Counted from the first letter of the stretch, positions 1-64,000 are shown. The stretch: DNA of 64,000 nucleotides from Bdellovibrionales bacterium (GCA_041736155.1 JBGSUL010000032.1:166479-230478); one strand, 5' to 3'. Notes: a model not told the origin generated them from the letters alone. Translations and numbers: made by a program.

Positions 1-916
1 TCTCAATGGCTTTTTCCTGTGCCTTAAGATCTAACGAAGTGTGAATTTTGAGTCCTTGTTCTAGGAGCATTTCCTCGCCCAGTTCTTTGACAAGCAATTG
101 ACGAACCGTCTCGACAAAATATGGTCCAATCTCTTTATAAACTTTTTTAGTCTGCACTTTTAAAACTTCTTGCCCGGCTTCTTTCGCTTCTTCAGGCGTA
201 ATAAATCCTTCTGTGGCCATACGGTTTAACACATAAAGCTGGCGCTCCTTGGCGCGCTTAGGATTGACGATAGGATTAAAACGACTTGGTGACGTAGGCA
301 TGCCCGCGAGCAGGGTCATTTCAGCGAGAGTTAAATTTTTCAACGGTTTACGATAATAGGTTTCAGCGGCTGCCGCGAGACCGTAGGCGCCCTGACCGAG
401 ATAAAGCTGATTAAGATAAAGATAGAGAATATCTTCTTTGGAAAGATTTTTTTCCATTTTATAAGTGAGCAAAGCTTCCTTGATTTTACGAATATACGTT
501 TTTTCGGAGCTGAGAAATAAAGTTCGCGCCGTTTGCTGTGTGATGGTGGAGGCCCCTTGGCTTTTTTTACCAGACAGTGCATTAATCCACACCGCACGCA
601 GAATAGCTATCACGTTAAAACCACCATGCTCAAAATAGCTGTCATCTTCGGCAGCTAAAAAAGCTTTGATCAATTGCGGTGGAATATCTTCGTACTTGGT
701 AAGAATACGCACGCCTTGTTTGCTGCTGTAAAGCTCGCCGATCTTTTCTCCACCACGAGCGTAGATATCACTCGATAAGAGGGGTTTGTAATCGGCGACG
801 GTGATCAGCTGCGGGAGAGTTGCGTAGGTGTAATAGAGATAAGCGGCACCGATGAGGCCCACTAAAAATGCCAAAACAAGATTGAGAAGAAATAATTTTT
901 TAAGAAATTTAGACAT
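1..916 (-). CDS. mrcA: Class A penicillin-binding protein (PBP1A-type): N-terminal TM anchor plus GT51 transglycosylase domain; remainder lies beyond window start
   Basis: Absent from the ORF track because it runs off the edge. Reverse-strand translation from ATG 916-914 gives MSKFLKKLFLLNLVLAFLVGLIGAAYLYY. GT51 motifs follow: AAEDDSYFEHGGF (about 615-655) and GASTITQQTARTLFLSSEKT (about 500-560). The frame stays open to base 1. Confidence 0.85.
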   Translation of the reverse strand, partial: MSKFLKKLFLLNLVLAFLVGLIGAAYLYYTYATLPQLITVADYKPLLSSDIYARGGEKIGELYSSKQGVRILTKYEDIPPQLIKAFLAAEDDSYFEHGGFNVIAILRAVWINALSGKKSQGASTITQQTARTLFLSSEKTYIRKIKEALLTYKMEKNLSKEDILYLYLNQLYLGQGAYGLAAAAETYYRKPLKNLTLAEMTLLAGMPTSPSRFNPIVNPKRAKERQLYVLNRMATEGFITPEEAKEAGQEVLKVQTKKVYKEIGPYFVETVRQLLVKELGEEMLLEQGLKIHTSLDLKAQEKAIE

Positions 917-985
917 GGGAACAGTGTAATGGATCTGCCCTATGCAGGCAATCACGTTCCCATAGCAACAACACTAGACTCTAGT

Positions 986-2089
986 TTAGCGAGAACTGCC
1001 AGCACTGCCCGAACTCTGAGCGCGCTGTTGGGCTTCCTGGCTGTAAGCCCCCGAAGAAATCACACAGCTGGCCTGACTACCCTCAGGTCGACAGGCGGCA
1101 TTCACTTCAGTGAAATAAGGCGCGACATCGGCAGGCGCTCGGTACGGAGTCAGTGCTGAATTGGCAGAGTGCAAATTTAAACAGGTGTTGGCGATTTCTG
1201 TCCACTTGGCAGCGGAGAGCATTTGCTCTAAGGAGGAAAAACTTTCGCGCGCAGCTCCTTGTTCAGTGGCCGAAAATTGTGACGTGAGAACACTCAAGCC
1301 GAGACCAATTTGCAACTGCTGTTGCTGTTGTTTGATAGTATCAGAAGCCATACGATTTTTTTCATCGACGCGATTGACTTGGAGTTCACAATAACCAGAA
1401 AGATGGGCGCGTTTGACGTTGATGTATTCGCGCTCAGCCATCACAGCCTGCTTTTCGGTGGCAAAATTACGCATTTTTAATTCCAGAGCTTCGCGATTGG
1501 AATCCAAAGAGATTTGAGTGGCGGGACTGTTCCAGCAGCGGTTGTAGAAGTCATTTTCGAGTTGGCGTAACTTTGCTTCCCCTTCCGTGGCAGCGCCGAC
1601 GTTACTCACAATGCGTGCTTGATAGCCTTGCAAACGTGCGAGCTCCGACTGGTAATTGGTGGCGGCTTCGCGTGCACACCCCGCTTTGATTTCCGCATCT
1701 TGGCGAATTTTATCAGCCTCGGCATTGGTGATGTCTTGTTGACGACGTATATCGGCCACAAGAGATTTTTGCTCATTGTCACTGAGAGTTTCATTTTGCT
1801 GAAAACAATTATCTTCCACTTGTCCCAAAGCATCCACACGCTGTTGCTCCACCTGCGCGGCTTGGGTACTGAGCTGGTTCATCTGATTTGTGATGTCTGT
1901 CACGGGATTGCCGGTGGACATCAATGTGGAGGCGGGTGTAATCGCATTGCTGTATTTACTGGCTTCGTAGCGCACAGATTCTTTGGCGGAGTTAATCGCG
2001 TCGGTGCACGCTTGCGTTGCAGTGTCTGCTTCGCCATCGGCCCAACAAAACGAAGGAATAAATATAAAAACGGCGACGAGTTTTTTCAT
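986..2089 (-). CDS. Secreted hypothetical protein, Gln/Ala-rich helical with several Cys
   Basis: 367-aa ORF with signal peptide MKKLVAVFIFIPSFCWADG and a long Q/A/E-rich, coiled-coil-like sequence. I recognise no family. Confidence 0.7.
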   Translation of the reverse strand: MKKLVAVFIFIPSFCWADGEADTATQACTDAINSAKESVRYEASKYSNAITPASTLMSTGNPVTDITNQMNQLSTQAAQVEQQRVDALGQVEDNCFQQNETLSDNEQKSLVADIRRQQDITNAEADKIRQDAEIKAGCAREAATNYQSELARLQGYQARIVSNVGAATEGEAKLRQLENDFYNRCWNSPATQISLDSNREALELKMRNFATEKQAVMAEREYINVKRAHLSGYCELQVNRVDEKNRMASDTIKQQQQQLQIGLGLSVLTSQFSATEQGAARESFSSLEQMLSAAKWTEIANTCLNLHSANSALTPYRAPADVAPYFTEVNAACRPEGSQASCVISSGAYSQEAQQRAQSSGSAGSSR

Positions 2090-2166
2090 GAAAACCCCCT
2101 TATTACTATAATAGAATATCGGCAGAAAAGTGTCTCAACTTTAGAGCATAGTGAGGGTGTGGACTT

Positions 2167-2379
2167 TTAATGAGAGACAAAAATGTCTTGTAAAATCCAT
2201 AAGGAACCCACAATTAAACAAAAAAAAGCGATGGGTTGATGTTGTCTCAAAATGAGAAAAGCGTGCGGATGTTGCGCTTCCACCTTTTTCATCCACGGGA
2301 TTTCCAGCACGAAAAAAAGCAGTGCGCCGTAAGAAAAAGCCATCCACATTGTCAAGAAATCCAGAGTCATAATTGTCAT
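2167..2379 (-). CDS. Possible small two-TM membrane protein
   Basis: 70-aa ORF with two hydrophobic stretches (LDFLTMWMAFSYGALLFFVL and PIAFFCLIVGSLWIL). No family recognised, and it could be spurious. Confidence 0.3.
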   Translation of the reverse strand: MTIMTLDFLTMWMAFSYGALLFFVLEIPWMKKVEAQHPHAFLILRQHQPIAFFCLIVGSLWILQDIFVSH

Positions 2380-2464
2380 ATTTATGGTATCGGAAGTGCA
2401 TACAAAAAAGATAAATTAAAAACGTCTAAATTTATCGACTTTTGGCACAAATTTAGAAAATTAA

Positions 2465-2493
2465 TTACCACTTAGAGAGAGTTCTGCTAGTAT
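2465..2493 (+). promoter_or_regulatory. Candidate sigma70-type promoter for the sRNA candidate
   Basis: TTACCA (2465-2470), 17-nt spacer, TAGTAT (2488-2493). The predicted start near 2500-2502 lies just before the closing helix at 2504. Confidence 0.25.
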
Positions 2494-2503
2494 TGATTCT
2501 AGG

Positions 2504-2677
2504 TTCTGTGGCGTAAAGCTGAGAATACAGAAATCCTACAAGCATACTAAGGGGACTGTCCCTGACGACGGTGTGCAGGCCCAGTTTAAGCTGGGAAGCC
2601 TAAAGTTGTTAAATGGTCTACCACCTGCTGACATTTGGGATTTCATTGTTTCTCATAGCTGCCACAGAATTTTTTTT
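2504..2677 (+). ncRNA. Candidate ~175-nt structured sRNA (unclassified; rod-like closing helices plus U-tract)
   Basis: The ends pair in three coaxial helices: 2504-2512 TTCTGTGGC with 2661-2669 GCCACAGAA; 2518-2525 GCTGAGAA with 2650-2659 TTCTCAtaGC; 2530-2536 GAAATCC with 2638-2644 GGATTTC. An internal hairpin forms at 2577-2601 (AGGCCCAG/CTGGgaaGCCT). A T8 run (2670-2677) directly follows the closing helix. No convincing ORF. Confidence 0.35.
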
Positions 2678-2693
2678 CTCTTTCCATTCACTA

Positions 2694-2722
2694 TTGACCT
2701 CGGACATTCTGCCCTCTAATCT
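2694..2722 (+). promoter_or_regulatory. Candidate sigma70-type promoter for xseA
   Basis: TTGACC (2694-2699), 17-nt spacer, TAATCT (2717-2722). It lies downstream of the T8 run and about 20 nt upstream of the xseA GTG. Confidence 0.3.
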
Positions 2723-2742
2723 GCCAGGCGAGGAAATCAATC

Positions 2743-4239
2743 GTGTCATCAAAAGATCAATTGCAATTAAATCAATGGACGACTTTGCTGGAGCCCAAAC
2801 CTCAGGAATATCGCAAAGAACCTCCTCGCGAACCACCACCTCAAGAACCTGCAGCGCCGCCAGTGGCGCGCCAGGACGAGGAGCCTCAAGTTTATTCGGT
2901 GTCCGATATCAATGCTCTTATTAAAGGGCAGCTCGAGGGACAATTTAAATCCATTTGGTTACAAGGTGAGATTTCCAACTTTAAAGCGCACACCTCCGGA
3001 CATCATTATTTCAGTCTCAAAGACGACAGTTCACAAATCAGCGCGGTGATGTTTAAAGGTTTTAATGGGAAATTAAAGTTCCGTCCGGACAACGGCATGG
3101 AAGTGTTGGTGCGCGGACGCGTGACGGTCTATGAACCGCGCGGCAATTACCAAATTTTTTGTGAGACCATGGAGCCCGTGGGTGCGGGCGCTTTGCAAAA
3201 GGCCTTTGAGCAACTCAAAAGCAAATTGCAAAAAGAAGGTCTCTTTGATGTGCAATATAAAAAAACTTTACCGCTTTTGCCGCGCCATATTGGGGTGGTG
3301 ACTTCTCCCACGGGTGCAGCCATTCAGGATATTCTCAACATTCTCGGGCGTCGCTATCGCGGCGGAAAAATCACCGTAATCCCTGCACGCGTGCAAGGTG
3401 AAGGTGCAGGTGCCGAAGTTGTACGCGGGATTGAGCTGGCCAATCGCCTCGGCGGTTTCGATGTACTGATTGTCGGACGTGGTGGCGGTTCTATTGAAGA
3501 CATGTGGTGTTTTAACGAAGAACCGGTGGCGCGTGCGATTTTTGCCTCGAAAATTCCCATCATCTCTGCAGTGGGACACGAAATCGATTTTACCATTGCA
3601 GATTTTGTTGCGGATGTCCGCGCGCCAACACCGTCGGCGGCGGCAGAACTCGTTGCACAAAGTGCGGGTGAGCTCAGCGAAAGAATTCAAAACCATCTGC
3701 GCCGCTTGACCCAGAAAATGCAATTCGTCCTTAGCCATCAGCAATCTCGATTGCAAAACAAAATGAGTCGTTTGGTAGACCCGCAACGTCGATTGCAAGA
3801 TCTCGCCATGCGCGCGGATGAGTTGCAACAGCGATTGATTTTAGCATGGCAACGACAAACGCGCGACCTGCGTATGCAGACACGTTTATTGCGCGAGCGC
3901 CTGCGCAATCCACGCACAGTTGTTGAGTCGTACCAACAAAAGTTGATGGTTCTGCGCAGAGATTTACAAAAAGAAATAAAACATTGGCGCGAGCAACGCC
4001 AGCGACGTTTGGTCGCACAAATATCCTTGTTGGATTCTCTCAGCCCACTGCGCGTGGTGGCACGAGGATATTCTTTGGTTTTTGCCGAAGGACAAATTGT
4101 GAAAGATCCCCAACAGGTCAAAGAAAATCAAGAACTCACGGTGCAATTGGCGCAAGGAGCGTTACGCGTTTCGGTGATTGCCAAAGATGCGGCCAATATA
4201 AAAGGAATGGAGGAGTCATGGACTTCGAAAAAAAATTAG
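2743..4239 (+). CDS. xseA: Exodeoxyribonuclease VII large subunit
   Basis: 498 aa. OB-fold region IWLQGEISNFKAHTSGHHYFSLKD and core motif VGRGGGSIEDMWCFNEE are typical of XseA. GAGGA sits 7 nt before GTG 2743. There is an unusual ~45-aa Pro-rich N-terminal extension. The gene overlaps xseB by 22 nt. Confidence 0.9.
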   Translation: MSSKDQLQLNQWTTLLEPKPQEYRKEPPREPPPQEPAAPPVARQDEEPQVYSVSDINALIKGQLEGQFKSIWLQGEISNFKAHTSGHHYFSLKDDSSQISAVMFKGFNGKLKFRPDNGMEVLVRGRVTVYEPRGNYQIFCETMEPVGAGALQKAFEQLKSKLQKEGLFDVQYKKTLPLLPRHIGVVTSPTGAAIQDILNILGRRYRGGKITVIPARVQGEGAGAEVVRGIELANRLGGFDVLIVGRGGGSIEDMWCFNEEPVARAIFASKIPIISAVGHEIDFTIADFVADVRAPTPSAAAELVAQSAGELSERIQNHLRRLTQKMQFVLSHQQSRLQNKMSRLVDPQRRLQDLAMRADELQQRLILAWQRQTRDLRMQTRLLRERLRNPRTVVESYQQKLMVLRRDLQKEIKHWREQRQRRLVAQISLLDSLSPLRVVARGYSLVFAEGQIVKDPQQVKENQELTVQLAQGALRVSVIAKDAANIKGMEESWTSKKN

Positions 4240-4433
4240 CACGTCTCGAAGAAATCGTCGGCAAAATGGAAGGGGGCGATGTGTCTCTTGAAGACTCCCT
4301 GAAGTTGTTCGAAGAAGGGGTGCAACTTTCTCGCACCTGCCAAAAAGAATTAGACCAAGCAGAACAAAAAGTGGAGCTCTTGTTAGGCCAAGATGCCCAA
4401 GGGCAAGCGCAGACACAACCGTTCAAAGCATGA
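4218..4433 (+). CDS. xseB: Exodeoxyribonuclease VII small subunit
   Basis: 71 aa, MDFEKKLARLEEIVGKMEGGDVSLEDSLKLFEEGVQLSRTCQKEL, from internal ATG 4218 of ORF 3984..4433, preceded by GGAGGAG. Position directly after xseA fits. Confidence 0.85.
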   Translation: MDFEKKLARLEEIVGKMEGGDVSLEDSLKLFEEGVQLSRTCQKELDQAEQKVELLLGQDAQGQAQTQPFKA

Positions 4434-5275
4434 GCGCCGACTATTTACAAAGCAGCGACGTTCTCGATGCCGTCGAGGCTGTCGAAGCTTATCTCCAATT
4501 GCATTTTCGTCACCGCAAGTCGGCGATTCAAGATGTGTCGCCACAGCTTTTTGATTCGGTTCAATATTCGCTTTTTTCGGGGGGAAAACGTTTTCGTCCC
4601 GCTCTGTGTTTAGCAACGTTTGCCAAGGCGGTCCCGTGGGCGGCCGCGGTCGAGATGGTCCACACCTATTCCTTGATTCATGATGATCTTCCGTGCATGG
4701 ATAACGATGACTTGCGCCGCGGACAACCGACCAATCACAAAAAATTTGGCGAAGCATTGGCGCTTCTCGCAGGAGATGGGTTACTCACCGAAAGTTTTTT
4801 ACTGATCAGTGAAGCGTATCGGGAACGTCCCGCCGTCGCCACAGAACTTGTCGCGCTTTTAGCGCGTTCTGCGGGTCTTAGCGGCATGGTGGGTGGTCAA
4901 GCCATGGATATGGGGCTTGGACTTGCGTTGAATTCTCCCGTCGCTGTGGAAAAAGTGCACCTGAACAAAACCGCCGAATTGATTTCGATTTGTATTGAAG
5001 GTGCGGGAGTCGTGGAGGGTGCATCGCGAGAAACGCAGCAGAGGCTGCGTGAAATTGGTTTGACGTTGGGTTTGTGTTTTCAGATCAAAGACGACATTAT
5101 CGACGGCGAACAAGATAAGACCGCCAAAAGTTTTTTGTTTTACCTCTCTCAAAAAGAAACCGAACTGCTCCTGCAACAGAAAACCCAACAAGGCTTAGAA
5201 AAGCTGTCCGATCTGCCCATCGCGTACCACGAGCTTTCGCCCTTTTTTCACTACAATCTCGAACGCACAAAATAA
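4430..5275 (+). CDS. ispA: Polyprenyl (farnesyl/geranylgeranyl) diphosphate synthase
   Basis: 281 aa with Asp-rich motifs LIHDDLPCMDNDDLRRG and FQIKDDIID. ATGA start/stop overlap with xseB. Confidence 0.85.
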   Translation: MSADYLQSSDVLDAVEAVEAYLQLHFRHRKSAIQDVSPQLFDSVQYSLFSGGKRFRPALCLATFAKAVPWAAAVEMVHTYSLIHDDLPCMDNDDLRRGQPTNHKKFGEALALLAGDGLLTESFLLISEAYRERPAVATELVALLARSAGLSGMVGGQAMDMGLGLALNSPVAVEKVHLNKTAELISICIEGAGVVEGASRETQQRLREIGLTLGLCFQIKDDIIDGEQDKTAKSFLFYLSQKETELLLQQKTQQGLEKLSDLPIAYHELSPFFHYNLERTK

Positions 5276-5276
5276 A

Positions 5277-6050
5277 ATGGCAGAACGCGCAGACAAACTT
5301 CTCTTTGAACAAAATATTTTTGAATCGCGAAAAAAAGCGCAAGTGGCCATCGGCAAAGGCTTGGTGGCCTATAGTCGCCAGGGCAAAATCATTCCCGTGA
5401 GCAAAACGTCACAGATCATAGAGTGGCAAGACGGAGATTCTTGGCAAATCACCGACGACATCGAGTTTCAGTTTGTTTCACGGGCCGGAGCAAAATTAGC
5501 AGCGGCACTGGATCATTGGCAGTTGCCGGTAAAGGATTTTGTCGTGCTCGATGTAGGACTTTCCACCGGAGGCTTTAGCGACTGTTTGTTGCAGCGCGGG
5601 GCGAAGTGGATTCTTGGCATTGATGTGGGCCAACGGCAGTTGCATGTGCGACTCCATAATCATCCACAACTCTTTTCCATAGAAAAATTCAATGGCAAAA
5701 TTCCCTTAGAAGAATCCCACCTCGATCTGGTGGAACAAGCCACCCAACAGCGTCAGTTTGATTTATTGGTTTTTGATGTTTCGTTTATTTCTGTCGATTC
5801 TCTTGTGCAAGCGCAATGGCCGCACCTGCGTCCCGGTGGGAAAGCGCTGGTGTTATTTAAGCCGCAGTTTGAGGCAGGCCGAGCAGCTCTAGATAAAAAG
5901 GGAGTGGTGTCCGCTGAGGAAGGTTTGCGTGTTTTACAAAAAACAGTTAAAACATGGAACAGCGCGGGATATCCCATCGTCGATACTTTTCAGTGCCCGC
6001 TCAAAGGAGAAGATGGCAACCAAGAATTTTTTATTCTTATGCAAAAGTAG
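5277..6050 (+). CDS. tlyA: TlyA-family rRNA 2'-O-methyltransferase (hemolysin A-like)
   Basis: 257 aa with an S4-like N-terminus RADKLLFEQNIFESRKKAQ and FtsJ-type SAM motif VLDVGLSTGGFSDCLLQRGA. Confidence 0.8.
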   Translation: MAERADKLLFEQNIFESRKKAQVAIGKGLVAYSRQGKIIPVSKTSQIIEWQDGDSWQITDDIEFQFVSRAGAKLAAALDHWQLPVKDFVVLDVGLSTGGFSDCLLQRGAKWILGIDVGQRQLHVRLHNHPQLFSIEKFNGKIPLEESHLDLVEQATQQRQFDLLVFDVSFISVDSLVQAQWPHLRPGGKALVLFKPQFEAGRAALDKKGVVSAEEGLRVLQKTVKTWNSAGYPIVDTFQCPLKGEDGNQEFFILMQK

Positions 6051-6984
6051 TGTGGTTTTTGCTGTGGTCGCCCTCTTGGTGTCTTGTGAAACGGGGCCGG
6101 TAAAGGCCCCCCAAAACCCACAGATTCTAGGACCATCAACACCCACAGCATCCCCTTCCGCCACTCCCATCATGACCCCGCGTACAGAAGTGGTTTCCGT
6201 TCCTGATTTTGTCGGGAAAAAGGCGCCACGTGTGGGACTTATATTGGGCCCAGGTGGGGCAAAAACGCTCGCACAGATTGGTTTTTTGCAAGAGCTCGAA
6301 AAATACAAAGTTCCGGTTGTCGCCGTGGCGGGTCTCGAGTGGGGTTCTGTGGTGGGTGCGCTTTACGCTCGTCATGGTCAAAGCAACGAGGCCGATTGGA
6401 AGATGTCGCAATTTCCCAAAATTCAATTCACCAGCAAAAACTTTTTTTCCGAGAAAAAACGTTCTGCCACGCTCAAAGAGATGGACGGATTTTTGCAAAA
6501 AATTTCTGCACAATATCGTTTAGAACAAGGCAAACTGCCTTTTGCTTGTCCGCATGTGCGCGGCAATTCAGGCCGTGTAGGTCTTTTGCAAAAAGGGGCA
6601 GGAGCCACAATTCTACGTCAGTGCGCCTATTTCCCTCCATTGGTTATGGAAGTGGAAAATCGCGCGGCTCCCTTTGCTTTGGCTGAGGCTGTGGCGTTTG
6701 TAAAAGGCCAAGGCGCGGAGTTGGTTGTGCTCGTCAATGTGCTCGATAGTGCCGACCGCAAACAATTTGCGGGTTGGGAGTCAGAGGAATCGACGTGGTT
6801 GTCATGGGCGGGCAGTGTCTATAATCTCAAACAAGCGGCACTGTTTGGCGTGCACGAAGTGGTGTCCATCGACACGAACTCTTTTGCGTGGACTGATTTT
6901 GAGCAAAGGTTGCGTTTGATTCAAGCAGGACGCCAAGGTTCGGCGTCGGCGCTGAGTGCCTTTGCACGGAAGTATGATTTTTAA
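6013..6984 (+). CDS. Patatin-like lipoprotein with degenerate active site (probable pseudoenzyme)
   Basis: Internal ATG 6013 gives lipobox signal MATKNFLFLCKSSVVFAVVALLVSC. Oxyanion-type LILGPGGAKTLAQIG is present, but the GxSxG position reads GLEWG (6331-6345). I see no DG[GA] motif after FPPLV. Confidence 0.65.
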   Translation: MATKNFLFLCKSSVVFAVVALLVSCETGPVKAPQNPQILGPSTPTASPSATPIMTPRTEVVSVPDFVGKKAPRVGLILGPGGAKTLAQIGFLQELEKYKVPVVAVAGLEWGSVVGALYARHGQSNEADWKMSQFPKIQFTSKNFFSEKKRSATLKEMDGFLQKISAQYRLEQGKLPFACPHVRGNSGRVGLLQKGAGATILRQCAYFPPLVMEVENRAAPFALAEAVAFVKGQGAELVVLVNVLDSADRKQFAGWESEESTWLSWAGSVYNLKQAALFGVHEVVSIDTNSFAWTDFEQRLRLIQAGRQGSASALSAFARKYDF

Positions 6985-6997
6985 ACTGAGGTGAATT

Positions 6998-8308
6998 TTG
7001 AAGAACAGAACATTTAACGAACTCAAAGAATTCCAGCAACGACGCGAACAAGCGGGAAAAATGTCACCCAACAGTGCGTGGATCCTTTTTTCAGGTAGCG
7101 AATCGGGCTGGGAACGTTTTCGTCCACAGAGCGATTTTGTTTATCTCACTGGCTTTGAAGAGCCTGAGGCCATTTGTGTCCTTTTACCAGGACAAAAAAA
7201 TCCCTTCCGCATGTTTGTGCGTCCAAAAGATGCCAGCAAAGAGATCTGGGATGGGTTTCGTTATGGACTCGAGGGCGTGAAGAGTGTTTTCGGCGCCGAT
7301 GAAAGTTATGACATCAAAGATTTTTCCACCATCTTACCCACACTGCTTGTGGGTGTAGAAACGGTCTATTACGCTCTCGAGGCTTCCGAACGCGACTGGA
7401 AAGTATTGCGCGCTGTTCGTGAATTTATCAATACGCTCGGACGTTCGGGGCGCGGTCTTTTGCCAATCCACGACCCGAAAGAAATTCTTGGGGAAATGCG
7501 TATTAAAAAGAGTGCGCAAGAGATTGCATGGCATCGCGAAGCCTGTGTACTCAGCGCCGATGCTCATCGCTCGTTGATGGCCCAAGTGAAACCGGGGATG
7601 AACGAGAAAGAGGCGCAAGCGATTTTGCTCAACGAGTTTTATTCGCGTGGAGCTCATCGTGAAGGGTATTTCTCGATCATCGCAGCAGGAGGCAACGCCA
7701 CCGTTTTGCACTATCGCGATAACAATTCCACCAGTCAGCCGGGAGATTTACTCTTGGTGGATGCGGGCGCCGAAAAAAATTATTTCACTGCCGACATCAC
7801 GCGCACCTATCCCATGAATGGGCGCTTCTCGGCGGCGCAAAAAGATGTTTACTCGCGCGTTTTAAAAGTTCAGAAAAATTTAATCGCCAAAGTAAAACCC
7901 GGTTTGCGATATGAAGAGTTGCAAGAGTCCGCTCGCCAACAGCTCACCGCCGAGCTTATTGATATGGGCTTTCTCAAGGGAACCGTCGAACAGAACTTTC
8001 AATCTATGGCCTATCGCCAATACTATCCTCACAATATCGGCCACTTTTTAGGCATGGATGTGCATGATGTGGGATTGTACCGAGTGGCCAATCAGTCGCG
8101 TTTGTTAGAAGAAGGCATGGTGTTAACCATTGAGCCGGGCTTGTATATACCTATCGATGATACGTCGGTGCCGGCAGAGTATCGTGGGATTGGGATTCGT
8201 ATTGAAGACGATATTTTAGTGACCGCCACGGGCCACGAAGTGATGACCAGTCGTGCGCCTAAAGAAATTGCCGAAATCGAAGCTGTGATGGCGAAAGGAG
8301 CCCCGTGA
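6998..8308 (+). CDS. pepP: Xaa-Pro aminopeptidase (M24B)
   Basis: 436 aa with DFVYLTGFEEPEA, HNIGHFLGMDVHD, LTIEPGLY and GIRIEDDILVT. The TTG start keeps the conserved EFQQRRE N-terminus. Confidence 0.85.
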   Translation: MKNRTFNELKEFQQRREQAGKMSPNSAWILFSGSESGWERFRPQSDFVYLTGFEEPEAICVLLPGQKNPFRMFVRPKDASKEIWDGFRYGLEGVKSVFGADESYDIKDFSTILPTLLVGVETVYYALEASERDWKVLRAVREFINTLGRSGRGLLPIHDPKEILGEMRIKKSAQEIAWHREACVLSADAHRSLMAQVKPGMNEKEAQAILLNEFYSRGAHREGYFSIIAAGGNATVLHYRDNNSTSQPGDLLLVDAGAEKNYFTADITRTYPMNGRFSAAQKDVYSRVLKVQKNLIAKVKPGLRYEELQESARQQLTAELIDMGFLKGTVEQNFQSMAYRQYYPHNIGHFLGMDVHDVGLYRVANQSRLLEEGMVLTIEPGLYIPIDDTSVPAEYRGIGIRIEDDILVTATGHEVMTSRAPKEIAEIEAVMAKGAP

Positions 8309-8712
8309 CTTTTATTCTGACGGTCCTCTTATTATTTGCTCAGGCCGAAGTGACGACCTCGTCTCCAGCACCGACATCTTCGGAACAGCAAGATATGGAA
8401 GCACGAAATAAAAACATTCTGCGCCAACTAGAAACACTCAATTCTTCGGATCTCTCCTGCCAGAAAAAAGAAGATTGTGAAACCTTGGGAATTGGACAAA
8501 TGCAATGCGGAGGTCCATCCGATTACCTGACCGTCTCAAAGAAAAATCGCTCCTATGCAGAAATGCTTAAAGCTTCGCAAAAACATCAAGCGGCGACTCG
8601 AGAGTATAATGCTCTCTATGTGTCGGCTCGAATAGGAACTTGTGGTATGGCGATTGTTCCCAACGTGGATTGTCGTCAACACCGTTGCGTAGAAGTGGTG
8701 CCAGTTGACTAA
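8305..8712 (+). CDS. Secreted Cys-rich hypothetical protein
   Basis: 135 aa with a signal-like MTFILTVLLLFAQAEV. GTGA overlap with the pepP stop. No family recognised. Confidence 0.6.
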   Translation: MTFILTVLLLFAQAEVTTSSPAPTSSEQQDMEARNKNILRQLETLNSSDLSCQKKEDCETLGIGQMQCGGPSDYLTVSKKNRSYAEMLKASQKHQAATREYNALYVSARIGTCGMAIVPNVDCRQHRCVEVVPVD

Positions 8713-9467
8713 AAAAAGTGGTGAGTGAGCCAACCGCGCTCCTTGGCAATGCTCAATAATTTTTGCTCATCGTTATAGAGAGTCACATGTGGAGAATCCG
8801 CCGTTTGCGTTTGCACGGCCAAACGAACCAACGAGGCGGCTTCCAAAAGATGTAAATCACCCGAGGAATTTCCAGAACAAAACAACGGTGCGCGGCCTTG
8901 GGTTTTTTCTAAAAGGGCGTGTCGTTTGCCTTCGCGCCAGGTGATAAAGCCGTCTTGTTTATCGGAAATGATAGAATTGATCACGGTGGTTTTGACTCCC
9001 AGAGCCGCCGTCGCGGGCAAATCGACGAGCCCTGCCGCCGCTTCCACAGCCCAGTGCGTGGAGGCACTGATAATAAAAATTTCAAAATTTCTTTTCAAAA
9101 GCTCAGCAATCAACTGTTTTTGCGGAATGAGTATCTCTGGAGGAAAACGTTGCAAGGTTTCCTGTGCCCAAGACTGCACGGTGCTCAAGGGATAACCGGC
9201 GCAGATTTGCGCCAGCCACAAATAGGCATCGGGAGGATGTGTTTTTTTCAGAGATAAATAATGATCCCAGGGATCAATGCCGTGAAGCGCGGGGAGACTT
9301 TGCAAATCAATTTGGTACTGGAAAAAATTTTCACCCACATCGGAGTTCCACAATGTGCCATCAGCGTCAAACGCGGCGAAATAGGGGCCAGGATTTTTGG
9401 CGATATAAGCATCAAGAGGGTTTAATATTTGCTGACGAAGTTGTTCAGAAAAAGGCTTGATTATCAT
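8709..9467 (-). CDS. HAD-superfamily hydrolase, subfamily IB (SerB-like phosphatase)
   Basis: 252 aa. HAD motif I is FDADGTLW, motif II is FIISAST, motif IV-like is SGNSSGDLHLLE. Confidence 0.65.
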   Translation of the reverse strand: MIIKPFSEQLRQQILNPLDAYIAKNPGPYFAAFDADGTLWNSDVGENFFQYQIDLQSLPALHGIDPWDHYLSLKKTHPPDAYLWLAQICAGYPLSTVQSWAQETLQRFPPEILIPQKQLIAELLKRNFEIFIISASTHWAVEAAAGLVDLPATAALGVKTTVINSIISDKQDGFITWREGKRHALLEKTQGRAPLFCSGNSSGDLHLLEAASLVRLAVQTQTADSPHVTLYNDEQKLLSIAKERGWLTHHFF

Positions 9468-9538
9468 GGATCACACGATATCTTCTGCTGACAAAACACT
9501 CAACTAAAATAGACAATTTTCCAGAGAGGCAAGGGCGC

Positions 9539-9985
9539 GTGACAGAAATAAAGATCTTAACTCTCGAAGAGTGGCAAGACATTTTGGATTTTGAAAAAGC
9601 GCAACAAGTTGGCAGTGATTTCGAAAAAGAAATGTCGTCTTGGCATGCGCGCTGGCGCCGTGAATCCTTAGAGCACTATTTGCCACAAGGCTGGTCCTTT
9701 GTAAAACGCGAGAGCAAGGATGTTGGTGGTAAAATACGTGCCTATATCTTGTGCCAACCCCTGCTTTTTTTCGAAGGGTGGACACAAAGCTTGTGGATTG
9801 AACATGTCAGTGCCCTCACCAATACGGATGGGGCGGAGATGATTGAAATTGCCTACCGCTGGGCACGCGATAAACATTTACAAAAAGTATTCTTCAACAC
9901 ACAATTAAAATATATTCGAGAAGCACAATTTGCACCACAACAGACGCCCGTTCACTTAGGACATTTTTCGAGTACTAAAATATGA
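9539..9985 (+). CDS. Hypothetical protein, possibly GNAT-fold
   Basis: 148-aa ORF with GTG start. It resembles an acetyltransferase core only loosely (LWIEHVSA...AEMIEIAYRWARDKHLQKVFF). Confidence 0.4.
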   Translation: MTEIKILTLEEWQDILDFEKAQQVGSDFEKEMSSWHARWRRESLEHYLPQGWSFVKRESKDVGGKIRAYILCQPLLFFEGWTQSLWIEHVSALTNTDGAEMIEIAYRWARDKHLQKVFFNTQLKYIREAQFAPQQTPVHLGHFSSTKI

Positions 9986-9991
9986 GGCCCC

Positions 9992-11632
9992 ATGTTTAAT
10001 TCCCATGCACGTTTAAAAACTTTAGAAGGTCTGTCGCAAACTACCTTTGATCTTTTTGTTGTCGGCGGAGGCATCACTGGTGCGGGTGTTGCTCGTGATG
10101 CCATTCAACGTGGACTCAGTGTGATGTTGGCTGAGGCCAAGGACTTTGCGTCGGGTACCAGTTCACGCTCCAGCAAGTTGGTTCATGGTGGAATTCGCTA
10201 CTTAGAAAATTTTGAATTTGGTTTGGTACATGAAGCTTTGATGGAGCGTCGCCATCTTTTACAAATGGCACCCCACATGGTGCATCCTCTACGGTTTGTC
10301 ATACCTGTTTATAAGTCGTCGCGGGTCGGGCTTCTGAAGATGGAGGCGGGCATGATTCTTTATGATCTCCTATCGATGTTCGAGGCGCCCAAACTGCATG
10401 AGTTTCATTTAGCAAAAAGCACAACACATCTCGAACCATTACTCAAAGCCGATGAGCTCAAAGGGAGCGTTGTTTATTCCGACGCGTATATGGAGGACGA
10501 TCGTTTAGTCGTCGAGACTTTGCGTTCGGCTCATCGGAGTGGTGCGCAGATGGCCAATTACTTGCGAGTGATCGAAGTGCAAAAACAAGCCGACGGGTAC
10601 CGACTTTCTTTGTGTGATGAACTCACGCAAAAAGTTTACACTACCCACGCACGCCATGTGGTGGGGTGTTTAGGTCCGTGGACTGATCTTTTTGCATCAC
10701 AAAACATTCCCGATTGGAAACCTGTGCTTCGCCCTACTAAAGGGGTGCATTTGGTTTTTGCACGGGAAAAAATTCCGCTCAAACAAGCGGTGGTGATGGC
10801 GGTGGAAGAGCGCATCGTCTTTGCCATTCCCCGCGAAGACATTGTAATTGTCGGGACAACAGATACGGATTTCCGCGAAGACCCCAAAGATGTACGTGTG
10901 GGTGATGAGGATGTTCGTTATCTCCTCTCTGTCACCAATCGCTATTTTCCAGAAATCCATGTGCACGCCGCAGATATCCTCTCGTGTTACAGCGGCGTTC
11001 GCCCCTTAGTTAAAGATGGGGCGCAGAGCGAGGGGAAAACCAGTCGTGAGCATGTGATCTTTCAACCCGAAGAGCGCCTCACTTTGGTGGCTGGCGGAAA
11101 GTACACGACTTACCGGGCCATGGCTGAAGAGATTGTCGATGCCTGTTTGCGCAGCTGGTCTTTTGAGGAGCGCATGGTCTTGAAGAAACCACAGACCACG
11201 CAGCCGCTGAATCCCGCCGTCACTTCTGAAAAAATCGACAGACTCTTAGTGCAAGCAGAAGAGTTGGCGCAAGAACTGCACATTTCCAAGGCGTTTGTAG
11301 ACTTTGCCATTCGTCGACGAGGAGAAGAGGCTTTGCCGGTCCTCTACATGATGGCGATGTTGCAGGGAGAAAGCGAAAGCCAACGTTATTGGCGTGCGGA
11401 GGCCAAATTTTCCATGGAAAATGAAATGTGTCTGAAGCTTGTGGACTTTTATACTCGTCGCAGCCCACTTTTTCTCTTTCGTAAAAATCATGGTTATGAA
11501 TATGCCGAGGCCGTGGCGCGTATTTTTACTCAGGTTTTGGGTGGAGGCTCGCCGAGTTACTTTCAAAAAGCCATCCAAGAATTGGATGGGCACATTGCCG
11601 ACGAGATGGCGGCTGTAGACAGAGCCCGTTGA
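9992..11632 (+). CDS. glpD: FAD-dependent glycerol-3-phosphate dehydrogenase
   Basis: 546 aa with dinucleotide fold DLFVVGGGITGAGVARDA and GTSSRSSKLVHGGIRYLE. Confidence 0.88.
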   Translation: MFNSHARLKTLEGLSQTTFDLFVVGGGITGAGVARDAIQRGLSVMLAEAKDFASGTSSRSSKLVHGGIRYLENFEFGLVHEALMERRHLLQMAPHMVHPLRFVIPVYKSSRVGLLKMEAGMILYDLLSMFEAPKLHEFHLAKSTTHLEPLLKADELKGSVVYSDAYMEDDRLVVETLRSAHRSGAQMANYLRVIEVQKQADGYRLSLCDELTQKVYTTHARHVVGCLGPWTDLFASQNIPDWKPVLRPTKGVHLVFAREKIPLKQAVVMAVEERIVFAIPREDIVIVGTTDTDFREDPKDVRVGDEDVRYLLSVTNRYFPEIHVHAADILSCYSGVRPLVKDGAQSEGKTSREHVIFQPEERLTLVAGGKYTTYRAMAEEIVDACLRSWSFEERMVLKKPQTTQPLNPAVTSEKIDRLLVQAEELAQELHISKAFVDFAIRRRGEEALPVLYMMAMLQGESESQRYWRAEAKFSMENEMCLKLVDFYTRRSPLFLFRKNHGYEYAEAVARIFTQVLGGGSPSYFQKAIQELDGHIADEMAAVDRAR

Positions 11633-11689
11633 CGGACTGCCCTATGGGGCGCGCATTAGTAAGCTCGTGTATTGACTCTTATTTTGTAA

Positions 11690-12769
<1,080 letters not shown>

Positions 12770-12774
12770 GTTTT

Positions 12775-14673
12775 GTGAAAACAAAAACAACATATATATC
12801 TTTGCGAACTCTCTTTACACGTTGGGTAGTTCTCTTTTCCCTTTTGCCGTTGATTCTTGTGGTGTTTTTATTTGCGAGGCAGTTTAAGGCCACCGTTCAA
12901 GATGAAATTTCGGAAAGACTTTTTGTTTACACTCAGCAGACACAAGATCTTTTTGATGAGTATGAGAGTTTTTCCAAAAGCAGCCTCAATGAAATAGGCG
13001 AAGATAAAACTATTCTATATTATCTAAAAACGGCGGACACCGACGATCTTAAATCGTCTCTCGAAAAAATGTTGGAAGAAGAGGTTCCGACAGGTTACGC
13101 AGTGTATGGTGATCAAGGACAGCTTTTGGTACGCACTGGAAACCGCCCCTTTACGCAAGTGGGTCCTGGCGGGCTGTCGAGCGAAGTTGTGACACTCTTA
13201 GAACAGCAGGAGTTTTACTCCAACGCCTATTTTTTTACAGCCGAACAAGAGGTTCGTCTTTATCTCAGCGTAGTGAAAAAAATTAAAGACGAAAACTTGC
13301 GCTGGACGGGTTTTTTAGAAAAAACAATCGTTGTGGACGAAAACTTTGCGAAGACATTAAAAGCCCAGCGAGGCATGGATATTATTTTTTTTGGCCCCAA
13401 GGGCGAGCTTTTTATATCTAGTTTCCCCGAAGAAAAATTCACCCGCGAGCAACTGTCCCAGGATTTTTTACAAGGGAGCAATCACTTTTTTGATGTTCCA
13501 GTACAGGGGAAAACATTTGGTTTTATTTCCACAGTGGTCTCGTGGGGAGGGCAGAAGTTTTTAGTGGCGATAGGTGCCTCCAAAGAATCGCTCGCCAAGA
13601 GCCTGTCGCAGGTTACAAAGTTGTTATTGCTCGCTTTCGTTTTTCTCATCGGCTGTTTATTGATTTTCAGTTACGTGTTTACGAATCAGATCTTGCGTCC
13701 GATTTCAAAACTCGTCGATGGTTTACAAAAAATGAAAACATATAGCGAGCCTGTGCATGTCGAGAACAAAAGCCGCACTGAAATTGGTTTATTGACCGAG
13801 AGTTTTAACGAAATGTCACAAACCATCTATGGCTACCGCTCTGATTTAGAAACCAAAATCAAAGATTTGGAAAAAGCCAACACCGAAGTGCAATCGACCC
13901 AAAGTCAGCTCATTCAATCGGCGAAGCTGGCAGGTTTAGGTCAACTCGTGGCTGGCGTCGCTCACGAATTAAATAACCCCATCGGTTTTGTGTACAGCAA
14001 TATGCAACACTTGCGCGAATACACTGGGTCCTTACTCATGATCGTTGAGGAACTGAGCAAGAAAAATGAAAACGCCGATAAAGTGAAAAAAAAATACGAT
14101 TTTGATTTTATCGAAAAGGATCTCCCCAAACTGATTGCTTCGTGCGAGGAGGGGGCAAGACGCACGCGTGATATCGTCATGGGTTTACGTAATTTTTCCC
14201 GCTCCAGTGATAAAGATCAAAAAAAATTCAGTGTTACCGATTGTATCGATTCCACATTGGATTTGCTCGGTGGGGCGCTCAAAAACAATCAAGTGAAGTT
14301 ATTTAAAAAATACGATGATTACATTCCACTCATTGTTGGCAACCCCAATCAAGTCAGCCAGGTTTTCATGAACGTCATCTCCAATGCCTTTCAGGCGCTT
14401 GCGGGTGCGGGCGAAGTGCGGATTGAGGTCCAGTATTTAAAAGAACAAGAGCAGATCAAAGTCAGCGTGCAGGACACCGGTGTGGGTATTAACAAAGAAG
14501 AATTGAATAAAATTTTTGATCCCTTCTACACGACGAAAGAAGTGGGACAAGGCACGGGCTTAGGCCTAAGTATTTCTTATGGCATTGTTAAAAGTCATGG
14601 AGGAGATATCACGGTGGTCTCAACGCCCGGCCAAGGTGCCACTTTTGAAATCCTCTTTCCTGTGGTCCCTTAA
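12775..14673 (+). CDS. Membrane sensor histidine kinase (orphan; no adjacent response regulator)
   Basis: 632 aa. Two TM segments flank a ~250-aa periplasmic domain. HAMP-like linker, H-box AGVAHELNNPIGFV, ATPase boxes VQDTGVGI and GTGLGLSISYGIVKSHGG. Confidence 0.85.
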   Translation: MKTKTTYISLRTLFTRWVVLFSLLPLILVVFLFARQFKATVQDEISERLFVYTQQTQDLFDEYESFSKSSLNEIGEDKTILYYLKTADTDDLKSSLEKMLEEEVPTGYAVYGDQGQLLVRTGNRPFTQVGPGGLSSEVVTLLEQQEFYSNAYFFTAEQEVRLYLSVVKKIKDENLRWTGFLEKTIVVDENFAKTLKAQRGMDIIFFGPKGELFISSFPEEKFTREQLSQDFLQGSNHFFDVPVQGKTFGFISTVVSWGGQKFLVAIGASKESLAKSLSQVTKLLLLAFVFLIGCLLIFSYVFTNQILRPISKLVDGLQKMKTYSEPVHVENKSRTEIGLLTESFNEMSQTIYGYRSDLETKIKDLEKANTEVQSTQSQLIQSAKLAGLGQLVAGVAHELNNPIGFVYSNMQHLREYTGSLLMIVEELSKKNENADKVKKKYDFDFIEKDLPKLIASCEEGARRTRDIVMGLRNFSRSSDKDQKKFSVTDCIDSTLDLLGGALKNNQVKLFKKYDDYIPLIVGNPNQVSQVFMNVISNAFQALAGAGEVRIEVQYLKEQEQIKVSVQDTGVGINKEELNKIFDPFYTTKEVGQGTGLGLSISYGIVKSHGGDITVVSTPGQGATFEILFPVVP

Positions 14674-14725
14674 GCTGTCTGAGTATCCTCTTTAGATTTC
14701 ATGCAAAAAGTCCGATAGCTCTCTT

Positions 14726-15319
14726 ATGGAAAAATGGAATAAAAATCATATCATAATGGGTGTTTCCGGGATGGTTCTCTTTTTGGGAGTCCTATTTTTT
14801 TTAAATGATAAACCCAACGCAAATCTTCCTGAGAACGCTGGAAGTAAAGTCTCATATCGTGAGTTGGATAAGATTCGCAAAAACGAAGAAGCCAAAGCAC
14901 GTTTCCAACGAGAAAAAGTCCATGTAGAAAATTTTAAACAAGCGCCACAAATTAATGAATCGTATCGTCAGGTTGCGCCACCACAGGATAACTCTTTACG
15001 CTTGGAAGCGTCCGTGGGAGCTGCAGCCAAAGATATCGCCGAGTCCGAATTACAAGGGATGGCTTTACAAAGTTTAGAAAACCGCATTAATCAAAAACTA
15101 CTCAATGAGCAAAAAGCCGCGCAAATGAATGCGTTTCAAAAAAAGCAATTTGCTGAAGCCTACAAGAAAAGAGCCCTTTCAATGGGCTATGAGGTGGAGT
15201 TGAATGAGGACCTCGAAGTGATGAAGGTGAGAAAGGTGGGTACCGGCTCACCAGCCATCAAATCCGCGCCAGTGATCGATGTGGATTCTATGGAAGAAGA
15301 CGAAGAGTCATTTGACTAA
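14726..15319 (+). CDS. Membrane-anchored hypothetical protein
   Basis: 197 aa with an N-terminal TM (IIMGVSGMVLFLGVLFFL), a K/Q/E-rich helical region and an acidic C-terminus. Confidence 0.6.
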   Translation: MEKWNKNHIIMGVSGMVLFLGVLFFLNDKPNANLPENAGSKVSYRELDKIRKNEEAKARFQREKVHVENFKQAPQINESYRQVAPPQDNSLRLEASVGAAAKDIAESELQGMALQSLENRINQKLLNEQKAAQMNAFQKKQFAEAYKKRALSMGYEVELNEDLEVMKVRKVGTGSPAIKSAPVIDVDSMEEDEESFD

Positions 15320-15443
15320 ATAGTCTTAAATAGCCCCTCATTGGTGCCGTTTATACGGGCAGTCTTGCCCCTCGTAAAAATCGTTGAGCTTTCTTTAAAA
15401 TGGTTGATAATCGTCTCAGCAGTAACCGTATAAAGGAGGTCCT

Positions 15444-16037
15444 GTGAGATCGAGTCTCTATTTATTAATATTAGCCGCTTTTTTAATGCAAGGTTGTGGA
15501 ACCCGCCAATTTACTAAAGGTTCTTACGACGATGTTAACAACGAAAATTTGTTGGATGATTTGTGGTCAGAAACAGATATGCAAAAGGCCGTGAATGACC
15601 TTGTTGCCAGTCTTCTGAAAAACCGCACGATTGCCGAAGCAAAAAGACCTCCTCTCGTGATGGTCACCAAGTTACAAAACAAAACAGGTGAAGTGATAGA
15701 TGGGCAAAATATCATGGATATGGTAAAGGTTGATCTTATGTCTTCCGGAAAAGTTCGTTTCCTTGATAAAGAAGCCAGACAAGATATCGCCGATGAGTAC
15801 GAGTATCAAAACTCCGGAATGGTTTCTAAGGACACAAAAAAAGGACCAGGCGGTCAATCGGGCTCCGATTACATCATCAATGGTCGCTTGGATTCGATTG
15901 TGAAAGAAGTGGGCAAAGAGAAAACAGTTTATTATAAACTGACTCTTATGCTCACCAATCTGAAAACCAGCGAACACGAATGGGCTGACCAAAAAGAAAT
16001 TCGTAAAAAGTTTAATAAGCGTCGAGTTGGCATCTAA
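15444..16037 (+). CDS. LpoB-like lipoprotein (COG3417-type penicillin-binding protein activator family)
   Basis: 197 aa with lipobox AAFLMQGC. The domain pattern PPLVMVTKLQNKTGEVIDGQNIMDMVKVDLMSSGKVRFLD...YIINGRL...YKLTLMLTNL resembles LpoB/YcfM. Confidence 0.55.
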   Translation: MRSSLYLLILAAFLMQGCGTRQFTKGSYDDVNNENLLDDLWSETDMQKAVNDLVASLLKNRTIAEAKRPPLVMVTKLQNKTGEVIDGQNIMDMVKVDLMSSGKVRFLDKEARQDIADEYEYQNSGMVSKDTKKGPGGQSGSDYIINGRLDSIVKEVGKEKTVYYKLTLMLTNLKTSEHEWADQKEIRKKFNKRRVGI

Positions 16038-16043
16038 GCTTTC

Positions 16044-17276
16044 ATGAAGTTGTTAACTCTGGGGCAACTTCTTCTGGTTGCCCTTCTTATTCCGGCCTGT
16101 GCCACGTACCAAAGTAATGTGTCTTCGGCACGGGACTCTTTGTCTTCGCAACAGTACGATGCGGCTATCGAGTCTTTTAAAAAAATGTACGAACAGTCCA
16201 ATGGAGACCGCCTTGCCTATCTTTTAGAATATGCGACGGCACTTCATCAAGCCGGACGCTACGAAGAGAGCAACAAAGCTTTTGCTATTGCCGAAAAAGA
16301 ATCAGAGCTGAACGACTACACCAGTGTCTCGCGCGAAGCGGGCGCGTTGATTGTGGAAGAGGGCTTGGTTCAGTACAAAGTCGAAATTTTTGAATACTTG
16401 CTCATCACCGTGTATCGCGCCTTTAACTATATGATGTTGGGCGATTATGAAAATGCTCAGGTGATGGCTCGCAAACTCAATGAAAAATTAAATAAACTCT
16501 CCACCGAGATGGATTCGGATACTAAAAAACGCCAAGCCTCCTTTGCCGCTTATCTCGCAGGCCTCTTGTGGGAGTCGCAAGGTGACTGGGACAACGCTTT
16601 TGTATTGTATTCCAAGGCACACGAGATGGCTCCCGAAGTGGACGTCATCAAGCGCGATGCGATGATTGCCGCCAAACGTTCGGGGCGAGATACCGACTAC
16701 GAACGCTACAAAAAAAAATATCCTGAGTTAGAAAAAGAACTCAATGTCAAAAATCTAAAAGGGCAGGGTGAGTTTGTCTTTTTTTTCGAGCAAGGCTGGG
16801 TGGCACGCAAACAACCGCGCCCAGAAAACAAAATGCTACCGATGATGGTACCAGTTTCTAAAATGGTGCATTCTGTGGACCTAATCGTCGACCAAAAAAA
16901 AATCCATTCTGAAAAAGTTTATGATCTCGATTTGATTTCCATGCAAACCATGGACGCCATTTACAAAAAATTAGTAGCACGTGTCCTCGCTCGCCAAGCC
17001 ACGCGCATCGCCATGCGTGAAACAGCCCGTAGAAATAATAAGAATGACGCTCTTCAGGTAGCGGCACTGGCCACCTTTATTATGGACGCTGTAGAAACCG
17101 CCGATTTACGACAGTGGTCGACTTTGCCAGCGAGTTTTCAGGTGGCGCGTATTTATCTCAATCCCGGCAAACACCATATTGAGGTCAAAGGCTTTGGTTC
17201 AGACACATTGGTTTGGCAAGGTGATGTGGAGATCAAGGCTGGGCAAAAGACTTTTGCCGTAGGACGAGCTTTTTAG
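16044..17276 (+). CDS. TPR-like lipoprotein, partner of the LpoB-like gene
   Basis: 410 aa with lipobox ALLIPAC, TPR-like helical repeats and a 6-nt gap after the LpoB-like gene. Confidence 0.6.
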   Translation: MKLLTLGQLLLVALLIPACATYQSNVSSARDSLSSQQYDAAIESFKKMYEQSNGDRLAYLLEYATALHQAGRYEESNKAFAIAEKESELNDYTSVSREAGALIVEEGLVQYKVEIFEYLLITVYRAFNYMMLGDYENAQVMARKLNEKLNKLSTEMDSDTKKRQASFAAYLAGLLWESQGDWDNAFVLYSKAHEMAPEVDVIKRDAMIAAKRSGRDTDYERYKKKYPELEKELNVKNLKGQGEFVFFFEQGWVARKQPRPENKMLPMMVPVSKMVHSVDLIVDQKKIHSEKVYDLDLISMQTMDAIYKKLVARVLARQATRIAMRETARRNNKNDALQVAALATFIMDAVETADLRQWSTLPASFQVARIYLNPGKHHIEVKGFGSDTLVWQGDVEIKAGQKTFAVGRAF

Positions 17277-17297
17277 GCCGAGATCCTGAGCTAATCC

Positions 17298-17330
17298 GTC
17301 ATCCTGAGCGAAGCGAAGATCTCGCGAGGA
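17298..17330 (+). repeat. Copy of the dispersed GTCATCCTGAGCGAAGCGAAGGATC-type intergenic repeat
   Basis: GTCATCCTGAGCGAAGCGAAGATCTCGCGAGGA. Related copies, in either orientation, lie at 30495-30553, 32911-32954, 33652-33681 and 33740-33785. Confidence 0.7.
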
Positions 17331-17351
17331 ACTTCTCTTAAGCCTCAAAAT

Positions 17352-17379
17352 AAAAAAGCCCGCTTTCGGCGGGCTTCTT
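17352..17379. terminator. Bidirectional intrinsic terminator between convergent genes
   Basis: AAAAAAGCCCGCtttcGGCGGGCTTCTT: a GC stem (17358-17374) flanked by an A-run and a T-rich tract, between the 16044 gene (+) and phaR (-). Confidence 0.75.
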
Positions 17380-17405
17380 AGTCATTCTAAATTACTAAAG
17401 TAAAA

Positions 17406-17933
17406 TTAGAACTTATTGTTGGGATTCGGAAGGCTAGGAGTCTCTTCAGGAACTGGCAAAGTTGTGTAGCCGGTTGTGTTTTCCTGAGTTGCTGCCTGAG
17501 CGATGCGGTTTTCAATGGACTGTTTTACAGTGTCATAGCTTTGTGCCGCTTTATCGATCACAGACTCTTGCTGTGTCGACTTAGAAGTCGAAGGCTGTGC
17601 TGCTTTAACAATGTATTCCTTAGGGAAAGCACCCAATTTTGCAAGATAGCTCGAAATGCTGCCGTTGGCGTGTTGGATGATTTCACGAAGCGTGAAAAGA
17701 GGAGCGTACTGAGAAGCTTTCTTTTCAGATTCAAAGATAATTTGAGTCAAAGTTGCCGCTGTGATGTCGTTTTTGGTCTTGTTATCAATAACCATCACTT
17801 CTTCATCAGAACGGATCATTTTAGCGATATCGTCTAGCGTCACATAGCAGCTTTGCTGAGTGTCGTAGAGTTTACGGTTTTGGTATCGCTTAATAATTTT
17901 AACTTTCTTGTTATCCTGGTTTGTATTTAACAA
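17406..17933 (-). CDS. phaR: PHA synthesis repressor PhaR-family DNA-binding protein
   Basis: 175 aa. The N-terminal motif IIKRYQNRKLYDTQQSCYVTLDDIAKMIRSDEEVMVIDNKTKNDITAATLTQIIFE matches the PHB_acc_N pattern. TTG start is preceded by GGGAGGA. Confidence 0.75.
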   Translation of the reverse strand: MLNTNQDNKKVKIIKRYQNRKLYDTQQSCYVTLDDIAKMIRSDEEVMVIDNKTKNDITAATLTQIIFESEKKASQYAPLFTLREIIQHANGSISSYLAKLGAFPKEYIVKAAQPSTSKSTQQESVIDKAAQSYDTVKQSIENRIAQAATQENTTGYTTLPVPEETPSLPNPNNKF

Positions 17934-18288
17934 AGGATCCTCCCGTCAATTGTCCAAGAATCGTATCAGTATTGGCAGCCTGGATCCGAAGATTTAGCTC
18001 ACTTTATAGACACGAAATCCATTTAATTTTCTATAGCACAGCGCGAACATAGAGCTGCCGCCATGTGTTGTCAAGCGGTCCAATATTCGAGCATATTTTA
18101 TTCTTTTTACTGGGGAATCAACCAATGGGACCAGGTCGTTTTTTACACTAAAAAAACTGCATAAACTCTTATGAGAGATATAAATACCTGTAATTACAAG
18201 AACAAATAGGACCAGACGGAAGTTTAGAAGTTGCCGATTTCCTTCATTTTCCCTACGCAATCACCGATAGATCGCCATGGGAGACGGC

Positions 18289-20115
18289 ATGCGTCTAAAT
18301 GTGATTTTACAATTATCTGCTCTTTTTTTAGGAATATCCGGCTGTGCTACATGGAATCTTTCCTCACCGGCGGTATTCAAAAGTGACGCTTACAACGTAA
18401 AGGGAGAGGCGCCCGAAAGTATAGCACCGCCTGAAAATCCCGAAGAAATGGCCGAAGTTCAGAGCCAAAGCAAAGCTGACTACCATTTCACTCTTGCTGA
18501 GTCTTATAGCATGCAAGGTGAGTGGACGAAGGCCATTGAAAACTACAAATTAAGTCTCGTTCACGATCCCAAATCGTTCCGCAGCCATTTTCGTGTCGCC
18601 AGTGAGTATGTGCGCGCTGGCTTAGTGGGCCAAGCACTTGAGCATTGCGAAGAGGCGATCAAAATCAAAAAAGATTTTGCCGAAGCACGCATTCTCCAGG
18701 CGAGTCTTAATTCGGTACTAGGTTTCCATGACAAAGCACGTAAAGGCTATGAAGAGTTACTCGTTCTTGAGCCTAAAAACCAAGAAGCGCAAATTCTTTT
18801 GGGAGCCACGTATCTTGATGAGAATAAGCTGGACCAAGCGGCTCGGTATTTTGAGGTTTTAGCACGCAAAAATTCTCAGTCGCACATTGTTTGGTACTAC
18901 CTTGGCAGAACGTATTTAATGCAAAAAACTCCTCAGGCGATGGCGAATGCCGAAACGGCATTTAAAACATCGCTTAAAATGGAGCAAAACTTTGTTCAAA
19001 GTGTGATTGAGTTAGGTTCGATTTACGAAAAGCGCGGCCAATTTGATAAAGCCGTGGCACTTTACGAATCTTATCAAGCGCAGTACGGACCTGATGTTTC
19101 TGTCGCTGAAAGTCTTGTGCAGGTTTATTTAACACAAGAAAATTACGCGCGCGCTTATGAGCACCTTAAAACCATCAATGAGTTGGATCAGGGCAATCTG
19201 AACGCACAACTTAAGATGGCCTTTATTCTCGTGGATCAAAAGAAATTCAGTGAGGCGATTCCTCTCTTAGAAAAAATTCTCCATCAAACACCTGAGTCCG
19301 ATCGTGTGCGTTTTTATTTAGGTGCCGTTTACGAAGAGATCAAAGATTTCCCTGCAGCTATTCAGCAATTTAAAGAAATTCCTAAGTCGAGCAAATATTT
19401 TCCTGATTCGATTATGCACATGGCGTATCTCTATAAGTTACTTGAAAAGCCTGATGCCGCGATTGCGTTGCTAGAGGAGCAAATGGAATTTTTGGATGAC
19501 AATGCCAAAATTTACGCCCTCTACGGATCTTTTTTAGAAGGTCAGAAGCGCTATGATGAAGCACAAAAATTACTCGAAAAAGGAATGGGAAAATTTCCTA
19601 CAGATACACAAATTATCTATCAATTAGGATCTGTGTACGACCTTCTTGGGCAACCGGATAAAACCGTGGCGAATATGGAGAAGTTGATTGAGATCGACAA
19701 AAATCATGTCGAAGGATTGAATTACCTTGCTTACCTTTATGCAGACAAAACAAAAAACCTAAGTGTCGCCGAAAAACTGGCGCGTCGAGCCTTGTCATTA
19801 CGTCCAAATGACGGTTTTATTTTAGATACGTTAGGTTGGGTTTTATTTAAACAGAACCGCTTTGATGAAGCCGTAAAAACGTTAGAACGAGCTCATCAGA
19901 TTGAAGGCAAAGAAAGTATTATTGCTGAGCATTTAGGTGACGTTTATTTTAGAGTAGAAATGCCACAAAAAGCTCGCGACATGTACAGAAAAGCTGCGGA
20001 AAACGAAAAGAACGAGAACAATGTACAAAAAATTCGCGCAAAAATTGACACCATTGAGCAGCGTATTCAAACAGAAATACGTATCAAAAAACCACGAGCG
20101 CCAGCCTCTCGATAA
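18289..20115 (+). CDS. Large TPR-repeat lipoprotein
   Basis: Lipobox ALFLGISGC, then many TPR units (for example YHFTLAESYSMQGEWTKAIENYKLSLVHDP). ATG 18289 has GGAGA upstream. ATG 18277 is an alternative start. Confidence 0.8.
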   Translation: MRLNVILQLSALFLGISGCATWNLSSPAVFKSDAYNVKGEAPESIAPPENPEEMAEVQSQSKADYHFTLAESYSMQGEWTKAIENYKLSLVHDPKSFRSHFRVASEYVRAGLVGQALEHCEEAIKIKKDFAEARILQASLNSVLGFHDKARKGYEELLVLEPKNQEAQILLGATYLDENKLDQAARYFEVLARKNSQSHIVWYYLGRTYLMQKTPQAMANAETAFKTSLKMEQNFVQSVIELGSIYEKRGQFDKAVALYESYQAQYGPDVSVAESLVQVYLTQENYARAYEHLKTINELDQGNLNAQLKMAFILVDQKKFSEAIPLLEKILHQTPESDRVRFYLGAVYEEIKDFPAAIQQFKEIPKSSKYFPDSIMHMAYLYKLLEKPDAAIALLEEQMEFLDDNAKIYALYGSFLEGQKRYDEAQKLLEKGMGKFPTDTQIIYQLGSVYDLLGQPDKTVANMEKLIEIDKNHVEGLNYLAYLYADKTKNLSVAEKLARRALSLRPNDGFILDTLGWVLFKQNRFDEAVKTLERAHQIEGKESIIAEHLGDVYFRVEMPQKARDMYRKAAENEKNENNVQKIRAKIDTIEQRIQTEIRIKKPRAPASR

Positions 20116-20713
20116 AACACTTGGCATCTTCCTTCTCTTATTTTTGAGCGGCTGTGCTTCACAGCCTCCAGTGACCGATGCCAGCGGCAAGTTCTATTCA
20201 GGCAAAGCCGAAATCTTTGACAAGAAAAAACAGAAAAACGAAACAGTGAAATTTTATGTGGCAGTGGATTCCGCGTCGACTACGCCAACCTTTCGAATGG
20301 ATGTCACAGCAGGAATGTTAAATATTCCTATGGGAACTTTGATTTTACACGGCTCAGAAGCGCAATTCGTCAATTTGATGGAGCGAAAAAACTATCGTTC
20401 TAAAGATGGCGCGCGCGCTTTAGAGAAAATTCTCAAAGCGCCATTGAAACCAGAACATGTAATTGCTTTGTTCAGCGAACAATTTCCTCTCGCGGCACCG
20501 TGGCAGTGTCAGAAGGCGCTAGCCAGCTCGACCAAATGCGAGACGGTGGATCTTTTCCTCGAGTGGGGCAAAGATAATGAGGGCAAAAGACAGCTGACTG
20601 TCGACAGTGAAAAATCAAAAATTCAGTTGGATTACAAGGCCAATGATCCACGACGCGTGAGTTATGACTGGCTTAAGCCCTCAGGCTTTGAAGAGATCTG
20701 GATGTCCATGTAA
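20021..20713 (+). CDS. Lipoprotein, possibly LolB/DUF4292-like
   Basis: Lipobox LLLFLSGCAS. The only in-frame starts (20021, 20045, 20054) overlap the TPR gene end, so the start is uncertain. The LolB-like assignment is weak. Confidence 0.55.
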   Translation: MYKKFAQKLTPLSSVFKQKYVSKNHERQPLDKTLGIFLLLFLSGCASQPPVTDASGKFYSGKAEIFDKKKQKNETVKFYVAVDSASTTPTFRMDVTAGMLNIPMGTLILHGSEAQFVNLMERKNYRSKDGARALEKILKAPLKPEHVIALFSEQFPLAAPWQCQKALASSTKCETVDLFLEWGKDNEGKRQLTVDSEKSKIQLDYKANDPRRVSYDWLKPSGFEEIWMSM

Positions 20714-20818
20714 CTTTTCTCTCGATCTGCGAGTTCGTGTAAGGTAAATAATAAAAGTTTATAATAATCTTGTGCTAGCTTAAATTATTTGCTTCAATTT
20801 AAAAAATTGGAGGATTCG

Positions 20819-21406
20819 ATGAGATTATTGGGTTTGGTTGTGCTTGTATTTTTTGTGGTTCCTTTCAGCGCCAATGCGGGCTTTCATCTTGAGCCCTATA
20901 TAGGAAAGTCATTGAGTGGCGATTGGACGCAGGGAACAGAGGGCGACGCTAAGATGACAGACTTTGGTGTGAAGCTGGGTTATCAAGCGTACTCGGGATT
21001 TCAAATAGGTGGAGAGTTGCAAATGGGCGTTGGAGAGTTTGAAAATTTCTCTACGGCTGATGCGGCTCAAGCGGCTTTTGGCTTTTATCTCGGCTATCAA
21101 TCGAGCATGGGTTTGCGTGCGTACGCTCATTATCTTTTTTCCTCTGCTGCTGTTTTCGACGATCTCAACCAAACTCAGATAGCCGGCAAGGGATTTAAAT
21201 TGGGTGTGGGATATTCTTTACTTTCTTGGTTGGCCGTGAATTTGGAATACCATACGATGACCTACGACCAATTTAAAACCAACCTAACCGGTTTTACTGA
21301 GTTGACTCCAGAATTTGAAAATAATTTTGTAATGGTTGTTCTCAGTTTCCCTTTTAATTTTGGTGGCGGCAGTTCCCACGAAAGTTCTTCAAGTTCCTTC
21401 AGATAA
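20819..21406 (+). CDS. Small outer-membrane beta-barrel protein
   Basis: ATG 20819 follows GGAGGA. Signal peptide MRLLGLVVLVFFVVPFSANA, alternating amphipathic strands (GVKLGYQAYSGFQIGGELQMG, FKLGVGYSL) and an aromatic-rich end VVLSFPFNF. Confidence 0.7.
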   Translation: MRLLGLVVLVFFVVPFSANAGFHLEPYIGKSLSGDWTQGTEGDAKMTDFGVKLGYQAYSGFQIGGELQMGVGEFENFSTADAAQAAFGFYLGYQSSMGLRAYAHYLFSSAAVFDDLNQTQIAGKGFKLGVGYSLLSWLAVNLEYHTMTYDQFKTNLTGFTELTPEFENNFVMVVLSFPFNFGGGSSHESSSSSFR

Positions 21407-21407
21407 A

Positions 21408-23315
21408 CTAAGGGAAGTCTTTGTAGGCGTAATCAAAATAGAGTGGACCTTGGCTGCAAGTTACAAAAGAAAAGTAATTTATACTGGGGTTCATGAGCTG
21501 CTTGGATATGTGAAAAGAGTTAAGAATAGAAACCACTTGGTATTGGCTATCGTTTTTGTAGGTGATGTCTGAGTGTTCAAATATTCTGTTTTTAGGTCCT
21601 ACCGGCTCTGGAAAGACATCGCCGAGCGTGACTTCTTCTGCGAGACGCGGAAAGTTCTTACTCAATCCTGTAAATGATATGCTGCCACCACAGAAAACGC
21701 TGTTTTCAATTTTAAAATCCAATTCCCAGAGAATACGAAATCGAGGATCATCCAAATATTTTTTATTAAGTTCGCCCGAGGTGTCGATTTTCTCTACGGC
21801 ATGCCAAGTCTTATCGTTTTCGTCAAAGTAGGCCCACGAAAACAAATTTTCTGTAAACATGACGTTCACATTTTTATTTTGACTGAGACCCCAATAGTGA
21901 AATGTGAGAGGGTTGGGGGTGGGTAATAATAAATTCTTTTTTTCGGCAGTGACCACATAAACTTGCTCTACATCAGCGGAAGCTGTGATTTGAATTTCGC
22001 TGGGCTTTACAGCAAAAAAATATTCACAGGTGTTTTCTTTCTGTGCAATAAATTTCCCAGAAAAATAATTGCGCATATACAAATCGGTTGATCGGTATTC
22101 GTTGGCAGCATTCATTTTAAGAACGAGAGCTACGTCTTGAGGTTTTTGAGGACATTGAAGAGTCATTTTGAGTCCACGAAGCGAGTTCATCACAAAATCA
22201 TGCGCTGATAAAACTTCGTACCCCAAATTGTCGGGTGAAACCACTTCGTCGGTAGGCAGATGAACATCAAATAAAGTCGCTACAATTTTGCCATTGGTGT
22301 ACTGCCAAGTGCCTTGGCTGTTTTTAACTACGGGTATACGAAGTTCGTATTGTGTGTAAATGGGTACATAACTTTGCATATCTTTTTGGATCATAAAATA
22401 AATAGCGGTTCCTTTAAGAATCTGTGCAGTGCCGAGATCCTTAAATGTACGCACGTCTTCAAAGCTTGGAGTTCCGACCCATACAAATCCCGTATAGATG
22501 AAATCAAAATCAATCCAATTTATATTTGCGGTGACTAGGACTCGCGAAAGATTTAAGTAAGTAGAGTCGCTGTAGATAATGACTTGCCCGACGTTATTGA
22601 GACCTATCTCGGCGAGGGTAAATTGTGAGTATTCGTTTATGTTAACGTAGTTGTCAGTCCATAGACGGAAATTACTCGAGGAATTTGAGGCTTCTCCACC
22701 TCGAGATAAAGTTATTTGCGAAATCTTTAAACTCAATCGATCCAAAAAAGCTTCCGATTCATAGCCGAGGCCAGTTTGGTGGCCCAGCTCGTGAATGAGG
22801 TAGGTCAGGATTTCTGCGCCAGAAAGGCTTGTGGTTGCCGTTTCAAAAAATTCCTGATTAAAAATAATTGGTCCAGGCTTAAGACTGCTTACGGCGATAC
22901 GGTGAGTTTTGTATTGAGGGAGATCAAACAACTTTTTGTCGGGTAAGAAGCCCAAGGTTTTGAATTGCTCTTGAGTTGTGGAATCCAGTTGTGAAAATAG
23001 ATCCTGCATATCACGAGCAAAGTAAAGAGAGGCCGAATTACTAGTCACAATTTGTAAGATTTTACTTAGGGTTGCAGACTCCTCTTGAGACAACCCGCAG
23101 CCTAATTTTAAACACGGAACGATATAACGATTTAAATTTGCGAGCAGCTGCTTTGCCAGGATGTGCTGCCCCCGTTGACCGGGCTCCGCCTCCGACGTCA
23201 GCTGACTTTGGGGAATGTAAATCGCGGAAAGATTTGAGGGGCGAATATCAGCCCCAAAGGCCAAGACCTTCGAGCTAATGAAGAAAAAGAAGATTACAAA
23301 AGAAATTTTTGCCAT
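21408..23315 (-). CDS. Secreted 635-aa protein with zincin-type HExxH motif (unclassified putative metallopeptidase)
   Basis: Signal peptide MAKISFVIFFFFISSKVLAFG and a single LIHELGHQTG at 22779-22793. Large C-terminal region of unknown fold. Last gene of the AT-rich operon. Confidence 0.75.
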   Translation of the reverse strand: MAKISFVIFFFFISSKVLAFGADIRPSNLSAIYIPQSQLTSEAEPGQRGQHILAKQLLANLNRYIVPCLKLGCGLSQEESATLSKILQIVTSNSASLYFARDMQDLFSQLDSTTQEQFKTLGFLPDKKLFDLPQYKTHRIAVSSLKPGPIIFNQEFFETATTSLSGAEILTYLIHELGHQTGLGYESEAFLDRLSLKISQITLSRGGEASNSSSNFRLWTDNYVNINEYSQFTLAEIGLNNVGQVIIYSDSTYLNLSRVLVTANINWIDFDFIYTGFVWVGTPSFEDVRTFKDLGTAQILKGTAIYFMIQKDMQSYVPIYTQYELRIPVVKNSQGTWQYTNGKIVATLFDVHLPTDEVVSPDNLGYEVLSAHDFVMNSLRGLKMTLQCPQKPQDVALVLKMNAANEYRSTDLYMRNYFSGKFIAQKENTCEYFFAVKPSEIQITASADVEQVYVVTAEKKNLLLPTPNPLTFHYWGLSQNKNVNVMFTENLFSWAYFDENDKTWHAVEKIDTSGELNKKYLDDPRFRILWELDFKIENSVFCGGSISFTGLSKNFPRLAEEVTLGDVFPEPVGPKNRIFEHSDITYKNDSQYQVVSILNSFHISKQLMNPSINYFSFVTCSQGPLYFDYAYKDFP

Positions 23316-24193
23316 GCGACCCGCTTAATTTTTAAATGATAGTGTTCTGTCGCAGCGAAGAATTGTATCCAGTTCAAGTTGTTTTCAAAGAAAATAATAG
23401 GTAGCAAGCGGATCCCTTTTTCTATTCCGTTACAACTATAGCGAATCTGCACTTCTGCTTTAACGTAGCCGGCATTGAGAAGGTTGAGGAAAAAATTTTC
23501 GATGCGAAACCACTCCACCGTTTGGCAGGTTTCATCCATAGGCACTCGATAACTATCAGTCAGATCAGTAATAATGAGGGACGGCTCATTTTTATGGGTG
23601 AGGAAAAAAATATGGGGTTGAGACCAATGACTGAGATCAGAGAGAATGGTCACGTTTTCTAAAAATGCATAGAAGTCGGAGGCTTCTTTTATTTTCTGTG
23701 AGTTGCTGACGCTGTGATGATGGTAAGAATAAAGACTCAAAACATATTTGTAGCCATCCAAATTTGTTTTTGTATCGAGCAAACGAGAATTAATGATATT
23801 TTCGCTGCCGGGCGAATTCCCACTTATAAAAACTTTTTCGTGGAGATTGGTAGAGAGAAGTCGTGGATCGTCTTTGGAAGTCTTAAACTCAATGGGCTGT
23901 TCTTGTTTGTGATGGATATCAATCAGGCTGAGGAAACTTGTCGTGTCGTTGGAGCAGAAGTTTGTTTTTTGGCAAAGTTGGATTTGTTGGGAGATTAAGC
24001 TCTCCGCAGAAATCACAAAATTTTTGTCAGGTCCTCCGCCATTGCCGGCACCATCGCCCCCAGGGGCGGGGATCAGTTCCCAATCCATAGGTATAAGAAC
24101 AAAATCGTGAGGTGTTGTTCCGCTCAGGTTCAGGGACCAAGTGAGGTTGGGCCAAAACAAACTTACAAGGAGAATGCACAAAATACGAAACAT
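23294..24193 (-). CDS. Secreted 299-aa protein, apparent paralog of the N-terminal part of the 635-aa protein with degenerate HExxH site
   Basis: Signal-like MFRILCILLVSLFWPNLTWS. CQKTNFC corresponds to CLKLGC, and SLYSYHHHSVS sits where LIHELGHQTG lies in the neighbour. TAATG overlap upstream and a 22-nt overlap downstream. Confidence 0.7.
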   Translation of the reverse strand: MFRILCILLVSLFWPNLTWSLNLSGTTPHDFVLIPMDWELIPAPGGDGAGNGGGPDKNFVISAESLISQQIQLCQKTNFCSNDTTSFLSLIDIHHKQEQPIEFKTSKDDPRLLSTNLHEKVFISGNSPGSENIINSRLLDTKTNLDGYKYVLSLYSYHHHSVSNSQKIKEASDFYAFLENVTILSDLSHWSQPHIFFLTHKNEPSLIITDLTDSYRVPMDETCQTVEWFRIENFFLNLLNAGYVKAEVQIRYSCNGIEKGIRLLPIIFFENNLNWIQFFAATEHYHLKIKRVAWQKFLL

Positions 24194-25060
24194 TATTGAT
24201 CCTCGATCTCTACCGTGTGTTCAAAAAGTTGAAGGTTCAATTGATAAACGCAATCGCCTTTTTTTGCATAGAATTTATCATCTACAGAATTACGGAAGTT
24301 ACGTAAATGCTGCTTGAGAGCTGGCAAATCGGATTTCTTGAAAGAAAAAACCCAGGAAATCAGCTCTCTCTCCAATACACCTTGCTCATCGATAGATTCC
24401 AAAGCTCTCTGTAGCATTTGTTTATGATGTGTTCTGAGCGTTGCGCTGGGAATGTCTTCGCGGCTTAAAAAACTCGTTTCTTCCTTGATAAGCTGATTTG
24501 TTTCGGGGTCGCGATGAAGTCCACCATAAGAGAGAAAAGCGTTGATAGTTTTTTTGATATCCTCGGTAGAAACTTTCTCGCGCAATCGCTTTCGTATCCA
24601 GACGAGATCTTCTTTAAAATTGCGTGTGCCAACCAGTTGACGAATGACAAAGACATACCATGGGAAGAGCTGGTCAAAATCGGCGAGGCTGAGGCGTTTG
24701 GTTTTTTTAACGGCATTTGCGCGCAGTTCGATAATTTTTTGGTGAATCTGTGCAGAGGATAGCGATTTTTTTTTCTTTTTGTCTTAAAACAAGTAATTGC
24801 AGAAAACGTTTTTCGTTTTCAAGAAGACCGTAATCTTCGGCCAGGAGCTCAATCATTTTTGTTGAGGGTAAACGTTTCCCCTCAACCAGCATGCCAAGGC
24901 TACGCGTGGACCTGTAGCCCAAGCGCTGCGACCAGGTTTGCAATGATATTTTTTTCCCCCGCCGTCGATAATCGTCTCTCATGAAAGAGATAAATTCCTG
25001 TGGCGAATCTGCCTTCAGTAACATGCGGGGGACGGTACAATAGAAGATATACACGGTCAA
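24193..25060 (-). pseudogene. TIGR02147/DUF4423-type putative HTH regulator, split by a frameshift in an A9 tract
   Basis: The N-terminal ORF (25060->24707) reads FISFMRDDYRRRGKKISLQTWSQRLGYRSTRSLGMLVEGKRLPS. The C-terminal frame is open from 24783 and reads ...FDQLFPWYVFVIRQLVGTRNFKEDLVWIRKRL... down to stop 24193. The two frames meet at T9 (+ strand 24766-24774). Eight A would give an intact 288-aa protein. Confidence 0.75.
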
Positions 25061-25450
25061 TTACAGACAGCTGTACTTCATTTGCCATTCTTTTTTCTGC
25101 AAGGTTTCTGACGATGTATTTACCGCGCCGTCATGACCCGTTACGATGGCTGTGCCGAGAAAACTTCCGACTTTTCGTTTATTGGCATTTTCCATCTCAG
25201 AATTACTATTGGTGATTGTACCGACGACAACTTCAGTTTCTTCAACAATATCTACGGTTTTTGAACCACAATTACTTTGCATCAGTGAGGTGGCCAAATT
25301 GCGATCTTCTTCGCGGTGTTCTGCATGCAGAGCAATAACGCCTCCGCGACCCGGTTGCTTTTGAGCAGATCGTGCATAGGGCTGGTACTCAAACATGCTG
25401 GCACAGCCGACGATGAGTAAAAAGAGGGGTAGTATCAAAATCATTTTCAT
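25061..25450 (-). CDS. Small lipoprotein, first gene of the AT-rich operon
   Basis: Internal ATG 25450 follows AAGGAGAAC. Lipobox signal MKMILILPLFLLIVGCAS, 129 aa. Its stop abuts the start of the next gene. Confidence 0.65.
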   Translation of the reverse strand: MKMILILPLFLLIVGCASMFEYQPYARSAQKQPGRGGVIALHAEHREEDRNLATSLMQSNCGSKTVDIVEETEVVVGTITNSNSEMENANKRKVGSFLGTAIVTGHDGAVNTSSETLQKKEWQMKYSCL

Positions 25451-25812
25451 TTGTTCTCCTTGGTGAGGGGTTTGACGATTAATATGCGATGCAACGCCTG
25501 GACAGGCAAAAAAATCGAAGGTCGCGTATAAAAAAGGAGGCACAAACTGTGCTTCTGTGAACACATAAAAGCAAAAGTGAGGTCAACTTACTGGAAACAC
25601 AGGACCTCTTGAGAACAACAAAACTGAGCGGTCGTTGCATAACAGAATCTTCTAGTTGGCATAACAAAATACGATCAAAATAATGTCTCGCCCATTCACC
25701 GGAAAACCTAGACGACTGTCTAAAGATAGAGCGAATTCCGAGACACATACGGACTAAAATTGAGTCTCAAATTCAGATGGTGCATAATAGTAGATGCGAG
25801 CCAGGAGGGATC

Positions 25813-27885
25813 ATGACCATCACTTTGACAGATATTCTAAAGGGTTGGAAGGGTAACGAGGACTTTAAAGACCTCACATGGACAGGGGGCTTTGACGACT
25901 ATCTAAAGGTCGTGAAGCAACATCCAAAAATCACCCGCAATGCATACCAAAGAATGTACGACATGATTCTGGAGCACAAGTCTTCTGAATACGTGGATAC
26001 AAAAAAGAAAGTCACTCGTTACCATTTTTTTGATGATATCGAAAATGATGGCAAAGACGGTGTCTTTGGTCTCGACATTCCACTGATGAAATTAGTGAAC
26101 GTTTTAAAAGCCGCCTCTCTGGGTTACGGCACGGAAAAACGTGTGATCCTTCTGCACGGCCCCGTGGGAAGTGCTAAGTCGACCATCTGTCGTCGATTAA
26201 AAAAAGGCTTAGAACAATACTCACGCACAGAAAACGGCGCTCTCTACACTTTTGAGTGGGTCGATGAGGCCGGCGAACTTTCGGGTCTGCTCGGTGTGAA
26301 TGTGAAAAGTTTCCCAAGCCCAATGCACGAAGAACCACTTCTTTTAATCCCAACGGCTCTACGCCCTAAGGTGGAAGAAGAAATCAATCGTGGCATGCAA
26401 GGTGAGTATCGCATTAAAATCGAAGGAGAGCTTTCTCCGCCAAGTCGCTTTATTTTCCGTGGACTGATGGAAAGATACAATGGCGATCTCACTAAAGTAT
26501 TAAGCCATGTGCGTGTGAAGAGAATGGTGCTCAGCGAAGCTGATCGTATTGGGATTGGTACGTTCCAACCAAAAGACGAAAAGAATCAAGACAGCACAGA
26601 ACTTACCGGTGATTTGAACTATCGTAAAATTGCTGAGTATGGATCGGATTCTGATCCGCGCGCCTTTAACTTTGATGGAGAATTCAACGTTGCTAACCGT
26701 GGGATGATTGAATTTGTCGAAGTGTTAAAGCTCGATGTGGCCTTCCTTTATGATCTTCTTGGCGCTTCGCAAGAACACGTGGTGAAGCCTAAGAAATTTG
26801 CACAAACTCACATTGATGAAGTGATCATTGGTCATACCAACGAGCCTGAGTATCGTAAATTGCAAAACAACGAATTTATGGAAGCTCTTCGCGATCGTAC
26901 AGTGAAGATTGATGTTCCTTATATTACTAAATTGCGCGAAGAGATTAAGATCTATGAAAAGGATTTTAATAAAAAACGCATTCGTGGCGTGAGCATTGCG
27001 CCGCACACGATTGAAGTAGCTGCCATGTGGGCTATTTTGACCCGTCTAGAAAAGCCCAAAAAGGCTAATCTGACTCGTCTACAAAAAATGAAACTTTACG
27101 ATGGTAAAACTCTGCCGAATTATACAGAGGACAATATTAAAGAACTGCGTAAAGACACAATACGTGAGGGTTTAGAGGGGATTTCTCCTCGTTACATCCA
27201 AGACAAAATTTCCAATTCGCTCATTCAAGCTCAGCAGAACAACCGGGGTTCGGTGAATCCGTTTATGGTCCTGAACGAGCTCGAGTCGGGATTAAAGCAT
27301 CACTCGTTGTTGTCCAATGAAGAACTGAAAAAAGAATACCGCGAACTGATTGATGTGGTCCGTAAAGAGTACGAAGAGATTATTAAGTCGGAAGTACAAA
27401 GAGCGATCAGTGCCGACGAAGGCGCTTTGGGCCGCTTGTGCGGGAACTACATCGACAACGTGAAGGCTTACACTCAGCGCGAGCGCGTGAAAAATCCTTT
27501 CACGGGTCGTGATGAGGAGCCCAACGAGCGCTTGATGCGTGCGGTGGAAGAAAAAATTGATATCCCTGAGTCGCGTAAAGATGATTTCCGTCGGGAGATC
27601 ATGAATTACATCGGCGCCATCTCTCTCGAAGGGAAAAAATTTGATTACAAAATGAACGAGCGTCTTCATAAGGCTCTCGAACTTAAACTTTTCGAAGATC
27701 AAAAAGATAGCATCAAGCTGACTTCTTTGGTTACTTCTGAAGTAGACAAAGAAACCCAAGAGAAGATCGACATTGTTAAAGGTCGATTGATCAAAGATTT
27801 TGGATACGATGAGATTTCAGCCACGGATGTTCTCCAGTATGTTGCGAGCATTTTTGCTCGAGGAGATGTGAAAGAGAATAAGTAG
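25813..27885 (+). CDS. prkA: PrkA-family serine protein kinase (YeaG-like AAA+ ATPase/kinase)
   Basis: ATG 25813 follows GGAGGG. Walker [20 protein letters not shown]. The long, conserved-looking PrkA body includes [16 protein letters not shown]. Confidence 0.88.
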
Positions 27886-27905
27886 AGTCGAACACCAGGA
27901 GTAGT

Positions 27906-29000
27906 ATGTCCATTCGTAGGGACCAGAGCCGATTTCGCGATATAGTGCGTGGTAAAATTCGTGAGAATTTTAAAAAATACGTCACGCACGATGAACTGAT
28001 CGGCAAGAGAGAAAATGATTACGTAAAAATACCCGTGCCCTACATTGATATCCCACGCTTTAAATATGGCCCGAAACAACAGGGTGGCGTGGGACAAGGT
28101 GATGGCAAAGACGGTGATCCTGTCGGTGGTGAAAAACAGCCAGGACAGGGCGAAGCTGGCAGTGATCCCGGTGAACACAGCCTCGAAGTGGATATTTCTT
28201 TTGATGAGCTCGCCGATATTTTAGGCGAAGAATTGCAATTGCCGCGCATCGAACCTAAAGGCGGCAAAATCCAAAGTGAAAAAACCAATTACACAGGAAT
28301 GGCGCCCGCAGGGCCGGATTCTTTGCGACATTTTAAGACTTCGTACAAACGTGCCCTCAAAAGATATATTTCGAGCGGTGTGTATGATCCTAAAAATCCT
28401 GTTGTTGTACCTATTCGTGCGGACTTCCGGTATCGTTCTTTCAAAACGACAGCTCAGCCACAGGCTAACGCCGTGGTGATTTATATCATGGACGTCTCGG
28501 GTTCCATGGGCGAAGAGCAAAAAGAAATTGTGCGACTCGAGAGTTTTTGGATTAATACATGGTTGAAGAAACATTACAAAGGTTTAGAAACTCGTTTTAT
28601 CGTGCACGATGCAGCGGCCAAAGAAGTGGATGAAGAGACCTTTTTCCGCACCAGCGAATCAGGTGGCACCTTGATCAGTTCCGCGTTCAAGCTCTGTCGC
28701 GATATGATTGCTCAAGATTATCCCGCCGATCAATGGAATATTTATCCTTTTCATTTCAGTGATGGAGACAACTGGAGCAGTGACGATACCAAGCTGTGTC
28801 TCAAAATGCTGACCGAAGAGATATTACCCAAAGTGAATTTTTTTGGCTACGGGCAAGTGGAAAGCAAATACGGCAGCGGCCAGTTCTATAAAGATCTCGA
28901 AAAAGAGTTCACTGGTGTGGATAAAGTTGTATTGAGTCGGATTAAAAACAAAGAACATATCTTAGGGTCTATTAAAGACTTCCTGGGAAAGGCGCGATAG
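27906..29000 (+). CDS. yeaH: YeaH/YhbH-family protein (DUF444, vWA-like)
   Basis: 364 aa with a Gly/Asp-rich N-region and MIDAS-like [14 protein letters not shown]. It lies between prkA and spoVR as in other genomes. Confidence 0.8.
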
Positions 29001-29008
29001 GACACTAG

Positions 29009-30490
<1,482 letters not shown>

Positions 30491-30494
30491 ATAC

Positions 30495-30553
30495 GAGATT
30501 CTTCGCTTTGCTCAGAATGACGGATTGTCAGACTGAGCGTGAGCGAAGGAGCG
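30495..30553. repeat. Inverted pair of the GTCATCCTGAGCGAAGCGAAGG-type repeat between convergent spoVR and guaC
   Basis: GAGATTCTTCGCTTTGCTCAGAATGACGG (30495-30523, reverse orientation) faces GTCAGACTGAGCGTGAGCGAAGGAGCG (30527-30553). Together they form a hairpin that occupies most of the 69-nt gap. Confidence 0.7.
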
Positions 30554-30559
30554 CCGTCT

Positions 30560-31576
30560 TTATCTCTTCGCGCGATCCAAACCATGCGCGCCACTCTCTT
30601 TTTGTGACGCTGCCGTAATCACATTGTAAGATAATTTGCGTTGCAGCTCTTGCACATTGATTGCGCCAGCATAGGTCAGACCCGAGCGCAGACCACCGCG
30701 AATATCCGCGATGATCGACTCGTGGTTCTCACGATACGGAACCTTGAATGCTACGCCCTCAGCGGTTTTCCACTCGGGCATGGCTCCAAATTGATCTTCG
30801 ACGGCTTCAAGCGACGCCATTCCTCGATAGGATTTTACTTTTTCGCCAGACTCCAAAGTTTCCACGGCACCGGGTGTCGGCGTGGTGCCCGAGAGCATTC
30901 CACCGATCATCACAAAGTCTGCTCCAAAGGCGAGGGCTTTCACCACATCGCCGGGAGTGCGCAAGCCACCATCGGCAATGATTGAACGATCCACACGCGA
31001 GCACTCTTTAATACTTTGCAGAGTGGGAACTCCAAATCCCGTTTTGATACGAGTGGTGCATGCGGAGCCACCGCCGATGCCGACTTTAATAATGTCGGCA
31101 CCACAAGCGGCCAAATAATCAGCTCCTGCATAGGTGGCAACGTTTCCTGCAACGAGGCAACGATCTTTAATGACTTCGCGTAAATGTTTGATTTGTTTTC
31201 CTACGTATTGAGCATGGGCGTGAGCGACGTCGATCAAAAAGTAATCGGCGCCGGCATCCACAAGAGCCACGGCTCTTTGCAATTCGTACTCACTGACACC
31301 GACAGAAACAAAAGTGGGGAATTTACATTTTTTAAATTCTTCGACGTTTTTTTCGATATTCATAAAACGATGGAGAGAGCCCATACCGCCATTTTTACCC
31401 ATGAAGTTAGCCATTTCACTCTCGGTAATGGTGTCCATATTGGCAGAGATGACAGGAAGTTGCAGGGAGAGTTTTTTGGTCTTATCAGTGACCGCGATCT
31501 CCACGTCTCGGCGAGACATGTGGTGGTTGTAGCCAGGTACCAATAAAATATCATCAAATGTAATTGCTTCCATCAT
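30560..31576 (-). CDS. guaC: IMPDH/GMP reductase family oxidoreductase without CBS pair (probable GMP reductase)
   Basis: 338 aa with FDDILLVPG, catalytic-Cys loop GIGGGSACTTRIKTGFGVP and DGGLRTPGDVVKALAFGADFVMIG. Confidence 0.7.
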   Translation of the reverse strand: MMEAITFDDILLVPGYNHHMSRRDVEIAVTDKTKKLSLQLPVISANMDTITESEMANFMGKNGGMGSLHRFMNIEKNVEEFKKCKFPTFVSVGVSEYELQRAVALVDAGADYFLIDVAHAHAQYVGKQIKHLREVIKDRCLVAGNVATYAGADYLAACGADIIKVGIGGGSACTTRIKTGFGVPTLQSIKECSRVDRSIIADGGLRTPGDVVKALAFGADFVMIGGMLSGTTPTPGAVETLESGEKVKSYRGMASLEAVEDQFGAMPEWKTAEGVAFKVPYRENHESIIADIRGGLRSGLTYAGAINVQELQRKLSYNVITAASQKESGAHGLDRAKR

Positions 31577-31663
31577 TTCCCCCTTGCAAGCGCTTTAGCC
31601 GGCTATCGATCCTTCCAAAAACCCCAGAAAATTTCAATAGAAGAATAACCTCACAGAGCATTG

Positions 31664-31728
31664 CAAAAAGGTACGCCGATCCTTTTTGCGACCGTCCGAG
31701 TCGCAAAAAGGATCGGCGTACCTTTTTG
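31664..31728. repeat. Palindrome with perfect 29-bp arms in the divergent intergenic region
   Basis: CAAAAAGGTACGCCGATCCTTTTTGCGAC (31664-31692), spacer cgtccga, GTCGCAAAAAGGATCGGCGTACCTTTTTG (31700-31728). The arms are exact reverse complements. Each arm also contains AAAAAGG-N9-CCTTTTT. Confidence 0.85.
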
Positions 31729-31752
31729 TCGCACGACGCATTATAGAAGGTT

Positions 31753-32898
31753 ATGGAAGAGCGGTTTAGCGGGAAAGTGCGGGATATTTCTTCGGAAGGT
31801 CACGGAGTGGTGGATCACCCTTCTGGCATGGTGTTTTTTGTCAAAGGCACCTGGCCTGGTGACGAAGGTGAATTTATTGTCGAGTCCCGACAGAAAAAAT
31901 ATGGCAGTGCACGAGTGGGGGAGCTGACCGTACACTCTCCGGATCGTCGTGAGGTTCCTTGCCCGCATTTAGGATGGCAGGTCGGCCGCTGTGGTGGTTG
32001 CGCTTGGATGATCGCCACAGAGGAGTCGCAGCTGTTTTACAAACAAAAACGTGTACAGTATTTACTCGAACGCAACCAGCTCATCTCGGCGCAAACAAGA
32101 GTGCTGCCGATTGCAGCTTCGGCAAAATCTTTGGGCTATCGCAATCGGGCGCAATTTAAAACCGATGGAAAAAAACTCGGCTACGTTTCTCCCCAAAGCA
32201 AGGTGATTGCCGAAATACAAGACTGTGTGATTTTGACAGAAAAAAATCGCGAGACCTTCCAAAACCTACTCAAGAAATTACCGCAGCCAGATTGGAAACC
32301 AGAAGGTCGCTATTTGTGGAGTTACATCGATATCGATGAAGGTGTCACAGCCGGGTCAGTGATGGTGAATCAGCGGCGCCCTTTTCGCCAAGCCAACAAC
32401 GAGCAAAATCAGTTTATGAAATCTTGGCTGAACGAAAAAATCAAAAATGAAAACAAAAATGCGAGAGTGGTGGAGCTCTTTGCAGGTTCTGGGAATTTCA
32501 CGCGTGTATTTGTCGAAGAAGGCTTTGAGTATATTTACAGTGCAGAGATGGACCAGAGCGCGGTCAAAAACCTGCAAGCTCATGATTGGCCAGGCGTACA
32601 AGGCTTTGTGGCTGATTTGTATCGGCCTGAGGAATGGAAAAAAATGCCGGTGGATGTGCGCTCTGCCGAGTTATTATTTCTCGATCCACCTCGGGAAGGA
32701 TTTTCGCTTCTGGAAAAGTATGTGGAAAGCTTCCCAAACCTCAAAAAAATTATTTATATTTCCTGCGAACCTTACGAGTGGGCTCAAAATATTCGTGGGC
32801 TCGTACAAAAACAATGGCGCCTGAGCGAAGTTCAACCTGTGGACCAGTTTCCGCAAACTCCTCATGTAGAATTGGTTTCTGTTTTAGAGCGCCATTAA
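31753..32898 (+). CDS. RumA/TrmA-family SAM-dependent RNA (uracil-5-)-methyltransferase with TRAM domain and Fe-S Cys cluster
   Basis: 381 aa with a TRAM-like N-terminus, Cys cluster CPHLGWQVGRCGGCAWM, SAM motif VELFAGSGNFT, LDPPREG and catalytic YISCEP. Confidence 0.8.
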   Translation: MEERFSGKVRDISSEGHGVVDHPSGMVFFVKGTWPGDEGEFIVESRQKKYGSARVGELTVHSPDRREVPCPHLGWQVGRCGGCAWMIATEESQLFYKQKRVQYLLERNQLISAQTRVLPIAASAKSLGYRNRAQFKTDGKKLGYVSPQSKVIAEIQDCVILTEKNRETFQNLLKKLPQPDWKPEGRYLWSYIDIDEGVTAGSVMVNQRRPFRQANNEQNQFMKSWLNEKIKNENKNARVVELFAGSGNFTRVFVEEGFEYIYSAEMDQSAVKNLQAHDWPGVQGFVADLYRPEEWKKMPVDVRSAELLFLDPPREGFSLLEKYVESFPNLKKIIYISCEPYEWAQNIRGLVQKQWRLSEVQPVDQFPQTPHVELVSVLERH

Positions 32899-32910
32899 TA
32901 CCCAACCTTT

Positions 32911-33039
32911 CTGAGTAAAGCGAAAGATCTGCGCAGGTTCTTCGCTTTGCTCAGTAAAGTTGCGATGCATTGTCTCAAAACAAAAAGGCCCACCGATGGC
33001 GAGCCTTCTTAGATCCTTCGGGGTATGCCCCTAGGAAGG
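32911..33039. repeat. Composite repeat module (left copy) flanking the 33044-33562 gene
   Basis: CTGAGTAAAGCGAAAGATC/GTTCTTCGCTTTGCTCAG inverted pair, then the shared terminator core and AGATCCTTCGGGGTATGCCC. The module order is shared with 33651-33785. Confidence 0.7.
32982..33007 (-). terminator. Intrinsic terminator of the 172-aa gene (possibly bidirectional)
   Basis: The minus strand reads AAGGCTCGCCATCGGTGGGCCTTTTT. It differs by one base from the glnA terminator at 33713-33738. Confidence 0.65.
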
Positions 33040-33043
33040 TTTG

Positions 33044-33562
33044 TTAGAAAGTCTCAGTGATAACTACGTCTAATTTAACTTCACAAACATAATTGCCGTT
33101 GCTCATAAAACCGAGATCTGTGAGAGATTTAATACGTCCCGCAACTTTGACATCGCAGTCGACTCCGCCGTCATGATAACATTGGCGAATGCCATTTTCT
33201 TCGGTCGTCGTAACAAACTTAGCGAGAAGATCCTTGTATTCACCGCAGTTGTTGTAAGGGCCTCTATTAAATTTTTGGGTTTCTTCATAAACGACGGACT
33301 TAATTTGTGGTTTTGTCGAAGTTTGATTGAGGGCGACTTTGACGTCGAGTTTGAGGCTATCGATCTCTCTTAAAACTTCTGAATACTTTTTGAAATCGTC
33401 GATTTCGAGTTTGCGATAATCAATGCTGTAGAGTTTATCGTAAACAACTTGCAAACGATCGACCAATGCCTCTGGAGTATCTTTTACTTCCGTATCGGCA
33501 GCCATAGATAAAGACGAAAAGCTTAGAATTGCAGTAACTAATATTAATATAAGTTTGTTCAT
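33044..33562 (-). CDS. Secreted hypothetical protein
   Basis: 172 aa with signal peptide MNKLILILVTAILSFSSLSMA and four Cys in the C-terminal half. The gene is bracketed by direct copies of the composite repeat. Confidence 0.7.
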   Translation of the reverse strand: MNKLILILVTAILSFSSLSMAADTEVKDTPEALVDRLQVVYDKLYSIDYRKLEIDDFKKYSEVLREIDSLKLDVKVALNQTSTKPQIKSVVYEETQKFNRGPYNNCGEYKDLLAKFVTTTEENGIRQCYHDGGVDCDVKVAGRIKSLTDLGFMSNGNYVCEVKLDVVITETF

Positions 33563-33650
33563 TTTTCCCCCTTAGGAAGCTCCTATATGATGGGGGCTGA
33601 TTTTAAAGTCAAAATATAATTTGGTTGGACGCGACTTTATAAATTTTTTT

Positions 33651-33785
33651 TGCGAAGATCCTTCGCTTTGCTCAGGACGACAGCACGACGCGAGAAGGTT
33701 CTGGTGCCAATAAAAAAGGCCCACCGATGGTGAGCCTTTGAGGTCCTTCGCGAGATCCTTCGGGCCATGCCCTCAAGATGACGGA
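33651..33785. repeat. Composite repeat module (right copy) between the 172-aa gene and glnA
   Basis: GCGAAGATCCTTCGCTTTGCTCAG, a variable segment, AAAAAGGCCCACCGATGGTGAGCCTT, then GAGATCCTTCGGGCCATGCCCTCAAGATGAC. Confidence 0.7.
33713..33738 (-). terminator. Intrinsic terminator of glnA
   Basis: The minus strand reads AAGGCTCACCATCGGTGGGCCTTTTTT, about 50 nt after the glnA stop. Confidence 0.7.
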
Positions 33786-33787
33786 CT

Positions 33788-35200
33788 TTACAGGTCGTAG
33801 TACATGTGGAATTCATACGGTGTTGGGCGCATTTGGATCGGCAACACTTCTTTGTCCATTTTGTACGTGACCCAGTTTTCGATAAAGTCTTTGCTGAACA
33901 CTTCACCCTTTAACAAGAAGTCGTGCTTCTGTGTCAGGTTCGCGAGTGTTTGCTCAAGCGTTCCTGGGATCGACGGAACTTTGGCCGCTTCTTGCGGAGG
34001 AAGCCCGTAAATGTCTTTATCTAGTGGATCACCGGGATGTATGCGATTTTGAATGCCATCAATACCGGCCATCAACAGAGCAGCAAACGACAAGTAAGGA
34101 TTGGATCCCGAATCAGGTGTGCGGAACTCAATACGTTTTGCGGCCGGGCTGTCGCCGGTATTGGGAATACGAATCGCCGCTGAGCGGTTTTTAAAACTGT
34201 AAGCCAATTTAATTGGCGCTTCAAAACCCGGGACCAAACGTTTGTAGGAGTTCGTAATCGGGTTGGTGAAGGCGCAAAGAGAGGGTGCGTGTTTTAAAAT
34301 TCCACCGACAAAAAACAAGGCCGTTTCGGAAAGTCCTGCGTACTGATTTCCAGCAAACAAGTTTTTGCCACCTTTCCACAAAGACATATGCACGTGCTGT
34401 CCAGAGCCATTGTCACCAAACAGAGGTTTTGGCATAAACGTTGCTGTTTTTCCATGGCGACGGGCCACGTTTTTCACGACATATTTAAACCATTGAAGAT
34501 CATCGGCGGATTTGACCAGTTCATTGAACTGATAATTGATTTCGCACTGAGCACAAGCCACTTCATAGTGATGGCGCTCTACAGTCATGCCGAGTTTTTC
34601 TAATTCCAAACAAATTTCTGTGCGCATATCGTGGAGATCATCCGTCGGCATGGCCGCGAAATAACCTTCTTTGTGACGAGGTTTAAAACCGAGATTGCTG
34701 CCGCCTTCATCGCGGCCACTGTTCCAGGCGCCCGAGACGGAATCGATTTGATAAAAACCACCGTACTGATTTTGGTTATAACGAATGTCATCAAAGATAA
34801 AAAACTCAGCTTCGGGTCCAAAGTAGGCGGTGTCGGCAATGCCTGTGGAGTTGAGATAAGCCAATGCTTTTTTCGCCAGTTGGCGAGAGTCGCGATCGTA
34901 AGGAGTCAGAGTCTCCGGCATCACCACATCACAGAGTAGAGACACGGTGGGGATCTGAGAGAACGGATCCATTTTTGTGGTGCTCGGATCAGGCATCAGC
35001 ACCATGTCGGATTCGTTGATGGCGCGCCAGCCGCGGCACGAAGAACCATCAAAACCCATACCTTCTTCGAAAATATCGGATTTCATTTTATGAATCGGGA
35101 TGGTCAAATGTTGCCATGTTCCGATCATATCGGTGAACTTCAGATCCACCATTTGCGCGCCTTGTTTGTAGGCGTAATCAATACTTTCTTGGGGCGTCAT
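33788..35200 (-). CDS. glnA: Glutamine synthetase type I
   Basis: 470 aa with GFDGSS, KPLFGDNGSGQHVHMSLW, NSYKRLVPGFEAP and an adenylylation-loop-like KDIYGLPPQE. Confidence 0.93.
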   Translation of the reverse strand: MTPQESIDYAYKQGAQMVDLKFTDMIGTWQHLTIPIHKMKSDIFEEGMGFDGSSCRGWRAINESDMVLMPDPSTTKMDPFSQIPTVSLLCDVVMPETLTPYDRDSRQLAKKALAYLNSTGIADTAYFGPEAEFFIFDDIRYNQNQYGGFYQIDSVSGAWNSGRDEGGSNLGFKPRHKEGYFAAMPTDDLHDMRTEICLELEKLGMTVERHHYEVACAQCEINYQFNELVKSADDLQWFKYVVKNVARRHGKTATFMPKPLFGDNGSGQHVHMSLWKGGKNLFAGNQYAGLSETALFFVGGILKHAPSLCAFTNPITNSYKRLVPGFEAPIKLAYSFKNRSAAIRIPNTGDSPAAKRIEFRTPDSGSNPYLSFAALLMAGIDGIQNRIHPGDPLDKDIYGLPPQEAAKVPSIPGTLEQTLANLTQKHDFLLKGEVFSKDFIENWVTYKMDKEVLPIQMRPTPYEFHMYYDL

Positions 35201-35264
35201 ATTTTACTCCTTTGTCCTTGCGAGGGGACATAATCAGTTTGGGTTTTATATAAAAAATTTTAAG

Positions 35265-35643
<379 letters not shown>

Positions 35644-35753
35644 AGAAACTCAAAAATTATTGTCAACACCTCGCGCGTTGTCTCTGGATTTGCGGACCGA
35701 GATGTTTTTTGTTATACCCCCAGATCTTTTTGAGTATTGCGGGAAGGGGAATA

Positions 35754-36338
35754 ATGGGGATTTGTTTCTTTCTTTATGGGGTTTATAGCGAGGGTCAGCC
35801 TTGTCATGAGCGCTTTAAAAATTTTATAATTAAATCGCAGCCGGCTTTTGTCAAAGCTTCACTTTATCAACTTCTCAGTGGCCTACAAATGATCGTCGGC
35901 GAGGGTGATCACACCATTCACGGCCAATTGGTAGAGCTGGATCTCCCTGAAAGTTCACAAGTCACTTTTGACGCCATTAATGGTTATTATGCCGATTTTA
36001 AAGAAAAGGCCATTATTTGGCGAGAAACTCTTCTTGTGCAAACAGAGCAAGGCCATGTGCCAGCGGAAGTTTATACCTTGAATCCCACTAAAAAAGATCA
36101 ATTCCGTCAGGTTGTGCCGAGCGAAGTGCCGAAGGAAGTATCAGATTCGCAGTTATTTGAAAAACTCACCGAGCGACACAAAACCTATATTTGTAAATTA
36201 GCCAAAGCCAAAGGGCGAGAAATTGTTCCTGTGGACTTGGCGCTTTACCGTGAGCTGATGGGGCTGGAGCTCATTGTTGATAAGGGACGTCGTCTGGCTC
36301 TTACACCTCTTGGCCAAGAAGTGAGCTACTTCTTATAA
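35754..36338 (+). CDS. Hypothetical protein with AIG2/gamma-glutamylcyclotransferase-like N-terminal domain
   Basis: ATG 35754 follows GGGAAGGGGA. The segment FFLYGVYSEGQPCHERF...ASLYQL...IHGQLVEL resembles a GGCT-like fold. The C-terminal half is unknown. Confidence 0.45.
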   Translation: MGICFFLYGVYSEGQPCHERFKNFIIKSQPAFVKASLYQLLSGLQMIVGEGDHTIHGQLVELDLPESSQVTFDAINGYYADFKEKAIIWRETLLVQTEQGHVPAEVYTLNPTKKDQFRQVVPSEVPKEVSDSQLFEKLTERHKTYICKLAKAKGREIVPVDLALYRELMGLELIVDKGRRLALTPLGQEVSYFL

Positions 36339-36820
36339 TGACAACCCCGCTGTTCCATATTGTTTTGGTGGAGCCGGAAATTCCTCACAACACAGGGAAT
36401 ATTGGGCGAACGTGTGTGGCAATGAACAGTCATCTGCATGTTGTGCAACCAGCCAGTTTTTCCTTCGACGAAAAAGACGTGCGCCGTGCGGGTCTGGACT
36501 ATTGGCAGCACCTTTCATTGACACAGCATGGAAGTTTTCCGGAATGGGAAAAAAGCATTGAGCCACAAAGATGCTTCTTTTTTACGACCAAGAGTCAGCG
36601 AGTCATTTACGATGTGCAGTGGCAACCGGGAGATACCATGGTTTTTGGGTCAGAAACTCGCGGTTTAGCAGCGCCCATCCTCGAAAAATATTCAACACAG
36701 CTGGTGACACTCCCGATGTTGGGGCCCACACGAAGTTTGAATTTATCCAATGCGGTGGCCATCGCCATCTATGAGGGCTACAGGCAAGTCCGGGCTGGAA
36801 ATTTCCTACCCTCCCCTTAA
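36338..36820 (+). CDS. trmL: tRNA (cytidine/uridine-34 2'-O)-methyltransferase, SpoU/TrmL family
   Basis: 160 aa with HIVLVEPEIPHNTGNIGRTC, VFGSETRGL and SLNLSNAVAIAIYE. Confidence 0.85.
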   Translation: MTTPLFHIVLVEPEIPHNTGNIGRTCVAMNSHLHVVQPASFSFDEKDVRRAGLDYWQHLSLTQHGSFPEWEKSIEPQRCFFFTTKSQRVIYDVQWQPGDTMVFGSETRGLAAPILEKYSTQLVTLPMLGPTRSLNLSNAVAIAIYEGYRQVRAGNFLPSP

Positions 36821-36843
36821 GGAATCAGGTAAGCTTGCAGCTT

Positions 36844-39522
36844 ATGTTAAAACTCATTTCTAAAATTATTGGCACTAAGCACGATCGTGAGATGAAAACC
36901 ATCCGCCCGATCTTAAATCAGATCAATCAACTGGAACCGCGTTTTCAAGCCATGAGCGAATCCGAGCTCAAAGCCATGACCCCGCAGTTTAAAGAACGTT
37001 ACGCCAAAGGGGAAACGCTCGATGAGCTTTTGCCAGAAGCGTTTGCCGTCTGCCGCGAAGCCAGCCGCCGCTGTCTTAACATGCGCCACTACGATGTGCA
37101 GATGATCGGTGGGTATGTTCTCCATCGCGGGTCCATCGCTGAGATGCGCACGGGGGAAGGTAAAACTCTCGTGGGAACTCTGGCCGTTTATCTCAACGCC
37201 CTCAGTGGTAAGGGTGTGCATGTTGTTACGGTGAACGATTATCTCGCTAAACGGGATGCCGAGTGGATGGGCCGTCTTTATTCGTATTTGGGATTAAAAA
37301 CGGGAATCGTTGTTCATGATCTCAGCGATGCAGAACGACAAGAAGCTTATCGTGCAGACATTACCTACGCGACCAACAACGAGCTGGGTTTTGATTACCT
37401 GCGCGACAATATGAAGTTCCGTTTGTCCGACTACGTGCAAAGAGATTTAAATTTTGCCATTGTCGATGAGTGCGATTCGATTCTCATCGATGAAGCGCGA
37501 ACTCCGCTGATTATTTCTGGTCCAGCCGAAGATAATACAAAACTGTATATGGAAGTTCACTCGGTCGTAAAACATCTCAAGCCAGATATTCATTTTACCA
37601 TGGAAGAAAAGAACCGTTCGGTGGCGATCACGGAAGAGGGCAATACCAAGTTAGAAGAGTTGATGGGTATTGGGAATCTTTATGATCCTGAGCATATCGA
37701 TCGACTTCATCATATTTACCAATCGCTGAAAGCCATTCATCTTTTTAAACGTGATGTGGATTACATGATCAAAGACAATGAGATTGTCATTGTCGATGAA
37801 TTCACCGGTCGTCTGATGGAGGGTCGTCGCTGGAGTGATGGCCTTCACCAAGCGGTGGAAGCTAAAGAAGGTGTGCATATTAAAAACGAAAACCAAACTT
37901 TGGCGTCGATCACCTTCCAAAATTATTTCCGCATGTATAACAAAATTTCGGGAATGACGGGAACGGCTGATACAGAGGCCGAAGAGTTTCGAAAGATCTA
38001 CAAATTAAATGTTTCCACCATTCCCACCAATCGTCCGATGGTGCGTAAAGATCAAGACGATGTGGTTTATAAAAGTGAAAATGGAAAATTCTCGTCCATC
38101 ATCAAAGACATCATTGAACGCCAAGCCAAGGGACAACCGGTGTTGGTGGGGACCGTCAGCATTGAGAAATCTGAGCTGTTGAGCTCGGAATTAAAAAAGA
38201 AAAACATCCCGCACACCGTTCTCAATGCCAAATATCACGAGCGCGAAGCGGAAATTATTGCTCAGGCCGGTCGTAAGGGTGCCGTGACCATTGCCACCAA
38301 CATGGCCGGTCGCGGAACCGATATTATTCTCGGCGGGAACCCAGAATTTATGGCGAAAGCGATTCATCCAGATACGGCGACAGAAGCTTACGCGCAGGCT
38401 TTTCAAAAATTTAAACAGCAGTGTGAAAAAGAAAAGCAGGAAGTTCTCGCGGCCGGAGGCCTTTATATTATCGGGACTGAGCGCCACGAATCACGTCGGA
38501 TCGACAATCAGCTGCGCGGTCGTTCGGGCCGTCAAGGGGACCCCGGAGAATCGCATTTCTATTTGTCTTTAGAAGACGATCTTATGCGCAAGTTCAATGG
38601 TGACCGTATTAAAAAAATTATGGACAGTCCGCTGTTTAATATTCCGGATGATGAACCGATGACAGCACGTATGGTGTCGCGCTCCATCGAAGGCGCTCAA
38701 CGCAAGGTCGAGGGTCATAACTTTGATATTCGTAAACATCTTTTAGAGTTTGATGATGTGATGAATTTACAGCGGACCAAAGTTTACTCCACCCGCCGCG
38801 CCCTCCTCGAAGAAGACGGCTCGGGCGCCAATCTTTTTGAAGACAAAATGAAAGAGATGATGAGTGAAGTGACCTCGGATTTATTGGATCTCTACGCCGG
38901 TGAAGGTGTAAAAAGATCCGAGTGGGATTTGCCAGCCTTGAGCATAGGTTTGGAGAAGCAATTTGCCGTGGAAGTGACGTTTGATCCGCAAATCTCCTCT
39001 GAGGAGTTGGTGGATAAAGTCAAGACGGTCATCCAACAAAAGTACGAAGAGCAAAAGCGTCTTATGGGCGAGCTTTTTGAAGATATTCAAAGAAGTCTTT
39101 TGTTGGGAGCCATTGATCATTATTGGAAAGAGCATCTTTATCGTGTGGATCGTATTCGCGAATCGGTGAATCTCAAGGCCTACGCGCAAAAAGATCCTTT
39201 GATGGAATACCGCAAAGAAACCTTCCAGGCGTTTGAGGAAATGAATCAGCGTGTGCGCAGCGATGCTGTGGAAAAATTCATGAAGCTCAAAGTGGTTGTG
39301 GAAAGTCAGCGTCGCAGCTCGGACATGGGGGCGGACGTCGCGGATGAGGTTGTGGATACGGCCGCTGAGCGCGAAGACGTTCTCGAGGCTTTGCGACCTA
39401 AGCAGCCACAAAAGATGACACTTTCAACAGGTGGATATACGGATGACGGAGACGACAAAGGAAGTCGTATCCAACGACGACAAAATGAAAAGGCCGTAAA
39501 GAAAAAGAAAAAACTTTTTTAA
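36844..39522 (+). CDS. secA: Preprotein translocase ATPase SecA (lacks C-terminal zinc-binding tail)
   Basis: MLKLISKIIGTKHDREMK, MRTGEGKTLV, DECDSILIDEARTPLIISG, LRGRSGRQGDPGES. The C-terminus ends ...KAVKKKKKLF without the CxCxSG...CH motif. Confidence 0.95.
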   Translation: MLKLISKIIGTKHDREMKTIRPILNQINQLEPRFQAMSESELKAMTPQFKERYAKGETLDELLPEAFAVCREASRRCLNMRHYDVQMIGGYVLHRGSIAEMRTGEGKTLVGTLAVYLNALSGKGVHVVTVNDYLAKRDAEWMGRLYSYLGLKTGIVVHDLSDAERQEAYRADITYATNNELGFDYLRDNMKFRLSDYVQRDLNFAIVDECDSILIDEARTPLIISGPAEDNTKLYMEVHSVVKHLKPDIHFTMEEKNRSVAITEEGNTKLEELMGIGNLYDPEHIDRLHHIYQSLKAIHLFKRDVDYMIKDNEIVIVDEFTGRLMEGRRWSDGLHQAVEAKEGVHIKNENQTLASITFQNYFRMYNKISGMTGTADTEAEEFRKIYKLNVSTIPTNRPMVRKDQDDVVYKSENGKFSSIIKDIIERQAKGQPVLVGTVSIEKSELLSSELKKKNIPHTVLNAKYHEREAEIIAQAGRKGAVTIATNMAGRGTDIILGGNPEFMAKAIHPDTATEAYAQAFQKFKQQCEKEKQEVLAAGGLYIIGTERHESRRIDNQLRGRSGRQGDPGESHFYLSLEDDLMRKFNGDRIKKIMDSPLFNIPDDEPMTARMVSRSIEGAQRKVEGHNFDIRKHLLEFDDVMNLQRTKVYSTRRALLEEDGSGANLFEDKMKEMMSEVTSDLLDLYAGEGVKRSEWDLPALSIGLEKQFAVEVTFDPQISSEELVDKVKTVIQQKYEEQKRLMGELFEDIQRSLLLGAIDHYWKEHLYRVDRIRESVNLKAYAQKDPLMEYRKETFQAFEEMNQRVRSDAVEKFMKLKVVVESQRRSSDMGADVADEVVDTAAEREDVLEALRPKQPQKMTLSTGGYTDDGDDKGSRIQRRQNEKAVKKKKKLF

Positions 39523-39547
39523 GTCTTACGAAAGAAGTATTCTTTTA

Positions 39548-39667
39548 GTATTCGTATTTTCGCGAACTTAATTTTTAGGACGTCGCCATCCCTGGCTGCT
39601 GCCGTCAAAACGGCGCATCCTGCGCGACGGAGGTCCTAAAAATCAACTTCGCGAAAATTCGAACAAC
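39548..39667 (+). repeat. MITE/REP-like long hairpin element, copy 1
   Basis: The core 39556-39659 differs from 49217-49319 by 4 substitutions and 1 indel. Arms are ATTTTCGCGAACTTAATTTTTAGGAC and GTCCTAAAAATCAACTTCGCGAAAAT. No coding capacity. Confidence 0.8.
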
Positions 39668-39707
39668 AAAGTAATATTTCCTTGATGCGGGTTGGGGATA
39701 AAAAAGA

Positions 39708-40421
39708 ATGGTGAAATGTCCGGAGTGTTCAAAAGCAGTGGATGCGGATTTCGGTATGACGACGTGCCCGCACTGTGAAGCCGTGTTTATGGTGGAAATC
39801 GATGGGTCAGTGAACGATCCTGTTGTCGAAGAGCAGTCGGCGGAAGAACTTGTTTTTGCAGATAACTCTTTAGACACGGCCAACGATAGCGCTGACGAAG
39901 TGAACGTCGAAGCTGGTGCTGGCGAGATCGAGCCTGAATTCCAACAAAATGATTCTACTGATGATTCTTACAGCGATTCACCAAGTTTCGACGAAGTTTC
40001 GAGCGATGACGGTGGTGGCGTGGATGAGAGGTTTTCATTGGATGAGTCCAATGAAGAGTCTTCCGATGAGGCAGAAGTTTCTGGAGATCCACTTAAAGAT
40101 CCCTTAGATTTGCAAAGATTTGATGAGTCGGGCGGATCAGAGATCTCCGATGGTGAACTTCTTTACGATATTATCTTGCAAGGATTGGACTCAGCCGAGC
40201 TGAAAAAAGATATTTTTGCAGCGCTCATGGATAAACGTTTTGCCCTTTCGGCAGAAGAAATGAGACGTGGTTTAAAGAGTGGAATTTTAACCCTCTCCAG
40301 CGTCAACCCTGTGCGTGCGATGCTGATTGTTCTTAAAATGCAGGAATTTGATGTCACTATCGAGTGGCGGCAAAGACATTTTACACAGCCGTCCAAAAAG
40401 GTGGAGGAGCCATCACCATGA
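39708..40421 (+). CDS. Zinc-ribbon protein with acidic low-complexity linker
   Basis: 237 aa. N-terminal MVKCPECSKAVDADFGMTTCPHCEAVF (CPxC...CPxC), a long D/E/S-rich region and a ~90-aa C-terminal domain. Confidence 0.7.
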   Translation: MVKCPECSKAVDADFGMTTCPHCEAVFMVEIDGSVNDPVVEEQSAEELVFADNSLDTANDSADEVNVEAGAGEIEPEFQQNDSTDDSYSDSPSFDEVSSDDGGGVDERFSLDESNEESSDEAEVSGDPLKDPLDLQRFDESGGSEISDGELLYDIILQGLDSAELKKDIFAALMDKRFALSAEEMRRGLKSGILTLSSVNPVRAMLIVLKMQEFDVTIEWRQRHFTQPSKKVEEPSP

Positions 40422-40987
40422 AAACATGGATTGTGAAGATTTGTATCTTGGGCCTTGTGTCTCTCATGAATTCCAAACCGAGCCATGCTGAGCCTATTCA
40501 AGTGCATAAGACACAAATGCAAGAGATCGCTAAAAAAATTATCGAATACCAAATTCGTTTAGAAGAACTCAAAGAAAAAAAAGAAAGCACGCCCGAAGGA
40601 CCACAGCTCGAAGAAGTGCTCAGTGAAATCGCGGATATGCATAGAGAGCTCGTCGTAGTTAAAAAGCGTAGAGAAACTTTGCGCGAACACTTGCGTCATG
40701 TTCACTCTAAAGAAGAAGTGGTTTCGGACTTAAGTTTTTTTAAACAAACAGAAAAGCGCAAAGATGAAAAACCCGACGAAGAAGTAGACCGAAAATTAGA
40801 TCAGCTACTTAAACTCGTGCAAACTCAGTACGCGCGAACCCTGAGTGAGGATTTTAAAGTTTCGCAAGAATTGCAGACCGAACAAGATGTGCGTCGTAAG
40901 CTCAAAGAGCAACGTGTGAAAGTACACAAGGCAGATAAAAAACGCTACATCCGCGAAGGAATCGATACCACCATTAAGGCAGAGTAA
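40418..40987 (+). CDS. Secreted coiled-coil hypothetical protein
   Basis: ATG 40418 overlaps the upstream stop (ATGA). Signal peptide MKTWIVKICILGLVSLMNSKPSHA, then a K/E-rich helical sequence. Confidence 0.65.
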   Translation: MKTWIVKICILGLVSLMNSKPSHAEPIQVHKTQMQEIAKKIIEYQIRLEELKEKKESTPEGPQLEEVLSEIADMHRELVVVKKRRETLREHLRHVHSKEEVVSDLSFFKQTEKRKDEKPDEEVDRKLDQLLKLVQTQYARTLSEDFKVSQELQTEQDVRRKLKEQRVKVHKADKKRYIREGIDTTIKAE

Positions 40988-41016
40988 TCTGGCCAAAAAA
41001 TGAGTCCGCAAGGTTT

Positions 41017-41598
41017 TCAGGCTGTTAAATTTTTTATAAAGCCTGTGCGCATATCATAAACCCAACCATGGATTCTTACATCAGGTTCTTCTTTATTAAG
41101 TTCCTGGTAGATAGGACTGTCTTTGAGGTGCTGCACTTGCGCGAGCACATTGAGTTCCACGAGGCGATCGGTTCGCATTTCGGACGAGAGACTTTGTAAT
41201 TCTTGTTTATGCTCAACGCAGACATTTTTGATATTTTTGAGCCAATCATCGATGATTCCAAAAGACTGATCACCCATGGCTGAGACCACACCACCGCAAC
41301 CATAGTGACCACAAACAATCACATCTTTCACTTTGAGATAACGGATGGCATAGGTCACCACAGACATCAGGTTGAGATCCTCAGCATGAACGAGGTTGGC
41401 GATGTTTCTGTGAACAAAAAGATCTCCCACGGACGTGCCGGTGATTTCGTTGGGAAGAATGCGTGAGTCGGAGCAACCAATCCACAAGTAGCGGGGGTTT
41501 TGTGTTTTTGAATTGTTAGCAAAGAAACGAGGATCACTTTGAAGTTTTTCGATGACCCACGCTTTATTTTCTAAAAACATCGTTTTGATATTGGGCAT
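41017..41598 (-). CDS. can: Beta-class carbonic anhydrase
   Basis: 193 aa with zinc ligand motifs WIGCSDSR and VCGHYGCGGV. Confidence 0.88.
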   Translation of the reverse strand: MPNIKTMFLENKAWVIEKLQSDPRFFANNSKTQNPRYLWIGCSDSRILPNEITGTSVGDLFVHRNIANLVHAEDLNLMSVVTYAIRYLKVKDVIVCGHYGCGGVVSAMGDQSFGIIDDWLKNIKNVCVEHKQELQSLSSEMRTDRLVELNVLAQVQHLKDSPIYQELNKEEPDVRIHGWVYDMRTGFIKNLTA

Positions 41599-41600
41599 AA

Positions 41601-43142
41601 TTATTCCTTAAAGTACGGGGAGAGAGCGAGGCTTGATTTGCGTAATTCGATGGTGATGTTTTTTTGTGGCGCAGATTCGACAAAATCTTCCACCATGTCG
41701 ATAATGTCATGATCAATAAACACCGAGCGTGAGCCATCGATCAACACGAGAGAGTTTTGGGGGATGGTGGCTAACAATTTTTTAAGAAGGGGTTTGTTGA
41801 GAAATGAAGTGTCTTTATTAAAGCGCAAAAGATAATGATTTTTGTCGCTGACCAAAACCAAAGACGCGTGAAGATTTGCTTTAAAAACAAAATATAATCC
41901 CACGGCGAAGCCGATCAAGACACCAATGAGGAGATCGGTGAGAAGAATGGCCACGATGGTCACGAGGAAAGGAATAAATTGAGAGCGTCCTAGCTTAAGG
42001 AAAGATTTATAAAGTTTTGGTGTGGTGAGTTTAAATCCAACCACAATCAAAACCATGGCGAGAACCGCGAGCGGAATTTTGTTGAGATAGGTCGGGATCA
42101 GCAATGCAAAAAGTAACAACCACACGGCATGGAAAATTCCCGAGAGACGTGAGGTGGCACCCGCCGAAAGATTGGCGCTGGTGCGCACGATCACCGCTGT
42201 GACTGGGAGCCCGCCGAGCAAACCGCTAAAAAAGTTACCGATACCTTGCGCGAAGAGTTCTTGCGAGGCATTTACACCGCGTTTGAGGGGATCCATTTTT
42301 TCACTGGCGTCCAAACTCAGAATGGTTTCCAGAGATCCCACCAAACATAGAGTCAGGGCGAGAGTCAGCGCAGGCGCGGAAAAAATTGCCGAAAAGGCTG
42401 AGGGTGGAGTGAGTTGAAACAGTGAGGCCTCTGGCATTTGCACTAAGTGTTCGGGACTGAGCTGCAGACCCCATAGCGGGAGAAGAAATTCATTCATCAT
42501 CACGCCAGCAAGCACAGCCACAAGCGCGGAGGGGACAGTCCTCAGTGGAGTGTTCGCGAGAACGCGATCCCATGAAAGTAACAGTGCCAATGAAATAAGG
42601 GAAATAAGAATAGCGCCGGTGGTGGTAGAAGAGATAGCGTGCTGAAGGGCACTAAATGTATTGTCCCCATCCGTTTGCATGAAAGATTCGTCACCAAAAA
42701 AGTCAGCGTCAAAACCGATGGCATGAGGAATCTGTTTTAAAATAATAAGAATACCAATTGCGGCCAACATTCCTTTGATGACAGATGCGGGGATCAAACT
42801 GCCCAAGATACCAAAACGCAACGCCGCCAGGCCCAACTGCATCAAACCCGCAATGGCGGTGATGGCGCAAAATGTTTCAAAAGAACCAATGCTCTGAATA
42901 CCACCGAGAACAACGACGGTGAGACCAGCGGCAGGGCCCGATACAGAAATTTCTGAAGGGCTGAGAAAGCCCACAATCAAACCGCCAATAATTCCAGCGA
43001 TCAAACCACTGGACGCCGGAGCGCCAGAGGCCAAGGCGATTCCTAAACAGAGAGGAAGTGCGACGAGAAAAACCACAAACGAAGCCTGCAAATCTTTGGT
43101 GGAAAAACGTAAGTTTTTTATTTGTGCAGCAATAGCATTCAT
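41601..43142 (-). CDS. SulP-family anion transporter with STAS domain (bicarbonate/sulfate type)
   Basis: 513 aa, polytopic, with a C-terminal STAS-like segment (VLIDGSRSVFIDHDIIDMVEDF). A 2-nt gap separates it from the carbonic anhydrase gene. Confidence 0.85.
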   Translation of the reverse strand: MNAIAAQIKNLRFSTKDLQASFVVFLVALPLCLGIALASGAPASSGLIAGIIGGLIVGFLSPSEISVSGPAAGLTVVVLGGIQSIGSFETFCAITAIAGLMQLGLAALRFGILGSLIPASVIKGMLAAIGILIILKQIPHAIGFDADFFGDESFMQTDGDNTFSALQHAISSTTTGAILISLISLALLLSWDRVLANTPLRTVPSALVAVLAGVMMNEFLLPLWGLQLSPEHLVQMPEASLFQLTPPSAFSAIFSAPALTLALTLCLVGSLETILSLDASEKMDPLKRGVNASQELFAQGIGNFFSGLLGGLPVTAVIVRTSANLSAGATSRLSGIFHAVWLLLFALLIPTYLNKIPLAVLAMVLIVVGFKLTTPKLYKSFLKLGRSQFIPFLVTIVAILLTDLLIGVLIGFAVGLYFVFKANLHASLVLVSDKNHYLLRFNKDTSFLNKPLLKKLLATIPQNSLVLIDGSRSVFIDHDIIDMVEDFVESAPQKNITIELRKSSLALSPYFKE

Positions 43143-43149
43143 GGGGCCT

Positions 43150-43482
43150 CTATTTTATAGGTTCAAATTCAATAGGTTTTTTAAGTGGAGGAGATTTCTC
43201 GGTTCTCGTTTTGTTTAAATCGACATAAACGACCTGATCCTTTTGGAACCAGACCTCTTTTTCTTGCGGAAGTGCTGGAGCTGGGGATTTCAGGAGATAG
43301 ACCCAGCGTTGAGTGTCGTCTTTAAAGTAGGTGCGCTGAGGATTGCCGATTTTGTAAAGAACAGCCCCCTTGCTATCACCGATCTGCACGGTGTGGAATT
43401 GACTGTCGGGGCGCGAGGTCGTGCAGCTAAGCAAAATCAATGGCAGAGTGAATAAAAAAATCAGTCCCCAAAAAATTTTCAT
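43150..43482 (-). CDS. Small lipoprotein, BamE/SmpA-OmlA-like
   Basis: Internal ATG 43482 gives lipobox LPLILLSCTT. VQIGDSKGAVLYKIGNPQ resembles the SmpA/OmlA motif. 110 aa. Confidence 0.5.
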   Translation of the reverse strand: MKIFWGLIFLFTLPLILLSCTTSRPDSQFHTVQIGDSKGAVLYKIGNPQRTYFKDDTQRWVYLLKSPAPALPQEKEVWFQKDQVVYVDLNKTRTEKSPPLKKPIEFEPIK

Positions 43483-43581
43483 GCAAGGATTATGGTATAA
43501 AACGCCTCTGAAATCCACTTGATTTCTCCGCTTGATTTCAAAACGCGATGGGGAGTATAAAGAACCATCCAAGGAGACAGC

Positions 43582-43782
43582 ATGTCTGAGTACCAAATGG
43601 GCGATTATAATCGCGGCGGATACATCGCTTTTATGTTCTGTATGGCGTTTACGATGGTGTTTTTTATTTACATTGCGTTTATCCACCCCGGTGTGGATCT
43701 TCATGAAATAAAAGTTCCAGATACTCAAAAGGAAGCCCCCGTTGCGCCAGCTGCTGCAGAAACTGCAAGCCCTGCTCACTAA
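43582..43782 (+). CDS. Small single-TM protein at the head of the cytochrome oxidase cluster
   Basis: 66 aa. AAGGAGA sits 5 nt upstream of the ATG. TM segment YIAFMFCMAFTMVFFIYIAFI. It overlaps the SCO1-like start by 41 nt. Confidence 0.45.
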   Translation: MSEYQMGDYNRGGYIAFMFCMAFTMVFFIYIAFIHPGVDLHEIKVPDTQKEAPVAPAAAETASPAH

Positions 43783-44608
43783 ACAGGGATATATTTTTTT
43801 AGGGGCGATTGTGCTTTTTTTAAGCAGCCCCTCTCTCAAAGCCTATGATCCAGCCGAATCTGAATCATTGAACAATGATTTACCCAGACAGATAAAAGAT
43901 GTAGGGATTACCGAGCAACTCGGTAAAAATCTGCGTGCGTTATCGGTGCCCTTTGAAGATGAAACGGGAGAAAAGCGCGAATTGCGCGGCTGGCTTGCGA
44001 CGCAACGTCCAACAATCTTGAGTCTCGTCTATTTTAATTGCCCCAGTCTGTGCAATTTACATTTGAATGCGGTTCTTGACACACTGGCTCAGCTGTCTTT
44101 AGTGGCAGGCAAAGACTACGATTTGTTGGCGGTGAGTTTTGATGCGCGGGAAAATTCAGACTTGGCGGCGGCCAAAAAATACAATTATCAACAGAAGTAC
44201 AACTTTCCAGAAAACGGTAAAGGAATTCACTTTCTTACCGGCGATGAAAACTCAGTGAAAACCCTTGCTGATGCCATCGGTTTTAAATATAAATGGGATG
44301 ATAAAGCAAAAGAGTGGGCGCATGCATCGGCGGCTGTGCTGTTAACTCCTGAGGGAAAAATTTCGCGCTATTTGCATGGTGTGTATTTTGAGCCCAAAAC
44401 GTTTCGGCTCTCGATTGTCGAAGCTTCCCAGGGATTTGTTGGCAACATTGTCGACTCAGTCATGCTGTTCTGTTACAGATACGACGCCAAAGGCAGTACT
44501 TACGCTTTTTACGCATTCAATTTAATGCGGATTGCAGGTGCTGTCGCAGTGGTGGTCCTGTTTTTTTGGCTGTTTCTATTTTGGAAACCACGTTTGAAAG
44601 AGGAGTAA
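43742..44608 (+). CDS. SCO1/SenC copper chaperone
   Basis: 288 aa with thioredoxin-fold CxxxC motif LVYFNCPSLCNLHLN and a C-terminal TM. TTG start; no in-frame ATG is available. Confidence 0.8.
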   Translation: MRQLLQKLQALLTKQGYIFLGAIVLFLSSPSLKAYDPAESESLNNDLPRQIKDVGITEQLGKNLRALSVPFEDETGEKRELRGWLATQRPTILSLVYFNCPSLCNLHLNAVLDTLAQLSLVAGKDYDLLAVSFDARENSDLAAAKKYNYQQKYNFPENGKGIHFLTGDENSVKTLADAIGFKYKWDDKAKEWAHASAAVLLTPEGKISRYLHGVYFEPKTFRLSIVEASQGFVGNIVDSVMLFCYRYDAKGSTYAFYAFNLMRIAGAVAVVVLFFWLFLFWKPRLKEE

Positions 44609-44613
44609 GCAAC

Positions 44614-45636
44614 ATGTTCTGGTTCGTCCCAATGGCAAAGGCAAACAATACCTTCATGCCCCCCGCAGCTTCGGAAGTGGCTCAACAAGTCAGTTCTCTT
44701 TATGCTTTTATGCTCATTACGAGTGCGATCTCGTTTGTCATCCTCATCGGTGGCATGTTGTATTTTGTTTATAAATACAAACGTAAAACGGCCAACGACA
44801 AGACTCCTTACATTTCTCACAATCACACGTTGGAGTTTATTTGGAGTTTTATTCCTTTTGTTGTGTTCATGGTGTGTTTTGCTTGGGGTGCATACATTTA
44901 TATGGAGATGCGCGACTTCAAAGAGAATGCTTTGGAGATCAACGTTTACGGGAAAAAATGGGTTTGGGAATTTGAATACAAAGATGGACGTCGGATTACA
45001 CCGACTGTCGACGAAGCGGGACAGGCGGTTCCTTCCACTATGGTTGTGCCGATCAATAAGCCGGTAAAACTCATTATGACTTCCGCAAAAATCACTCCCG
45101 AAGACAAAGCGGTTCTTCACAGTTTTTATGTTCCTGCATTGCGCGTGAAACAAGATGTGATACCGGGACGTTTTTCCGCTCTCGGTTTTACCGCCAATAA
45201 GTTGGGGAACTTCCAAGTTTTCTGTGCGGAATTTTGCGGTACAGGTCACTCGATGATGATGGCAAAAATCAAAGTTGTTACGCAGGAAGAATTTGATAAA
45301 TGGGTTCTTGGTGACGAGAGTGGCGGTGGCGGCAAAGAGTTAACTCTGGCCGACAAAGGACGCCAAGCCTACGCCAAGTGGGCATGTATCGGTTGTCACA
45401 CGCTCGATGGCAAACCGAGCACCGGACCGACCTGGAAAGGTCTTTACGGTTCAACACGAACATTTAACGATGGGACAACGGCAGTGGCGAATGAAGATTA
45501 TATTCGCGAATCTGTGTGGGACCCTAACAAACATATCGCCAAAGGTTTTGAGCCCAATAAGATGCCAGCTTTTAAGGGTATGGTTTCGGAAGAAGAGTTG
45601 GCGGCGTTGATCGAATTTATCAAGACGGTGAAATAG
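44614..45636 (+). CDS. coxB: Cytochrome c oxidase subunit II with fused C-terminal cytochrome c domain (caa3-type)
   Basis: ATG 44614 follows GAGGAG. CuA site [12 protein letters not shown] and heme c motif CIGCHTLDG. Confidence 0.92.
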
Positions 45637-45644
45637 GAGATAAT

Positions 45645-47243
45645 ATGGCTGGAACAGGTGAAAGTTACTTACAAGGCGAACGAGGAATATGGTCATGGCT
45701 CACATCTCTTGATCACAAGAGGATCGGTCTTCTCTATTTCTTTTCGGTTTCTTTTTTCTTTTTGTTAGGTGGAATCTTTGCGTTGTTGGTTCGTCTCGAG
45801 CTCTTCAGCTCAGGGGGGTTATTCCCCGCGGATCTTTACAATAAATTGATGACGTATCACGGAGCCATGATGGTGTTCTTTGTGATCATTCCGGGAATTC
45901 CCGCGATTTTGGGGAATTTCTTTTTACCACTGCAGATTGGCGCCAAAGATGTGGCCTTTCCACGTGTCAACCTGATGAGCTGGTACTGCCTGATGGGCGG
46001 ATTTATTTTGGCTGCATCGACGCTACTTCTCGGACGTGGCGATGGTTGGATTGGTGGTGTTGATACCGGTTGGACGTTTTATACTCCCTACAGTATCAGC
46101 TTTAAACCGGCAGTGATTCTTATGGCCTTTGCGGTCTTCGTGGCCGGATTTTCTTCGATTCTGACGGGAGTTAATTTCGTGGCGACAGTGCACAGACTGC
46201 GCGCTCCGGGAATGACCATGCATCGTATACCACTCTTTGTGTGGGCAATTTACTCCACTGCAATTCTGCAAGTTTTGGCCACGCCAGTATTGGGGATCAC
46301 GGTTCTTCTCCTCGCGATGGAAAATATTTTTAATATCGGAATATTTGATCCAGATCTCGGTGGCGATCCAGTTCTTTTCCAACACTTTTTCTGGTTCTAT
46401 TCCCATCCGGCAGTTTACATCATGGTGTTGCCAGCCATGGGTGTGATCAGTGAAGTGATTACGACCTTCTCACGCAAGACGATCTTTGGTTACACGGCGA
46501 TTGCCTATTCATCAGTGGCGATTGCGGCAATCAGCTTTCTTGTGTGGGGACATCATATGTTTACCAGCGGTCAGTCTGAAATTGCCGGGATCACTTTCTC
46601 GGTGATTACGATGCTCGTGGGTGTGCCGACAGCGATCAAGTTATTTAACTGGTTGGCGACGCTTTATGGAGGCTCGATTCAGTTTGTGAGCCCGATGCTC
46701 TATACTTTAGGGTTTATGTTTATTTTTACCATCGGTGGAATCACGGGAATTTATCTGGCGACTCTCGCCACAGATATTCACTTCCACGATACTTATTTTG
46801 TTGTGGCGCATTTCCATTATGTGATGGTGGGCGGAACATTGATGGCGATCATGGCGGGACTTTATTATTGGATGCCGAAAATGATTGGCAAGATGTACAA
46901 TGAGTCCTTGGCGCGTCTGTCTTTTGTCTTTATTTTTATCGGCTTTAATGTGACGTTCTTCCCGCAATTTATTCTTGGCAACATGGGGATGCCTCGTCGT
47001 TACCACGATTATCTTCCAGCTTACGAGTCGCTCAATAGAATTTCGACGATTGGCTCGTGGTTGATTGCCTTTGGCTTTGTCATTGCTCTCTACTCGATCA
47101 TCGATGCCGTGATCAATGGCTCGAAAGCTCCCATGAATCCGTGGGGCGCAAAAACCTTGGAGTGGACAACACAGTCGCCTCCTCCGCATGAGAACTTTGA
47201 AAAAACACCAACAGTAACGGCAGGTCCATATGAGTACAGATAA
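45645..47243 (+). CDS. coxA: Cytochrome c oxidase subunit I
   Basis: 532 aa with the heme-copper oxidase signature [23 protein letters not shown] and HFHYVM. Confidence 0.95.
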
Positions 47244-47880
47244 GTCTCCAGGGCATCACACCGCCCATCATTATAATAGTGCAGAACACGAATACTCGAC
47301 GAGCAAAGAGGGCGTATGGCTCTTTTTAACTTCAGAGATTCTGATGTTCGGCGGACTTTTTGTGGGATACATCATCTATAGCAACATCTATCCACAAGTT
47401 TTCCACGAAGGTGCGAAACATTTGGATTGGCGTTTGGGAGCTCTTAACACCATCGTTCTTCTGACGAGCTCATTGACTATGGTTTTGGGAATTTACTACT
47501 GCCAACACAATGATCGCAAAAAAGCGGTGCTCAACTTAGCTATCACGATCTTGTGCGGAGCCACGTTTATGGTGGTGAAGTATTTTGAATATTCCCACAA
47601 AATCCACGAAGGTCTTTTACCGGGAATGTGGTACCACGGTCCGGTGCCCGAAGGTGTGAGTAACATCGGTCTCTACTATTCCTTTTATTTTATGATGACG
47701 GGTCTGCACGGGATTCACGTCTTGGGTGGAATGGGCCTGATCCTTTGGGTTTTGCTCAGAGCTCAAAAAGGCGAATTTAACTCGTCGTATTACACGCCGG
47801 TTGAAGGTGTTGGTTTGTTCTGGCACTTGGTAGACTTAGTTTGGATCTTTTTATTCCCATTACTGTATTTGGTCGGGTAG
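47230..47880 (+). CDS. coxC: Cytochrome c oxidase subunit III
   Basis: 216 aa, polytopic, with [17 protein letters not shown] typical of subunit III. It overlaps coxA by 14 nt. Confidence 0.88.
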
Positions 47881-47889
47881 GAGAGAATT

Positions 47890-48231
47890 ATGGCACATCA
47901 CCAACAAAACCATGTTGAAAATCACGCCGAACATCATGAAATACCCTTAAGCACGCATTTAAAAGTGTTTGCTGCCTTGATCGGCTTTACAGTTCTCACA
48001 GTTGTGACAGCGAAAGGCATGCATTTTGGTGCCTTCAATTGGGTGGTGGCATTTACCATCGCTACGGCCAAGGCATTTTTGGTCCTGGCGTTTTTTATGC
48101 ACTTAAAAGGGGATCAAAGAATCTTTAAGTATATTATTGCTTCGAGTTTCTTTTTTGTATTCTTACTATTTTTCTTTTGTGTATTGGACTTGCTCACACG
48201 CATTCCGGTAACAAGTACATTGCCGCTCTAA
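47890..48231 (+). CDS. coxD: Cytochrome c oxidase subunit IV (prokaryotic CoxD-type)
   Basis: 113 aa with three TM segments and KAFLVLAFFMHLK, typical of the small oxidase subunit. Confidence 0.7.
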   Translation: MAHHQQNHVENHAEHHEIPLSTHLKVFAALIGFTVLTVVTAKGMHFGAFNWVVAFTIATAKAFLVLAFFMHLKGDQRIFKYIIASSFFFVFLLFFFCVLDLLTRIPVTSTLPL

Positions 48232-48320
48232 TTTTTTAAAGTCGGCGCAACCCCATGCATCTGATTATTGAAGGTGGGGGCTCTCCATGAATGGGTTGCG
48301 CATATTGAGGTAGTCTTTCA

Positions 48321-49193
48321 GTGAGAGCATTTTTTGATTTAACAAAATTCGGAATTGTCTGTTTTGTTCTGTTCACCGGAACAGCCTCGTATTTTCTTGG
48401 TCAGGACCCTGGTCAATCATTACAGTTGAATCATTTTTTCCTATTTGTCGCTGCACTTTATTTTTTGAGCTCGGGAAGTTTTGCTCTCAATCAATTGCAA
48501 GAAGTAGAAATCGACAAAAAAATGCCACGCACGCAACGCAGACCTCTCCCGGCGGGACATTTTTCTAAAATGACTGTAGCTATTATGTCCGCGGGTTTTC
48601 TATCACTCGGTGTAGCATTGGGCTGTTTAGTGTCGGCGTGGTTTGTAGTTTACGGCGTACTGACAGTGTTGATGTATAACGGTCTCTACACTATGTATTG
48701 GAAAAAAAAATGGGCCTTTGGAGCTGTACCGGGAGCACTTCCGGGAGCGATGCCGATTCTCCTAGGTTATGGCGCTCACGATATCGCACTTTCAAGAGAG
48801 AGTTTTTATCTTTTCGTATTGATGTTCCTGTGGCAAATGCCGCACTTCTGGGCCTTGGCATTACGTTATCGGGAAGACTACGCACTGGCAGGCATTCCCG
48901 TCCTACCTGTCGTTGTCGGCGAAAGTCGAACATTATATCACATAGGTTTATATGTTTTTGCCTACGCCGCATGGGCGGTGGCGTCGCCTTGGTTTATTTC
49001 AGTTTGGATTGGATATTTACTTATCATACTCCCATTCATCGCCAAGGTAGTAATAGAATTCTTAGCTTATTATCGCGAGCCTACGCGTGAGAGATGGCTC
49101 CCATTTTTTTTATGGACGACATTCAGTGTTCTGGTCTTTGTAATCATTCCCGTTTTCGATAAATGGGGCAGCATGATTTTCGAAAGGCTTTAG
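48321..49193 (+). CDS. ctaB: Protoheme IX farnesyltransferase (heme O synthase)
   Basis: 290 aa, UbiA family, with motif NQLQEVEIDKKMPRTQRRPLPAG. GTG start. Confidence 0.88.
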   Translation: MRAFFDLTKFGIVCFVLFTGTASYFLGQDPGQSLQLNHFFLFVAALYFLSSGSFALNQLQEVEIDKKMPRTQRRPLPAGHFSKMTVAIMSAGFLSLGVALGCLVSAWFVVYGVLTVLMYNGLYTMYWKKKWAFGAVPGALPGAMPILLGYGAHDIALSRESFYLFVLMFLWQMPHFWALALRYREDYALAGIPVLPVVVGESRTLYHIGLYVFAYAAWAVASPWFISVWIGYLLIILPFIAKVVIEFLAYYREPTRERWLPFFLWTTFSVLVFVIIPVFDKWGSMIFERL

Positions 49194-49340
49194 CATTTTG
49201 GAATTTTGCTTTTCCAATTTTCGTGAACTTAATTTTTAGGACGTCGCCGTCCTGGCTACTGCCGTCAAAACGGCGCATCCTGCGCGACGGAGGTCCTAAA
49301 AATCAACTTCACGAAAATTGGAAAAGCAAAATTCCAAAAT
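49194..49340 (+). repeat. MITE/REP-like long hairpin element, copy 2, with perfect 33-nt outer arms
   Basis: 49195-49227 ATTTTGGAATTTTGCTTTTCCAATTTTCGTGAA is the exact reverse complement of 49308-49340. The core 49217-49319 matches 39556-39659. It starts 2 nt after the ctaB stop. Confidence 0.85.
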
Positions 49341-49367
49341 TGCAGTCATGGAGTGGTAGGAGTGAGT

Positions 49368-50285
49368 ATGGTGGAGAAACATTTTAATAAGATTTTGGCG
49401 TTTTTGATTTTTTTGACGTTTGATCTCATGATCCTGGGTGCGGCCGTGCGGACGATGGATGCGGGGTTGGCTTGTCCTGATTGGCCGCTTTGTTTTGGGA
49501 AAGTGCTGCCTAAGTATGATCTGCAAGTCTATCTCGAAGTCATTCACAGGTATATGGCTTCAGTGGTGGCCATTATTTTTATGGTGATTTTTGTAGAGGC
49601 TTTTCGCAAAGTTCGTCTACGGGTGTTGCGTCCTACGTTGATCGCAGGGCTATGTTTGCTTTTGGCTCAGATTATTATGGGTGGGTTGACCGTCTTAAAG
49701 ATTTTGGAGCCTGGGATTGTGACGCTTCATTTGAGCTTGGCGACGGCGTTTTTGATTTCTTTGATGATCACACAGTATCAAGTTCAGGGGCCGAGATATA
49801 AAGCTTTGCCTCATGCGGGGTTTGAGTTTGCTTCTTTGCTCGCCTTTATTCTTATCTGTGCGCAGATTGTGCTCGGTGGATGGGTGGCTTCGAACTACGC
49901 GGGTATGGCTTGTATGGATTTTCCACTCTGTAATGGGCAATGGTTTCCGACGTGGACCGGGCCTATTGGGGCGCAGGTCATTCATCGTTTGATGGCCTAC
50001 ACTTTGGCAGTGTTTTTTATTTTCTATTTTGTGTATGGATTGTATTTGTCTTCACAGAAGAAGATTTCTGAGGCGCAAAAGAAAATTGTCTTTCAGTGCC
50101 TTCTTTTGATTTTTTCACAAATTGCCGTAGGAGTGATGAACTTACAGCTGCAAATTCCAGCGTGGATGACTGTGATGCACCTGGGTTTGGCGCTTTACTT
50201 GATGTTGACCACTTTAAAAATCAATCTGATGCAAATCATTGGGAAGAATCTTCCCGTGGTCGATCCAGTTATTGCGGTGGAGTAA
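49368..50285 (+). CDS. ctaA: Heme A synthase (COX15/CtaA family)
   Basis: ATG 49368 follows GGTAGGAGTGAG. Polytopic, with paired His motifs VIHRYMA and VIHRLMA. GTG 49353 is an alternative start. Confidence 0.85.
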   Translation: MVEKHFNKILAFLIFLTFDLMILGAAVRTMDAGLACPDWPLCFGKVLPKYDLQVYLEVIHRYMASVVAIIFMVIFVEAFRKVRLRVLRPTLIAGLCLLLAQIIMGGLTVLKILEPGIVTLHLSLATAFLISLMITQYQVQGPRYKALPHAGFEFASLLAFILICAQIVLGGWVASNYAGMACMDFPLCNGQWFPTWTGPIGAQVIHRLMAYTLAVFFIFYFVYGLYLSSQKKISEAQKKIVFQCLLLIFSQIAVGVMNLQLQIPAWMTVMHLGLALYLMLTTLKINLMQIIGKNLPVVDPVIAVE

Positions 50286-51264
50286 GAACCCACTCGACAA
50301 TTGCTTTGGGAGACGAGGAAAGTCCAGTTACAACCACATCATTGCCGCTTTTTTCGATGGCGTAGATTTTTTCCAGCGGTGTCGCCACCGACCACACAAC
50401 TTGTGGCGAAGTTTTTCGACTCAGATCTAGCAAGGCCACTCGAGACTCCCGACCATGACGGGAAATGGCGCCGATATAAAGGGATCGCCCGTCATCTGAA
50501 AGTAGAAAACTTTGAAAGATAAAATTGGCACCGTTAACAAATTGGGCCTGCACCTGATACATGATATGACCTAAGTAGAACTCGCTTCTCTCGGGGAATG
50601 TTTCCCAGCCTAAATGATCCGCTTCCATAACCAGCAAGCTGTCTTCTTGCTCATTGAGTGTGGCCATCTTTAAAACTTGTTCAAGAAGCTGAGTGATTAA
50701 GACATCTCCTGCAAAGTTGAGAACCCAAAGTTGGGATGGAAAAAAGCGGTGAACGTCCATTTGGAGATCATTTTGCAGACGCGTGGACTCTTCGCTGGCA
50801 ACGATAAGATGATTGTTAGCCACAGATACAATTCTTAGAAGATACCCAGTATGTGCGATCCCGAGATCATACAAATTGATCTCTTTTACAAGACGACGCG
50901 TGGAAGTTTCGTAAACATACAGAATATGGTTGGAAGAGTGCCCAATGATATGTAATCCGTCTTTGCTCAGAAAAAATTCGCTAAAAACATCTTTAGGTTT
51001 GTGATCAAGAAAATACCACGGAAACCAATGTGTAGATTTATTGATCTTGTCCCACCAAAAACGCAAGTGCGGAGAGGCTTCAAGGTCACTTGCAGAGAGG
51101 GGCTTAACAAAACGAACAAAAGGCAATGGAACACCGGCGAGATGGGAAACAGGCGTTACCGCCGGAAAAAGATCGCGGCATTGCAACTCATCGGCATAGG
51201 CCCACGAACTCATCCCTATTAAAAATGTGCATAGGAAACATTTAAATATGTACAAAAACCCCAA
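50269..51264 (-). CDS. Secreted hypothetical protein (possibly beta-propeller-like)
   Basis: 331 aa with a signal-like MGFLYIFKCFLCTFLIGMSSWAYA and strand-rich repeats. Its 3' end overlaps the ctaA end by 17 nt (convergent). Confidence 0.65.
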   Translation of the reverse strand: MGFLYIFKCFLCTFLIGMSSWAYADELQCRDLFPAVTPVSHLAGVPLPFVRFVKPLSASDLEASPHLRFWWDKINKSTHWFPWYFLDHKPKDVFSEFFLSKDGLHIIGHSSNHILYVYETSTRRLVKEINLYDLGIAHTGYLLRIVSVANNHLIVASEESTRLQNDLQMDVHRFFPSQLWVLNFAGDVLITQLLEQVLKMATLNEQEDSLLVMEADHLGWETFPERSEFYLGHIMYQVQAQFVNGANFIFQSFLLSDDGRSLYIGAISRHGRESRVALLDLSRKTSPQVVWSVATPLEKIYAIEKSGNDVVVTGLSSSPKAIVEWVLTPPQ

Positions 51265-51341
51265 CCCCCAGGACGAGAGTTAAGCGGCGCCTTTGAAACA
51301 GTCAAAATATAAAGATCACGACAAGGGAGTGTGTAAATAAT

Positions 51342-51998
51342 TCACGGTTCGAAGTCGGGCTGACGCTCAGGGGAGGCGCGAATAAAATCAGTGAGTTTAA
51401 GACAGCGCTCATTGATCTCTGCACATCGTGGATAGGCCGATAAATCAATTTTGAAACGAAGCGAGCTAAAAATCTGCGGAACGAGAAAACAATCGGCCAT
51501 TGTAATTTGATCACCCACACAGTATTTACCTGAGGAAACATTCAAAATATCTTCGAGAGCTTGTAATCCGTTATGGATCCAATGCTGTAGCCAACGGGTG
51601 CGGTCTTCCGGCGAGAGGCCAAAATCTTTTTCCAAAAACTGGGTAATACTTAAATTTTGCAAAGGTTGAATGCCGCTATTCACCACTTCGCAGATTTGTC
51701 TTACGAGCGCGCGCTCTTTGTGTCCTCGTGGGAGAAGCGGGGGATTGGGAAATTCTTCTTCGAGGTATTCGAGAATGGCCATGGACTGACCCATGATCGT
51801 ATTGCCATCAACCAGTGTGGGTACTTGGCGTGAGGGGTTGAGCAAGGCATATTTTTCACTGTTTTGTTGGCCCCCCTCTTTCAGGAGATGCACCGGCACC
51901 AGGCTGTAGGGAATGCCCTTGAGGTTGAGAGCTATACGCACACGGTAAGCACAGGAGCTACGAAAATAAGAATAAAGAAGTAACGGTTGGTCAGCCAT
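51342..51998 (-). CDS. maiA: Maleylacetoacetate isomerase (zeta-class GST)
   Basis: 218 aa with LYSYFRSSCAYRVRIALNLKGIPY and LNPSRQVPTLV, both typical of zeta GST. Confidence 0.88.
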   Translation of the reverse strand: MADQPLLLYSYFRSSCAYRVRIALNLKGIPYSLVPVHLLKEGGQQNSEKYALLNPSRQVPTLVDGNTIMGQSMAILEYLEEEFPNPPLLPRGHKERALVRQICEVVNSGIQPLQNLSITQFLEKDFGLSPEDRTRWLQHWIHNGLQALEDILNVSSGKYCVGDQITMADCFLVPQIFSSLRFKIDLSAYPRCAEINERCLKLTDFIRASPERQPDFEP

Positions 51999-52109
51999 AG
52001 TCTGGCATAATAACGATCGTGTAGGAGCGACGCAATAAAAAGATGACTTCTCGGCTTCAAAAGATGTATGCCAATGAGATAAGCTGCGCTGCTGTGCAAG
52101 GAGATATTT

Positions 52110-53096
52110 ATGAAATTAGGTACTCTTAAAACCAATGAATGGGGCGATGGACAACTGGTGGTTGTCAGTCGTGACAATAAAAATTATCTGCCTGTGCCGA
52201 GCATAGCGACGAGCTTGCGTGAAGCTGTGGAAAAATGGACCGTGTGTAAACCGCAATTGGAAAAAGTCTATCACGACTTGTCTGCCGGGATGATTCCCGA
52301 TGCTCCACCCGTCGATGAAAATATATTTCATTCGCCGTTGCCACGAAGTTTTCAGTGGGCCGATGGTTCTGCTTTTTTATACCACGTGAAATTAGTGCGT
52401 ATGGCACGAAATGCTCCAATGCCAGAATCTTTGTCGCAAGTGCCGCTGATGTATCAAGGTGGAAGTGATAATTTTCTCGCACCACGTGAAGATATTCCTC
52501 AGGTAGATTTTTCGCACGGGACGGATTTCGAAGGCGAAGTGGGTGTGATTACCGACTTCGTTCCAATGGGCAGCACGCCCCAAGAGTGTTTAGATAAAAT
52601 TCTTCTTTTTGTTATCGTTAACGATGTTTCTTTGCGGGGGCTGATTCCCGAAGAGCTCGTGACCGGGTTTGGATTTTTCCACGGTAAACCGTCCTCAGCG
52701 TTTGCGCCCTTTTCTGTGACTGCGGATGAGTTGGGAACAGCGTGGAAGGACGGTCGCATACATTTACCTTTATTGGTGGAATACAATGGTGAGTTTTTTG
52801 GCAAAGCCAATGCGGGCTCCATGCACTTTCATTTTGGTGAACTGATTGCTCATGCAGCAAAAACACGTCACCTGATGCCAGGGACTATCATTGGCAGCGG
52901 CACCGTCTCTAACGAAGAGCCCGGCATGGGCTCCAGTTGTTTAGCAGAACTTCGCATGATCGAGAAACTGAACGAAGGCGCGATCAAAACACCGTTTATG
53001 AAGGTAGGCGATACCATTAAAATTGAGATGCGTAATGAAAACGGACAAAATATTTTTGGAACGATCCTGCAAAAAGTCGTAAAGTATCCTAAATGA
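52110..53096 (+). CDS. Fumarylacetoacetate hydrolase family protein
   Basis: 328 aa with an FAH-fold C-terminal domain (DFEGEVGVITD, GTIIGSGTVSN). Divergent from maiA. Confidence 0.8.
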   Translation: MKLGTLKTNEWGDGQLVVVSRDNKNYLPVPSIATSLREAVEKWTVCKPQLEKVYHDLSAGMIPDAPPVDENIFHSPLPRSFQWADGSAFLYHVKLVRMARNAPMPESLSQVPLMYQGGSDNFLAPREDIPQVDFSHGTDFEGEVGVITDFVPMGSTPQECLDKILLFVIVNDVSLRGLIPEELVTGFGFFHGKPSSAFAPFSVTADELGTAWKDGRIHLPLLVEYNGEFFGKANAGSMHFHFGELIAHAAKTRHLMPGTIIGSGTVSNEEPGMGSSCLAELRMIEKLNEGAIKTPFMKVGDTIKIEMRNENGQNIFGTILQKVVKYPK

Positions 53097-53986
53097 AGCT
53101 ATTTCAAGTCGTCAGTAATGGAAAAAAATTAGAAGTTTTGTTGACGGAAACGCTCAATCAAATGCGTTACTTATTGCGCTCAAAACCGGAGGATATCCTC
53201 GCCGAGGCCTCTGTTTATTTGCGTGAGAAGAAAATTGTACGCCATCATATCGCCGTGAAAAAAGGTACAGTGGTGTCGATTTTAGTTCCCGATCGTTTTC
53301 TTTTGAAACCGTGCTTTGAATTAACAAAGGATCATATTGTTTACGAAGACAGCGATGTGATCATAGTCGATAAACCCTCGGGTTTGCCTACTCAGTCGAC
53401 ACAAAAGCCTGGGGAAGATCATCTCTACAGTGCGACGATTGCTTATCTCACAGAAAAAAATATCTCGAAGTTGGCTTATGTGGGCTTACACCATCGTTTG
53501 GATCGCGACACATCGGGTTTGGTTTTGATGACCAAAAAATCTTCGGCCAATAAATCGATTTCGGATCAATTTAAAGATAAGAAAATTATAAAAAAATACC
53601 GAGCCATTGTTGAGGGTGAAGTGCCTAAACAAAAACGCTGGAAAGTGGAAGCTCCCCTTCGTCGTCTGTTTGAGAGCAAAACATTCCGATTTGGCATAGA
53701 TCATAAAAAAGGTGATGAAGCGACGACGTTATTTGAATACCAAAAAGCGTTGGTCAACAATCATCATTTGATTGAATGTCAGCCGATCACCGGACGAACT
53801 CATCAAATTCGTATCCACTTAGCAAGCAGTCAACTGCCCATTATCGGGGATCGCCTCTATGGAGTAAACAGCGATGTGCGGATGCAACTTCATGCGTACC
53901 GGTTACAGCTGATTCACCCGATTACCGGGAAAGCTATGGATGTGGTTTCGCAAAGACAGCTCGAGCTAGAACTATTGCCTAACTAA
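53093..53986 (+). CDS. RluA-family pseudouridine synthase
   Basis: 297 aa with catalytic motif GLHHRLDRDTSGLVLMTK and GRTHQIRIHL. ATGA overlap with the upstream stop. Confidence 0.85.
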   Translation: MKLFQVVSNGKKLEVLLTETLNQMRYLLRSKPEDILAEASVYLREKKIVRHHIAVKKGTVVSILVPDRFLLKPCFELTKDHIVYEDSDVIIVDKPSGLPTQSTQKPGEDHLYSATIAYLTEKNISKLAYVGLHHRLDRDTSGLVLMTKKSSANKSISDQFKDKKIIKKYRAIVEGEVPKQKRWKVEAPLRRLFESKTFRFGIDHKKGDEATTLFEYQKALVNNHHLIECQPITGRTHQIRIHLASSQLPIIGDRLYGVNSDVRMQLHAYRLQLIHPITGKAMDVVSQRQLELELLPN

Positions 53987-54000
53987 GAGCCTGTTGAGAA

Positions 54001-54408
54001 TTATTTTTTCTTGACCGGTTTTGCTTTTACAGAGTTTTGGCAGATTTCAGAAAATTGCACTTCGTGATAAAGCTTTTTCTTAGAATCACAATAAACTCGG
54101 CCCTCTGGATTGTTACTGCTTTTCACGGCATCCCAAGCGTAATGGGCAATTTTAATATATGTATCGTTCATCACCGTGTCTTTGTCATTGGGATCAAAAT
54201 CACAAACCGGAAAGTTGAACTGGGCTTCGCGTACATTCTTACTTTTTTTACAGTCGACCTTGACCACGATTTCGTAGGGCTGACTGGCGGGCTCGGCCTC
54301 TAAGCGCTCTTTGCGATCGATACTGATTTTTAAAAGGCTATTTTCCAGGACTCTCGTCTGGTATTGGCCTGCAAAAAGAAAACTTATCATAAGAATGACA
54401 TAAAACAT
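54001..54408 (-). CDS. Hypothetical exported/membrane-anchored protein
   Basis: 135 aa with hydrophobic N-terminus MFYVILMISFLFAG and several Cys. No family recognised. Confidence 0.55.
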   Translation of the reverse strand: MFYVILMISFLFAGQYQTRVLENSLLKISIDRKERLEAEPASQPYEIVVKVDCKKSKNVREAQFNFPVCDFDPNDKDTVMNDTYIKIAHYAWDAVKSSNNPEGRVYCDSKKKLYHEVQFSEICQNSVKAKPVKKK

Positions 54409-54496
54409 GAGTGACCCCTTGGACTTTGTTTTAGTTTAGAGTGTGAGAGACACAAATCAAGTGGAAGGTGAGAGGTCTCTGCTTTAATCTAGAGAG

Positions 54497-55249
54497 ATGA
54501 AGTCACTTTTATTTTTTTCGTGTCTTATGTGCGTTGCTTTTAACGCTTTTGGCGATGAAGCTACAGATTCTAATACTTTTATCGGCGGTCCTATGGCGGG
54601 CGGAGAGATTTCTTCTTCGACACCACAGCAAGAAGAAGTTGTGCAACCCACGCAACCACGAACCCCAGCTCCACAACGTGGAGGAGGCGGGGGACCACGT
54701 CGTACGCTCTCTTCTAGCAATCTTTGCAACTCAGGGCTTTCCATAGAATCAACCCCAGAGACACCAACTGCGAATGGACGTGGAGTGGCAACTTGCGAAA
54801 TGATGTTGGACGATCAGTTTGCAGAGGCTTTGCAAAAATATATTCCTCTTTGTGCAAAAAGTGCCGCAGCTTCGCAGCACTGGGCTATTCCTACGCACGT
54901 GACGGTTCAGCAAATGGGTGGTTTTGCGGATCGCAAAATCAATACTCCCTCAGGTGAGGGCGACAGTTGGAGTCGCCACTCTGTGGGAAAAGCTCTGGAT
55001 ATCTCGGCGCTGATCATGAACCATGGCGGCCCTTCCTACAAAATTGATTTAACTGATCGCACGCAAAATCAAAGTTTTTATGATGCCTTTCGTACCTGTT
55101 GGGATAATTCCATGAAGAGTTTTCTTGGGCAAAATTGCACCTGCTCCATTGGTCATCCTCACACGCATCCGCCATCGAACGAGCTCCACAACAATCACAT
55201 GCATATTTCTTTGACGTGTCCAACACAACCAAACGTGGCTGGGTGTTAG
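54497..55249 (+). CDS. Secreted protein with extensin-like C-terminal / LAS-type (M15-like) zinc-peptidase signature
   Basis: 250 aa with signal peptide MKSLLFFSCLMCVAFNAFG and a Pro/Gly-rich linker. SRHSVGKALDISA ... HNNHMHISL resembles the H-x-x-G-x-A-x-D ... H-x-H LAS pattern. Confidence 0.45.
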   Translation: MKSLLFFSCLMCVAFNAFGDEATDSNTFIGGPMAGGEISSSTPQQEEVVQPTQPRTPAPQRGGGGGPRRTLSSSNLCNSGLSIESTPETPTANGRGVATCEMMLDDQFAEALQKYIPLCAKSAAASQHWAIPTHVTVQQMGGFADRKINTPSGEGDSWSRHSVGKALDISALIMNHGGPSYKIDLTDRTQNQSFYDAFRTCWDNSMKSFLGQNCTCSIGHPHTHPPSNELHNNHMHISLTCPTQPNVAGC

Positions 55250-55266
55250 AGTCCATCTAATCGTTG

Positions 55267-57039
55267 CTAAACTATGATTTCTTTCGACTCTTGATCTTCC
55301 ATCAAGATGCTTTCCAGTTCTTGCACTGCTTTGGTGGTGTAGGAGCGAAATTCATTTTCATCTTCGCGTAGTTCATATTGCTTTTGCAAAAGCTTTTCAT
55401 CATATGCACGAAAACGCTCGATGGCTTTGAGGACAGTGCCCTCTGGACGTCCGCGCTTAATCATCACTTCTTTGGCCACTTCCAAACTGGTCATGTAAGT
55501 TTCGCGATGAATCGAGGTAATGCCCAACTCCATCAGATCGATGGCGTGTTGGCGATTGCGAGCACGAGCAATAATATCGAGATGGGGAAAGTGTGTCCGC
55601 GCCATTCTGGCCGCAGCCACAGAACTATCGGGATCATCAATAGCTAGGACCAAGTATTTCGCTCTTTTCGCCCCGGCAGATTCGAGTATGTCTCTGCGAG
55701 AGGCATCGCCATAATAAACTTTGTTGCCAAAACGACGCGCGGTTTCTACCTGCTGTGCATTTTGTTCGAGAACGGTGTAAACCACATTTTCTGCATTGAG
55801 AAAACGCACAACGATTTGTCCAAAGCGGCCAAAGCCGGCGACAATGACTTCCACATTGGTGGGAGGGATTTGGTCGTAGGGACGCTCAGAAATTTCTGAG
55901 AACTTGCGGAGATATTTTTGGTTGAAAGCGAAAAGAAAAGGAGTCACGGCCATACTCAGTGTGACGGAAGCATTGAGTAGGGAGGCAGATTCCGCATCCA
56001 TTAAACCTTGTCCTAGCGCCGTACTAAAAAGAACAAAGGCAAATTCCCCGCCGAGGGCCAAGTTGACGGCAATGTTTTTTGCAGTTTCTTTTCCGCGATG
56101 AAGAACTCGTGCCAAAAAATAGAGGACAAACGCTTTAAAAGCCATAAACGAAGCAGTGATGGCAAAAATCCATTGCGGTTGCTGGGCGAGAATCTGGAGA
56201 TCTAGAGACATCCCCACGGCCATAAAAAAGAGTCCCAACAAAAGCCCCTTAAACGGCGCAAGAGTGACCTCAAGCTCATGGCGGTACTCTGAGTTCGCTA
56301 ATAACACTCCTGCAAGGAAAGCGCCTGTGGCCATGGACAATCCCGTGGATTCAAGGAGTAGTCCCGTACCGACGACAATCAACAGCGCCATGGCAGTGAA
56401 GATTTCTGGAGTGTCGGCATCAACGATCAAACGGAGGGCATGGCGAATTAAATAATGTCCCGCAAAGATCAGAGCGAGAATGACGCCAATTCCCTTAAGT
56501 ATAGCCAGAAAGTCGAGACCTTGGCTCGATGGAGCGAAAAAAGCCAGAGAGGATACAATGGGCACGACCGCCAGATCTTGGAACAACAGAATCGAAAAAA
56601 CGTCGCGACCATGAGAGGTATTTAATTGATTGTTGTCCTCGAGAATTTGCAAACTGAAAGCGGTGGAAGACAAGGCGAGGGCAAATCCCGCAATGTACGA
56701 AAGCGCCAAAGGGAAGCCGAGCATGAGCCCTAAGCCAGTGAATAAGCCACCGGTGAGCACCACTTGGAGAAGTCCAAGGCCAAAAATAGAATGGCGAAGT
56801 TGCCACAACTTACTCGGAGCCAGCTCAAGGCCGATAACAAAAAGAAGCAGAACAATGCCTAATTCCGAAAAATGTAGAACATCCTGAGTGCCGGAGATAA
56901 GTCCGAGAGCACTCGGGCCAATCATAATACCGGCAGAAAGATAAGCAAGTATGGATCCCAAGCCAATTTTTTGGAACAAAGGCACAAAAACCACAGCAGC
57001 CATGGCAAGGGTCGTCAGCTCAATAAGAATAGAATGCAT
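55267..57039 (-). CDS. CPA2-family K+/H+ antiporter with RCK (TrkA-N) domain, KefB/KefC-type
   Basis: 590 aa with a polytopic Na_H exchanger-like N-terminal ~380 aa and Rossmann motif VIVAGFGRFGQIVVRFL. Confidence 0.88.
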   Translation of the reverse strand: MHSILIELTTLAMAAVVFVPLFQKIGLGSILAYLSAGIMIGPSALGLISGTQDVLHFSELGIVLLLFVIGLELAPSKLWQLRHSIFGLGLLQVVLTGGLFTGLGLMLGFPLALSYIAGFALALSSTAFSLQILEDNNQLNTSHGRDVFSILLFQDLAVVPIVSSLAFFAPSSQGLDFLAILKGIGVILALIFAGHYLIRHALRLIVDADTPEIFTAMALLIVVGTGLLLESTGLSMATGAFLAGVLLANSEYRHELEVTLAPFKGLLLGLFFMAVGMSLDLQILAQQPQWIFAITASFMAFKAFVLYFLARVLHRGKETAKNIAVNLALGGEFAFVLFSTALGQGLMDAESASLLNASVTLSMAVTPFLFAFNQKYLRKFSEISERPYDQIPPTNVEVIVAGFGRFGQIVVRFLNAENVVYTVLEQNAQQVETARRFGNKVYYGDASRRDILESAGAKRAKYLVLAIDDPDSSVAAARMARTHFPHLDIIARARNRQHAIDLMELGITSIHRETYMTSLEVAKEVMIKRGRPEGTVLKAIERFRAYDEKLLQKQYELREDENEFRSYTTKAVQELESILMEDQESKEIIV

Positions 57040-57171
57040 AATTTCCCCTTTTTGAAGAGCTTCATTATGCTCTCTGGAAGATGGAAAGTAAAAATGAAAA
57101 TAAAGAAGATTTTTTTCATATTTACTTATGAAAGACAGATGAGAGAGAATAGAAGAATCTAAGGAGTATTT

Positions 57172-57759
57172 ATGCCGTCTTGTTGTCGTGTCGTTTTAAC
57201 AGGTGGTCCTGGTGGCGGAAAAACCACGGCAGCCGATCTTTATCGTCGTGAAATCGGCGACGATGTTGTCGTTGTGCCCGAGGCAGCCACCCTTTTGTAT
57301 CTTGGAGGATTTCCTCGCCTCGGAGAGAACGGTGTAAGAATGGCCACTCAGCGTGCCATCTACCAAGTGCAAATGAATTTAGAAGACGCCCAATCAGCTC
57401 ACTACAAGTCGCGAGTCCTTCTCTGTGACCGCGGAACAGTGGATGGGGCGGCATATTGGCCAGGCGAGAGTGCTGATTTCTTCTCTCACATGCAGACAAC
57501 CCTCGAGAAAGAGTTAAGTCGCTATGATGCTGTTCTATTTTTCGAAACCGCGGCTGTTGGAGGAGTTTCCATTGAGGGCGGGAATCCCACGCGTCGAGAA
57601 TCTTTGGAAGAAGCTCTTAAAATTGATCAACGCCTGAAAGACCTCTGGTCGCAGCACCCCAACTTTGTGTTTATTCCGCACCAACATTCGTTTCTCAAAA
57701 AAGTACATTTGGGCCTTACACAACTGGCGAGGATTGTAAGCCACGCTCAGAAACGGTAG
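57172..57759 (+). CDS. Small AAA/P-loop ATPase (NadR-like AAA_28 type)
   Basis: 195 aa with Walker A VVLTGGPGGGKTT and Walker B-like VLLCDRG. Confidence 0.7.
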   Translation: MPSCCRVVLTGGPGGGKTTAADLYRREIGDDVVVVPEAATLLYLGGFPRLGENGVRMATQRAIYQVQMNLEDAQSAHYKSRVLLCDRGTVDGAAYWPGESADFFSHMQTTLEKELSRYDAVLFFETAAVGGVSIEGGNPTRRESLEEALKIDQRLKDLWSQHPNFVFIPHQHSFLKKVHLGLTQLARIVSHAQKR

Positions 57760-57868
57760 GGTGGCAGCGGTGTCCATTTCCTTGTTAACTTTCCAAAACA
57801 TCGTTTCTTTTTTTCAACATTGAAAAAACAACTGATTTCATGAGAAGTTAGTATGTCATAACGTCTTT

Positions 57869-59692
57869 ATGTCCTCCTCCTCCTCTGCAAAACTATTTCT
57901 GTTAATACTCCTTATCTTCAACTCTACGCGGGTACTTGCAATATCCTGTAAAGATCTTTTTGTTATCGACGGCGAAGCACACCCTTCTCTCAGTTCTACT
58001 CAACTTCAAAAACTGCAAAGATTACAAACGGAACTCGATTCCATCGAAAATAACATTCGTTGGATTAAGGAACGTTATTGGACAATACGAGGAGTACCTC
58101 GAGCGGTTGGTTTTTTTGAGTTTTTAAAAGCAGACTACCGTAAAGAACAGAGACTGTTAACAGAGCACTTTAAACAGGCAAAAGCATTGCACGAACAAAC
58201 CATTGCTGAGCTGACCATCCTTCTTCCTGACATGAAAAGTTGGATGTCTGAGGAGGCTCTGTATCGCTCTGATCTTCGCTGGCAGAAAATTTTGGATCAA
58301 TTCGAAGTGATTGTTCCTGAACTTCAGAAGAGCATTTCTTTGAATGAGTTTAGAGAAATTTCTCAGTTTAAAAGACTCATTGCGCGCGCGACAAGTTACC
58401 AGAAAACCGTGGAGCAAATATTACGAGGGAAGCATCCCAAACAAGGGATTCAAAATATTGAAGGCTTACGACAACCTTTTTTTAACATAATCAGTGAAGT
58501 CCTGTGGGCATATTCAAAAGTTTCCATGGAATTATCAAAGGTTGATACTCCCGAAGCGCAAGCTCTCTTGAAACAGATAAAGAAAAACACAGAAATTATT
58601 TTTCTTGAGCTCGCAGTTCAAAATTTTTCTCTTCTGGCAAATAACGACTCTCCCTCACCGTATCTGTCACGCTGGTATTTTTTGCACTGGCAATTTGTCA
58701 TGAAAACATTGCCACATAGTCCAGCGATAGAACATTCCGTAGCATTAATGAGAGAGAGTCTATTTTTTGAAAAGGATCTTGAGGAGCCAACGATCGAGGA
58801 AGCTTCCGCTATTTTCAATCTTGTTAACTTTAAAAATTCTGTAACTGCAGAAAGGGATTCACAGCAATTGGCGCTCGGCGAACAAAAAGTTTGGAGTCAC
58901 TTATCCAAATTAGGAGACTTGATACAAAAATTTGATCTTTCTCTCAGCGAGACCCGTCGACGAACAGTTGCAGATCGAATCATTGACCTCATGATTTCCG
59001 CTGAGCTTAATGAACTCAGTCATCTTCCTGCTAAAGATAGACTTTCGCATCAAGCGCGTTTAGAGGCGGCGGCGCACGCACTGCTCACGCTCAAGGGCCA
59101 TTGGACTTTGGAATATACATGGATTATCTCGCAAGCTTTCCGAGAATCTTCCGACGGCTTAACTCTGATCGAACCCAGAGATATTTTAGTCGAACCAGTT
59201 TATCGAAGACCAATTGATGCCCAAACTCTTGGCGTTAGATATAATTTTAAAAAACTCGAAGATATAATGACAACTGTCAGAGAATTAGGTGTTGCGGGCT
59301 CTTCCCAACAAATTATCAGTGGGTATCAATCCCTTATCACCATCGTGCGTGATGTCGTATCTTCGAACCAATTGCGCGATCTTGTTATCAACATGCAGCC
59401 TAAAACTCTTGAAATCATCGACCTTCGAGTGGGCATTTTTTCATCAACGAGTCAGGTTAACCAGCAACCGTATGTTGTGTTAGATCATAAAACGAGAGAG
59501 TCTCTTTATCTCCTCAGCGTTGCGACGGAATATTTTAAAGTCCTTTTTGAAAAATTGGCTCTCCCAGAATGGGGAGTATTATCTCCTTGGCACGACAACA
59601 AAGCCCTCTTTGGTGAGTACATATATTTGTCAAAGCAATCAGAATATTACAACCGAATGATTAACAACCTTCTGTACGCTAAAGACAAATAA
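57869..59692 (+). CDS. Large secreted helical hypothetical protein
   Basis: 607 aa with signal-like MSSSSSAKLFLLILLIFNSTRVLA. AT-rich coding sequence. No family recognised. Confidence 0.7.
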   Translation: MSSSSSAKLFLLILLIFNSTRVLAISCKDLFVIDGEAHPSLSSTQLQKLQRLQTELDSIENNIRWIKERYWTIRGVPRAVGFFEFLKADYRKEQRLLTEHFKQAKALHEQTIAELTILLPDMKSWMSEEALYRSDLRWQKILDQFEVIVPELQKSISLNEFREISQFKRLIARATSYQKTVEQILRGKHPKQGIQNIEGLRQPFFNIISEVLWAYSKVSMELSKVDTPEAQALLKQIKKNTEIIFLELAVQNFSLLANNDSPSPYLSRWYFLHWQFVMKTLPHSPAIEHSVALMRESLFFEKDLEEPTIEEASAIFNLVNFKNSVTAERDSQQLALGEQKVWSHLSKLGDLIQKFDLSLSETRRRTVADRIIDLMISAELNELSHLPAKDRLSHQARLEAAAHALLTLKGHWTLEYTWIISQAFRESSDGLTLIEPRDILVEPVYRRPIDAQTLGVRYNFKKLEDIMTTVRELGVAGSSQQIISGYQSLITIVRDVVSSNQLRDLVINMQPKTLEIIDLRVGIFSSTSQVNQQPYVVLDHKTRESLYLLSVATEYFKVLFEKLALPEWGVLSPWHDNKALFGEYIYLSKQSEYYNRMINNLLYAKDK

Positions 59693-59705
59693 TGTCGAAT
59701 TTTCT

Positions 59706-60434
59706 CTACTGAGGCAAACGACGCAAAAGCGAAAGAAAAATCCAAGTACTGCTGGTGATGATAACGACCGGTGCCGAACCAAACCACATGGCTGGACACC
59801 AGGGGCCGACTTGCCAGCGATACCAGAGAGCATAGATAAAAATAGCGATACCGAGAGCTAAAACTGTTTGTGGGATGGGGACTTCCTCTACGGTCACATT
59901 TCTTACGATCGGATGCACAATCAGTCCAGAAGTATGGAAAGAGTGAAGTTGTAGAGACAGTTGTTCTGCTGCAAGAAGCATCTCGCTCTGGTTCCAACTC
60001 CAGCGTCCGGTTTTTATTGAGCCGCCAGATTTACGATAAATTAAAAGATGGTAACTGTGTGGTCCTTGAGCTCTCCCAATGGTTGCGACATGGACTTTTT
60101 CGATATCGTCGAGAGAGTAGATTTGCTCTTTGCTGCGAAATAAGTTTTTTCGTTTAACAATAATGTCATTATTTTTGAGAAAAATTTCGACATCTTCGGT
60201 CCACAGAAACCCCACGACGCCACCGTAGGCAAGCAGAGAACCAAGAATAAATACTGTGTTGAAAGACCTGTGGAAAAGTTGAAGGGTGTGAGTGGAATTG
60301 GGTGATAGAAAAAGAAACAGTCCTCCTAAGATTATAATCCCGACGAACAAGACACGGGTTTTCAACGACTGAGATTCAATGAGTAAAGAAGAGGCTTGCA
60401 TGATGCTACTTATCGGAATAATCAAAATGTACAT
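59706..60434 (-). CDS. Membrane protein: 2 TM + soluble domain + 2 TM
   Basis: 242 aa. Hydrophobic pairs at both ends (VLFVGIIILGGLFLFL, FILGSLLAYGGVVGFLW, VLALGIAIFIYALW, VVIITSSTWIFLSLL) flank a ~110-aa soluble segment. Confidence 0.65.
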   Translation of the reverse strand: MYILIIPISSIMQASSLLIESQSLKTRVLFVGIIILGGLFLFLSPNSTHTLQLFHRSFNTVFILGSLLAYGGVVGFLWTEDVEIFLKNNDIIVKRKNLFRSKEQIYSLDDIEKVHVATIGRAQGPHSYHLLIYRKSGGSIKTGRWSWNQSEMLLAAEQLSLQLHSFHTSGLIVHPIVRNVTVEEVPIPQTVLALGIAIFIYALWYRWQVGPWCPAMWFGSAPVVIITSSTWIFLSLLRRLPQ

Positions 60435-60507
60435 AAGGAGACTGTCTCAAGATAAGACAGCAAGGGTTTCATCCGAGCGCGTCCTGAAATTTCGGTCCCA
60501 ACCAATG

Positions 60508-61869
60508 CTACAAAAAATTTTCGCCGACGAGAGCTTTAACGATGTCCTTGTTGGTGATGCCTTCAGTTTCCCGCTCACAGGCTCCACAGAAGATGCGATC
60601 TATGTAGTAAGTCATATACAGTCCGCCGATCTGTGTTTCCACGGCTTGGGCCAAGGTGGGGCAATTATGCATGACCACGGCGGCTTCGAGATTGGTATGA
60701 TATGAGCGAGGATCAATATTAAAACTGCTGATCAAAACATCTTCTCTATCGCGAACAGCACTTTTTGTGTGTATTCGCCAACGGGCCGTGGGTGGGGTAA
60801 GGCTGTGGTTCCCTGCGAGGGCTCCCAAACTTGAAAGAGGATAGACGTATTGTTTTTTGGTGGAGCCCTGCTGAGCTCGTAACATTAATAAGGCCGTGAG
60901 CGGTTTATCCAACCAGCCAAATCCATAACCTGTTTTGTTAGTAAATACGTCTATATTTTGTAGGGTTAACTTCTTTCTCAGTGTATTAAAAATTTTTTCC
61001 ATTCTATAGATTGGTAAATAATATTGATTTTCAACCAGAAGGTTTCGCTCAGTTCCTGCCAAAAACTCGAGGAACAGTTGGGTCGAGCCTTTGAATTTGA
61101 GTGCTCGATCCGAAAGATCAGATTGATGATTTTTGCTATCCAAATGAACTAAGCTCAGAAACCGAGGGTTGTCAGCGGCAAACGATACCATCGGGCAGGA
61201 GTGGCGTTGAGCTGTTTGCAAAAAAGTATTGTTCTGGAGACTCAGCAGCACTTGCCAATCTCGCACATTTTTAGCCAAGCAGGAGGCTTCAAAAGCCGTG
61301 CTCGATTTGCCTGGGAGGGCTCTGGTGATGAAACCGTTTCGTAAGATTTGATTAAAATCACTGAGAGCTTTTTGTGCACTGGGACCGTAAACGAGTACAT
61401 CCTGGTCGATATAGTTCATGTCTTTGGATAATCCAAAGTACTCATCCTTGCTGTTACGGCCGCCGACGATGTAACCATTGTCATCGACCACGAGGAGTTT
61501 AATGTGATTGCGATGATTTTTAGCCGGAGGAAAAAACCAAGGGTCGCTGTAAATCAGAAGAGGAATATTATATTTTTTTAAGTAAGCAGCAAGGTTGGTC
61601 CGTTCTTCGCCAGTGTTATCATAACTATCGAGAATAAACCGGACTTGAACCCCTTGCTTTGCTTTATTTATGAGTTCGTCCAAAAGAAGTTTGGTGCTCG
61701 TATCACAGGCATTGAACTCGTAGGTCATAAACGAGATTTGCTTTTGCGCCTCTTTGATCAACTGAAGGCGCGCCAAAAGACTTTCTTCACCTGTTCTTAA
61801 AAAGAAAACATCATCTGCAAAAACTGAGAAAGCAAAAAGCTGAAAACAGAAAATAAAGATAAGCCGCAT
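60508..61869 (-). CDS. Secreted phospholipase D-family protein (two HKD motifs)
   Basis: 453 aa with signal peptide MRLIFIFCFQLFAFSVFA and HKD motifs HIKLLVVDDNGYIVGGRN and HTKSAVRDREDVLISSFNID. Confidence 0.82.
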   Translation of the reverse strand: MRLIFIFCFQLFAFSVFADDVFFLRTGEESLLARLQLIKEAQKQISFMTYEFNACDTSTKLLLDELINKAKQGVQVRFILDSYDNTGEERTNLAAYLKKYNIPLLIYSDPWFFPPAKNHRNHIKLLVVDDNGYIVGGRNSKDEYFGLSKDMNYIDQDVLVYGPSAQKALSDFNQILRNGFITRALPGKSSTAFEASCLAKNVRDWQVLLSLQNNTFLQTAQRHSCPMVSFAADNPRFLSLVHLDSKNHQSDLSDRALKFKGSTQLFLEFLAGTERNLLVENQYYLPIYRMEKIFNTLRKKLTLQNIDVFTNKTGYGFGWLDKPLTALLMLRAQQGSTKKQYVYPLSSLGALAGNHSLTPPTARWRIHTKSAVRDREDVLISSFNIDPRSYHTNLEAAVVMHNCPTLAQAVETQIGGLYMTYYIDRIFCGACERETEGITNKDIVKALVGENFL

Positions 61870-62150
61870 GAATCCCCCCTAGAGGATAGGCGCACGATAT
61901 TTCAAACGATCTTTTTGCTCAATATTTATACGCAGAAGGGACTATTTATGTACAAACTTCAGATCGAAGACAGCCCCAGATTCTGAAAACTGTACGGAAT
62001 ACAGAATATTGAAAGCTACTGGATTTAGCCCTATTGTCCATTCTCTAGTGTCTAGATTCTAAATTTTGCGCCACTGTGCTTCGCACATCAACGTGCTTGG
62101 AGCGGAGAATGGACAATGGAGAATAGAGGAAATTTTGCTGGCGCAAAATT

Positions 62151-62239
62151 TGGCGGAGGATGCGAGATTCGAACTCGCGTTACCTTTTGGGTAAACTCGC
62201 TTTCCAAGCGAGCGGATTCAGCCACTCTCCCAATCCTCC
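62151..62239 (-). tRNA. tRNA-Ser (anticodon GGA), CCA encoded
   Basis: 89 nt, folded by hand. Acceptor GGAGGAT/ATCCTCC; anticodon stem CTCGC/GCGAG with loop TTGGAAA; long variable arm TTACC-caaa-GGTAA; T-arm GCGAG-TTCGAAT-CTCGC; discriminator G plus CCA. Confidence 0.93.
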
Positions 62240-62314
62240 ACTTATGTTTCTAGTGGGAATTGCGTTAAAAGGGAAGGCGCACCGATCCAAAGGGTTGGTT
62301 GGGCTGAGATTTTC

Positions 62315-62351
62315 AAAAAAAAAGGCCTCGCTGGGAGCGAAGCCTTTTTTT
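62315..62351 (-). terminator. Intrinsic terminator of the 62375 gene (symmetric A/T runs, possibly bidirectional)
   Basis: AAAAAAAAAGGCCTCGCTgggAGCGAAGCCTTTTTTT. GC-rich stem with flanking A9 and T7 runs. Confidence 0.8.
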
Positions 62352-62374
62352 GCTTTAACGTAGGAATCTTGTTT

Positions 62375-63241
62375 TTACGGGGTTGTAGTAACAGACACCG
62401 GCGCGTTGCTTGTACTTAAAAGTCCTTCGACGATGACAACAAGTTCACTTTTTGGCGCTTTCATAGACTCAAGAACAGGAGCCAATTGAGCCTCGGTACC
62501 TTTTTGGATTGTTTGAGTCAAAAGTTGAACAGCCATTTGCGCTTCGCTTTGAATAGCCTCGACTTGTGCAGACGCAGCAGCTAGGGCGGCGCTTTGCGCT
62601 GCTATAGCTTGGCAAAAGTTGCTGGAGGGTTGCATATCAAGAACGTCACCAGCATCATTTTTACAACCAGAAGCGGTGATTTTGGCTTGGATGATGTTAA
62701 GAACTGAACAGCTGCGAGCAGAAGAAGACAGAATAACGTTATCACGTGTCGGCGCAGGGGCAGGAGCCTGTATTCCCTGTTGAGACATGTACGCTGTTGC
62801 ATTTAAACGCAAAAAGACAGGTCTTGCTTCTTCTACAGTCATATTATTGTCAGCTGCATATTTTTGGACGGCCGCATCGATGTCAGCAGCAGGAACGTCT
62901 TTTTCGATAGAGGCAATAAGTTCTGTAACTTGGTCTTCATAAACCTTAGCGGCATCTTCATAAGCTGACACTTTTACTTCATTAGCAGCGATCGCATCGT
63001 TTACAAATGTGACAGGAGAAGAGACAAACTGCTGAGTAGAAACACGCAAGGCGGAGAGAGAGGCTTGAGAACCGATAGCGGCCATCACGTCAGCATTGGT
63101 GATGAGTTCCATTTGTGAGCTACAAGTGACGGCGTAAATAAGATCAACCTGTGCTTGCTGTTCAGCGGAAACTTCTTGAGCAAAAGCATTACAAGTTAAG
63201 CTTGTAACGGCCAGTGTAATTAAAGCGAAAGTGTATTTCAT
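62375..63241 (-). CDS. Secreted Ala/Gln-rich protein with three-Cys module; paralog of the next gene
   Basis: ATG 63241 follows AAAGGAG. Signal peptide MKYTFALITLAVTSLTCNAFA. 288 aa. Confidence 0.7.
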   Translation of the reverse strand: MKYTFALITLAVTSLTCNAFAQEVSAEQQAQVDLIYAVTCSSQMELITNADVMAAIGSQASLSALRVSTQQFVSSPVTFVNDAIAANEVKVSAYEDAAKVYEDQVTELIASIEKDVPAADIDAAVQKYAADNNMTVEEARPVFLRLNATAYMSQQGIQAPAPAPTRDNVILSSSARSCSVLNIIQAKITASGCKNDAGDVLDMQPSSNFCQAIAAQSAALAAASAQVEAIQSEAQMAVQLLTQTIQKGTEAQLAPVLESMKAPKSELVVIVEGLLSTSNAPVSVTTTP

Positions 63242-63395
63242 AAAAACTCCTTTAAGTTTCAAAATTTTCAGACTCATACGTAGCACAATAAAATAAAAAT
63301 GAGACTGAAAAACAAGCACCATGAAAATTAGACAGAGCTTTTAAAAAATTTATTTGGCGTTTTTGAGAGAGAAAAGCGAAGTTTCGACCACATGT

Positions 63396-63426
63396 CAAAA
63401 ACCATCAGTTCATGATGAACTGATGG
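63396..63426 (-). terminator. Intrinsic terminator of the 63456 gene
   Basis: Palindrome CCATCAGTTCATgATGAACTGATGG (63402-63426), followed on the minus strand by TTTTT. Confidence 0.8.
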
Positions 63427-63455
63427 CGTAAGAAAAGAAATTATTTTTGTTCTAA

Positions 63456-64000
63456 CTATTCGGCGGCTGCTTGCGCAGAAGCTTCTTCGCGAACTTGTTC
63501 GCGCACTTTTTCTTTTTCAGCTTTCCCAGAGACTACATAAGTGTCGATGTCCACCATCACAACTCGTGCCGCACGATCCATGGCTTGAGAAATAAGGGCC
63601 ATCACCTGCTTTGCGCCCTCTTCTGTGGGCTGAGACTCGGGATCATCCTCCCATTTTTGGAAAAGAGCCTGCTGGGCAGCGATGACTTGACGATACCCAT
63701 CGAGGGAAGTTTTAATTTTCGCACAAAAAGCAACCGAACTGGCGGTGCTTGTGTGATTCACGCAGTCATTCACATTGGCAGCGATTAACTCTTCGGCCAC
63801 TTTGCAGAGCGAGTTGGCACGAGCCGAAAGATAACCAAATTTAGTTTGGCCTATGTCTTGTTGAACAAAAGGTTGAATCGTCACATATTCCGCTTCTGCT
63901 TTTGCGGCTTCGGGAGTGTACCCTTGTTTAAGAAGGTCTTGGAGAAGACCTTCATAATAAACTTTAATTCCATCGTCCGTTGTGTCTTGAGCAATGGCTT
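63456..64000 (-). CDS. Secreted-type hypothetical protein, C-terminal part (gene continues past window end); paralog of 62375-63241
   Basis: The frame stays open upstream of the ORF-track start. Bases 63885-63998 translate as AIAQDTTDDGIKVYYEGLLQDLLKQGYTPEAAKAEAEY without a stop. It shares the KVY-E...SARxxSC...C...FC layout with the neighbour. Confidence 0.65.
   Translation of the reverse strand, partial: AIAQDTTDDGIKVYYEGLLQDLLKQGYTPEAAKAEAEYVTIQPFVQQDIGQTKFGYLSARANSLCKVAEELIAANVNDCVNHTSTASSVAFCAKIKTSLDGYRQVIAAQQALFQKWEDDPESQPTEEGAKQVMALISQAMDRAARVVMVDIDTYVVSGKAEKEKVREQVREEASAQAAAE

Follow-up and report, generated by a model that had tools for sequence, protein, structure and literature searches.

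A predicted extracytoplasmic zincin and its degenerate paralogue in an inserted gene block of a Bdellovibrionales bacterium

What is a tightly packed set of four genes doing between p230 and prkA in a Bdellovibrionales genome, two genes that lie side by side in its relatives, and what might its exported products accomplish together? The set lies on the minus strand of the window, the 64,000-nucleotide stretch of DNA that we analysed, and runs divergently from prkA, which begins at 25777. It comprises a small lipoprotein gene (25061..25450; 129 aa counted from the ATG), a frameshifted gene of the TIGR02147/DUF4423 family, its N-terminus a putative XRE-type HTH (24193..25024), and the ORFs of two secreted proteins of 299 aa (P299; 23294..24193) and 635 aa (P635; 21408..23315). 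With a probability of roughly 0.6, we read the block as an accessory module, acquired by horizontal insertion and centred on an extracytoplasmic zinc metallopeptidase, which would belong to an unclassified zincin family and be accompanied by a non-catalytic partner.

The history of the locus is told by synteny and not by composition. Because p230 directly adjoins prkA in related Bdellovibrionales, the approximately 5 kb at 20714..25706 are, judged from gene order, an insertion. In six related loci (L011, L028, L031, L017, L012 and L018) p230 sits directly upstream of prkA; for L011, whose PrkA is 94% identical, the blastn alignment with the window breaks off at 20425 and resumes at 25707, with only about 100 nt between the two corresponding points in L011. 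None of the 80 prkA loci examined contains any gene of the block, and its flanks carry neither repeats nor a tRNA. The preliminary description had called the block AT-rich and compositionally foreign on the strength of three 60-nt GC counts. The counts themselves (0.35, 0.333 and 0.55) are exact when recomputed but unrepresentative, because 60-nt lines have a standard deviation of 0.076. The four-gene block has a GC content of 42.1% against a window mean of 45.3%, a deviation of about 3 points or roughly 1.7 standard deviations among windows of the same size (sd 1.9%, 6% of them equally low), and in GC3 it differs from the other ORFs by less than 1 sd; we therefore reject a foreign composition.

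This distribution bears on what the enzyme could be for. A housekeeping envelope protease, with lipoproteins or outer-membrane proteins of the same cell as its substrates in maturation or quality control, would fit products that are all extracytoplasmic, an always-linked lipoprotein and the presence within the inserted block of a 205-aa beta-barrel-like ORF (20789..21406, plus strand, convergent with P635 across a 1-nt gap), so that either the lipoprotein or the barrel might be its substrate or anchor. The patchy and rare distribution of the family and the absence of the block from close relatives argue against such a role, and the outer-membrane-protein-like ORF is unlinked to the module elsewhere: tblastn located it in no contig but the window's own Logan contig. 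This ORF matches PF13505 OMP_b-brl at E 3e-6 with 27.9 bits, the gathering threshold being 28.7. We regard a housekeeping role as very improbable.

The coordinates of the P635, P299 and lipoprotein ORFs, the TAATG junction between the regulator gene and P299 at 24193 and the 22-nt overlap of the P299 stop with the P635 start (23294..23315, minus strand; ATGGCAAAAATTTCTTTTGTAA) all hold as first described, and so does the divergence from prkA. The overlap has the same length in two other loci, L001 (828-849) and L003 (2506-2527), and would couple the translation of P299 to that of P635, in which case P299 is probably produced in fixed proportion to the larger protein. What does not hold is an operon of four intact genes, since a frameshift interrupts the HTH gene; the proposed reading from 25060 to 24193 spans 868 nt, a length not divisible by three. 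Neither does the 0-nt gap between this gene and the lipoprotein gene: the true start is probably not the TTG at 25060 but the ATG at 25024, where the orthologues begin, leaving 36 nt after the lipoprotein stop. Promoter-like and terminator-like sites are no more frequent within the block than expected by chance, so that a single transcript is suggested by gene spacing alone. The intergenic region between the lipoprotein gene and prkA (25451..25776), presumed from its position alone to be the promoter region of the block, has no sigma-70-like site on the minus strand and no Rfam match.

The case for a metallopeptidase is made by the N-terminal domain of P635 (residues 48-206, about 160 residues; 22698..23174, minus strand), for which the model is confident (pLDDT 89.7, pTM 0.87). 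The HELGH sequence at residues 175-179 (22779..22793, minus strand), the predicted zinc-binding and catalytic motif, is the sole HExxH in the protein, as had been noticed at the outset, and its two histidines and glutamate are kept in all 15 family members. In the model the motif lies on a helix (166-179) and is followed by a long helix. Eight positions are invariant across the 15 sequences (F130, R139, I150, N153, H175, E176, H179 and G182). Model and alignment thus support P635 as a zincin-type protein whose HExxH is helical and family-wide. The third zinc ligand would probably come from the next helix (185-204 in the model), which carries E188 and D192: position 188 is E, D or H in 15 of 15 members, and position 192 is D in 14 and E in one. 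Either residue would give an aspzincin- or gluzincin-like ligand geometry.

To which zincins is P635 closest? In aspzincins the aspartate ligand lies at +9 to +11; P635 resembles this group (M35, deuterolysin 1eb6) and the small zincins in having an HExxH helix and then a helix whose acidic residues are placed at +9 and +13, counted from the second histidine. Nearly all top PDB fold matches of the N-terminal domain are zincins (deuterolysin, selecase, abylysin, Wss1, neprilysin, lethal factor and PPEP), each of them non-significant, the best being deuterolysin 1eb6 at E 0.21 and TM 0.48. The small zincins, namely the minigluzincins selecase and abylysin, Wss1/WLM and Zincin_1 (PF06262, 3e11), together with deuterolysin are the top fold matches and the sole profile matches, the sequence-profile matches of the family, to Zincin_1/3e11 and M10, remaining below threshold. 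Unlike these groups, which P635 matches at no better than a Foldseek E of 0.21, a TM of 0.48 and an HMM E of 0.014, it has its own invariant set (F130, R139, PIxFN and a Cys pair) and about 430 beta residues fused to the domain. Assignment to Zincin_1 is rejected, P635 itself having no match and 7 of the 15 members only sub-threshold ones (best E 0.014). Assignment to the aspzincins is likewise rejected: HELGH is followed by QTGLGYESEAFLDRLS without the GTxDxxYG of that family, and there is no Pfam match at E<=1. With the metzincins (HExxHxxGxxD of the snapalysin type M7, or HExxHxxGxxH) the protein shares HExxHxxG with its invariant glycine (G182), and the position of the third metzincin ligand (185, +6) is Asp in 11 distant family members; unlike the metzincins, P635 has Tyr there and so differs, together with three close orthologues, in carrying Tyr or Phe, and its Peptidase_M10 matches are sub-threshold, so that this class too was set aside. 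No Pfam, NCBIfam or solved-structure match to the domain reaches significance, in line with the initial view that neither P635 nor P299 falls into a named peptidase family, for which profile searches (Pfam, NCBIfam) and fold search gave no significant match.

The family is very small: sequence searches of 1.84 billion representatives gave 15 relatives at E<1e-3, of which four are full length. The sequence pattern of a Sec signal peptide (MAKISFVIFFFFISSKVLA/FG) predicts export, and four of the six cysteines of P635 are invariant among close orthologues. The structure models were built on the 15-sequence alignment, and AlphaFold2 gives the whole protein a pLDDT of 77 and a pTM of 0.74. By DSSP of the model, residues 207-635 (about 430 aa; 21411..22697, minus strand) are all-beta; going by secondary structure, they form about three beta-rich domains. 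A Pfam search with this region is without match, and Foldseek against the PDB returns meaningless matches alone (TM ~0.1). This part would most likely position the enzyme or select its substrate.

P299 had been proposed to be a shortened, degenerate copy of the first part of P635, and profile comparison bears this out. When the P299 family is aligned to the N-domain profile with hhalign, P299 residues 58-184/200 pair with P635 52-221 at a probability of 96.9% and E 2e-10, as against E>=0.06 for reversed, unrelated and 30 column-shuffled controls. The E value fell as orthologues were added, from 1e-6 through 1.4e-7 to 2e-10 (probability 91-97%); pairwise BLASTP of the two proteins (E 1.1) and a comparison of profiles of two sequences each (E 0.82) are not significant. 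Plain HMM searches also gave cross-matches: the P635-family member P0015 matches the P299 HMM at E 1.6e-20, and P299-like proteins match the N-domain HMM at E 1e-7 to 3e-4. P299 keeps the Cys pair, with the proposed CQKTNFC and CLKLGC aligning, the Asn of the PIxFN strand and a basic residue at the position of R139. HExxH is missing from P299 and from all four P299-like proteins. YSYHHH falls at the place of HELGH, as first suggested, and its His-His (residues 158-159; 23717..23722, minus strand) is invariant in 4/4 P299-like proteins. The alignment puts neither a His at H175 nor a Glu at E176; P299 therefore lacks the means for zincin-type peptidase catalysis and, on these alignments, is a pseudo-zincin, a degenerate paralogue of the P635 catalytic domain. 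Just ahead of its first helix lies a GNGGG motif (residues 50-54; 24032..24046, minus strand), whose GGG is kept in 4/4 P299-like proteins. Two short active members, P0013 (VGNGAG) and P0015, have a comparable motif, as do the P299-like proteins of L095 and L101.

Active and inactive metallopeptidase paralogues are known as pairs, for example from the M16 heterodimers and from the alpha and beta subunits of the mitochondrial processing peptidase (MPP). P299 and P635 resemble these in being two paralogous genes, adjacent here, one with a zinc motif and the other having lost it. Unlike them, they do not have the inverzincin HxxEH fold, which is unrelated, and the M16 and MPP proteins are cytoplasmic or mitochondrial with a demonstrated heterodimer, whereas gene linkage is what suggests that P299 and P635 interact. 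P299 would probably be the non-catalytic partner, either an inhibitor or chaperone that silences the protease in the periplasm of the producer, or a substrate-binding subunit.

The third exported product is the small lipoprotein, whose gene is confirmed at 25061-25450. Signal peptide and lipobox (LIVGC) are read from the sequence pattern MKMILILPLFLLIVGC, and Cys16 of the lipobox, C61, C128 and the tail KEWQ..Y.C are invariant in five homologues. With no match in Pfam, NCBIfam or PDB searches, the 129-aa protein is, by sequence, an undescribed family, and its homologues adjoin TIGR02147 genes in eight non-redundant loci. From this linkage it may be an accessory factor anchored in the envelope, perhaps serving as anchor or inhibitor. 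Operons that pair a secreted metalloprotease with a small inhibitor in the periplasm are known for the serralysins (AprA/AprI, PrtA/Inh). The likeness lies in a predicted secreted zinc protease beside a small extracytoplasmic protein that might protect the producer; unlike those operons, the block shows no sequence or structure relation to them and has no type I secretion genes, and the inhibitor role is putative.

Producer protection also invites an antibacterial or predatory interpretation, in which P635 would be released to degrade envelope proteins of prey or competitors, with P299, the lipoprotein or both as periplasmic immunity. The host, a Bdellovibrionales bacterium, suits this, as do the accessory, inserted nature of the block and its two partners, a small envelope lipoprotein and a dead paralogue, both suited to blocking an active site. 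The module adjoins an RHS/YD-repeat protein in L101, and in B. bacteriovorus growth within prey goes along with up-regulation of a DUF4423 protein (PMC12546842). Profile searches, however, found no secretion-system, toxin-marker or known immunity domains, PADLOC gave no hit, and even among Bdellovibrionota the family is very rare, the closest relative lacking it. We hold an effector with immunity to be unlikely, though the best placed of the alternatives. It overlaps the preferred reading and differs in target only.

The remaining gene would, by its linkage, encode a DNA-binding XRE-HTH/DUF4423 (TIGR02147) protein and transcription regulator of the module. We know of no function for the TIGR02147 (Fsuc_second)/DUF4423 family. 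As encoded, the gene consists of two ORFs, 25060 to 24707 and 24585 to 24193 (the latter frame being open from 24783), between which an A9 run (24766..24774, minus strand) introduces a +1 frameshift. The TIGR02147-like HTH gene of the preliminary description is thus correct as to family, since both halves match the model, and mistaken as to a single intact ORF. The halves match at positions 10-82 and 148-269 with 27 bits (below the cut-off of 50) and 52 bits (just above), neither spanning the model, and the DUF4423 score is 77 bits. Removal of one A yields a 276-aa protein that scores 117 bits against TIGR02147 over positions 10-269 of 272 and is 57% identical, without gaps, to the L003 orthologue; the repaired gene is a full-length member. 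In the window it is frameshifted, and its recurrent linkage with the zincin pair and the lipoprotein is an association that we did not find described in the literature. The window protein itself has no Pfam HTH match; among orthologues L095 just exceeds the HTH_3 threshold (23.7 against 23 bits) and the others fall just below for HTH_3/HTH_31, and PDB profiles match residues 23-69 to Cro/HigA-type proteins at E 6e-4 to 0.1.

Is the block, then, a decaying remnant of a transferred island, non-functional in this genome? With its regulator broken and the entire block absent from the closest relative, the module could be dispensable or in decay; the A9 run is identical in an independent Logan assembly (contig L002, with one SNP elsewhere), six other related genomes besides the nearest one are without the block, and no promoter was detected in it. 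Set against this, the P635, P299 and lipoprotein ORFs are intact, with every residue that is invariant in their families preserved. The gapless identity of the halves to the orthologue marks the lesion as a single, recent homopolymer event, and the orthologues have no A9-like run and a linker of the same length. Regulation may have been lost, or depend on slippage that bypasses the lesion, or the extra base may be a sequencing error. Decay strikes us as improbable, somewhat more so than an effector with immunity.

Conservation elsewhere agrees with the preferred reading of a module around an extracytoplasmic metallopeptidase, and had been anticipated as a check. The four-part set recurs in a few other uncultured bacteria, the components occurring together in five independent loci (the window, L001, L003, L095-97 and L101) with varying gene order and orientation. 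P299 orthologues are present in L001, L003 and L093, the last with a degenerate gene of about 300 aa next to an active gene of about 600 aa; on the P0007 contig an unsequenced neighbour of 292 aa occupies the same position. The family members P0006 and P0008 have none of the partner genes nearby. The TIGR02147 gene also accompanies short active zincins, lying near one in L091 and adjoining one in L010 with a 4-nt overlap.

The segment between 20714 and 25706 is best read as an accessory secreted-metalloprotease module, in which P635, a 635-aa predicted secreted protein, would be the enzyme and P299, its 299-aa and putatively dead paralog, a translationally coupled partner acting as inhibitor, chaperone or binding subunit. 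A TIGR02147 protein would regulate the module and a lipoprotein would serve as envelope accessory. The ORFs for P635 (21408-23315), P299 (23294-24193) and the lipoprotein (25061-25564, with an internal ATG at 25450 giving 129 aa that begin MKMILILPLFLLIVGC) lie on the minus strand as in the preliminary description, and direct reading of the sequence bears out the 22-nt overlap of P299 with P635, the TAATG junction at 24193 and the single HExxH motif of P635 (HELGH, 22779-22793). The second gene of that description, 25060->24193, is not one ORF, since its 868 nt are spread over two reading frames, and the lipoprotein stop is more likely followed by a gap of 36 nt than by the proposed 0-nt gap, because the starts of orthologs correspond to the ATG at 25024. 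The layout is compatible with a single transcript; a search of the block found no operon-defining sigma-70 promoter or terminator above chance, and neither a riboswitch nor any further RNA family. In the prkA-lipoprotein intergenic region (25540-25552, minus strand), 5' of the lipoprotein start, a T-run comes after a terminator-like hairpin, GCACAGTTTGTGC; such sites overall occur at chance level in this stretch.

The block is an insertion, judging from gene order, despite its ordinary composition. It had been called compositionally foreign on three 60-nt GC counts, which are exact on recount, but single lines of this length vary with a standard deviation of 7.6 points. GC is 42.1% in the four-gene block versus 45.3% for the window. 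Windows of block size vary with a standard deviation of 1.9 points, an equally low value occurs in 6% of these windows, and the GC3 of the block genes lies within one standard deviation of the other 49 long ORFs; the foreign composition is thus rejected on both GC and GC3. PrkA places the window in the Bdellovibrionales, with 94% identity to the best species representative and 77-83% to Pseudobdellovibrionaceae and Bdellovibrio. In the closest genome the genes for a TPR lipoprotein and for p230, the ORF adjoining the block, are followed directly by prkA, and window positions 20714-25706 have no counterpart. The p230-prkA adjacency recurs in six further relatives, B. bacteriovorus included, and none of 80 prkA loci contains any of the block genes, a distribution that argues against the rival reading of P635 as a housekeeping envelope protease; the three rivals considered here are less probable than the module and differ mainly in target or functional state. 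The inserted segment also holds a convergent 205-aa ORF resembling an OMP beta-barrel. The block ends lack flanking repeats, a tRNA and any RNA family, so the block does not resemble a mobile element that carries repeats or targets a tRNA. On the far side, prkA at 25777 is followed by a same-strand 364-aa ORF (27906-29000), and the DNA of 25777-29000 is 78% identical to the closest relative, so this is the conserved backbone that received the block. On the near side, the TPR lipoprotein ORF (18277-20115) and the p230 ORF (20021-20713) share 95 nt as called; because an LSGC lipobox of its own occurs some 40 residues into p230, the true p230 start probably lies further downstream. Both genes are syntenic with the closest genome.

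Relatives of P635 are scarce. A word-indexed search yielded one among 5.8 billion proteins, and scanning 1.84 billion representatives in full with HMMER and a two-sequence profile gave a family of 15 proteins (E<1e-3). Four of these align over the full length, and the other 11, mostly of ~600 aa (range 288-787), share only the N-terminal ~160 residues. Residues F130, R139, I150, N153, H175, E176, H179 and G182 of this N-domain are invariant, position 188 is E, D or H in all members, and position 192 is D in 14 of the 15 and E in the remaining one. Position 185, where metzincins carry their third ligand, is Asp in 11 members and Tyr or Phe in P635 and three close orthologs; by analogy with gluzincins and aspzincins, the third zinc ligand of P635 would most likely be E188 or D192 on the following helix. 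No family member reaches a Pfam threshold, the only recurrent sub-threshold matches being Zincin_1 and Peptidase_M10, and P635, P299 and the lipoprotein have no Pfam, NCBIfam or PADLOC match. In sequence-profile searches of the PDB, the N-domain, the lipoprotein and the P299 family each had only marginal matches, the best for the N-domain being to the Zincin_1 structure 3e11 (E 0.021). AlphaFold2 models built on the 15-sequence alignment reached a pLDDT of 77 and a pTM of 0.74 for the whole of P635, the isolated domain scoring 89.7 and 0.87; they place HELGH on a helix ending at H179, with a long helix next, and render residues 207-635 all-beta. Foldseek returned no significant PDB match for the domain; the top ~40 matches are nearly all zincin peptidases, among them deuterolysin (TM 0.48), selecase, abylysin, Wss1, neprilysin, lethal factor, PPEP and archaemetzincin. 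The full-length model retrieved only meaningless beta-rich PDB matches (TM ~0.1, rmsd >20). We conclude from motifs and models that P635 is a predicted zincin-type metallopeptidase of an unclassified family, and its signal peptide and conserved Cys pairs, read by eye, indicate an extracytoplasmic location.

The preliminary description also took P299 for a degenerate copy of the P635 domain, and here the relationship is visible in profile comparison only with a diverse N-domain profile. BLASTP between the two is not significant (E 1.1), nor are small profiles (E 0.82 for two against two sequences, 0.016 for close orthologs only). Against the 15-member N-domain profile, the P299 family scores E 1e-6, 1.4e-7 and finally 2e-10 as members are added (probability 91-97%), and no control alignment, whether reversed, unrelated or one of 30 column-shuffled, does better than E 0.06. 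The degenerate paralogy thus holds, as does the proposed register, with C74/C80 on C68/C73 and YSYHH on HELGH; the GSxNIIN strand of P299 falls on GPIIFN of P635. Plain HMM searches likewise yield cross-matches between the families, and P0013 and P0015, short members that retain HELGH, match the P299 profile and share its GNGG-type motif at the N-terminus. H175 and E176 are gone from the P299 family, a family of pseudo-zincins in which the Cys pair, the strand Asn and an invariant His-His pair are retained. In the dead zincins the signal peptide is followed by a GGD..GNGGG motif (24032-24046), which has a variant form in P0013 and P0015, was not found in the ~600-aa active zincins, and might be a pro-segment or sorting signal. 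Orthologs of P299 lie directly upstream of P635 orthologs in the related loci L001 and L003, with the same 22-nt overlap as in the window, and L093 has a more distant ortholog upstream of the family member P0016. A rival, less probable reading is an effector with immunity; in the module favoured here, the two zincin proteins would interact physically. Precedents exist for zincin proteases, for pseudoenzyme partners and for protease-inhibitor operons; what is new is the P635 family, its conserved dead twin, and its association with TIGR02147 and with a lipoprotein family that is itself new. The module would establish a new family of zincin peptidases that brings its own pseudoenzyme partner; P635 and P299 have neither a Pfam or NCBIfam entry nor a significant match to a solved structure.

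The two frames in 25060->24193 match different halves of TIGR02147/DUF4423. Reading of three frames by hand and then by script located a single +1 frameshift in the A9 run at 24766-24774 (minus strand); with one A removed, the gene encodes 276 aa that match TIGR02147 at full length (117 bits, cut-off 50) and are 57% identical to an intact ortholog with zero gaps. The A9 run is identical in an independently assembled Logan contig of the same stretch, with one SNP elsewhere between the assemblies, so the frameshift is probably a real lesion in the DNA; a systematic homopolymer error, or rescue by slippage, is possible. Programmed frameshifting conserved among orthologs is rejected, as their genes are intact and have no A-run at this site. 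The lesion speaks for the less probable rival that the block is a decaying island, and the three intact ORFs beside it speak against that rival. The orthologs carry a predicted N-terminal XRE/Cro-type HTH, in keeping with the regulatory role proposed for the protein in the protease module. TIGR02147/DUF4423 is a large paralogous family, expanded in Bdellovibrio and Fibrobacter, to which to our knowledge no function has been assigned, and the module would supply the first clue to it from genomic context. An uncharacterised DUF4423 protein of B. bacteriovorus is induced during growth in prey (PMC12546842), the only mention of DUF4423 in the literature searched.

All four components occur together in five independent, highly diverged loci (the window, L001, L003, L095-97 and L101), among which gene order and even orientation vary. 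The lipoprotein family is also tiny. Pattern scans of genome and metagenome contigs with the P635 alignment gave no match, probably because exact peptide patterns were required, and the contig scan with the lipoprotein alignment succeeded where they gave nothing. Three more loci (L098, L100, L105) have the lipoprotein beside a TIGR02147 gene, and TIGR02147 genes abut or neighbour short active zincins in L010 and L091; the loci of P0006 and P0008 have none of the module neighbours. The secreted proteases of predatory bacteria are currently mined as antibacterial enzymes, and a protease cassette that is rare, mobile, possibly prey-directed and equipped with a putative silencer of its own would be a concrete candidate for antibacterial tests; should P635 be inactive or self-directed, the block would be just another lineage-specific cluster of hypothetical proteins. 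It seems rather unlikely to us that the four genes serve predatory bacteria as a dedicated weapon or remodelling system under its own regulation, with P299 as obligate latch or inhibitor of the new zincin family, the lipoprotein holding or silencing the enzyme at the envelope, and TIGR02147/DUF4423 proteins as dedicated regulators of such secreted-hydrolase cassettes. In the metagenomic copy L101 (26-2919) the zincin gene is immediately preceded by a 135-aa ORF and an RHS/YD-repeat protein, the latter an 831-aa ORF cut off by the end of the contig, which suggests toxin-rich surroundings. L003, the best full-length ortholog locus (GCA_016307145.1, contig JADMIO012752773.1), belongs to an assembly with contig numbers above 12 million, which suggests that a bacterial contig was included in a very large assembly, probably of a eukaryote. 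A second, larger lipoprotein adjoins the TIGR02147 gene in L001 (4119-4916, 265 aa) and L095 (5932-6819, 295 aa); the two are weakly similar (BLASTP E 0.003) and may represent a fifth module component, absent from the window.
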